From contig JAUCBJ010001103.1 in assembly GCA_032718475.1 (NCBI GenBank), forward strand, positions 1-44,803: a stretch of 44,803 bases of DNA. The letters are read 5' to 3'. The stretch is from Nemertoderma westbladi (lineage: Eukaryota; Animalia; Xenacoelomorpha). The position numbers were made by a program, and so were the translations under genes. Positions 1 to 44,803 of this stretch are shown here, in pieces (the stretch's first letter is position 1; every line of letters starts with the position of its first letter). The notes below the pieces were generated by a model, which worked only from the letters and a program-made list of their open reading frames with translations, did not search any database and was not told where the DNA came from.

Positions 1-877
1 AATCGGTACCACATCGGACCAAATCGGTACCACATTGGACCAAATCGGTACCACATCGGATCAAATGGGTACCATATCGGACCATATGGGTACCACATCG
101 GACCAAATGGGTACCACATTGGACCAAATGGGTACCACATCAGACCCAATCGGTACCAAATCGGACCAAATCGGTATCACATCGGACCTTATGGGTACCA
201 CATCGGACCCAATCGGTACCAAATCGGACCCAATCGGTACCACATCGGACCAAATCGGTACCACATTGGACCAAATCGGTACCACATCGGACCTTATGGG
301 TACCACATCGGACCCAATCGGTACCACATCGGACCCAATCGGTACCACATCGGTACGACATTGGAACAAATCGGCACCACATCGGACCCAATCGGTACCA
401 AATCGGACCAAATCGGTATCACATCGGACCTTATGGGTACCACATCGGACCCAATCGGTACCACATCGGACCCAATTGGCACCACATCGGACCCAATCGG
501 TACCAAATCGGTATCACATCGGACCTTATGGGTACCACATCGGACCCAATCGGTACCACATCGGACCCAATCGGTACCACATCAGTACCACATCGGACCA
601 AATCGGTACCACATTGGACCAAATCGGTACCACATCGGTACCACATTGGACCAAATCGGTACCACATCGGACCTTATGGGTACCACATCGGACCCAATCG
701 GTACCACATCGGACCCAATCGGTACCACATCGGTACGACATTGGAACAAATCGGCACCACATCGGACCCAATCGGACCAAATCGGTATCACATCGGACCT
801 TATGGGTACCGGGCATCGGACCCAATCGGTACCACATCGGACCCAATCGGTACCACATCGGACCACATCGGGGCCAC
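1..877. repeat. Tandem satellite, ~21-bp unit (AATCGGTACCACATCGGACCC/A and variants), truncated by the window start
   Basis: Unit directly visible many times, with recurring variants (CTTATGGGTACC, CGACATTGGAACAAATCGGC) forming higher-order blocks. Confidence 0.95.
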
Positions 878-1377
878 TGCAACCTGCTCCTTTCCCTAAA
901 TTGAGAATATAACATTGAGGCGGGATATTAATTCGCCAAGATGGGATTTGCGTCCAGTCCCCCCCCCCCCCCCCCCCCCCGTTTCAAATTATTTCAAACA
1001 ATGCATTTGATAACGTTTTCTCTTTCAAACTTCTTGCCTTCCCTTCCGCAGACTGGAGAACTGAAGATTGTCTCTAGTGCATGTGTTATATATCAGTCAG
1101 TCAGTATATAGTACAGTATAGTATAGTATAATTATACAAATACAATAACTGCCAAGCTCATTGTGTATACCTGCAGACGGGTACAGTACTGTATAAGTAG
1201 GGGCAATAGTCTCTGCATTAGATATTGTAGTATCTAGTACCTACTGCAGTGCAGTACCGGTTACCAGCCTGACATGTTGTCAGAAAGACTAACAATTACT
1301 GAATTACTGATACGAGTTTGGTCAGTTGGCTGGTTGGTGCTGGAACTTGTTATTTACATCCTAAATTGCTATTTTAT

Positions 1378-1482
1378 GGCCGATGTGGCTCCGATGTGGC
1401 CCCGATGTGGTCCGATGTGGCCCCGATGTGGTCCGATGTGGTCCGATTTGGTCCGATGTGGTACCGATTGGGTCCGATGTGG
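1378..1482 (-). repeat. Short inverted block of the same 21-bp satellite
   Basis: GATGTGGTCCGATTTGGTCCGATGTGGTACCGATTGGGTCCGATGTGG is the reverse complement of the units at 1-877. Confidence 0.9.
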
Positions 1483-1973
1483 CTTTTAGACGGACCCAAA
1501 TTTAGCTTTGTTTTCTATGGAGAAATTTCACTCTGAGAGAATTTTCCGCGGACACATTCTGGCTGTAAATTTTCCAAATTGTGACCAGTATTGGTCCTGA
1601 CTGTAATAATAGTAGGCCTATAGCATAGCAGCATAGGGCAGTCTGGCAGTTGTAGGTTTGCTGGATGGACAGATGGAGGACCCCAAACTGCCAAACAGGA
1701 ATGAGCCGACTATCAGACTATTATTAATATAATTAAATCAATTTCAGCATTTACAGGCTCTGAAGACAGGAAGACTTCAAATTTTCAAAATTACTTAATC
1801 TGTAATCTGGCAGTCTGGTAATCGTACACATTTCAGCATTTAACAATTAGGCCTAAAGCACAAGTCCCTAAAAGGTGCCACCCTGCTCCATAGCGCGGGA
1901 AATTTAAATGATTGAAAGACGTGTAATTTGGGGTCTTACTAAATACTACTGTACTACAAAAAGCACAAAACAA

Positions 1974-3624
1974 GGGCTATCTTTTGCGTAGAGGTATAGC
2001 CTACATAGAGGCTTCATGTAGGTATGTGTAGCCTACATGTAGATGCACGTGTAGGGTGAATGTAGGTAGGTGTAGTCCCATAGATATTAATGTAATTTAT
2101 GTGTCAACTTGCAGTAACGTGATACACGGTCGTCAATCAGGATGTATGGCAATAATCTCTGATCTCCACGGTACAATACGGTACATCAACCTGCAGACCT
2201 GTCTGCTGTCAGACAACAGGTTTTACTGCATACTGCAGTACTGTATAAATATCAAACATCGCGTTCTGATTATACTAAAGTCCCTTACTCGTCATAAATA
2301 TTATGCCCTAATAAATTTGAGTATGCTAACGCCACGAAAGGCATCGTTCCATTAGATTAACTCGTTCTGATTTATATGTTTATTAAGTAAGAGTAACCTA
2401 AACAAGAACAGCCATCATCGCGGGGACTATAGTCTACCAGAAACCCTGACCCCCATCTGCCCCTCTTTATCTGTTTATCAACCATACATCCATGGGACTT
2501 GAACAGTACTTCAGCATTGAAATGTTTTGGACGTTTTGTTTTGAAAGTAAAAATATAGAAGTCTGGAAGTTTTGTTTGTTTTAATTTTTCAGGCAGTCAC
2601 ATTCCACCAACCAGCAACAGTCCCATCCCTTCCCACTATCCCGCGGACCACCACACTGTTTCATTATAAAGTATTCCCATCTCGATGATGGGAATTAATC
2701 AGTAATCCGATGGGATTCAAATCCCATCTCGAAGTAACAGCAAAACAATAACACGAAAGTCAATAGCTTTACAGTTATATTTGATTGCATTGAAAGTTAA
2801 TAGAAAGAAGAAGTTAAATTGCATATCCATTAAAATATCATGAAATTGATACGGCAGTTTAGTAGATTAAAACGGCCACAGCAAGATTTATAAAATGAAA
2901 AATAAGTAAAATCAGCACAGCACACAATATTATCAATATAGACATTGAAGACAATTTAATAAACAAATACTATAAAAAAATATCTACTAACAATCAATAC
3001 ATGATATATATAATATATATACATCAGCGACTACCATCGCCACTCTGGTTCAATCAATCAGTCCGGTATCATTGTTAGCGTTTTGTTGAATTACCCACTC
3101 ATCCTCAGACCCTCATGGACACCGACGACGAGCTCTAACCCTAACCGTTAGTCGATTCCTCCTTGACTGGAAACATCAGGTTCGGGCCGTTCGGCCCATA
3201 CAAAGTCATTAGCCTCCATGCCTGAACCCGCAGGATCATAAGATCTACAGTATGTATCGGTATATCGTTCAGTCGTTTTTTCCTTTGTCAGTACTGTAGA
3301 ATTGATAGGCTCCGTCTCGTGGGTATTCAGGGGACCCCCATTCGACGTATTCGCATCTCCTCCTGGTTGTTTCGGGTACCACCGCCCGCCATATGCGCAT
3401 CTCTTCGTGGTTGTTCCGGGTACCACCCCCGTTCGCCGCATTCGCATCTCATCGAGGAAGTTCGGGTCCGGGTACCCCGTGTAGGCCTATTCATTCATCA
3501 TTGTTGTTTTTAAAGACCTACCTACACCTACCTACATTCACCCTACACGTGCATCTACATGTAGGCTACACATACCTACATGTAGCCTCTATGTAGGCTA
3601 TACCTCTACGCAAAAGTTATACCC
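1974..3624. mobile_element. Non-autonomous element with ~100-bp TIRs and 8-9-bp TSD (Mutator- or Merlin-like)
   Basis: TIRs at ~1974-2075 and ~3523-3624 with GG/CC termini. CAAAACAA(G) is duplicated at 1966-1974 and 3625-3633. It interrupts the host element's AAAAGCAC repeat tract. Confidence 0.75.
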
Positions 3625-3632
3625 CAAAACAA

Positions 3633-3748
3633 GCACAAAAAAGCACAAAAAAGTCAAGAAAAGCACAAAAAAGCACAAAAAAAGCACAAAAAAGCACAAA
3701 AAAGTAAAAAAAAAGAACAAAAAAAGTAAAAAAAAAGCACAAAAAAAC
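3633..3748. repeat. A-rich short tandem repeat (CAAAAAAGCA)n
   Basis: Directly visible. Confidence 0.8.
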
Positions 3749-4099
3749 ATTCTCACATCAAGAGAGATGGGGGGGGGGGGCGAAAATATGAGAGATATTG
3801 TTACAGACACCCCCTTCCCCCCCTGACATATAAGATAAGTACGCATGAACTCCTAAACAACATTGCAAACAATCACTGCAAACAAGTGTTACAACAGCAG
3901 TGGTTAAACCCAGGCAGGAACTGTGTTTCCAACAGACGCAGATATCGTAACCAAGGCAGTTCCGACCTAAGCGAGATTCTTGCAAGTATGACTATGACTA
4001 ATATCATCATACTTGTCCTCAGACGTTATCGATCGCCCACTCGAGCGGTTCGGGCAGACCGTGATGTGATATAATTGTACAGTATGTCGATTTATCGGT

Positions 4100-5330
4100 G
4101 AATAACTCCGCTCTCTGACTCAACTCGCTCTTGCCCTCTCCCCACACCTGAATCGCACACTTCTCTCTCGCCAACAGCTCCTTTCACTATCTCCTCTCTA
4201 CTCCCTGCCACTCTCTAAGGCCCTGACCTCTAATGCTACCCCTGTGCTATCATACTATCTACCTACTACTTACTTGCTAACTATCTAACTATCTTACTTT
4301 CTACTAACTCTCCGACTCTAACTAGCTCTACTAAGTCTAACTAACTCCTACTAACTCTCTACTTCTACTAACTCTACTTGACTCCTCTAAGTCTACCAAC
4401 TCTCTAGCCCTTTAACTAGAACTCCCTAACTCTACCCACTCTTCTAACTACGTGGCGCTTGCGGTGCCCACAACCACTCTACTATCTGGCACCCTATGTG
4501 CCCTTCTACTATTCTACTCTCTGGCACCCTATGTGCCCTCCCTACTACCTCTAACACCCTAACTCTACTACATGGCACCCTATGTGCCTGTCTCTACTAT
4601 TCTACTCTCTGGCACCCTATGTGCCCTCTCTGCTACCTCTAACACCCTAACTCTACTACCTGGCACCCTATGTGCCCGCTCTACTACCTCTAACACTCTA
4701 TCTCTAACATACTTCCTTTACATCTACTCCCTTTACGTCTACTCGCCTACACGTGACGCTCTGAATGCCGGCAGAGTGGGTACGTTAATTATGTGAACTA
4801 CTACTAACTCTTACTAACTCTGCTAACTCTCTACTAACTCTACTACTAACTCTCTACTAACTCAACTAACTCTACTACTAACTCTTTTTGTGCCCGGCAC
4901 CTCTTGTGCCCGGCACCCACCCTAATTAACATACCCTGCTCTTACATCAAACACGTCATCACGCCCGTGCCCCACTAAGTTCAACGCATTCCCTACTAAC
5001 TCTAACTACGTGGCGCTTACGGTGCCCACAACCCTCTACTGCTCTGCTTACTACTTTCTACGTGGTGCTTACGGTGCCCACAACCCCCTACTGCTATACT
5101 CCCTACGTGGCGCTTATGGTGCCCACAACCCTCTACTGTCTACTACTTTCTCTCTAACTAACGGTACTACGTACCCTCTCACTACTCTAACTCTCTAACT
5201 AACGGTACTACGTACCCTCTTACTAACTCTAACTCCTCTAACTATACTACTACCCTCGGTACTACGTACCTCCTAACTAACTAACTAACTAACTCTCTTA
5301 CTACCTAACTTCTACCTACTTTATTATTTA
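4100..5330. repeat. CT-rich low-complexity tract with interspersed GGCACCCTATGTGCC and CGTGGCGCTTACGGTGCCCACAACC repeats (probable 3' region of the gag-bearing element)
   Basis: CTAACTCT-type low complexity plus several copies of each motif, directly downstream of the minus-strand gag. Confidence 0.65.
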
Positions 5331-5349
5331 ATTATTTTATTGTTTTTAA

Positions 5350-8300
5350 TTAAATAATTATTTTATATTTTATGCGTGGGAAGGGCGTCTCGCCCTCATT
5401 CCCACCCCCCTCAGTCCAAAACTTTGGACGACTAAAAACTCTCAGGTGCCCCTTCTTCCAGTAGGCACTCTCCCACTGCCCTCCTATACGTCCTCTAACT
5501 CTTCGCCACACTCTCTTCGATACTACCTCTGCTGGCCTCCCCCTTCGTATGTGCGCTGGCATTAAAGGCCTCGACGACCCCCGCTTGTCCCTCGGTATAC
5601 ACGACGTCTGCCCATGTAATGCCCCCTCGCACTGTGTCAGTCCTGCATGCGTATGCAACACGCCTCCTTCTACTTTCCCGACTCCTTTATGTTTGCTCAT
5701 GGGCTTCTCTGCCCCTGGTCTAGTCCTTTCACATCCTCTCCCTTTCCAACACTCTCCGGATCTGTGTCCTTTTACCACACATCGATGACATAGTCCGTTT
5801 GCGTCTGTGTAGGCTACACGATCTCGTTTGGGCAACGCTTGCCAGTACTTGCAACTCCTGGTCTTATGGGTTCCGTCCCGATGTAATTGACATTCGAATC
5901 CTGGATTATAGCGTTTCCTGTATAGTCCTTCACGTATCGCGCCTAGGTTTATATGTACCGATTTAGTGTTTCGATTGTCTAGACTCGGCCTACTGGGTAT
6001 ATTGGGATTGTGTTTATTTTTGATGTTATTTTCTTCTGTCCCTGCCACGGTGTGGCCCTGCTACCAGCTAACTGTGGACTAGCAGTCCCCTGTATGGCCG
6101 CGTGTGGTAGCGACTGTCCGCACGACCTGTTCTCGTCCAGGGAGTTCGATGTTCTTGCTCCTATTGGGGTATATTGTCGATATTGTGATGGGGGAATGTC
6201 ACCCTGTCCCCCCCCCCCCCCCCCGGCCGGTATGTTTGGTACTGGGGTTGATGTTAATATATTGGGGCCCATACATCTATCTCCAATAACTCTCCCCTCC
6301 CCTGGATATATGTTATGTCCCTGTGTATTATAGTCATGCTGCTGTACCGATATAGGCCTACCCACTTCCTGCCTACCTACCGGTATGTACTCCGCGGCTT
6401 CCGGGTTTAATCCCGTCGTTCGCGCTACCCTATCGCCTACTCTATATCTCCCAGCATGGCCTATAATAGTATGTGCAGTAAGGCCCACAGTATGTCCTGC
6501 AGTCTGCATGTGCCTCTTCGAACCGAAGTTTAATCTTCGCGAATCTCGAATCTCCCGGCGACTACCGTACTCTCGATCGGCAGCTATATCCCGTCGGGAA
6601 GCTTCTCTCCGATCCCCTCTCCTGTTCTCGACTTTGCATTGGTACGTCTTGTACCCCTCTCTTGGCGTGCGGTGCGTTTCTCCGGGGCGACGGCAATCTC
6701 CCGAAGTTCGACCCCACCGACTTCCTAACTCCATCTCTACTATCGACGGTCCGCTATCCGTCCTCACACTCCTATCGTTCGTGGCGACACCTTTTCTACT
6801 ATCTCCTCTTCTTCTCTTTTCAGTGCAGTATTCCGGCTCATGAGATCTCTCGTCGACCTCCCGGTTAAACTCCACTGTTCTTCTTCCCTCTTCTGATCGG
6901 GCTCGACGCTTCGTCTGCCCTCTCGCGACGTCAACCTGCCTCTCTCTGCTCGATCGCACGCCGCTGGGGATACTTGCAATCCCCCTATTACTCTCCGTCG
7001 CCGGGTGTTGCGGTTTACCTGATTCGGCCCGCGCATTATCCGCTGACGGCTGTGGGACACTCTCTGCCCCCCCCCCCTCTCGCCACTAATCTCTCGCGGC
7101 GGCTAACTTCACTATCCCTTACTACACTTCTGCATCCCTCTTGTGGGGCATTCTCTGCCCCCCCTCTCTCGCCACTAATCTTATGTGGTGGGGCGCCGGT
7201 AGCCCCCCCCCCCCCCCCCCCCACTCGCCACATCTAACTTCACTATCTCTTACTTTGTCTCTACACCCCTCTCTAGTCGACGCACTGTCTTTACTACGGC
7301 TGGGTCTATTCACCCCCGCCTCTCTCTCTACTACTGCGTGGCCCACCAGGCCCACTTCGGGTTGGCTCAACCCTGCTACCTCCTGCCTACCAACCACGTG
7401 GCCTACCAGGCCGCCGTCGGGTTGGCTCAACCCCGCCACCTCCTGCCTACTAACTGCGTGGCCTACCAGGCCCCCGTCTGCCGGGTTATGTACGTCCGAC
7501 ACGCTCATATTAATAGCACCATTCCCAATATTATTTGTTAAATCAATTAAATTATTAGAATTTGAAACCGGATTATTATTTAAATTATTTAAGTTAGAAT
7601 TATTTGAATTATTCTGAATACTTGAACTAATATTATTATTTGAATTTAAATTTAAATTACTACTGCCAGGTAAAATATTATTTCCTGTAATAAAGGGATT
7701 AGGGTTATCTACTATGGTACTATTAATATTAACTATTTCTAACGTACTACTATTACCCCCCCCCCCCCCCCCCCGCCCGTATGGCTACACCAGTTCTGGT
7801 TCTCTCGCCCGGTGCCTGTAAGTGGGGTCTCACTCTCTGACAGTCCCGACCGCGCCAGTTCTAGTCGGCGCTTCAGTTCGGCTTGATGTTGCATAATCTC
7901 CCTTAGTAGGGCATGCAAATCATCCCGCCTGCGCTTACACTCTATCCCTCTCTCTCGCATATCCTGCTCGGCCGACTCTGCCACTCTCGCAACCATCTCA
8001 AGCCGCCTCGCCGGCTCGTTCTCTACTCTCATCTCTCGCTCTCTACACTCCTTGGCTCTCTCTCTAGACTCCTCGGCTTTCTCTCTATACTCCCTTTCCG
8101 ACTCTCCTAACTCCTCTGAGAATGCGGTTTCCTCTCTCAATTGTCTCTCTAACAGTTTCTGCTCATTCGCCACCATTTCTAATTTATACTCTAGATTTAT
8201 CTCCCGCACCCTTCTTTCTTTTGCGGAGGATGTAGCAGACTTATCGGTTGCGACGGACTCCCGTCGCCCCTCCGTCCCACCAACTTTCCCCCGCCTCCCG

Positions 8301-9043
8301 GAACTTCCTCCGACCGACGAGACCGAATCCTCGGGTTTAACCTCGGATTCGCCCTCCTCAGGTCTCTTCCAACCCACTAATTTTACTCCCCAGGCATCGA
8401 CTAAGTATGGCCCTACGTACACTGCTCTAGGCTGCATACCCCCACACTCCCATAGTTCAATCAGTTCGTTGGCAACTCCCCTCGCCCTCTCCTCGGCCAG
8501 TTCTCTCCGCCCAAAACGCATTAGGTAATCAAAGTATCTGTTCGACTCACCTAGTCCTTTTGTCAATCTCACCTTGTCTATCTTCACCCTTTTTATGGCC
8601 TCCTTAAGTAGTTTCCGGGTCGCGTTGTAGGCCCGTCGAAGTCGATCAGAAACCCCGACGTCCTCGTCGCCGACCTCTCCTCCATCTCTCCGGGTCCGAC
8701 GTCGTACCGGCGGCCCCACCGTCGCCGTTCCGGTGGGCCGTCCGTCGCCCTCGGCCTGTGGCTGGCCGGCGACATCGGCACGTCGACCGCCGCTGTGTGT
8801 CGACTCGTCTCTTTCCCCTCTCGACTCGTCTTTCCCTCCTCTCGACTCGTCCTCTGGTTGTAGACGGTCCCCCTCATCTTGGGTCGCCGGGTCGCTCTTT
8901 ATCGACGTGGCGTCGACCGGCGTCGACGCGGTCGATGTGGTATCGACCGGCGTCGTGGGTCCATACCGTCTCGTCGCGGCCTCACGGATCGTTAGATCGT
9001 CGTCCGGGGTCCGCGGCGGTGTCGTCTTTCCTTCTCTACTCAT
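5350..9043 (-). mobile_element. gag: BEL/Pao-type gag-like coding region, frame-broken, with no pol seen
   Basis: N-terminal VKPEDSVSSV motif followed by a coiled coil. C-terminal Cys/His knuckles CQLHRDGTHKTRSC...GLCHRCVVKGHRSGEC are typical of BEL/Pao Gag. Track ORFs 9043-7739, 7508-7122, 7233-7036, 6959-5979 and 6048-5350 join mainly across poly-G runs. Confidence 0.7.
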
Positions 9044-9647
9044 CTGTCTGTGTCTGGCAGTTACAGTTCGGCAGGCCTAGAGTTAGGACTGTGACGGGAT
9101 CCGAGAGGATCCCGGTTTATCCGGTGTTGTTTGTGTACGCGTCCCCGCCGTACCGTGATGGAAAAGAGTTTGTGTTGCTCCGACGTTATTGTTAATATAT
9201 GAAATACAGTATAAATAGGATGATAGCAGATAGCAGTTAATGATGGTAATGTACCGGTAATATGGTGACGGCGGCGACGGTCCTAACTGTCACCGTTCTG
9301 CCTGACTGTACTGGGATAACTGAATGAATGCTGCATCGACCAGTAATATATATTGCACAGTTTGGCCTTGTTACAGTACCTAGTCGATGCTTCCCCCCTG
9401 ATTGGCTAATATCCCTGTTGGCACCCTTTGCCCCCCTCTGAAGTGCTTCCCTTCGCCCTTGCTATTCTCTCTCTGTCAGGGGTATAGCCCCTGACCCCTA
9501 TTGTGTGTTTCTCCTTCCCACTTTGTTGGGGTGACACGAGGTTGATATTGGTAATCAACCTCGTGCTCCCAATATTGCTTAACGGCTTACTTTATGGGTT
9601 CGTGTTAGTGGAATTGGATAAGCTAACACACCCAGCCACCTATATTG

Positions 9648-10841
9648 TATATTTTGGCGGTAAATTCAAATCTGTTTTAACATTGAATACCCTACTGTCT
9701 GACTGTACATGAAGAGAGTAAGACTAAATGTAATTCATTGAATCAGAATAAATTATTTCTTATCGGTTTAACTCACTCATCCGTTATTGTTGTTGTTATA
9801 TCCATTCTGGGGCTTCGAGCAGCACGCGAACAACTAAACTGCTGGTTTCCTAGTCTGGGACTTCGAGCAGCTCGTGAACAACTAAACTGGCTGGGTTCCT
9901 ATTCTGGGACTTCGAGCAGCACGTGAACAACTAAACTGGCTGGTTTCCTAGTCTGGGACTTCGAGCAGCTCGTGAACAACTAAACTGGCTGGTTCCCTAG
10001 TCTGGGACTTCGAGCAGCACGTGAACAACTAAGCTGACTGGTTAACTAGAGTCTGGGACTTCGAGCAGCACGTAAACAACTAAGCTGACTGGTTAACTAG
10101 TCGGGGACTTCGAGCAGCACGTGAACAACTAAGCTGACTGGTTAACTAGTCTGGGACTTCGAGCAGCACGTGAATAACTAAGCTGACTGGTTAACTAGTC
10201 TGGGACTTCGAGCAGCACGTGAACAACTAAACAGAACTGTTATTACAGTTGAAGTACTGTAAGTACTACTACAGTAAGAAGTTTACAGTATGAAGTCTAC
10301 TGCTCTAGCTCCTTGACCTTTTAGTACGTACCAACGTACATTATGTAGCACACTGTGTAGAGTTTGTAATGGAAATATTGTAATTCTGTAATTTGAATCA
10401 ACCGCCAAAAATATATCAATTCACTGCATCTTTCTATCATCTATCCACTTGAAATCTACTATTAACATACTAGGTATAAGTGTATAATTGTTATGATTAT
10501 AATGTTCTATACTTTACTGGGATAGAAGTTAAGCCAAATCACCCGACCCGCCCCCCCTCCTCAATTTTCAATTTTGCTGGAAGTCCCAGACCTGTTAACG
10601 AGTTAGCTTAGTTGTTCACGTACTGCTCGAAGTCCCAGACTGGTTAACCAGTCAGCTTACTTCTTCACGTGCTGCTCGAAGCCCCAGAATAGATAAAACA
10701 ACAACAATACCGGATGAGTGAATTAAACCCATAAGAAATAATTTATTCTGATTCAATTAATTACATTAGCAGATTAGTCTTACTCTAGGCCTATTCATGT
10801 ATTCAATGTTAAAACAGATTTAAATTTACCGCAAAAATATA
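9648..10841. mobile_element. Foldback/MITE-like element with long inverted arms containing 49-bp tandem repeats
   Basis: 9648-9900 is the reverse complement of ~10578-10841. The left arm expands into ~9 units of TCTGGGACTTCGAGCAGCACGTGAACAACTAAGCTGACTGGTTAACTAG (9805-10231). Confidence 0.75.
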
Positions 10842-12446
10842 GGATCTGATCTGCCACCCTTTCTGCCTTTGGCCTTTGCAGTATAAATTACAAGTCCTTC
10901 AATCATTTGAATTTCCCGCGCTATAGAGCAGGGTGGCACCTTTTAGGGACTTGTGGCCTAAAGCTGTCAAGTTCTACTACAGTATTATTATTATTATTAT
11001 TATTATTAGCGCTCTTTAATGGTAAAAAATACAACAATGTATACAAAGAAATAAAACACGTTAGAGGGAGACCACCACTAGGCACCAGGCACTTACAGTG
11101 TAGGTTTAAAGTTCACTATACATACAGTAGATTTATGAGTATACATACAGTAGGATGTAGAATTTCGGACGATACAATGAAAACACATGTAAAAACAGCA
11201 ATAACAATTATGAGGAAAAACGGATTTATAAAAATTTTCAGAAATAAAATCATTTCAGCTACACTCACGGACGGTAAGAAATTGGGTATAAGTAAAACTA
11301 AAATTTGGACCATGGATGATATGAACAATAATTAAATTATATCAGATATCAAAGTTACAGAAAGGCATAAAATGTAAGACAGATCTGCAGGTGAAAGTAA
11401 ATTAATTCAGTAGGTACGGTAGGATAATTACGGTACCGGTACAGTTAAATTAAAAAGCCGCTCACAGATCAGACAGCTTTCAGCAACTTTTATACTGTAA
11501 TACCATGGTAATACAGTTTAATAGGGCAGGGGCCAATACACCAGCTGACCAGTACACTGAAAAGTTCCTGGGCAGCTGGGCGCTGAAATTTTACACCACC
11601 TGGTGTACAGGTGTAGTTCCTCCAAGGTATATATATGATTGTCAAATGTATTATATCTTTATTGTTGTTTATGTTGAAATGGCAAATGACTTTAGGACAG
11701 TTCATGATCATGGCTTTATGGAAAGTCTCGTACATTTATTATTATTAAAACAGTGAAATATTAAAACACCATCCAGATGCTCCAGCTCAACCAAGCAACC
11801 AAGGGTAGATCCTATATGGGATTATGGAATATTGACAAAAAGCGCGCCACACAGGTTCTGGTAAAACGAAAAGCGCGCCAGCCATTCACCAAGAAATTTT
11901 GCAATTATTAGGTACCGGGTACTGTCTGACTGTGTTATATTGTAATACATGTCATAATTTATCAGTTTATACTGCAGCAGACCTACTGTACAGTATTAAA
12001 ATATTAAAAGGCGAGCGTAGCGAGCAAAGAAATTTTACAGAAATATTAAGAGTAATACAGTATTAGTCAGATAGGTCAACCGACTGTTTTTAATTACAGT
12101 CAACAGATGTCACTAAATTGCGAGCATAGTGACAAAGAAAATTTTGATTATTGATAGTAACAATGTGTTGGCAAGCTGTTGATTCTGAAATTTGTACACT
12201 ACCCGGTTAAAAAGTACGCATGTGATGGGATTAGTCCTACAATTGCGCCAATAAAAAAAGATAAGTTATTTTCGGTAAAATAAACTTATCATTCGAGGTA
12301 AAGACCCCTAGATCCCTTCCTATAAATGTATAATAACAAACACCTCGAAAAATACAGCTTGCCAACACATTGTTACTATCAATAATCAAAAACTCAGGGG
12401 CTAATAAAATGGCAGCTGGCTTTGAAATTAATACTCCATATCTCAA

Positions 12447-12506
12447 GAACCTGTGGCCTCGTGGTTGTAGTCTCGGCTTCCACCTCGAGGTCCCAGGTTC
12501 GAATCC
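12447..12506 (+). promoter_or_regulatory. tRNA-like internal Pol III promoter (A box 12454-12464, B box 12496-12506), repeated at +412, +824 and +1236
   Basis: TGGCCT(A/C)GTGG and GGTTCGAATCC at tRNA-like spacing, with a CTTCCAC anticodon-like loop between them. Confidence 0.8.
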
Positions 12507-12509
12507 GAC

Positions 12510-12552
12510 ACCACGCTGATGAGACCCAGTAAGGTCGAAACGCGTACGTGGT
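12510..12552 (+). ncRNA. Type I hammerhead ribozyme, copy 1
   Basis: ACCACG-CTGATGA-GACC(CAGTAA)GGTC-GAAA-CGCG-TA^CGTGGT: stem I, conserved core, stem II and palindromic minimal stem III. Predicted cleavage after 12546. Confidence 0.92.
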
Positions 12553-12921
12553 TTGGAGAGATATGAGATATTAATTTCAAGAAAAATTACGCGATTCTGA
12601 AATTTGTACACTACCCGGATAAAAAGTACGCATGTGATGGGATTAGTCCTACAATTGCGCCAATAAAAAAAGATAAGTTATTTTCGGTAAAATAAACTTA
12701 TCATTCGAGGTAAAGACCCCTAGATCCCTTCCTATAAATGTATAATAACAAACACCTCGAAAAATACAGCTTGCCAACACATTGTTACTATCAATAATCA
12801 AAAACTCAGGGGCTAATAAAATGGCAGCTGGCTTTGAAATTAATACTCCATATCTCAAGAACCTGTGGCCTAGTGGTTGTAGTCTCGGCTTCCACCTCGA
12901 GGTCCCAGGTTCGAATCCGAC

Positions 12922-12964
12922 ACCACGCTGATGAGACCCAGTAAGGTCGAAACGCGTACGTGGT
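12922..12964 (+). ncRNA. Type I hammerhead ribozyme, copy 2
   Basis: Identical to copy 1. Confidence 0.92.
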
Positions 12965-13333
12965 TTGGAGAGATATGAGATATTAATTTCAAGAAAAATT
13001 ACGCGATTCTGAAATTTGTACACTACCCGGTTAAAAAGTACGCATGTGATGGGATTAGTCCTACAATTGCGCCAATAAAAAAAGATAAGTTATTTTCGGT
13101 AAAATAAACTTATCATTCGAGGTAAAGACCCCTAGATCCCTTCCTATAAATGTATAATAACAAACACCTCGAAAAATACAGCTTGCCAACACATTGTTAC
13201 TATCAATAATCAAAAACTCAGGGGCTAATAAAATGGCAGCTGGCTTTGAAATTAATACTCCATATCTCAAGAACCTGTGGCCTAGTGGTTGTAGTCTCGG
13301 CTTCCACCTCGAGGTCCCAGGTTCGAATCCGAC

Positions 13334-13376
13334 ACCACGCTGATGAGACCCAGTAAGGTCGAAACGCGTACGTGGT
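13334..13376 (+). ncRNA. Type I hammerhead ribozyme, copy 3
   Basis: Identical to copy 1. Confidence 0.92.
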
Positions 13377-13745
13377 TTGGAGAGATATGAGATATTAATT
13401 TCAAGAAAAATTACGCGATTCTGAAATTTGTACACTACCCGGTTAAAAAGTACGCATGTGATGGGATTAGTCCTACAATTGCGCCAATAAAAAAAGATAA
13501 GTTATTTTCGGTAAAATAAACTTATCATTCGAGGTAAAGACCCCTAGATCCCTTCCTATAAATGTATAATAACAAACACCTCGAAAAATACAGCTTGCCA
13601 ACACATTGTTACTATCAATAATCAAAAACTCAGGGGCTAATAAAATGGCAGCTGGCTTTGAAATTAATACTCCATATCTCAAGAACCTGTGGCCTAGTGG
13701 TTGTAGTCTCGGCTTCCACCTCGAGGTCCCAGGTTCGAATCCGAC

Positions 13746-13788
13746 ACCACGCTGATGAGACCCAGTAAGGTCGAAACGCGTACGTGGT
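13746..13788 (+). ncRNA. Type I hammerhead ribozyme, copy 4
   Basis: Identical to copy 1. Confidence 0.92.
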
Positions 13789-15856
13789 TTGGAGAGATAT
13801 GAGATATTAATTTCAAGAAAAATTACGCGATTCTGAAATTTGTACACTACCCGGTTAAAAAGTACGCATGTGATGGGATTAGTCCTACAATTGCGCCAAT
13901 AAAAAAAGATAAGTTATTTTCGGTAAAATAAACTTATCATTCGAGGTAAAGACCCCTAGATCCCTTCCTATAAAAGAAAATTTTAACATTTATAGCTAGT
14001 AGGCCAACCAACTGTTTTTAAATACAGAATAGGCCCTATGATTATGGATTAAATTGAGAGCGTAGCGAGCATGATAATGTGGTTTTATATTGGTTTGAAC
14101 AATTAAACAACTCATGTAGGTTAATAAACAGATACAGTAGTCTAATATGCAATAGGAATTTTGAAATAATGGATATGGGTAGGATATAATTATAAACGTG
14201 GGCGAAGCGAGTGAAAAGTTTTAACTCTTTTTAAACATATGGTACTGATATAATTTCAAGTAGGATATAAAGTGGATATATATCCAAAAGTGGATATATT
14301 GCCAGTGCCAGTGGCAGTGCTACTCAGCTACTGCAGTACTATTACTTGACATCCATCTGTCCATATGAGCGCCAGGATCCTCATTGCGCGCCACACGACC
14401 CTGTTGCTCCGCGCCAGGATCCTTAATGCGCGCCACACATGTTGAGCAAACTCTACATAAATTCCAACCTGGGGGTAGATTATAAAGACTTACAGACTTA
14501 ATACATTTGACAATCATATATATACCTTGGAGGAACTCCACCAGGTGGTGTAAAATTTCAGCACCAGGTAGATGTCGAAGTTGCGATATTCTATCATGAT
14601 AGAGCTATTCTTCCATCAAATAGAGATGGATGTCACTGTGAAGATGGGTATTCATTGATTAGTTCAACATTTGGGCTGTGAAGATTTATGTTCTCCATTG
14701 TTTTAATGCCCCTGACTTATGAATGCCCCTGCCAAGCCAATGATATATGTATCACTCTCAGAAATGCTAGTTAACCATGCTTCATTTGATCAGGTGCTCT
14801 ATCATATTTGCAATGATGTACTATTGAGACACAAGTGGTACATACAGTCATGCTCAATGCTCTCCACTACTATACAGTATTTTTGTTCTACCTACTCCAC
14901 CTGAATCCACATTAATGGCAACTTCCACCTCATATCCACCCATAGTGCACATACTCCACCCAACATACATCTTAATGTTGTTTGTCTGTTAATAATGCAA
15001 CAGTTCCCAATCATAACACATATTATTCTTTGTTACATTAACTTGGTAACTGTCAGACTGTTCAATTTTGGGGAATTCCTGTGAAACTTTAGTCTGCAGC
15101 GGGTTTGGAGCAATACCAAGGGGAATTCCAGACCCAAGCTACTTACACCAATAAGAAGATGTTGGAAGGTAGGCTAATAATATGTGGGGCGAGCCACGAA
15201 GTGAGTGAGCCTTAGCGTAGGGGTACCATTAATCAACCTGTCGTTCTGTTGCGTTTTTTTTCAGTATTTTATTTTAAACGTTAATAACTCGGCCAATCCT
15301 TGATGAAATCTATCCAAACTTGGTACACATGTTGTTTGGCAAAAGTTTGAAAATTTTCCAAGTAGAATTTGCGTGGGGTCTTCGTGCAGCATCAGTGTAA
15401 CTGTTATTGCAGTTATAATAAATTTATTTATCCAAATTTAAAATGCGTTAAATTATTATTACTGTAGGATAAATCAGCTGGTTTTTCTGACAAATTTTGC
15501 AATACATTGGAGTTGTCTGCATGTACCATGTGTACCGGTACTGTCAGGCTGTACTCAATCCCTGAATCGAGAATCCTGCAATCAGTCAATACTGCAATAC
15601 TGGTCAGCCGGTACCATACACTGCAGACATGCCATATCATGTAATCTAATTAACCCCGGCAACCCTTGCGGTGATTAAAGTTTAGGCCTAATTAGCCCAG
15701 TACCGGCACCGGTAATACTGTAATAATAATATAATAGTTTAGATAGTTACCGCTAATCATTCAGTCATTGCTGCATTGGCACGGTACACCGTACAGCCGT
15801 ATTGCTGTACTGCCGTTGTCAGTTGTAGTGCGCACCGTACTGCCGTAGGTACCACC

Positions 15857-17731
15857 CATGGCCTACTACACACAGGCCATGACAAGGACTTTGCTGTGAA
15901 ATTAGCGTAGGCTGACTGTGCTGATTATCAGATTATGGTACTGTGGTACAAGCTATATACTGTTAGGTATACTGCTGTATTGGGGTGGGGTTAGGAATAA
16001 TCCATTTGTTTTATAGCATTTAATCCCCTTATTATTATACTGTTATAAAACCATTGGAAATATTCGCAAATGCCGCTCCATTCTGCCATTACTGTCTGAA
16101 ACGCTCCCGACAGTCCGATGTATCTGGACCCGAGCAGCCGAGTTGCTTCAAGAGGTGATTAATGGGGGAATACTACGCAGTGCTACGGAATTGCTTGTTT
16201 GTCAGTACGATTCTATTTGGGTATTTACTACACTCAGACACTGGGAATACGGCGGTTGGTCAGATCGTAATGCGGGCCACTGCCAAGTTCCTCATGCCTC
16301 ACTCCGGTCACCCACCTTGGAGTGTGGTGGGAAGAGTCCCACTTACTGACTTACGTCGACGACTGGACGAATCGACGAGGATTGCGATCTGGGTTTAGCG
16401 GCGGCCCGGATCCTGGTATCGCCTGGGGGAAATGGTTGAACGTCGGGCATACTTGTATCGCACTGGATTACGTTCTCTGCGACGTGAAAGTGTGAAGCGA
16501 ATTCGTTGTCGAATTGGGTCGAAAGCTGCGGGAATTCTACTGTTCTACGGGAGTAAACCGCAGCGGTCCGGCGACTACGGATGGATACTACTGGGATAAG
16601 CAGGTATTTCGATCGAGTTTCTCGTATTCTCGATGCTCAACAGCTCGAGGCGGATAGAGAGTTGGTTGTGTTGGGCGGTGTTGTTCAATTCTATCAAACG
16701 TATTAAATAATTGGTAAAATAATAAAAACACACCAGATAAAGATACTGAGCTTATGGTAAAGAGATAGGCCGAACTTACAATTTCCAAATAGATTGTTCA
16801 TATAATAAATATATTTTTGGTATTTGATTTCAAGATAGGGGGGGGGGGGGGGGGGGGACTGGACGCAATAAAAATTAATCCCTCTCCAGGGGAAATTGGG
16901 CGCAAATAACAACAGCTGATTACTCTCAAAAATAAAACTGTAACCTGTTCTATTGTGTTTACTTTATTGTTTTGGTTAAAATAACGTGCCACTGTAACCT
17001 GCTCCTTTCCCAAAATTGAGAAATTAATATTGAGGCAGGATATTAATTCGCCAAGATGGGATTTGCGTCCAGTCCCACCCCCCTCCTGTCTCTTGATTTT
17101 ACTAAAAAATAGAATACATTGCATTTTACTGTTATAATTACTGTATTGAATAAAATAATTAATTTATTGTTTATTAAACCGTGCTAAGCACGTTGAACTG
17201 GAGCTCTAACAATTCCCCACTAGCGGCAGACAGGAACTGTAAAAGTCTCTGTAGAATTTCTAATTAAGCAATGCTCTTAGGTAACTACTACTAAATTTCA
17301 GATGAATCTGATCGTTGGTTCTATAATTACAGCTATTTTTAAGTTTCTGTTAATTCGCCCCCTAGCGGCAGACAGGGGAACTGTAGAAGTCTGTCTGTGT
17401 GTAGAATTTCAAAATTTTTTTATAGACTACATGTGTACCAAGTTTGGTTCCATTTCATCCTTGATTGACTGACTTATAAGCGTTCAAACATTCCTGCCAC
17501 AAACATAGCCAGAGGCAGCCACAAACAAATAAAAGCTGCAGGAACTCTAGCGATAATTAATTAATTAATTATTAAATACTGTTTCAATTAAATTACTTAC
17601 GAAAATCTAGTCATCTTCTTTTAAATATGGACCCTGCATTCGTGGAAAATATAATATTTGATAATTCAGCAGTCAGCCTACGCTAATTTCACAGCAAAGT
17701 CCTTGTCATGGCCTGTGTGTAGTAGGCCATG
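15857..17731. mobile_element. Non-autonomous P-element-like transposon (CATG termini, ~60-bp TIR, 8-bp TSD)
   Basis: CATGGCCTACTACACACAGGCCATGACAAGGACTTTGCTGTGAAATTAGCGTAGGCTGACTG is inverted at 17670-17731. GTACCACC is duplicated at 15849-15856 and 17732-17739. Confidence 0.8.
16830..17096. mobile_element. MITE with poly-G/GGACTGGACGCA TIRs; partial second copy at ~873-981
   Basis: GGGACTGGACGCA at 16855-16867 versus TGCGTCCAGTCCC at 17064-17076. 16989-17080 matches 873-965. Confidence 0.7.
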
Positions 17732-17964
17732 GTACCACCCTACTACCGGTACTGGCTGACCGGTGGCAACTAGCACTTCAGCACTTGCACAGCAACAGCA
17801 CTACCGGCGATACACAGGTTGGAATTTATGTAGAGTTTGCTCAACAGTACAGATATAAAATAGTTATCTAAATTATATATATTACTATTGACAAGTATTG
17901 AAATATATACCGTTATTCGTGTTATCAGTATTTGCAACATCTGACATTGAAGAGGTGAGAGAAG

Positions 17965-18300
17965 ATGAATACCGGCACTCAACAAAACCAACGCTTATCA
18001 CAGGTCGGTATGGTTACCTCGAAACCGGCGCGACTGTCCACTCGAATACAACTTCAAAACACAAACGCCAATAATAAACTGAAAGCGAATCGAACGTCTT
18101 CAGAAGAATCTGTCATTGGGACGAAGAAAAGGAAGCCAAAACCACGGGAATGGACCACAGCTAAGATTGAATGCTCCCATTGTCAGAGTTCCTGGACCGA
18201 AATTGAAACACCAATTGCCGATGGGCTTGATCTCTCAAACCAAAACTTCCTCTGCGGGGTTTGCGCGGCAGTAAAGATTGAAAGTCTGGAAGCTGGCATC
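17965..18300 (+). pseudogene. Truncated LINE ORF1-like zinc-finger fragment (CR1/L2-type, tentative)
   Basis: Basic N-terminus, then CSHC...FLCGVC..KIESLE, resembling the zinc-finger/leucine-zipper start of CR1-group ORF1. It ends abruptly in AT-rich sequence. Confidence 0.35.
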
Positions 18301-19745
18301 CCTAGGTATTATTATTATAAAGAGCGTCAGCCTGTGTTTAATAAATATATTTTAATACAAAACAGGTCGAACGCAAAGAGGCTTATAATGAAGACGAGTA
18401 CTGCATTGATTATATTCCTATAAACCACCTGGCTTTGCATATTGAACGTGTGTTTGGAAATAAGTTCGTGCTACCCTTCCGTGGGTGGTAGATGTCGCGG
18501 TTATGTATTGGTGGGTGGGAAGGGAGGGGGGGGGGGGGGGGTGCAGATTAAAAGGGGTGAACACGTACTATCCCCCTTTCTTTGATTAATTGGTGGTGTG
18601 GGTTAATCTCTCATAACCTGATTTTGTGATACAGTCGCACAATTTTAATTTGTATCTCATAACTGGGCCTCGTGCTGCGCGAAGGCCCCACGAACGTGTA
18701 ATAATACTCTAGGCTACTATGTACCATGCAGCCATGTGCTGTGCAGGCCACTGTTTGTGGTTGCCAATTACAATACAGCATACTGACTGTGTTTCTATTA
18801 ATTTTATACAGGTGATACAGTAGTACATTGTGATCTACTGTACAGTAGCCTAGCGTGGGTTTTCACTTATACAATAACTCTGGTGCTCCCTGTATTTAAG
18901 GATTATAGAAGCCATGGCAGCCTGGAGGCACTGGTGTATACTGGGAATTTCCTAAATAAGCAACAATTAGTCACTAACTGGTAACTGCAACAACTATACC
19001 AACTAATTTGATTGATTGACATTATAAGGTCAACGTTAATCTATATATATAAAGTTAGTCTATAGACTAACAACGTTATTTAGGTTAGAATGTTGATATA
19101 CCTACAATATACATTCAATATCGATTTAAACGAATTATTTTCATTATATTAAGATTACGGAATATTAGGGCCTATGCATTGAATGCGACAATATAATGTC
19201 CAATCTTGACAAATTAATAGCTGTTATCAATACTAAATTATCAATTGATAGATACTTTAAGAGATAGGCTGATAGGGCCTACAGAACTCAGGGATTACAG
19301 AATTAGGCCTGTCCTGTACTGCTGTAGCTGTACCAGTATATGTGATCTATAATCACTGCACCGGTACCACGGTAATAGTCAGCCAGTACTGTAAAACACC
19401 GAATACAGTGTGATAGTATTGAGTATTGTCTGATTCCAGATTCAGGGATTGAGTATAGTACCAATACAGGCAGACTGGCCACAATGGCTGAATGGTATTA
19501 CTATAATTTCGTAATTTGCCAGAAACCCAGCTGATTTAGTCTCCTAGCAACCAACTGATGCCAAGCCTAATAATTTTTGGGTAGATAAATTTATTATAAC
19601 TGTAAGACAGTTACACAGATGCTGCACGAAGACCCCACGTAAATTCAACTTGGAAAATTTATAATCTTTGGCCAGACTACATGTGTACCAAGTTTGGTTA
19701 AATTTCATGAACTTTTGGCTGAGTTATTAACGTTTAAAATTGGAC

Positions 19746-19804
19746 ACAACAGATCGACAGAACAACAGATCGACAAAACAACAGATCGACAGAACAACAG
19801 ACAC
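19746..19804. repeat. 17-bp tandem repeat (ACAACAGATCGACAGA) x ~3.5
   Basis: Directly visible, inside the interspersed repeat arm. Confidence 0.8.
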
Positions 19805-21139
19805 ACCGATTGAGTTAGTGGTACCTGTATGCTAAGCTCGCTTACTTTCGTCGCTCGCCCCACGTTGACAATGATTTTTGTTGCCTTTCATACTGTCCTA
19901 TGTAATGTAATTAGTACCTCCTTCCTTCAGTAATTCTCTATCTACATACTACTCTGTTGGCTTTTTGTTAGCGCTTTTAGTAAATTATGTTCATTCAATC
20001 TCAATTTTGTGTAATTTCGGGGTTATAATATTTGGAGCTGAGAACTCATGCATTAATGACGTTTTACACTGCTGGTCTGACACAATAAACGGGATTGCGC
20101 TAGTGTACCTGTCAACAAAGACCGCTTACTGTATCGGTCGTAGCTTCCCCTTTGCCTTCCTCTCATAAATTGGTTTAATACGGTATTTGATTATCTATTG
20201 TATTTGACTGAGATACGATACCGGGAGGGTGTGACAACACAGTATAACAAGCAAATGGCTGACTAATTAATTCTGTAAGGACTCAAGTGCGGTATTTGTG
20301 TTTCTCTTTAGGAGAAACGTATAGTGACTTGCCTTTGTGTACGATTATACAAATATTTCTATCGTAATTAATTTATGACAACTCTCAATCGTGATACAAT
20401 TAATAATAAGAGCCTTTCTTATATTAATGGTCTGGTATATCGCCAAATGTTAATTATTTAGTAAGTCAGTAGAGCAACACACTTCTATTACAATTGTCCA
20501 GATTACCACTGATACTTAATTGCATAGACCCACCTTATATTTGGCGAGTGTAAAATCTCCTTGATTACGTAATATCGGCGGTATAATCAACAATGAGAGA
20601 GCAAAATATGTTTAACGACAGAGCAAATTACAAGTACAAATTATAATTGATAGCACTAGATGGCGTAAGAACCTTTTCACTGGAGAATAATCTTATAAAT
20701 ATTTAATACCGTAACTGATAAAAATACAGTTACAGTATTTGAATAAATTGGTAAAATAAGTAGTTTTATTAAAGGCAGGATTTATACCTGCAGCAACACC
20801 GCTTCCATTCATTTAGCTACCAGGGATGCAACGGTTCAAGTTCGTACATAAAAACTAATCTAATAAGTAAATAATTCAGATATCAACATCTCAACTCGTG
20901 AACAAATAATCAAGTAGATTAGTGAATATCTATTACCTCTAAATAAGCAAACTATAGTGCCAAGATTATCTCTAATACATATAAACTGTATCAGCTCGTG
21001 AACAAATAAGCTAAATGAATTATTGGGGATTCCAAGTACTTATTTTACATATAATATAAAGTAGGAACATAATCATATAAAGTAGAATAGTCGTAATAAA
21101 AAGTAACCAAAAAAAATAACCTTTATCTTTTGGGTTCCT

Positions 21140-22180
21140 TTTCTTTCTGGGGTCGCAGGTATCGGAGGTGGAGAACCTTGCACTCGTAGCCCCTCAGTGG
21201 CGGAAGCATGAAGTTCCAATGAGTCAGAAGGGGGTACAACAGATCGTACGGTTGGTCCACTAGTATATGTTCCCGGTTAAGGTTCGCTAACCACTTTGGG
21301 TCGAGTCAAAGATATTTGACTCTGTTATATGGTCAAGATATTTCTGCAGGGGGTCGACTTCGGTGTCGTCGAGGGGATTAACCAGAGATAGGAAATCCAC
21401 GCTGCAGGCGTGATGCTCGGGTTTCGTTACACAATGTCAACCGAGCGAGACGAAATCCGGGTGGTCCTGAGTCCCATAGCACGGGAATGGAGAGGAAGTC
21501 TTTCGAGGTAATTATCCCGAATTAAAGTCTTTGTTTGATTAGCTCGACCGGGAGGAGCGATAATCAATTCATCAATATTCTCGCATATAGGCTCTACGAT
21601 GTGAACTTACAACATCGGAGCATCCACAAATAAATTAGGGTTGGAGATGTTGGTGTCGAGAGGTATCGGTCGGGTTTGACTGTAAGCGACACCGAAAACG
21701 CTTTACAGACCCAGACATGTGAATAGAATACGTGCTTTACTTTGGAACCCTTCCATTAAAGTCTGGACCGCGGGTTGGACCAAAGAAGCTGATTTGCGTT
21801 TGTCGTTCAATCGTCCAAGCTACATCCGCTCTTCGTCTACACGTCCATATGGGCGACATACTCTGAGAGTGAGTTCGGTAGATTCACCAGTGAGATCAGC
21901 CGTCATCGTATCCATCATCTCCGCATGCTGTCCCGAGAATCTCGTTTATCGGAAGAGGGTGTTTCAACATATCGAGGTGCGAGTTTGAGTATATGACTGC
22001 AACTGGGGTAGGCGGACGTCACCATCCCAACCAGACAGCCACACGCCGCAACACAGTCCCTGGTCGATCCCTGAATGGCGAGACTCGAGTTTGCAACTAC
22101 CAGCGGTACCGAAGCATCATGGCTATATGCTAAACTCTCATCAAGCCAGGGAGACGGGGGACTGGTCTGGAGCCAGATGT
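21140..22180 (-). pseudogene. GC-richer decayed coding-like island, possibly a retroelement gag remnant
   Basis: Compositional island with stop-interrupted minus-strand frames next to a TGT...TTTATT LTR-like stretch. No diagnostic motif recognised. Confidence 0.25.
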
Positions 22181-23044
22181 GTCTGTTACAATCCTCGCAT
22201 CAATGAAAGGTTGGACAATTGTATACGCTTCACACGAACTCACACGATATATTTATTATCCACACGTTTTATCTTAATTTAAAGGTCATTCACGTATTTT
22301 AGTTTAATTTAAAGTCAAAATACGGTTCGAAAGACATATTTAATATTTACCAGAATGTCACTGTTGGTGTATCCGTGATAACAATGTTACCTTTCCCATA
22401 CAAGCTGTGTTAAGCAATTGCATTTACAGTTGCACGAGTTCTAACTATGTTTCCTGGGAAACACGTTGTTTCGTTGTTATTTAATTACTTGTTCCGTGAC
22501 ATATTGATAAATATAAATTAGAATGCTCACCTGTCACACTTATTTCACATTAGTAACTACTTTAATAGTTATTTGGGCATTTATGGCGATATTAATTTTG
22601 GTTGTATTAATTTTGGTTTTTATTATTAATTTGTATTAAATACAAAATTTTTGAAATTTTTTCGCATATTTCTATGCTGGTAACGTCACACAAATCCGCT
22701 TCCACGATTGAGTATTGTCGTTAGTAATTAGTCACTTATTTTTAATTATTTAAGTTTTAAGTCAAATAATTTACTGTTAAATTAAATTGTTGCACATGCG
22801 GCCGTCATATACAACGTACAATTAAGGGGGGGGTACACCCACCTATGGACCTTTTTTGCAAATGGCTATAATTTCTGCTTGTGTGTAATTTTGTATATTT
22901 TATACCTTTCGGGGGATTAACATATGGCCAAAGATTGGGTTCCAAAAAAAAATTTTCAAATTTGCGTCGCCCTCTAGCGGCCACCAGATACGTTAGGCCA
23001 GGGAAAACATTACGCACAAAGTCTGACGACTTGTTTCCAGATAA

Positions 23045-23559
23045 GGGGGCGTTCATAAAGTATGTCACTCACTAGGGGAGGGGGGGGGGGGGTAGAGCTT
23101 TCGTGACATTTTGTGACAGGTGGTAGGGGGGTGTCGACCTTTGTGACGGTCACGGCGATGCTCTACGGTATGCTTTAATGTTAGATTGTCTTTGACTAAC
23201 ACATTTGTAGATGAGTGGGAAACTTTAAGGAAAAAACAATAAACTCAATAACATTGAATTTAATCCCTAACATTAACAGGACACCCCTGTCTAGTCTGCC
23301 TTGTACATGTACAGTATTGTAGTTTGAAGCTGCTAAAGTATGTATAGGCTTTTAGTAAGAACTACTTCAGTCAAAATGTTTCACTTTCTATTGTGCTTTC
23401 TAACTGTTATTAAATTACTGAAATAAAATATTTTTCGTCTAGGGGGGGGGGGGGGGGGGGGGGTTATAAATTTACGAAAATAGGTTTTTTGTGACAGAAG
23501 GGGGGGGGGGGGGGTCAAAAAAATGGAAAATTTGCGTGACATACTTTATGAACGCCACC
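23045..23559. mobile_element. PIF/Harbinger-type MITE
   Basis: 24-bp TIR GGGGGCGTTCATAAAGTATGTCAC / GTGACATACTTTATGAACGCCACC with a TAA TSD on both sides (23042-23044 and 23560-23562). Confidence 0.85.
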
Positions 23560-23676
23560 TAATTCCACCATATTTTTATTCACCAGAGGATACTCCAGTA
23601 CCCATTAAAGACGCCCTTGAGAAATGCGCCCTAGCTCGTCCCTTTAAAGCGTTCGTCCTGAAACGAAAACTCTCCC

Positions 23677-23761
23677 GACCCCTTTGCGGGGATCGAACCC
23701 ATGACCTCTGGAGAGATGTTAATTATAGGCAACGGATTAACACTACACAAACTACAAGGGC
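23677..23761 (-). mobile_element. tRNA-derived SINE head (degenerate)
   Basis: The minus strand reads GCCCTTGTAGTTTGTGTAG...GGGTTCGATCCCC...AAGGGGTC: good B box, weak A box. Confidence 0.55.
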
Positions 23762-24438
23762 GGGAAGAACATAAAAAATCTTAGATTTTTGCTTGATCAA
23801 ATGTGGCGTCGAATGCTGGACATTGACATTGACATATAGATTATCTATCATTACTAATATCAATATTAATCATAACAACACATTTTGATGCTAACAAATA
23901 CAATAGTATTTGTAATTTCTCTGAATGCTATTTTTAATGCAACCACGGCGACAATAAACCGAGAGGATCATAGATTCGAGCTGAGTTTCAGCAGAGTAAG
24001 TGCAATACAAAAGACTGCAAGTATTTAAATTTATGCAAAAAAACCGTAAGTCAACAAGACTTGCGGTTTTTTGTCATCAGAATTTAATGAGGATTTCACA
24101 TCTGGAAATGGTTTGGCGAGATCTGTTGTATGCATTTTCAATAATTACCAGAAGTAGCTCCGATGAGAGAAAGCTTGTAATTAAACTATTGTTATTAATT
24201 CCATTAGTCACCTGAGGTCAACCCACCCTAACCTAACTGTTTAATATGAGAATGCCTTCTTAGGTTGTTTCGAGTTATCACTGTCTACCGGTCTGACCGT
24301 CAAGATGTAAATTTAGACAGAGCCAGATAAGATAATAGCAATTGTCTGGAATATGTGATTATTTGACGTTAATTAACGTTAAGGTAATTAAGCGTTAATT
24401 ATTATAATTATGTTTTTATCACTGTCAGTTGTTTGTAA

Positions 24439-24723
24439 TTTTTTAACGTTAAACATACAATATATTTTGACGATCCAAACTGATTGTCAGTAATATGTCA
24501 TTTTTTAACGTTAATCATACAATATATTTTGACGATCCAAACTGATTGTCTGTAATATGTCATTTTTTAACGTTAAACATACAATATATTTTGACGATCC
24601 AAACTGATTGTCAGTAATATGTCATTTTTTAACGTTAAACATACAATATATTTTGACGTCCCAAACTGATTGTCAGTAATATGTCATTTTTTAACGTTAA
24701 ACATACAATATATTTTGACGATC
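24439..24723. repeat. 62-bp tandem repeat x ~4.6, downstream of the BEL integrase
   Basis: Units start at 24439, 24501, 24563, 24625 and 24687. Confidence 0.9.
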
Positions 24724-24884
24724 AAAATACCTACCGTTTAAAATTAACGTTAATTTGCGTTAATTTTTAACGTTAAAAGGGCGGCCAAACTAACGTTATT
24801 TATATGTATTATTAACGTTAATAATTAACGTTGGCATTGTCAGAAAATAACGTATATTAATGCATTATTAACGTTAAATTGTTT

Positions 24885-26090
24885 GCAGGGCAGTTCTAAT
24901 AAACAAAGGCGTCCGATGGGTTGGTTGAAATAGTGTACCTTTGGTTTAGGTGTAGCTCTCCAAATAGCCAGTTCAACTGAGCGTACCAAACCATCATTCC
25001 CTTGATGGATTTCTATTATCCGGCCTGTTTCCCAGTTTTTTCTAGGTTGGTCTTGATCCACTAAGAGAACAATATCGCCGACTGACACATTTGGTTCTGA
25101 GCTGAACTGACAGTAAGTAGTGTCTTTCAAAATGTATAGCAAATCGACGGGATAATAATTGCATCATTTGCCAGGTGCGTCTCAGCAGCTCATCACCGTC
25201 CTGCGGTGTGGATTTCGGTAACATGGTTACTGGATTTCTTAACATAAAATGGGATGGTGTTAGTGGCTCCATCGCTTGTGGATTAGATGAAACAGGTAAG
25301 AGAGGCCTATCATTTAAATAACTCGCTATTTCCTCTAAGAGAGTTCGGAGTAGCTCATCAGTTAGATAGGCTTTACATGGAATAATATGGTGGAACGCAA
25401 TTTTCGTACTCTTATTTAGTCGTTCCCAACTTCCACCCCACCAAGGCGCATCGGCTGCGTTAAACGTCCATGTTGATGCCGATACCCTTAGATGTTCTTC
25501 TAGCTGGTGATCGTTTCAATCGGCTATGAATTTAGTGATTTCCTTGTTGGCGCCCACAAAATTCGTTCCCTGGTCAGATCTCATAGTGCGGCTAGTACCA
25601 AATCGAGCGATTTGTCTTCTCAGGCAAAGGATAAAACTTTTCATTGACATATCATTAACCATATCCAAATAAATGGCTCGAAAAGTCATGCAAACGAAGA
25701 TGACACCCCATCTTTTCACCATTGTACGGGCGCGCTTGACTTCGAAAGGTCCGAGGAGATCTACACCAGTGTGGGTGAACGGGGGTTGGTAACATTCGAC
25801 TCGTTCCCTAGGGAGTGCCGCTTCTAGTTGAGTCATCGGTTTGCTATAAATCCTTTTGCAAGGTATACAGTTTCGTAATATTTGGTTGAGAGCTGCGCGG
25901 GGGTGTACCAGGTAGTATCGGGTTCTGATCTCGCTTAATATATGTTCCCTCCTGGCATGATAGAGACGATAATGAACGTCCTGTATCAACTTGGTCTGAA
26001 ATTCCGGGTCGAATATTAGTATGGGAAACATGGTGTCTCTAGAGATCGGAGCGTTAGTCAGGCGACCGACCTCCAACTCGAATCAAACCA
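24885..26090 (-). pseudogene. int: BEL/Pao integrase (HHCC zinc-binding region, DDE core, DUF5641-like C-terminus), disrupted
   Basis: FTHTGVDLLGPF, KRWGVIFVCMTFRAIYLD, SDQGTNFVGA, APWWGGSWERLI, PLTPSHF and W.TGRIIEIHQGNDGLVRSVEL. An in-frame stop near 25516 and a frameshift near 25100. Confidence 0.92.
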
Positions 26091-26187
26091 TTTATCATTA
26101 TACTGGAGAATTTATCCGCTAATGGAGTTAGAGGGTCAATACTGAGTTGATTATATTTCTCAGGCTTCTCCAGTCTTTGTGAAACTC

Positions 26188-27009
26188 TTAATAACTGTTC
26201 AATATAACTGCGAATTTTCTTATGTTCTCGATGGTCGCGGTGTCTATTACTGTGGCTCCTGTCCGGACAGCGGATTGGTGGAAGGCAGAAATAATGATAT
26301 GAATGCGTATGATTCTCTCCTTGATGCCATAGAAGAGAGAGGGGGTGTTGTCTACATTGGGATCCCTTAAGATAGCTTCAAAGCCGGATATCTGTTTAGT
26401 AAATCCGGTTTGAAATCCTCTCAGGGTCTTTCCCACCTTGGAGATATTAGTGGGGTCTGCTGGTACCTTCAACTCCGTTAGTTCGTCAGAGGTGGCAGAA
26501 TGTAGTGGAAAAAACTTATCCATTGAAGGATAACTGTAGTATTGCAGTACAGTCTGTTTCATCTCCGTAATGGTCATTGAAAGTATCTGTACTTTCAAAC
26601 CCCTTTCGGAGGCTCTATAATTGTCAATGGCCCTTATTAGACTGATTAATAAACCTGGGGAAGGGGCCATTAATGGGTCTGTCCCTATCGGTAGGTTTAA
26701 TCCTGTGGCTGTGTCAACTCCCGTCCGGTCTAAGTCGGAAGTCGCAGTCACTCGCGGTTGGTCCGTTTGTGTTTCGAGGCCAGTAGTGGACTGGTCAGTT
26801 CGGGTGACAGGGGGTGGTCGATCTAATTTAGAGGGCATAATAAGATTTCCTAATTGATTGGAACCAGGGCGCTCTGGCTCGGGCAATTCTCTAGTCGGGG
26901 ATCTGTCTGAGTCAGAATGCATTGGTATCGCAGTCACATCAAGATTGGAAGTTTGGTCACTAAGGGAACTGTCTGAAGCACTTTTATTAGCACTTGAGCG
27001 ATAAGACAT
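26188..27009 (-). CDS. 273-aa N-terminal (gag-position) ORF of an internally deleted BEL/Pao element
   Basis: ATG-initiated ORF ~100 bp upstream of the integrase on the same strand. Homologous to the ORF at 43657. Confidence 0.6.
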   Translation of the reverse strand: MSYRSSANKSASDSSLSDQTSNLDVTAIPMHSDSDRSPTRELPEPERPGSNQLGNLIMPSKLDRPPPVTRTDQSTTGLETQTDQPRVTATSDLDRTGVDTATGLNLPIGTDPLMAPSPGLLISLIRAIDNYRASERGLKVQILSMTITEMKQTVLQYYSYPSMDKFFPLHSATSDELTELKVPADPTNISKVGKTLRGFQTGFTKQISGFEAILRDPNVDNTPSLFYGIKERIIRIHIIISAFHQSAVRTGATVIDTATIENIRKFAVILNSY

Positions 27010-28452
27010 TTTTATTAAATATTATTTCGACGAAATTTTATTTTATTAACCCCTTTTGTGATTGTTATGCCTTCCCTTTTATTATCGACCTTTTATTGCA
27101 ACAGCAATAATATATTATAAATAATTATTACAATTGCATCCAAATAATTAACACAACACTAGATCTATCTCACAAATCGCCAGACACCGGTAAATAATGA
27201 AAACGGGACCGGTAATTTCACTGTGTAGAATATTGTTGTGATAGATATTTTATTTCACCGCTAGATGGGGAGAATTATCGGATTTAACTCTTTACAAGCA
27301 AAAATATCACTAAGAGCAATGAATTATCTCCTATTGGTTCAGAGATTAACACAACCAAACAGCTATGAAGGTGAGGCTGGATTAGGTAGTATACTGTTAC
27401 TAGGAAGGGGGTATGCTATGCCTTGGAGTAACACGGCCAATCACCAATCAGTTGTGTAAGCTGAAGTGAGCAAGCTGAAATACAATGGCTATCACTGCAA
27501 CGTGGCCTACCTATCTACAGCTACTGAGGCAGATAATGCTAGCCTATTGGGTTGTCAGGGTTACTCAGTGAGAGGACTGGTCATGTGACTGATATTGCCT
27601 GTAAAACGACAAATAATTCCACCCAAGAAATATATTAGTTTTTCAAATATTACGCTGACAGAGGTCCAAGTTGTAAATAATGGATCTGAGGTGGCAATAA
27701 TGAGCTGAAAATGTTAAATAGCTCGATAATATGTATGGATATCGGTTAAATGTTCCTTTTATATTTATTATGGAATAATAATATCGGAATAAAAACCGCA
27801 CAATTATAAAAATAGTACAAAAACGTACTTATACCTAAAGTAACTACGTTACAAAATGGTGGTGTAAACTTTGAGTTCTGGGTAGTACGCAAATAAAACA
27901 AATTAATAGGGCAATAAGACAGTGGGAATTTTAACAGGGGATTTGTAAATGTTTCGAGCATTTAGGATGCCGAAACCAGACAAGAGACAAATGTTAATAG
28001 CACAAATAAAAACAATAGATACGGTTAGTAGAATGCGTCCCCGCGATTGCCACATACGCTAATTAGGGCTCTTAGTTATTTTGCCTAACGTCGGGTATAA
28101 CGAACTGTTGATGGGCTAAGATCGCTGAAAATGGTTCCAATCGACTGAAAAATTCGAACTACTAAGTCTGTACTGAGGGTAAGTCGACAAATAACAGTTT
28201 GATACTCGATTAAAGAAACGGATGTGCCCCACGATTCTTCCAGAGACTATGTTTTGGATATTGTTGATGGGCCAGTCGTACTTCTGCGCCTCAATTTCAT
28301 AAAAATAAGTATGAAAGGTAATTTGTCGGGAATAAAGTTATATTTCCTCCCACAAGGAGATAAAAACTTTATGTGTTCCAATAATGGAAATAGGAATGAA
28401 ATAGGGGATAAAATGAGGCCTACAGAATAATTACGCATTTACTTAATACACT

Positions 28453-28870
28453 ATGAAAAGGGAGAGGCCAGCAGAAGTAGACATGCGATGCATCAACAAG
28501 GATAATCTATACATGCGACAAAGTTGGAAGGCGGCTAATTCGATTGGACCAGAGTATTTGGAGAGGTGGTTCCAAGAGTACCTACCAACATTGCACAAGA
28601 GGAGTAAGTGGAGGAATGACCACCAGGAGTTGAAGAAAGGCGACTTAATAATAGGATGACATGGTCATCAACAACCAATGAAGATTAGCCAGGGTAGTAG
28701 AATGCTACACTAGGGAAGACGGGAAGGTCAGATCTGTAGAATTCAGGATTAGCGGGAAGATTGGGGTGAAGGACAGGAAGACATACTGAAGGGCAGGGGG
28801 AAAGTGTTGCCTTCTGGAAGAATCACCCTAAATTGATGAATTGTCCAAGTCATTGGACTGAGGGGGGTGG
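28453..28870 (+). pseudogene. Second BEL/Pao integrase C-terminal fragment plus polypurine tract
   Basis: WKAANSIGPEYLERWFQEYLPTLHKRSKW...LKKGDLII, then a frameshifted RLARVVECYTREDGKVRSVE. GAGGGGGG-TG at ~28860-28869. Confidence 0.8.
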
Positions 28871-28979
28871 GATAAAGGCGATACACCCTACCCACAAACA
28901 AAATAAAATAAAAATATAATTAAGTACGCCTGAAGAGTACATACGTACTACAGTACATGGGACTGTAGAGGATTACGAG

Positions 28980-31350
28980 GAGATGAGAAAGGGGTCAATG
29001 GGATTGGGTAGGACCATATTACTACATATGGAAGCACCGAATAGATATATTTTTCTGTTCGACTTGGGAACATATGGAAAGAAGTACAGGCCCAAACTAA
29101 ACCATTTGCCGGAAGCCATGCAATGGTTAGTTAGGACAAAGATGATGACTAAGATCGGATCAGTAATCCGTGATGATGCAGAACGGATCATTGGACCAAA
29201 CAAGCCAAGCCTTCTGGATATGCAGGTAGTCTAAATGGCTATAACGAAACAAAATAGGCTTGGATTGGTGGGAAATATGGTGAAATGTGGTGCTGTGGCG
29301 ATGGGACAACTGATGGGACTAGTTTCTCATAAACCGATGGAGTAGAAGAAGTTACGAGAAGAATATGGAGCAGAACTGACGGAGTCACTCAAGTGGGACG
29401 CGAGGCCAAAGAGGGAAGAATTATATCAGTTCTGAAAGGGGGTAATCAAGTTGTACCAGAAGAGGTACATCTTGCAGGAGGATTGGATAATGATCGGGTT
29501 GGTGAACCTGTTCATGACGCGGTGGTCATTGACTGAGAGCCAACGGCATTTCTACTCCAAGGCTCACCACTGAGCCATAGAAAAGCCTTTAATGCAGCTC
29601 TTGAAGGTCATGTAGACCACCCAGCACAGAAGGGCGAGTCAGTATACTATAATAACCGGCATCTAGTGGATAGAAACATAGATGCACCGTACCAATGGTG
29701 GGAGAAGAAGGAGGTGGATCGGGAAGATGAACAAAGGGAGGAGGAGGCTGCTAGGAGAGAGAGAGAGAGAGAGAGAGAAGGGAAGCGGCGGGGACAGAGG
29801 TGATAGAGAGAGGGTGGGAGGACGAATATGAATTCGGGGCAAAAGACCTGGACGACTTGAGATGACGCTCGGAGTCTTCCGGCAGGTTTCGGTTTGAGGA
29901 GGAAGAGGGGTGAATGACGAGTTAACTGGAAGGATCGCCAATTCAATTGACATCCAGGATGCTAAGGATGCCAATACCTGCCAGGTCCGCGGGTGACTAT
30001 GGAAGGAAGAAGTTGAGGACGGGCGGTGATGGGGAGGTTTCATACGAGAACTGGCCCGGGGAAGGATATCAGGAATTGGATGTGAGTCCGGGTCTGGAAC
30101 CATACCCAGTGGAAAAGATGGAGAGGGATGAGTTCGGAGAGATGCTGCCAATAACATGCTGATAGGTAATGGCCAGCAGGGTGAGAGCAATCTGGGATGT
30201 CCCAGGCAACGTGGAGAGCCAGTAACCGACTTCCCAGCAGTGGTGATCAAACTGGGGAACAACCTGGGACAGAGCCTCGAGTAGTATTTGGGGAGACGCT
30301 GCCGAGGGAGGAAATGGAAAATGATTTGGGTCACGATGGGAATGTGGAAATGTTTACCTATCAATGACTGCACAGACCCGAACGGACGCATAGCCAAAAG
30401 GACAAGTTCGGGAAACAAGCCGGAATAGATGGCTGCGACTACTGTGTGCGACTAACCCACCGGAGAAAGAACTGCTTATACCAGTACAATAAAGGAGTGA
30501 GGTGTAACTATTGTTGCGACTCGAGCCATACCATGGGTGTGTGTCTGGAACTACACCACCAATGCGATAAGTGCAAGTTCCATGGCCAGTGGCCACTTCC
30601 AATGCCACTGCGACTGAATGAGTGATGAGGAGAAGTTCCAGGCTTTCAAAGATTGGGCGGATGTGGGCATGATGATGAGGCAAAGGATGAAGGCCCAGGA
30701 ATTCCGGCAGGGCTTTTCAATATCAACCAGTATGTCCATCACCAGTTGATTTGCAGGAAGTTACCTTTTACTTACCAGGAGGTGTTGACAGCAGCATCGC
30801 ATGAAATTGGGGGACCAGCGGATTGGATCCAACGGTACCAAATTTACAATTGAGTGAGGAGGGGCGATTATCTAAATAGAGATGCCACATGCCTTGGTGC
30901 ACCTTAGCTCGCAGGAGTGCCAAGGATGGGTAGTGAAATCAGACCCAGTGGGACCAGATTGGGAGACTGATCCCAGAGAACATAATCCCACCCCCATGTC
31001 CAATGCTAGATTGGGTTCTCCGGAATGGAGCACACTTATCGGCCTATCTTCTCACTGGGAAGATAGCATGGGTGGAGTGTAAGCGGATCCATTCCGTTAT
31101 ACACCTCCTACCAATGAATGAGGGGGTGGGGGTGAACTGATTTATCAATCAGATCAGGTATGCGGCCAATAAAGCATACCAGATAATAATGGATGATGCA
31201 ACAATGTTAGTCAAGAGGTGGTTTAACAACCTACCTCAGGGGATAGAGGCTAACATGGGCCCAAGGGGAGATTGGAATTGTGAGGATGGTATATACCAAC
31301 CAATGAGGGAGTGCCACCAAGTAATTAATGGGATGTGTATCGTTTGGATG
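28980..31350 (+). pseudogene. Highly decayed purine-rich coding-like region, probable retroelement gag remnant; includes a (GA)n run at ~29755-29778
   Basis: Codon-like G/A-rich composition with many stops. No confident motif. Confidence 0.3.
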
Positions 31351-31926
31351 GCAAATTATATGTGTTAAGCCTACTAATGTGTTTTTCCCCGATTCTATAT
31401 TATATTGATATCACGTGCCTGCCAATTCAGTTGGCTATATCATTTATGTAGGGTGTCACACAGTTTTCACCATTGTCCGTAAACTATGTAATTATACTGA
31501 TTGAGCTGTAATCTACTTAATGGTAAACATTGTAAGTCATCATTAACAGACAACAGAATCTTTGTTTTTACCCGGCCTTTGGCCATCAGTATTCCCTAAC
31601 AAATGCCTAACGATGCAACGCCTAGGAACTGCAACATCAGTCAATCTGGTCGGGATCCCTTTAGCCAACCATTATCCCATCAAAGTTGGGGTTGGTACTG
31701 TATCAGTTATCCAGGAGGTAACAGTGGGGTTGGTAGCCTCGATATACCCTCGATGAAATAGCAGATTTCATTTCCGCTCTCAGATTTACTGTTTGATGGA
31801 ATATAGCCTGTATGTCTGTCTGTTGGTCGTCTGTCTTTCTTAAATTTGATGGACAGACTGACATACGGAAAAAAAGCGATAACTAGAGAACTACAGTAAA
31901 TGAAGCCCCTCAAAGAGGTTTTCGGC

Positions 31927-33010
31927 CTTAGCGTAGGGGTACCATTAACACTGTCATTCTGACGTGTCCAATATTTCGTTAATAACTCTATCAATCCTCG
32001 ATGAAATCTTGCCAAACTTGGTATACACATGAAGTCTGGCTAAAGTTTTGAAATTTTCCTAGTAGATTAATAGATTCCTAGTAGAATCCTAGTAGATTCT
32101 AGCAAAAATTAATAAAGATAGCATATTATTTTATTTATTTAACCAAAAAAGAAATAAATAAACTCATGTTATTGGTAACATGTTAAACTCATAAAGTAAA
32201 ATATAAAATATTTTAGGTGTGGAGGCGACCCAATTTGTAAGAAATATTAAAACTTACCTTATGCCGATATTATTGATACTGAAATATTACCTTATGCCGA
32301 TATTATTGATACTGAAATATTAATGTGTCATGTCAACGAACCTCAACGAAATTATTTACATAATTATTCTGAACATTCACGATTAAATACTCAGCCAATC
32401 ATTTTGTAAGGAAAACACAATAAGCAAGCTGGCTTGTTAATCTGGCTCAATACAATGCTGCCTTTGAGTAGTTGTGAGGTGGTTGGACTGGTTCCCAGCT
32501 AGGCTAGGCAGCGAGCTAAGCAAGCCATGTAAAGCTGGAGTTAGAAGTATAGAGTGGCGGGGCATTTCATTTTATAATTTAATTGCGTTTAGATCAATTA
32601 AAATACATTTCGTAAGACAAATCACTTGAACTAATTAAAAACTATAATGGAATGGGGTACGGGGATTACAGCTGTATAATTTTCAAGTATAATTATTTAA
32701 ATCATATTAAATACTGACAAATAATTAATTTTCAATAAAGGGCTGCAGAAAAATGCTGTTTCTTACCGCAACCAACTTAATAAACTAATTAACTGAATCT
32801 ATCTTTACCTTCTCGAAGGCCACATGCAAATTCAACTTGGAAAATTACTAAACTTTTGCCAAACAACATGTTTTCCAAGTTTGGTTAGATTTCATAGAGG
32901 ATTGGTTGAGTTATTAACGTTTAAAATTTAACACGACAGAACAACAGACACACCGATTGAGGTAGTGGTACCCGTATGCTAAGCTCGCTTACTTTCGTGA
33001 CTCGCCCCAC
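31927..33010. mobile_element. Interspersed repeat with inverted subterminal arms (same family as 15184/19863)
   Basis: CTTAGCGTAGGGGTACCAT at 31927 versus GTGGTACCCGTATGCTAAG at ~32965. It ends ...CTCGCCCCAC like 19863. Confidence 0.65.
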
Positions 33011-33594
33011 ATTAAATACCATGCACGGCATGGCAGTTGCAGATTTATATTTTAATTGAATTTCTGCAAAGTAGTCAATCAATAATTAGATAATAGTGAA
33101 ATAATTAGTCGCATAACGTCATTACAGATAATATATAAACAGAGAAGGCGATAAAATGGTAAACAAATATTAATATTTGTAATGAATCAATTACCTGTAA
33201 AAAGCACATCTATACAAACATGATACCTACAGTAAGTTTATCAAATAACATAAATTCAAAATTAATTAATCTATCATCATTTCTTTTATGCATAAATAAT
33301 AAACAATCAACATCATAAAACTCGGGAAAGGTGTAAAGAAAAATTAATTAATTAACACGAACTGGTCGGAATATATCGCCGTATAACCAATAAACAAAGT
33401 AGGCAATAAGAAAATGGTAAGAAAATATAATCAACTGATAAGTTAAACTGATTCAAAGAATTTGTACTGTATATAAATAACATAAATAAAAAATTAATTA
33501 ATCTGGATAAATAATTTAATTTCCCGTGTCTAAATGCAAAATATACAATATAAAATCATCAATATAATTTAGTAAGCTAAACTGTTGTAGAGAG

Positions 33595-34452
33595 ATACAG
33601 TAGTTATAAAACCCGAAAATAACGAAAAAGACGAAATTAATAACGGGAATATCGAAATGATAAAACTTTATAAATAAAATCTCGCTTTCCAGTTAGATCG
33701 GTATTATTAGAAGTCACACTTTACGTTTTTAATTAATAAAATTCGATAATTTCGCCCCAATGTCGACCCTAAAACGAATTAAATACCAAATACTGTCTCT
33801 GCTGATTGTTTGTTAGGGGTAATCAAATGATGGCAAAACAACACACGATGGCGCCCAAATTAGGACAGTACAGTCATGGTACTGTCTTAATGTGAGCGCC
33901 ATCTTGTGTTGATAACGTAACTATAGCCCAGCAGTCGCAATGCAGTTAGTAGGCCTATACACTAGTGTTAGTGTATAGGCCTACTGCATTGCGACTGCTG
34001 GGCTATAGTTACGTTCACCTGTTTTTACCCGCCGCTGTTTTTATCGTATGCCGTAATGCAAACAACATTTTTTATGGGAAATACATTGTTGCAGAGTTGG
34101 GTTAGGGTACCGGACCGGTTCCTTCAACTTTGGCCCTTCAGGCTGTACCATGCTTGTAATACTGCACCGGTACACAGGCTGCTGAATTGATTCATCCTAG
34201 CCCCCATTATTGGGCAATGCCCTGTAACAACCAACCACACGACAGTATTTGGTTTTAAATTACTTTTAAGGTCAAAAATGAGTCGAAATTATTGGATTAT
34301 ATTAATTAAAAAATGTAATGTTTGCCTTCGAATAATTAATACCTATACAGTATCTTACTGGAAAGCGAGATTTTGCAGATCATTTTATAATTTCGATATT
34401 ATCGTTGATAATTTAGTATTTTTCTTTATTTTCGGGTTTTATAACTACAGTA
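33595..34452. mobile_element. MITE/foldback with ~220-bp diverged inverted arms
   Basis: TAGTTATAAAACCCGAAAATAA...AAATCTCGCTTTCCAGT...ACCAAATACTGTC is inverted at 34218-34452. Confidence 0.65.
33914..34015. repeat. Near-perfect ~100-bp palindrome
   Basis: AACGTAACTATAGCCCAGCAGTCGCAATGCAGT..AGGCCTATACACTA followed by its reverse complement. There is one 4-nt bulge and a 4-nt loop. Confidence 0.9.
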
Positions 34453-35567
34453 TCCGCTGTAGTGGCCAATAGAGAATAAAAAATTACTGTTGTAACTTTA
34501 GCTCAACAAATTGAGAATAGATTACTACAGTAATTAGTGCACTGATTGGCTCTTTAGGTTTTAAAAATTAAAGTAAATTTAAAGTATACCAACTTTTACA
34601 CTATGACCTATAAATAAAGTCTTAGGAAAAACTGATTTTGTTTACAGAAATCAATGTTGATCGAATTGTTTGATTTAATTTACAGGTAAATTTACAGTAC
34701 AATATAGTGTAATAATAATTCAGAATCATAATGGTCCTTCAATAACAGCCGATCCTCAACTGGCAGCAGGGGTACAGGGCATGACCCAGCAGATGAGCTG
34801 CACAGCCAATGGTGGGTCATGTGCGCCAGAGTAGATATGGGTGATGGGCCTCATATCTGACTCCACTGCGACACCCATGGAATGGCAAACCAGGGTGTGG
34901 TATTTTCCCCGAGAGCTGACTCGGTAAAAAAAGCACCCCCCAACCCTCATTATGGATTGCATTAGTAATGCGGAGGTCCGACCACTAGAGACCAGTGGAA
35001 TTACCGGACACAATCGGCCTCACAGGCGTCAGTTATCTCCTGAATGGCTGCCTGTCTCACCCCCTACTGGAGAGAGAGCAGCCAACAATTCTTTGAGTCC
35101 CTTTCCTGATGACCTTTCTGGCCCAAACAGGGAGGCCAGATTGTGAGGGTGAGAGGGATTCTGGAGTTGGAGGATACTCCCATGTTCCACCCCGACCAAC
35201 AAAGCCATTGGTGAATCTGAGGCAAGTCACTTGGCCTCAGTAAACACCCTAACACTCGGGTCCCCAATGCGACAAGGTGAGCTGAATGCCTTGGCAGATA
35301 AGCTTTCTCTTAGCGCAGTGGGTGTTCAAGAGCACCGATTGCAGACTGGACAGATTGATGAGGTTCTGATTAAGGACATGAAGGGCGGTTGGCGACTCGC
35401 CCTCGCGTCAGCAGACGATAGTGGCAATGGTGGAATTGGTCTATGATGAATCCAACTGCACAATATGCAGCATTGGACAAAATAGACCAAATCTCTAACC
35501 GCATCATCCGTTTCCACTTCTCATGTTCTGGAAGACTGGCTAATATAGGCCTACAATGTAAATAAGA

Positions 35568-35734
35568 CAATATGATAATGCTCTCCATAGCGAAAAATAT
35601 CAACCGGCCCTATTGGGGCTCGAACCCGGTACCTAGGTTTCAAACTTCTGGTTATCATCAGCCGGGTGAGTGTACTTAAGCTACCAGACCGGATGAATAT
35701 TTCGCTATGAAGTGGGAGATCATATTATCATATC
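35568..35734 (-). mobile_element. Small tRNA-like element with inverted flanks and an internal hammerhead, inside the RTE
   Basis: The minus strand reads CCGGTCTGGTAGCTTAAG (A-box-like)...GGGTTCGAGCCC (B box)...TAGGGCCGG. Flanks ATATGATAAT..CATAGCGAAAAATAT and ATATTTCGCTATG..ATTATCATAT are imperfect inverted repeats. Confidence 0.7.
35624..35667 (-). ncRNA. Type I hammerhead ribozyme (stem II closing pair mutated to U-U)
   Basis: The minus strand reads ACCCGG-CTGATGA-TAAC(CAGAA)GTTT-GAAA-CCTAGG-TA^CCGGGT: 6-bp stem I, intact core and palindromic stem III. Confidence 0.78.
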
Positions 35735-38253
35735 AGTCTCAAACAGACTACAGCGGCCAAGAATGCAGTTAAGGCTGCATCTAGGTCCCTGAGCAGGCAG
35801 TACTCTGTTAATCTACAGGAGCTAATAAACCAACAGGTTGATGCCATCAATGATGCTGACGACAGCAGGAAATCATCCCTGGCATGGAAATCGATCAACT
35901 TGCTTACTGGGCGGAAAAACCAACCAACGACCAAGGTTAAGGCTGAATCACCAGCCGATCGCCTCAATGGTTGGAAGGACCACTTTGAAAAGATCCTCAA
36001 TAATGACAGGGTATTGCCTGATAACTTTATAGAAGTAAAATTGTCTGAGTCTGTACCTTTTGGTCTGTACCCATATTTCCATTGGCGATATCGCCTTTGC
36101 AGAAGTGAAGGCTGCTGCAAAGAGCATTAAGACCAATCGTTCCTGCAGATTAGATGGAGTTCCCCCTAGGTCTTTAAAATACCTGAGTGTTTAAAGCTTA
36201 TCTATCCCATCATAGTAGATATGTACCGAACAACAAGAGTCCCACAAGAAATGAAAACAAATAAGTTGGTGCCAGTTCCCAAGAAGGGCAACCTAACACT
36301 CTATGGTTCTTTTCGGGGAATCTCATTTCGGGGCATCTCGATTGCTGCAAAGCTATTAGGATTCTATTAAATCGCATCAGGGATCCCATTGAGAGACTGC
36401 TCCATGGAAATCAGAATGGGTTCCGTAAAGGTCGTGGGACCATGGAGCCCATTTTGGCACTTAGAAGGATAATTGAAGAGTTATCAAAAAAGAAAGACAG
36501 GCATCTGGCTGTTAACTTTGTTGACTTTTTCAAGGCCTTTGATTCAGTCTCTCGCTCACGTATGTTCAGCATACTTTCATTATATGGGATTCCTGATGAA
36601 ATTATTGCAGCAATCAGATCAGTATACGATGGTTCGACAACATTTGTATCTACTGTTGACGGTGACACAGAACCATTTGAAGTGTTATGGGGCGTCCTCC
36701 AGGGAGACACACTTGCACCATTCTTGTTCATAATTGTGGTCGACTATGTTCTACGCATGTCCTTAGATCATCATAATGATGATGGGGTGATGATAACTAC
36801 TGGCTCCAGAAGTCGAGGAAATCCTGCCAAGTACCTAACTGATCTAGACTTTGCTGATGACTTAGGAGTACTCTCAGAATCACTAGAGGGAGCCCAAAGG
36901 CTCCTCAGCTCATTAGAACAGGCTGCATCTAGTGTTGTCTTTTTATTAACTCCAGAAAGACCAAAATTTTGACAGTTAACTTTGAAACTTTGAAAGTCCT
37001 CAGCAAGTCTCTGATCGGATGAGCATAAGCTCAAAGGATGTTATGCTTGAGCAAGTGGACGACGTGGACGACTGGGATCATGGATTCGGAAGTCAGGTGA
37101 GGACCTTCGAATACGTAAGGGAAAGGCATGGGCAGCCTTGAATAGGCATTCCAGGATTTGGAAGTCACCTAGAATTAATCGTAAACTTAAGGTCCGATTA
37201 TTTAGAGCAGCAGTAGTTCCACTACTCCTCTATGGGAGTCCATGCTGGGCTCTAACTGCTGAGGACACCAAATCTCTGGATGGCACATTCACAAGAATGC
37301 TACTCCGCGTTCATTATGTCAAGTTCAATGCACACATCTCCAACCAGACATAATATGACATTGGAGGTGTCTCATTGGTTCCCCCAAGCTTGACACTAGA
37401 ACAAAATCGCCTCCGCTTTGCAGGACATTGCTTTCGCCGTGAGGACCAGCCAGTGCATAATCTTGTACTTTGGCAACCTCATGGAGTGAATAAGCATGGT
37501 GGACAGCCATGACTTTCTTGAGACGCATCTTAAAGGACACTGCTTTGAAGATGCGGATAATCTAGCAAATGTCATGGGTGATAGGGAGTTGTGGCGGCGC
37601 AATGTTGTCGACAAGCCGGCACAGCATTCTTAAAAATGCAGCTGCAATGCAGCATGCCAATCCTAGTAGTAGTATAACAGCCGATTGCGTCCAGATAAGA
37701 AGAAAACCAACCGCATTTGTTTCACATTCCAAATTTTAAACATCAAATGGGCGAGAATGGTTTGTTAAATACTGGGAATCATTTGATAAGGGGTAGAAAA
37801 AGTACTCGATTTGTGGACCTAATTTGTACACACAGACAACTAATGAAATTTGTAATTAAATTTTTACAATCCAAATATAAAATTAACTGTAACAAGCAAT
37901 ATAACTCGGCTAGTAGAAGTGGGTATTATTCCGTTCAACTTCTGTCACTAAACAACTGATACTCTAGCAATATTTTATTATGTGACCTCAAATTAAATAT
38001 TTCGTCCCACGTCTACTAATCGTACAGTAGTCCAATAAACATACAATTTGGAAAAATACATTAAGTTGGGAAAAATGCGAAATTATAGATGATTTAAGCT
38101 TTTGAGACAATTACTACTGTAGAACCATATAGAGAATTACAATACGCCACGCCATAAACGTTCGCTTCTAAATGACATGACTATCAATGGTTTCCAAGGA
38201 AACAAACCTTTTAATAGACGAACTCAAGGTATAAAGACCGGAATATGTAGTCT

Positions 38254-38925
38254 CTAGGGTTCTCCAGGTTTGTCCGTGGGTCCACCAGGTTGGTCCGTGT
38301 AACCGTCAGCTTGGTACGTGGGTCCTCCAGGTTGGTCCGTGGGTCCTCCAGCTTGGTCCTCTATCGGTTGCGGGTAAGTTTCCTCCCCCTGATTAGAGCT
38401 GGGGGCATTGGAGGTCACACAGGAGTCTCCGCCAGGTGTCCTCTCGCCATCTTGACACGAAGAGTGGGCAATAGAGGCCTCGAGGGAGTATAAAAGAAAT
38501 AAAATGAAACCTGAAAGGTAAACGAGAGATTCAAAAAGAGTCCTATCCCTTCCAAGAAAACTAAAACTCACAACAAAAACCATACTAGCGATGAAATAGA
38601 AGACACCGACTACGGCAGCGTAGATCATCTCAATATACATCCAGTTGAGAGTAAGTTTGGAGCCCGATATAAAGAAAGTAAGTAAGAGGGCAGTTCCCAA
38701 CCATGCGGTTACAGAGACAAATAGGAAGAAGTGACTCATCCAGTCAGGTGAGAGTGATGCCGCCATAACCCATACAGGTAATCCCACGACCAGTTCTATA
38801 ATTTTGTAAATTCCAGAAGTCGATATGGCGTAGCGAATATTGATACCACCCTGACGCAGTGGAGGTTCAGCTGATCCATCCGTTGTGTGGGAAGCTCGGA
38901 CACCCGCTGGATCTGGGAAACTCAT
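38254..38925 (-). CDS. MARVEL-domain four-transmembrane protein (CMTM/MAL/plasmolipin-like), 223 aa, single coding exon
   Basis: NIRYAISTSGIYKIIELVVGLPVW fits the MARVEL N-terminal pattern. Four hydrophobic segments, W.YIEMIYAAVVGVFYFIAS, and a C-terminal GGPTDQP repeat tail. Confidence 0.8.
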   Translation of the reverse strand: MSFPDPAGVRASHTTDGSAEPPLRQGGINIRYAISTSGIYKIIELVVGLPVWVMAASLSPDWMSHFFLFVSVTAWLGTALLLTFFISGSKLTLNWMYIEMIYAAVVGVFYFIASMVFVVSFSFLGRDRTLFESLVYLSGFILFLLYSLEASIAHSSCQDGERTPGGDSCVTSNAPSSNQGEETYPQPIEDQAGGPTDQPGGPTYQADGYTDQPGGPTDKPGEP

Positions 38926-39968
38926 CGATGAGTGGAAAAAAACGTAAAAATATAGAACAATTATAAGGGATAAAATTTAATCGCAATTTTAGGCTGCAGA
39001 CAGACCTGCCTATGGCGAATTAAATTAATGTACTGACTTCCAAATTTTTTTTTCAAATTTTTTTTTTCTCTTTCATCTAGAGCAGATTTTTATCAAGATT
39101 CCAAATATGAAAACCGTTTAGTAAGATCTGTCTTACTTCTCTGGATATGTCTGTCTGTGTATTAAAAAAAACAGGTTACAACTTCTGAAAATAAAGCAAA
39201 GAAAACAAAGGAGAAGCATTTTAAGTCAAAAAAGTAAATTTGGCTCTAGCTGCTGAGGGGTGTCAAAATGTTTTTTTTTAAAACATTACAATTCAGTAAA
39301 GTCCACCCAAAATAGATATTATACTTATTTTCTACTTATTAGCTTTTTGGTGCAGTAAGCATTTCCAAATGTTGACTTCCAAGCCAGTAACCCGAGAGGG
39401 TAAATTAATTATTAACCCTATTAGTACCGGGCTATAAAATGTTGTACAAATACCGGGGGGGGGGGGGGGGTCATATTGACCACCCCCCCCCCCCCCCCCC
39501 CGTCTAAAATCTACAAATTTTTACGAAAACGTCTGATTTTTGTTTGTACGTAGGTATTACTAGTCTTGATCCGACCGAAAAAAAAATTTGAAAAAATGTA
39601 CTGGGGTGGTTAAATATTGCAGCACCAAAATTACAAGTAGTGCACAATTTTCACAAAATTTGAAAGTTAAATTTTTCGGCTAATTGTTTTTCAATACAGG
39701 TTTTCTGGGGCGCAAAATACATTGGAAAATATTTAAAAATGATAGGATTACTATAAATGGCTGTTTAGTCCTCTCTGCGTAGGAAAAAAATGTAAAAAAA
39801 CAAATAACCAGCACTTTTCAGTTAGAACACAAAATTTTTAATTCATTTATACGATGCTATAAATTCATGTTTTCAGGTTTTCGAGGGCGCTGATTCTAAT
39901 GGAATACATTTCTAATATGCCAGATCATTGCTACTTGTATTTTTGGCGTCGGATTCAGGACCCTCATA

Positions 39969-40258
39969 AACCCGTATAACGTAAGAAATAAGATGATACT
40001 ATCTACTGATCAATTTGCTTATTTTCAAAAAAAATTTGGTGCAGGCACAACAATTTTCACCCACCGGCGGGCGAAAAATACAAGTTTGAAAACTCTTATG
40101 GAATTTTTACTGATTCCATTGAATTCAGAACATTCACTAACCCATATAATGCAAGAAACAAGGTGACACAATCAATTGATATATTTGATGGTTTTCAAAA
40201 TTTGGTGCTAGCACCACATTTTGCACCCACTTCGGAAAAATACAAGTTTGTAAAAGCC
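39969..40258. repeat. Diverged ~170-bp tandem duplication, probably internal to a DNA transposon remnant starting near 39412
   Basis: AACCC.TATAA.G.AAGAAA.AAG.TGA...AAATTTGGTGC..GCAC.ACA.TTT.CACCCAC...AAAAATACAAGTTTG occurs twice. Confidence 0.6.
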
Positions 40259-41778
40259 TTTGCTGAATTGCCCCGTTATTTTTATTATCTTTTACATTAA
40301 AATACTCTGTAGTTGATTTAATAAGTGTAAGAGACCGTATTATTGCTGTATCGGTGTTTTTAGAGGATCTAAGACCTATTTCCTCCGTATGTGTACTGTG
40401 AAAGGCATATTTTATGATTCTATGGCAATTCGTGACGCAAAGGGGTGATAGCTACTCTTGAACAGTAGTTACTATGACTACGGTTAACAGCTGACATTCA
40501 TACGTGTTGATTTCCTTTGTTCTACGGCGTCTCTCAGTTCAGTCAGCCAATGAGAGCGTTTTTGTGGCTCCTTGTACAGAAAATTTCCGAGAAATGACGC
40601 AATGCCTATGTGCAGTGTTTACATTCAGTCCTAAGCCAAAGAAAGAACGGCTTGGAAGTATTTTGTGCTTTACTGTTTTTTAGTCGTACACTAGTAGGTT
40701 TAATTATAAAGGGCATATATCCTTTAACTACCTACCTAACGACTACTGATGACTGATCATACATACTGACTGCTGAAACATTGTAAACTCATAACTATCA
40801 GTGTTTTCATTGTTGTTTTATACTGCTATTTACTGTCAGTTCTTCATAACATGGTTGATGAATTATTATATTTGGAATAACGATAAATAACCCCGAAACC
40901 CAATATTCTTGATATACCGAAGGTAAGAGAGAAAGGTTACCAATAACGATTGTGACTTATGTTAAAGTGGTTTGAAGTGAATCTAATGTTATTTGATAGA
41001 CCCTACATGATTCAGTCTGTGTTCCTTTTATATGTGACTAAAATCAGTGAAGATTGGCAAATTAGTGTGCAGTATTGTGCAGCATTGTGTATGAGTGAGT
41101 CTGTTAAAGAAGCATTCCTAAAGAATGCGCCATATATGTGAATTATAATTAAACCATATCGTTGTGAGTAGTTTAAGTCATAACTCTGTTTATATAGATA
41201 AAGCGCCACGTCCTAAAGGAACTGTTAATATTCCCGAAGGTGAATAATATTGTCAGAGATTATATAATACTGTCAGTCGAATAATACATTAGGCTTACAT
41301 AGCAACAAAATTAAACCGTCGAACCCAATCTCCCGGGAATCTCCAGCGGGTGAATGGTCGCGCACGGATTGGTTTCGACTAGTGTAGTGAATCAAATACG
41401 TGTCATATACTAAAAACTGATTTAATATCTAGAAGACATCTTAGTTTGGTGGGTTAAACTGCCAAAGGTCTAAAAGCGCGAACATTAAAGGATATAGCTT
41501 CTTTGTTGCAGTAAGCAATAAAGTTGAAAGTACCGGTCAACCGGTAAACCTGAACGGTACACCTGTAGGTCAGTAGGCCTAACTGTTCTAACCGGTACTG
41601 CCGTATAAGTACACTAGTATTATTCGATTTGATTGTTGTATACCGGTAGGCTGTTTAGGGGATTAGGGATTGATCACCCCTTATACCTTTATATGGTTTA
41701 CTTATCTCTGTCAAGTTTTATTTATTTGTAGGCCAGTATTGAACAGAAGGCGTGTAAACCTGATCAGATTGTACAGAC

Positions 41779-42345
41779 AATTTGTAGGCTGAGCTGTTGT
41801 CTGATTGCTGTTAAGTCTGAACGGATTACAGTGTGTGTAGAGCACTTGTCCGATTAAGTACGGTTAGGAAGTAGGGGCAGCCAATGCGGTAAGGTAAACC
41901 CCCAACTAAAGAATAAGTCGCACTACTGGGTTAGAGCGCATACTCCCTAATCATTTCGGAGTCTGCATGTCCTGTAGTTTATTTAGGCTTGAGAGTAGTC
42001 TGCCATCGTTTAGTCTGTACTTTGTTTGTGTAAGTCTGTACGGGTAGCGTATAATTTTATTTAGATAATTTGTAGGCTGGATAGTTGTCTGGCTGTTATT
42101 AAGTCTGAACGGATTGCCGCGTGTGTAGATCATCTGTCCGATTAAGTACGATTAGGCAGTAGGGGCAGCGAACGCTGTAAGGTAATCCCCCAACTAAAGA
42201 ATAAGTCGCACTACTGGGTTAGAGCGCATACTCCCTAATCATTTCGGAGTCTGCATATACCGTAGTTTGTTTAGGCTTGATAGTAGTCTGTCAGTGTTCG
42301 GTCTGTATTTTGTTTGAGTAGTTTGTACGCATAGCGTAATATTTA
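41779..42345. repeat. 288-bp direct tandem duplication upstream of the 43657 ORF
   Basis: Units start at 41779 and 42067 (AATTTGTAGGCTG). An internal ~68-bp block is identical. Confidence 0.85.
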
Positions 42346-43656
42346 TTATTCGGAGTTTATGCGATTATCCGCAACATTCATTCCCCAAGTTTGTTCCTAC
42401 AGTAATTGTGTTTGTTATACATACCGTTATAGTTAAATTAACCCCGGTACTACACGGGCTGCTCGGCGTAGGTAAAGACTGGTGATTTTGTGCATCGGTC
42501 ACTCCAGCAGATGCCGTGGTTCTTTTAGCTGTCCAAGTATATTTAACTACTGATTATCTGTTGTACAAGTACTTGTACCTAATTTAGGGTTTAGTGTACA
42601 GTGCTTTCCGAAGTAATTATTGTAGACATTATATTTGTGTTGTAAAGTGGTTGATAGGCACATTCGATTAGCTCTATTAACTTCTAGGTAGGAACACTCC
42701 GTGATACATAACGTAGAACCTATAGCGATACGGCTATAGGTCGTCAGGCGGTGGTATTTTCCTATCTAGACAACACAGTGTATTTACTACTACTTATTAT
42801 TTCAAATACCGTAGTACCCTGTCCGTTGTAATAACCGGTTTTCTAACCCTTTGTTAGGCTGGTTTGTAGACTTCTTGTAAAATTACCCTAAAAATTCGTA
42901 TTTTGTGTTTTTGTAAATTTTTGTGTTTATTTAGAGATTGTAATCTCAACCCGAATTGTACGTAATCTGTAGTATTAAGTAACTTAGGTAAATTATAATT
43001 ATTTGTTTTAGTGTCCTATACGTAACACTTCACTGAAAGCGCACCGCTTTGTGTAGTGATTACTCCCCAGAAATAATAACATTATTTCAAACATTGACTA
43101 GACCCATTAAAACGGGTATAAATACATTATAAATCAAATCTAACGATTTATAAATAGTAGACCTACCATATAACAATTAGGTCTCCATATCAGTTGGACT
43201 ACTGCTCAAATAACGGTAATAAAGTAAGTAAAGTAACAAAGTAACCCTAAAGTAACAGAAATTCAATTATTTGAAATAATTGATATACCGGTATTTACGA
43301 TAGGCCTATTATCTTTATTTCTATAAATCTAGGCTGAAATTATACCGGTACTTGTAATTAATTCTAGTCCAGAATTATATATACTACAAACTGTAAGCTG
43401 TATACCGGTATTCCGATAGGCCTATTATATATTTATATATATTTGTGCTAAAATTATACCGGTATTCTGTGATAAACCTAGTCTGTAATAATAGTTATAT
43501 ATACTATAAGCATACCGGTATTCTAATATATTATATATATCACGCTACACTGAGTAGCAGTACCGGTAATTAATTACTAGGCTAGCAGTTAATACTGAGT
43601 TACTAGACTTACTCAGACTGTAATACAGCAGTAGACATTCAACGGTATATATAGTC

Positions 43657-44803
43657 ATGTCTGATACGAAGCAGAACCTGTCAGACAGTATATTAGATGT
43701 AACTATCTGCGACTCAGATAGAGACGTACAACAGTCTGGTCGCAAATCCAGTTCACCTCCCACTGTGAGGAAGGTCATCCCTCCAGTAGTAATAACAGAA
43801 CCTAGGCTGGTCCAACATCGTAGGTCTATCATAGGCACTCGAGCTCAGGTCAAGCGGGACCAAAGGGCAGCGGAACAGCAACAACCCGCTAGTCAAGAAT
43901 TTATTCCTCAGCGGCCCAGCAGCTCCAGTAGTGAGGATACTGTAGAGCTGACACCCGAGCGCGGAGCAGAGATGACGGATGCGGTTTATACGGATCCCCT
44001 TCTCATCCTTCCTGCAGCCGTGCTCGCTGGGTTATTGATCGCGGTGGAAGAACATCAGATCGATTGGGCGAGAAGTCAACGGTCAACTAGAGATAGCTAC
44101 GCGGGATACACGAGTGAAGAACTGAAGTCTATTGTCGAATCGCAATGGAATTTCCCCGGACCCGGACTCCCGTTTGATCTATCAGAAGCTGCCTGGGAAG
44201 ACATACACCGGATGGGAGTAGCCAAGGAAACCATCGATCCAGCTGTGTGGAAGAGGTCCGCAGCCGGATACGCACAGGGATTCTTCAGCTCTATGGAGCG
44301 AATAGAAAAGCAACTTTTTCAACAACCTCAAGGACCTCAAGAGCAGGGATCGCTGCTTTATCAAGTAAGAGAAAGAGTTCTGCGGATTAGGCTAATCTTA
44401 TCCGCCTTTGAGGAGGCTTCTAAAAGAAAACAAGACACGTCGTTGCAAGTTGCCGTAAAGACTTGGTTTCAACGGGTGAGTCGCCAGGTTCAAGGAGCAG
44501 CTCAGTGGAAAGCTCAGTTGGAGGAGCGCTCAACCCATGGAGAATCGACGGATGCTACTTTTTCCCAAGTGGAGAGTGAAGCGACGGCAGAGAAACCGCA
44601 TAAGAAGGATGCCATTGATATCTATCTGTCAGACTATCAGCGTTTTTTGGGAGATGAAGAGTTGAGGAGAAGGTTAGAGGGACTTAGCCCTAATAGCGAA
44701 GGAGCCAAACTCGTGTTAGATGCGATTGATGTGGATAGGTTAGCGGCGAACCAAGCTAAATTCGATGAACAACTCCGCATCGCTAGAGAACAAGAAGAAC
44801 AAG
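43657..44803 (+). CDS. Open ORF (>=382 aa, runs off the window and is absent from the supplied track), probable BEL/Pao Gag N-terminus
   Basis: Manual translation from ATG 43657 (MSDTKQNLSDSILDVT...) has no stop up to the window end. Similar to ORF 26188-27009, which abuts a BEL integrase. Confidence 0.75.
   Translation, partial: MSDTKQNLSDSILDVTICDSDRDVQQSGRKSSSPPTVRKVIPPVVITEPRLVQHRRSIIGTRAQVKRDQRAAEQQQPASQEFIPQRPSSSSSEDTVELTPERGAEMTDAVYTDPLLILPAAVLAGLLIAVEEHQIDWARSQRSTRDSYAGYTSEELKSIVESQWNFPGPGLPFDLSEAAWEDIHRMGVAKETIDPAVWKRSAAGYAQGFFSSMERIEKQLFQQPQGPQEQGSLLYQVRERVLRIRLILSAFEEASKRKQDTSLQVAVKTWFQRVSRQVQGAAQWKAQLEERSTHGESTDATFSQVESEATAEKPHKKDAIDIYLSDYQRFLGDEELRRRLEGLSPNSEGAKLVLDAIDVDRLAANQAKFDEQLRIAREQEEQ

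What the first reader, a model, noticed from the sequence alone, without database searches (positions are those of the whole stretch)
12181..13974. Tandem tRNA-promoter + hammerhead ribozyme array: a candidate circular-RNA retrozyme
Seen: four near-identical 412-bp units plus a partial one. Each has A box TGGCCTAGTGG and B box GGTTCGAATCC, immediately followed by a complete type I hammerhead (CTGATGA / GACC-GGTC stem II / GAAA / GTA cleavage site). Stem I extends into the B box (TCCGA pairs with TTGGA). I saw only two substitutions between copies. Known: metazoan non-LTR retrozymes are tandem repeats of a few hundred nt with type I hammerheads that self-process into linear and circular monomers, and the Schistosoma Sm-alpha SINE-like repeat is a precedent for a Pol III promoter next to a hammerhead. 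Inference: this is a young, possibly active, protein-free mobile RNA family producing 412-nt monomers or circles.
Basis: partly seen in the sequence, partly recalled or inferred. Interest (0 to 1): 0.9.

Follow-up and report, generated by a model that had tools for sequence, protein, structure and literature searches.

The report
Ribozyme repeat array with insertion scars
A 412-base repeat with a hammerhead ribozyme motif behind a tRNA-like promoter motif sits here as four and a third near-identical copies between a 12-base target duplication and a short inverted piece, so it was likely copied into this animal chromosome from RNA, possibly a circle; the design is already known from blood flukes.

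Summary
In detail: 4 x 412 bp plus 146 bp at 12181-13974, two substitutions, and in each full unit A/B boxes followed by a type I hammerhead. Corrections: one substitution hits unit 1's A box; helix III is a 2-bp palindrome, so cleavage likely needs two hammerheads; each unit has a T4 135 nt after the cut, which a Pol III monomer must read through. Public contigs show an abundant family whose contigs often leave the unit near the same two A-rich registers. Best reading: a non-LTR retrozyme of Sm-alpha design, inserted by two-sided target-primed reverse transcription, likely by a Penelope-like enzyme and possibly from a circular RNA. Cleavage, transcription, circles and the mobilising enzyme are not shown. 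Class, promoter-plus-hammerhead layout and Penelope link are in print, so this is a new member of a known kind with an unusually clean footprint.

The parts
12134..12145 (+). left copy of the 12-bp target-site duplication (A-rich then T4)
   Evidence: family D11, 100% identical to 13973-13984; 0 of 5000 random position pairs at the same spacing shared 12 or more letters (max 10)
12142..12179 (-). 38-bp inverted piece of the unit (reverse complement of 12354-12391); its outer 4 bases are shared with the target duplication; one extra T at 12180 joins it to the array
   Evidence: pairs I1-I4, 100% complementary; sequence
12181..13974 (+). tandem array, 4 x 412 bp + 146 bp; last 2 bases shared with the right target duplication
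12422..12444 (+). 5' arm of a 23-bp stem that closes the tRNA-like + hammerhead module (partner 12558-12580; repeated in each unit)
   Evidence: pair I15, 87% complementary; pair probabilities near 1 at 7 of 8 sampled positions in the circular fold
12454..12506 (+). tRNA-like internal promoter motif of unit 1: A box 12454-12464 (with private substitution 12460), B box 12496-12506
   Evidence: A at 12460 in nearly all laid depth of run X1 (554,476 of 554,532)
12504..12557 (+). type I hammerhead of unit 1; predicted cut after 12546
12866..12918 (+). A box (12866-12876) and B box (12908-12918) of unit 2; same at +412 and +824; anticodon-loop-like CTTCCAC between them
   Evidence: A+B pattern in 6 of 20000 shuffles of the unit; ARAGORN pseudogene-level call tRNA-?(Gly|Trp) only at lowered threshold, control 12 of 500 shuffles
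12916..12969 (+). type I hammerhead of unit 2: helix I 12922-12927/12959-12964 with extension 12916-12920/12965-12969, core 12928-12934, helix II 12935-12938/12945-12948, palindromic helix III 12952-12957, GUA, predicted cut after 12958
13328..13381 (+). type I hammerhead of unit 3; predicted cut after 13370
13740..13793 (+). type I hammerhead of unit 4; predicted cut after 13782
12959..13370 (+). predicted 412-nt monomer between two cut sites (candidate circle)
   Evidence: circular fold -101.9 kcal/mol against -79.8 +/- 5.5 for 100 shuffles, 0 of 100 as stable; minus strand folds as well (-104.2)
13093..13096 (+). only T4 run of the unit (also 12269, 12681, 13505, 13917), a possible Pol III terminator 135 nt after the cut
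13973..13984 (+). right copy of the 12-bp target-site duplication
   Evidence: family D11
12003..14071 (+). host degenerate minisatellite (about 109-bp unit) that the insertion interrupts: intact unit 12003-12111, split unit 12112-12145 and 13985-14047
   Evidence: families D3, D4; empty-site alignment score 83.5 against mean 36.2, max 58.0 of 2000 shuffles

Best explanation
This is a young tandem array of a 412-base non-coding repeat with a tRNA-like promoter motif and a type I hammerhead motif in each unit, flanked by a 12-base target duplication and a short inverted piece, likely inserted in one event by reverse transcription of its RNA, probably by a Penelope-like enzyme working on a predicted circular template. 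Steps: (1) shown: array, motifs, duplication, inverted piece, interrupted host repeat, abundant family. (2) inferred: Pol III starts near the A box of one unit and reads, past a leaky T4, into the next unit; two neighbouring hammerheads swap their palindromic helix III and cut after GUA, freeing a 412-nt monomer with the promoter at its 3' end; a host ligase closes it; the lone hammerhead in the circle cannot build a stable helix III, so the circle persists. (3) inferred: an endonuclease/RT supplied in trans nicks an AT-rich target on both strands 12 bp apart; one T-ended DNA strand primes at the unpaired A-run near register 12326 and copies about 4.35 turns; the other primes at the A-run near register 12391 and copies 34 bases, giving the inverted piece. 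A multi-unit insert keeps a promoter upstream of a full unit, so the new locus would itself be a source.
For: Anatomy matches published metazoan retrozymes: repeats of a few hundred bp, GC under 50%, type I hammerhead, target duplication longer than 4 bp (PMC7229834) and helix I 6 bp, helix II 4 bp, short palindromic helix III working as a dimer (PMC4209133). The double-hammerhead fold of a two-unit transcript costs nothing (-157.0 kcal/mol, equal to the unconstrained minimum; two single hammerheads without helix III -156.2). Target duplication and inverted piece are beyond chance and the empty site re-forms a host repeat. Neither end lies at the cut site or at a poly(A) tail; both lie in A-runs that are unpaired in the circular fold (unpaired probability 0.9-1.0) with 2 and 4 bases shared with the target. 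In run X3, 348 of 1321 laid contigs fit only in part; the two largest listed piles of loose ends are at 12325 (29 contigs, median 215 loose letters, agreement 0.47) and 12386 (20 contigs, median 206, agreement 0.41), within about 10 nt of this insertion's two priming registers. An inverted 5' piece and a 30-40-bp tail are described Penelope features (PMC8557442), and a purified Penelope-like protein nicks AT-rich DNA on both strands and starts at two internal RNA sites (PMC11167929). All units share alleles that are in the minority genome-wide (at 12300 the other base holds 83% and 89% of depth in X1 and X3; at 12393 70% and 87%), as expected of one template.
Against: No transcription, cleavage or circle was observed. 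Rfam score is below the family threshold. In a Xenopus study only 1 of 9 predicted dimers cleaved in vitro (bioRxiv 2026.07.22.740005). T4 terminated human Pol III very efficiently in vitro, though read-through occurs in vivo (PMC3141230); the scarcity of T-runs in the unit is no more than chance (P 0.59). The purified Penelope-like protein started at sites not homologous to the target, used uncleaved linear RNA, and its two start sites bound a 30-40-bp tail, whereas here there is microhomology and the registers are about 61-65 nt apart. A 12-bp duplication, a T4/A target and a 5' inversion also fit LINE twin or dual priming (PMC2837659). No Penelope-like element was seen among 14 window ORFs scanned, and the genome could not be searched. 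The pile at 12325 partly reflects a 3-base insertion allele at 12321: its consensus follows the unit for about 11 more letters, so those junctions lie at about 12325-12335; only 6 loose-end places of X3 were listed, 513 rows over all runs were not shown. Shared alleles also fit a homogeneous linear source or later DNA-level expansion.
Confidence: 0.55

Rival explanations
1. Same family and same RNA-primed insertion, but the template was a linear, uncleaved multimer of at least four to five units, copied by a Penelope-like or LINE enzyme with twin or dual priming; circles, if made, are by-products.
For: A Penelope-like protein used unprocessed RNA as its main substrate in vitro; multimeric RNAs persist in axolotl; twin and dual priming give inverted pieces inside target duplications of 7-20 bp; a decayed LINE with RT is in the window.
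Against: Four or five hammerheads would have to stay uncut in the multimer, the setting where they are predicted to be most active; no poly(A) or simple-repeat tail at the 3' end.
Confidence: 0.22
2. A short copy (one and a fraction units) was retrotransposed, making the duplication and inverted piece, and the array then grew in place by unequal crossing-over or slippage.
For: Near-identity of the units fits recent DNA-level expansion as well; the 2026 preprint favours local amplification for arrays; the locus is already a minisatellite.
Against: Each of the two substitutions is confined to one unit, with no shared pattern between neighbours; this is weak with only two sites.
Confidence: 0.15
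3. (Not exclusive of the others.) The A and B boxes are a relic; unit-length RNA comes from Pol II or other read-through, while Pol III, if it starts, stops at the T4 and makes only a roughly 240-nt RNA cut into about 100 and 138 nt.
For: T4 at +135 in every unit; T4 was an efficient terminator in vitro; a review holds that retrozymes lack promoters and are read through (PMC7761336); the tRNA-like part refolds as a hairpin, not a cloverleaf.
Against: Both boxes fit the recalled consensus at tRNA spacing (6 of 20000 shuffles); no variant at 5% or more lies in the boxes or hammerhead in X1 or X3 apart from this locus's own change, while the listed common variants lie in the A-rich linker (too few sites to be significant); Sm-alpha appears to be Pol III-transcribed.
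Confidence: 0.35
4. An ordinary satellite spread at the DNA level, with a dead or accidental hammerhead.
For: Rfam score below threshold; no expression data.
Against: Complete core, three helices and GUA, 0 of 100 shuffles; target duplication and inverted piece point to target-primed copying.
Confidence: 0.05

Closest known systems
Sm-alpha / Sj-alpha SINE-like hammerhead retroposons of Schistosoma (PMC6765202 passages; PMC2770079 passages; the 1998 primary paper was not held)
   Same: tRNA-derived Pol III promoter followed directly by a type I hammerhead, in tandem units, so that the cut leaves the promoter at the 3' end and only multi-unit copies can propagate; high copy number.
   Different: Sm-alpha derives from tRNA-Gln(TTG); here the loop reads as Gly(TCC)-like (weak). 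No sequence comparison with Sm-alpha could be run. The host was not identified, so independence from the trematode family is inferred from the different tRNA, not tested.
Metazoan non-LTR retrozymes (Cervera and de la Pena 2020, PMC7229834, results and discussion read, supplement unreadable; Li et al. 2026, bioRxiv 10.64898/2026.07.22.740005, parts 1-3 of 5 read)
   Same: Tandem non-coding units of a few hundred bp, low GC, type I hammerhead in every unit, self-paired predicted circle, target duplication longer than 4 bp; meets the preprint's definition of a putatively active element (two or more consecutive units with complete hammerheads).
   Different: Carries internal promoter boxes, which a 2020 review says retrozymes seem to lack (PMC7761336). 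Cleavage and circles were shown for coral, mussel and axolotl, not here.
Penelope-like element insertions (PMC8557442 passages; PMC11167929 main text; PMC4209133 passages)
   Same: Partial tandems, inverted piece at the 5' end, 30-40-bp extra segment, two internal start sites, AT-rich target, type I hammerhead.
   Different: No ORF; canonical rather than minimal hammerhead; microhomology at both junctions; start registers about 61-65 nt apart; no sequence link to a pLTR tested.
L1 twin/dual priming insertions (PMC2837659 passages)
   Same: Inverted 5' segment inside a 7-20-bp target duplication at a T4/A site, primed on A-rich RNA.
   Different: No poly(A) tail; template is a tandem or circular RNA; priming at internal registers that recur in the family.

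Membership tests
Metazoan non-LTR retrozyme | Tandem units of about 150-450 bp, GC under 50% | tested here: met
   412-bp units, 4.4 copies; 163 G+C of 412
Metazoan non-LTR retrozyme | Complete type I hammerhead in two or more consecutive units | tested here: met
   4 of 4 full units; Rfam HH9 26.6 bits, below gathering score 52
Metazoan non-LTR retrozyme | No protein coding, no LTR/PBS/PPT layout | tested here: inconclusive
   Only a 146-codon stop-to-stop frame on the minus strand per unit, not scanned against Pfam; no LTR layout seen in the repeat map
Metazoan non-LTR retrozyme | Target-site duplication longer than 4 bp | tested here: met
   12 bp
Metazoan non-LTR retrozyme | Multi-copy, dispersed family | tested here: met
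   3297, 1321 and 91 contigs laid in X1, X3, X5; many with unlike flanks
Metazoan non-LTR retrozyme | Self-cleavage of transcripts | not testable with these tools
   Fold predictions only
Metazoan non-LTR retrozyme | Expressed as linear and circular monomer RNA | tested here: inconclusive
   One self-closing 441-nt contig in a run only guessed to be RNA; tandem DNA gives the same contig
Sm-alpha-like SINE | tRNA-derived A and B boxes directly upstream of the hammerhead | tested here: met
   tRNA origin itself only weakly supported
Sm-alpha-like SINE | Transcription by Pol III | not testable with these tools
   T4 at +135 is a complication
Sm-alpha family proper | Sequence homology to Sm-alpha, tRNA-Gln origin, trematode host | not tested
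   No Sm-alpha sequence available from the tools; the loop sequence points to a different tRNA
Penelope-mobilised element | Inverted 5' piece / 30-40-bp tail and internal start sites | tested here: met
   38-bp inverted piece; loose-end piles near two registers
Penelope-mobilised element | Start site not homologous to the cut target | tested here: not met
   2 and 4 shared bases at the two junctions against the in vitro finding in PMC11167929; one locus only, and A/T-rich matches of this length can be chance
Penelope-mobilised element | Homology to the pLTR of an autonomous element in the same genome | not testable with these tools
   No genome held; none among 14 window ORFs

The most novel reading that the evidence does not exclude
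A Pol III-driven circular-RNA retroposon outside the schistosome family, whose insertion footprint records a Penelope-like enzyme rolling more than four times round a 412-nt RNA circle after priming at two fixed unpaired A-loops; a second, unrelated tRNA-like/hammerhead fusion 22 kb away would mean that hammerhead repeats captured tRNA promoters more than once in this genome.
Probability: 0.3. Interest if true: 0.62.

Novelty: new member of a known kind. Interest (0 to 1): 0.38.

Why it matters
How animal retrozymes are transcribed and which enzyme inserts them are stated as open in the papers read. This family offers both handles in one 412-nt unit: candidate internal promoter boxes and a clean single-event footprint with mapped priming registers. 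A genome-wide junction census plus a simple dimer transcription assay could separate circle from linear template and Penelope from LINE machinery. The element class and layout are already described, so the gain is a good test case, not a new kind of element.

Tried and rejected
No whole genome is held, so no genome-wide search for copies or Penelope-like partners. Rfam at gathering level: 0 matches; mir-31, mir-7386, mir-1502 weak matches are hairpin artefacts. ARAGORN default: 0 genes. Run X4 (RNA is a guess, organism B) holds one 441-nt contig at depth 13.8 that returns on itself by one unit; low-level tandem DNA gives the same, so it is not taken as a circle. The right junction and an empty allele were not examined in reads; the one contig over the left junction (X3, 12007-12169, no differences) has only 24 letters beyond the duplication, short of the 31 needed to count as bridging. 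Pattern B box + hammerhead core: 0 in viral contigs; 8 loci in metagenome contigs, all 8 rejected on inspection as prokaryote-like sequence, 3 of them after ordinary tRNA genes, none tandem or like the unit. T-run depletion as a sign of Pol III selection: not significant (P 0.59; A-run excess P 0.04). Unit against the rest of the window: no hit better than E 0.2, so no shared tail with the window's LINE. Host placement: the MARVEL-like ORF had no homologue among 1017 candidates; RT relatives at 43-69% identity, the few named ones from a fish, a ctenophore and a sea cucumber, give only 'animal'. My first hammerhead scan missed the second hammerhead through a lazy pattern; redone. Papers PMC10886601 and PMC8490949 (passages) added nothing. 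Literature searches listed no paper, by title or abstract start, on junction footprints of animal retrozymes or on Pol III-promoter hammerhead repeats outside Schistosoma; subscription papers, Repbase and the supplement of PMC7229834, which may show target duplications, were not seen.
Full report
Observation. The array is real: 12181-13974, period 412, four full units and 146 bp, with two substitutions, at 12460 and 12619. Each full unit has a B box, an A box 42 nt upstream and, 10 nt after the B box, a type I hammerhead; predicted cuts fall after 12546, 12958, 13370 and 13782. The core pattern occurs 4 times and never in 100 shuffles. Rfam aligns all four to Hammerhead_HH9 at 26.6 bits, E 6.8e-4, under the gathering score of 52; nothing in the window passes a gathering score. 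The 12460 change lies in unit 1's A box and is private to this locus.

The ribozyme. Helix I is 6 bp plus a 5-bp extension into the B box, helix II 4 bp with a 6-nt loop, helix III the palindrome ACGCGT before GUA. This is the canonical metazoan form, described as poor alone and active as a dimer (PMC4209133, passages). In a two-unit transcript the double-hammerhead fold has the same energy as the unconstrained minimum, -157.0 kcal/mol; in the ensemble the swapped helices have probability about 0.14. The monomer folded as a circle is more stable than 100 of 100 shuffles (z -4.0), keeps helices I and II and leaves helix III open; the minus strand folds equally well, so stability alone does not pick a strand. 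A 23-bp stem closes the promoter-like and hammerhead module. These are predictions; only 1 of 9 predicted Xenopus dimers cleaved when tested.

The promoter. The box consensus is recalled, not from a call. The A+B pattern arose in 6 of 20000 shuffles of the unit and occurs in the window only in units 2-4. The segment is not a tRNA gene; a lowered ARAGORN threshold gives a Gly/Trp-like pseudogene, as do 12 of 500 shuffles. One T4 lies 135 nt after each cut. T4 stopped human Pol III efficiently in vitro, but read-through of canonical signals occurs in vivo (PMC3141230, passages). Because both ends of the insertion map beyond the T4 (about +192 and +257 from the cut), whatever RNA was copied had passed it, so either the T4 leaks or another polymerase made the template (inference).

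A 12-bp direct repeat flanks the whole insert (12134-12145, 13973-13984) and a 38-bp inverted piece of the unit (complement of 12354-12391) sits just inside the left copy. None of 5000 random position pairs shared 12 letters (max 10), and removing the insert restores a unit of the surrounding degenerate minisatellite (score 83.5; 2000 shuffles max 58.0). The forward array shares 2 bases with the right duplication and the inverted piece 4 bases with the left one; both junctions fall in A-runs unpaired in the circular fold. This geometry is what two nicks 12 bp apart, each priming on the sense RNA, would leave.

The family. No genome was available. Of 12 runs listed, 7 hold the stretch or part of it, in 5 studies; I laid 4. 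X1, X3 and X5 (organism A, three samples; one may be the window's source) gave 3297, 1321 and 91 contigs. Summed depth over the unit is 0.37-0.76 million in X1 against 25.8 in the quietest flank bin; the tool warns this is no copy number and overlapping short contigs inflate it, so I infer only hundreds to thousands of copies. In X3, 348 contigs fit in part; the two largest listed piles of loose ends are at 12325 (29) and 12386 (20), with long and heterogeneous continuations, against about 0.4 per position if spread evenly. The first pile is shifted by a 3-base insertion allele, so those junctions lie at about 12325-12335; most loose-end rows (513) were not shown. Joints from the inner end of the inverted piece (12179) to other starts in the unit (12280 in X5, 12313 in X1 and X3; sides of only 30 and 21 letters) suggest that the same inverted piece recurs at other loci. 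All units here share alleles that are in the minority family-wide (12300, 12393).

Mechanism. I favour transcription across units, dimeric self-cleavage, ligation to a circle, and insertion by two-sided target-primed reverse transcription with a Penelope-like enzyme (0.55). Circles as templates for tandem cDNA, with Penelope-like elements as candidates, is the published hypothesis (PMC7229834; preprint). Inverted 5' pieces and 30-40-bp tails are Penelope features (PMC8557442), and a purified Penelope-like protein cuts AT-rich DNA on both strands and starts at two internal sites (PMC11167929). Against: that protein needed no homology to the target and preferred uncut linear RNA; LINE twin or dual priming gives the same outline (PMC2837659); one locus cannot separate a rolled circle from a linear multimer (0.22) or from later local expansion (0.15). 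The 14 window ORFs scanned include BEL/Pao-like integrase pieces and a LINE-type RT but no Penelope-like protein was recognised.

Comparison and novelty. Tandem units of a Pol III promoter followed by a hammerhead are the described layout of Schistosoma Sm-alpha (PMC6765202), which derives from tRNA-Gln (PMC2770079). Tandem type I hammerhead repeats making circles are the non-LTR retrozymes. A review says retrozymes seem to lack promoters (PMC7761336), so a second promoter-bearing family is a modest addition; eight literature searches listed no other such family and no junction study, within the limits of the library and an unread supplement. Earlier unchecked notes of this scan report tRNA-promoter retrozymes and two-sided priming footprints in other animal genomes; they came after my reading was recorded, were not tested here and are not counted as support, but they suggest the pattern is recurrent. 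The host could not be placed beyond 'animal'.

Verdict. Observation confirmed; interpretation partly supported; new member of a known kind; interest 0.38.

Noticed in passing
window 35562-35733, minus strand: A second, unrelated type I hammerhead (core 35661-35655, 6-bp helix I, weak helix II, palindromic 8-nt helix III, GUA) lies between an A-box-like motif (35683-35674) and a B-box-like motif (35626-35616) that overlaps helix I, followed by T5 and closed by a long imperfect inverted repeat; it sits at a deletion junction inside a decayed LINE, with no flanking direct repeat of 6 nt or more. Rfam HH9 19.7 bits, E 0.018 in a narrowed search; fold z -3.5; the descriptor hit 4 of 200 shuffled windows. 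Copy number untested.
   Followed up: partly
window 35260-37353, plus strand: Decayed non-LTR retrotransposon: endonuclease-like start broken off near 35560, RT (Pfam RVT_1, E 6.5e-18) and DUF6451 pieces with stops and frameshifts.
   Followed up: partly
window 24840-26377, minus strand: Fragments of a BEL/Pao-like LTR retrotransposon (integrase zinc finger, rve, DUF5641; the family label is recalled).
   Followed up: no
window 38254-38976, minus strand: Uninterrupted ORF of about 222 aa with a sub-threshold MARVEL match (E 5.5e-6) and a repetitive tail; no homologue found at E 0.001.
   Followed up: partly
window 12256-12377 as laid in run X5: One 600-nt contig at depth 512 differs from the unit by a cluster of eight T-to-C changes within about 50 nt: a diverged subfamily or a copy of a hyper-edited antisense RNA.
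   Followed up: no
window 12190-12564 as laid in runs X1, X3, X5: Joints going back 252, 308, 332 and 370 nt suggest shorter unit variants or rearranged arrays in the family.
   Followed up: no
window 1-871, 9806-10688, 24423-24791, 41775-42338: Other tandem repeats of 21, 49 (with an inverted copy near 10575), 62 and 288 bp; none carries a hammerhead by the descriptor scan.
   Followed up: no
window 11808-11891 and 11948-12087: The flank is itself made of multi-copy repeats (summed depth up to 16,800 in X1).
   Followed up: no

Follow-up and report, generated by a model that had tools for sequence, protein, structure and literature searches.

We found that a repeat family of Nemertoderma westbladi carries a type I hammerhead motif between an A box and a B box, and this anatomy is confirmed as real at the family level. 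Judged by their letters, the two boxes are likely those of a Pol III promoter derived from a tRNA. The copy described here lies on the minus strand at 35552..35737 of the window (the whole 44,803-nt stretch of DNA analyzed, contig JAUCBJ010001103.1), its limits being given by its joint with a host LINE and by the start of family depth at about 35552. It is a clipped copy of a young family and has the form of a hairpin with the A box, the hammerhead and the B box at its tip.

Read along the minus strand, the element begins with a left arm (35691..35737), an imperfect inverse of the right arm that is common to other copies up to about 35727 and is clipped here. An acceptor-stem-like 5' strand (35684..35690) is followed by an A-box-like motif (35673..35683) fitting 10 of the 11 positions of TRGYNNARNNG, while the B box (35616..35626) fits all 11 positions of GGTTCRANYCY (consensuses from PMC12498455); 46 nt lie between the two boxes. 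The hammerhead itself (35624..35667, 44 nt) starts with the 5' strand of a 6-bp stem I (35667-35662) and the core segment CUGAUGA (35661-35655). Stem II, of 3 bp with a 5-nt loop II, lies between U10.1 (35654) and U11.1 (35642), which close it as a U·U. The core segment GAAA (35641-35638), a palindromic 8-nt stem III (35638-35631), H17 as A35630 in a GUA triplet, and the 3' strand of stem I (35629-35624) complete the ribozyme. GUA triplets are present in active natural hammerheads (PMC1636495), and hammerhead numbering would put self-cleavage at 35630/35629, where the first-pass annotation of this DNA had also predicted it. That annotation had stem I running into the B box, and indeed B box bases 1-4 are hammerhead positions 1.4-1.7, a four-base overlap. 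Residues for a putative contact between loop II and stem I are present as U1.7 (U35623) and the last A of loop II (A35646); in a schistosome ribozyme, U1.7 contacts a loop II ending in A (PMC11875169).

Downstream of the B box are an acceptor-stem-like 3' strand (35606..35612) and the right arm (35552..35605), which holds a five-T run resembling a Pol III terminator (35593..35597) and extends in other copies by at least 8 further AT-rich bases, as read from loose ends before 35552 and 35555. The first-pass annotation had described imperfect inverted repeats of about 40 bp. Such arms are there, 37 nt long and 76% complementary, with a local alignment score of 46 against a maximum of 33 among 1000 shuffles; the boundaries it had given, 35568-35734, were too narrow. 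Counted by eye, the arms contain 4 wobble pairs versus 1 A·C, too few for a lean towards G·U to be of use.

All the tRNA-like and hammerhead letters that had been quoted were found on the minus strand by direct reading, and the CUGANGA, GAAA and UH core together with stems I and III reads as that of a type I hammerhead; the pair at 10.1-11.1 that closes stem II, usually G-C, is a U·U in this copy. A type I descriptor matched the window five times (the element and four units of a separate tandem array) and had no match in 100 of 100 Markov-1 random windows. Rfam HH9 matched weakly (19.7 bits and E 0.013 on 221 nt, below the gathering score of 52), and its match to the element was missing at E<=1 when the whole window was scanned. 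ARAGORN called no tRNA on the window and Rfam had no tRNA match at E<=10, so the tRNA label rests on the boxes and the acceptor-like stem. Among 12,730 sampled positions, the chance rate was 3.0% for an A-like box upstream and 0.19% for a B box downstream. Pairing in the T arm is down to 3 bp, with P<=0.01 in folds, and the T-arm region is one that we take to resemble a lysine tRNA.

We surveyed the family in contigs of public sequencing runs, eight of which were listed, seven with the stretch or part of it, and five of which were compared; runs X1, X2 and X5 belong to three separate studies, and X1 is possibly the source sample. Contigs on the element numbered 1235 in X1, 662 in X2 and 90 in X5, which bears out the expectation of a multicopy family, and 0 in X7, a count that is no proof of absence. 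The 24 listed pieces comprise the longest among 2027 together with some located at a joint; 19 of them extend across the cleavage site by at least 31 bases in either direction, and several of these bridging pieces lie inside contigs of 0.6-3.9 kb whose remainder is unlike this stretch. Summed depth does not equal copy number; depth ramps almost linearly towards 35552 and towards 35673, as a word-edge effect would produce, and if that effect is assumed, the minimum estimated roughly from X1 and X2 is 180-530 copies. In X5 one 165-nt contig had a depth of 932, versus 39-50 for three contigs with other flanks, from which we infer that about 20 copies share that contig's left end with its inverted outer piece. 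This copy is clipped on both sides, since others run on beyond 35552 and the left arm is longer in one abundant variant; positions 35728-35736 had zero contig cover, which again does not prove absence.

The survey also bore on the promoter-like boxes. Two changes, at 35677 and 35678, are private to this copy, with about 99% of the depth there lacking them, and the usual A box of the family is closer to the consensus and more tRNA-like. Loose-end consensuses at 35673 (25 and 18 contigs, with an agreement of just 0.45 and 0.47) place the same A box farther out by 8-9 nt. This box thus recurs at two spacings in X1 and X2, and the placement of the ribozyme between the boxes, as originally proposed, is kept in at least two spacing variants. 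In the B box only 35621 (within the consensus R) and 35616 vary, each at no more than 3.4%. The most variable site of the family, 35607, has three alleles, and for each alternative base the loose-end consensuses, which are unphased, have the complementary base at its partner 35689. The five-T run (35597-35593) is broken in 3.7% of X5 depth and in no more than 0.06% in X1 and X2.

Within 35587-35657, 18 sites vary at 1% or more in some run and 10 reach at least 3%. None of the 10 sites varying at 3% or more (35570-35667) falls among the 28 positions of the core, H17, stem I and stem III (P ~0.03); at a 10% threshold the count is 0 of 5 (P 0.18). Within the 44 nt of the ribozyme, three changes are common, namely N7, loop II and U10.1>A. 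Their confinement to tolerated places has P ~0.009 with the tolerated set picked after the data were seen, and ~0.05 is fairer because two of the three changes are probably on one X5 haplotype. Core variants at 1% or more are limited to N7 and to A14>G at 1.1% in X5, so that the prediction that CUGANGA, GAAA and GUA would be retained across copies held. Stem I has no variant at 1% or more, and the covariation that had been expected there was not seen. Common variants thus spare the catalytic core and stems I and III, which is modest evidence of constraint; it is modest because the family is young, with most non-core sites invariant too, the set was chosen post hoc, and a haplotype is shared.

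The U·U at the base of stem II had been suspected to mark a dead copy, and a consensus was expected to restore the closing pair. U10.1>A makes up 44 of 156,856 in depth in X1 (0.03%), 0 of 68,250 in X2 and 932 of 2,288 in X5 (41%); U·U accordingly holds in more than 99.9% of X1 and X2 depth and an A-U pair in 41% of X5 depth. As the majority state, U·U is no mark of a dead copy, and no general restoration took place. A U·U likewise sits at the helix II base in the axolotl HHR_Amex2, whose monomer cleaves 22% in 1 h and whose dimer does better (PMC7229834).

The whole unit folds at z = -4.8, with 0 of 200 shuffles folding as well, which is the high self-pairing expected of non-LTR retrozyme RNA. 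In folds of this copy the hammerhead form lies 6-7 kcal/mol above the minimum, and the predicted probability of stem I is at most 3% in 16 of 16 prefix folds, the cleavage strand or loop II being occupied by the tRNA-like 5' strand; in the array it is 15-76%. For the isolated ribozyme domain the probability of stem I is about 0.9. Two ribozyme domains co-fold at -39.0 versus 2 x -11.8 (-23.6) kcal/mol through an 8-bp intermolecular stem III, the energies leaving out tertiary contacts; dimers with a shared stem III have been described for animal type I hammerheads (PMC4209133). These models predict a blocked monomer and a favored dimer, that is, a weak ribozyme that would be mostly off unless two copies pair. 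The low stem I probability in the prefix folds and the missing G10.1-C11.1 pair would speak against a working ribozyme. Were it to cut at 35630/35629, cleavage would separate the A box from the B box, as the first-pass annotation had pointed out from the position of the hammerhead.

If the ribozyme were dead, the element might be a relic, a decaying chimera that is passively amplified and whose A and B boxes are leftovers or look-alikes. The lack of a tRNA call by ARAGORN and Rfam, the T-arm pairing of only 3 bp at P<=0.01, the A box of this copy, which lacks the last G, and the disfavored stem I in folds all suit that explanation. We nevertheless regard it as most improbable, given a B box at 11 of 11 positions with just its two variants of 3.4% or less, an A box found at two spacings in the X1 and X2 loose-end consensuses, and variants that keep clear of the core.

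The same window contains a differently ordered tRNA-hammerhead repeat about 21 kb away, a 412-bp tandem of 4.4 units on the plus strand (12134..13984, with the array itself at 12181-13974) in which a tRNA head (A box 12454-12464) precedes the hammerhead. Its units are more than 99% identical, a 23-bp stalk surrounds tRNA head and ribozyme, and its circular monomer folds at z -4.4. A perfect inverted piece of 38 bp marks its 5' end and its target-site duplication measures 12 bp; it is a very young retrozyme insertion with a Penelope-type signature and an Sm-alpha-like order. The view that the two families are independent was sustained, as they are unrelated outside the ribozyme core; a 3' motif common to both was considered and dropped, the 3' regions scoring 18, a value equalled or exceeded by 470 of 1000 shuffles. 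Elsewhere in the window, a third B box (23699) belongs to a degenerate tRNA-like head without a hammerhead (23641-23790, minus strand), probably of another SINE family.

The element interrupts a decayed LINE on the plus strand, delimited by tblastn with full-length relatives, of which the start of the endonuclease region (35153..35543) and the linker and reverse transcriptase (35738..37506) remain; some 247 codons are absent where the element sits. In run X4, one contig joined 35543 to 35738 across 736 other letters, and measured against a full-length relative, residues 112-358 are lost at the same place; 194 bp (an 8-bp filler and the 186-bp copy) thus stand in for 736 bp of LINE. The filler (35544..35551) forms, with the next two bases, a motif found 12 times in the window versus 0.6 expected. 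No target-site duplication was found at the junctions of this clipped copy, and the copy has no A-tail or simple-repeat tail. Run X4, whose status as RNA is a guess, gave two contigs, an intact LINE and a 181-nt piece at depth 3. The host LINE (35153-37506) is of a very abundant single-ORF endonuclease-RT family with an intact-length relative in X4; Clytia and Branchiostoma, two named among the 120 matches listed, have relatives at 56% identity, and a homolog search with the LINE linker gave no match. The motif with 12 occurrences, an 8-base palindrome, supplies the filler at the right end of the element, and a related motif occurs in loose ends at the left ends of other copies. In X1 and in X2 a single contig (depth 24 and 46, respectively) connects the end of the LINE to the hammerhead start on the opposite strand (35545/35668), possibly from an allele in which the core is flipped between the arms.

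Joints in family contigs were mostly single low-depth contigs, matched at 80% likeness; 6 of 8 were opposite-strand, with varying breakpoints. Three fold-back joints (35620, 35628 and 35630 to 35673) contain a second, inverted copy of B-box and ribozyme sequence, which is absent from the ordinary left arm, while two others (35605 to 35639 and 35605 to 35644) look like internal deletions with both arms kept. One left end is shared in X5, and several different left ends occur overall. No tandem joint was found among the joints seen, the family unit exceeding the stretch compared and the window having one copy. We discarded the idea that the fold-backs at 35628 and 35630 are cDNAs ending at the cleavage site, as there is 4-base microhomology and 35673 may be a match limit of other copies.

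As to how the family spreads, we tentatively favor a non-coding, non-autonomous, retrozyme-type retroelement family that is copied by Penelope-type enzymes and has a ribozyme predicted to be weak and mostly off unless two copies pair. The opposite-strand joints, within the limits of single low-depth contigs, have the form of head-to-head inverted truncated copies with variable breakpoints; Penelope-like insertions typically have a 5'-truncated copy inverted beside their 5' end, and some of them join by microhomology without a duplication (PMC8557442, PMC3846280). Animal retrozymes have been tied to Penelope pLTRs (bioRxiv 10.64898/2026.07.22.740005), and the array, with its inverted 5' piece and its duplication, indicates that such insertions occur in this genome. 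From the five-T run and the shared arm upstream of the tRNA-like start, it follows that the mobile unit is larger than the Pol III transcript of a solo copy would be.

Under this preferred reading, both arms would be carried on a transcript that exceeds the Pol III unit in length and comes from read-through or from a tandem. In the monomer the tRNA-like 5' strand would pair with the cleavage strand or loop II and most RNA would stay uncut, whereas two copies sharing the 8-bp stem III would cleave. Uncut or re-ligated RNA would then be copied, starting at its 3' end, by a Penelope-type reverse transcriptase/endonuclease, and the new copy would frequently gain a 5'-truncated piece joined to it in inverted, head-to-head orientation. 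In copies templated by a cut linear piece the B box would have no A box in front, so that only copies spanning the site would keep the promoter. For the anole Penelope-like enzyme, uncut RNA is the main template in vitro (PMC11167929), which would explain the copies that span the cleavage site.

Several observations run against parts of this reading. Penelope-type spread would be expected to leave a target-site duplication of 8-12 bp, and none is found at this copy, which lies within a deletion; a tandem joint is missing among the joints listed, though tandems define retrozymes. With the T5 stop before the right arm and the left arm upstream of the promoter, the internal promoter of a solo copy could not make the mobile RNA. 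The left end with an inverted outer piece in about 20 X5 copies fits a fixed terminal inverted repeat and re-mobilization equally. Among 29 scanned ORFs of the window, none had a Pfam domain of an autonomous Penelope-like partner.

A fixed terminal inverted repeat is what one would expect if the family were a MITE, a non-autonomous DNA transposon in which the A box-hammerhead-B box cassette is passive cargo between terminal inverted repeats, and those 20 or so copies with one left end are a point for it. The cassette is flanked by arms in every variant seen, the right arm in X5 is covered about twice as deeply as the B box and stem III, and the joints of 35605 with 35639 and with 35644 resemble internal deletions in which both arms are retained. 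The T5 run and the upstream arm pose no difficulty for a DNA transposon. Transposase activity can leave a deletion adjoining an insertion, so the deletion beside this insertion would be consistent with it as well. Its arms are only 76% complementary in this copy, however, no duplication is seen here, and fold-backs into the B box and ribozyme would be unexpected. It also leaves unexplained why common variants avoid the catalytic core, and the array has the same tRNA-hammerhead-on-stalk design together with a retro-type 12-bp duplication. On balance we find this explanation doubtful. The SINE/MITE-like label of the first-pass annotation thus survives in its second half, as a rival, and fits poorly in its first.

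For a LINE-dependent tRNA SINE, in which the hammerhead replaced the anticodon and variable arms, the good A and B boxes with workable spacing, the presence of a very abundant LINE and the climb of X5 depth towards the 3' end, as for 5'-truncated copies, would be natural. Shared sequence continues upstream of the tRNA-like start to about 35727, however, where a SINE would have its 5' end at that start; the T5 run precedes the 3' part, with the shared unit running more than 40 nt beyond it; and the inverted arms, the head-to-head joints and the lack of an A-tail or simple-repeat tail in this copy all point elsewhere, making a SINE very unlikely.

A further possibility is a classical tandem non-LTR retrozyme with a rod-like circular RNA. 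Its true monomer would be longer than the copy in the window, master arrays would produce the dispersed pieces as dead offspring, and the promoter would be restored across the ligation junction of the circle. Because the family continues past the clipped ends, a joint between tandem units would escape notice here, and the strong self-pairing (z -4.8), the palindromic stem III with its dimer fold and the 412-bp array, a repeat of just this type with its own circular monomer at z -4.4, are all in keeping with it; vertebrate retrozyme families include many monomers (bioRxiv 10.64898/2026.07.22.740005). Against this, the joints seen include no tandem one and Pol III read-through would stop at T5, and as to the copying enzyme it overlaps with the preferred reading. 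We consider it distinctly unlikely.

A bolder reading concerns the geometry itself, namely that promoter and ribozyme are interlocked, with the B box serving as substrate strand, such that only circles or RNA re-ligated by the host tRNA ligase would yield promoter-bearing copies. Cleavage would then halve the Pol III promoter, and unit-length linear RNA would have B before A. We think this unlikely.

Compared with known systems, the wiring is new and the kind of element is known from Sm-alpha and from retrozymes, from which it is set apart by their descriptions. Like this element, Sm-alpha and Sj-alpha of Schistosoma are short, high-copy animal repeats with a tRNA-related Pol III promoter and a hammerhead (PMC6765202, PMC2770079). 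There, according to a review description (PMC6765202), the ribozyme follows the promoter, which stays whole after cleavage. Here the A and B boxes are likewise internal and that order is broken, the ribozyme lying between them and overlapping the B box by four bases, and the unit is enclosed by long inverted arms. The axolotl Rtz_353/HHR_Amex2 has, as here, a type I hammerhead with a short palindromic helix III and U·U at the base of helix II, and metazoan non-LTR retrozymes share the strong self-pairing and the lack of coding capacity (PMC7229834). Non-LTR retrozymes consist of tandem units of 170-400 nt, each with a type I hammerhead. Those compared here give circular RNA from tandem repeats, and the sections of the source that were consulted mention no tRNA promoter inside them (PMC7229834), whereas copies of this element are seen dispersed.

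Penelope-like insertions and pLTRs have a hammerhead near the 3' end and head-to-head inverted truncated copies, some without a duplication and with microhomology joins (PMC8557442, PMC3846280, PMC11167929, PMC4209133); the present element differs in having no ORF, a hammerhead of canonical rather than minimal size, and tRNA boxes. The Helenus non-autonomous LTR elements resemble it as non-SINE parasites that borrowed a tRNA-type Pol III promoter, and differ from it in their direct LTRs, primer-binding site and 5-bp duplications, a ribozyme being undescribed in the available part of the source (PMC10886601). Full-text literature searches, covering listings and the papers cited here, returned no description of a hammerhead between A and B boxes.

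We also looked for the family and its architecture in other sequence collections. A family 22-mer had 0 matches in metagenome contigs and 0 in genome contigs, which were mostly prokaryotic and say little on animals. Patterns for the architecture gave 0 and 21 loci in viral contigs, 85 in metagenome contigs and 29 in genome contigs; a loose stem filter passed 3 of 106, without a credible stem III, and 0 of 29, and we set these loci aside as chance matches. Two metagenome contigs (L001 and L037:460-560) have tRNA-like genes with CUGAUGA and a later GAAAC in the anticodon region and no hammerhead stem I, and were likewise set down to chance.

The window holds further features of its own. On the minus strand, a 240-aa ORF runs without interruption over 38254-38976; it has a short repeat tail and a weak match to the MARVEL domain (E 1.2e-5, below gathering), and a homolog search with it gave no match. 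On the same strand, 24840-27021 contains decayed pieces of an LTR retrotransposon (integrase zinc finger, rve and DUF5641) that is presumably BEL/Pao-like. Other inverted-repeat elements lie at 9648-10841, 33594-34454 and 33914-34015, including internal 49-bp tandem arrays in one and a 102-bp near-palindrome.

In the known hammerhead repeats with tRNA promoters (schistosomes) and in the retrozymes of many animals, the promoter is wholly upstream of the ribozyme or unmentioned in the descriptions consulted; here the two are nested, and a young family with this nesting stands beside a conventionally wired array in one genome. It also provides a second natural hammerhead family with a U·U in stem II, together with a natural A-U variant for comparison. 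Should the arms turn out to be transposon ends, the family would instead be a curious case of captured cargo. With a cleaving ribozyme and a functional promoter, it could tell whether retrozymes transpose through uncut, re-ligated or circular RNA, as each of these routes would leave new copies with the A and B boxes in a distinct order. The interlocked arrangement, if true, would amount to a built-in selection for circular templates and would make the family a natural reporter of retrozyme circles as transposition intermediates.
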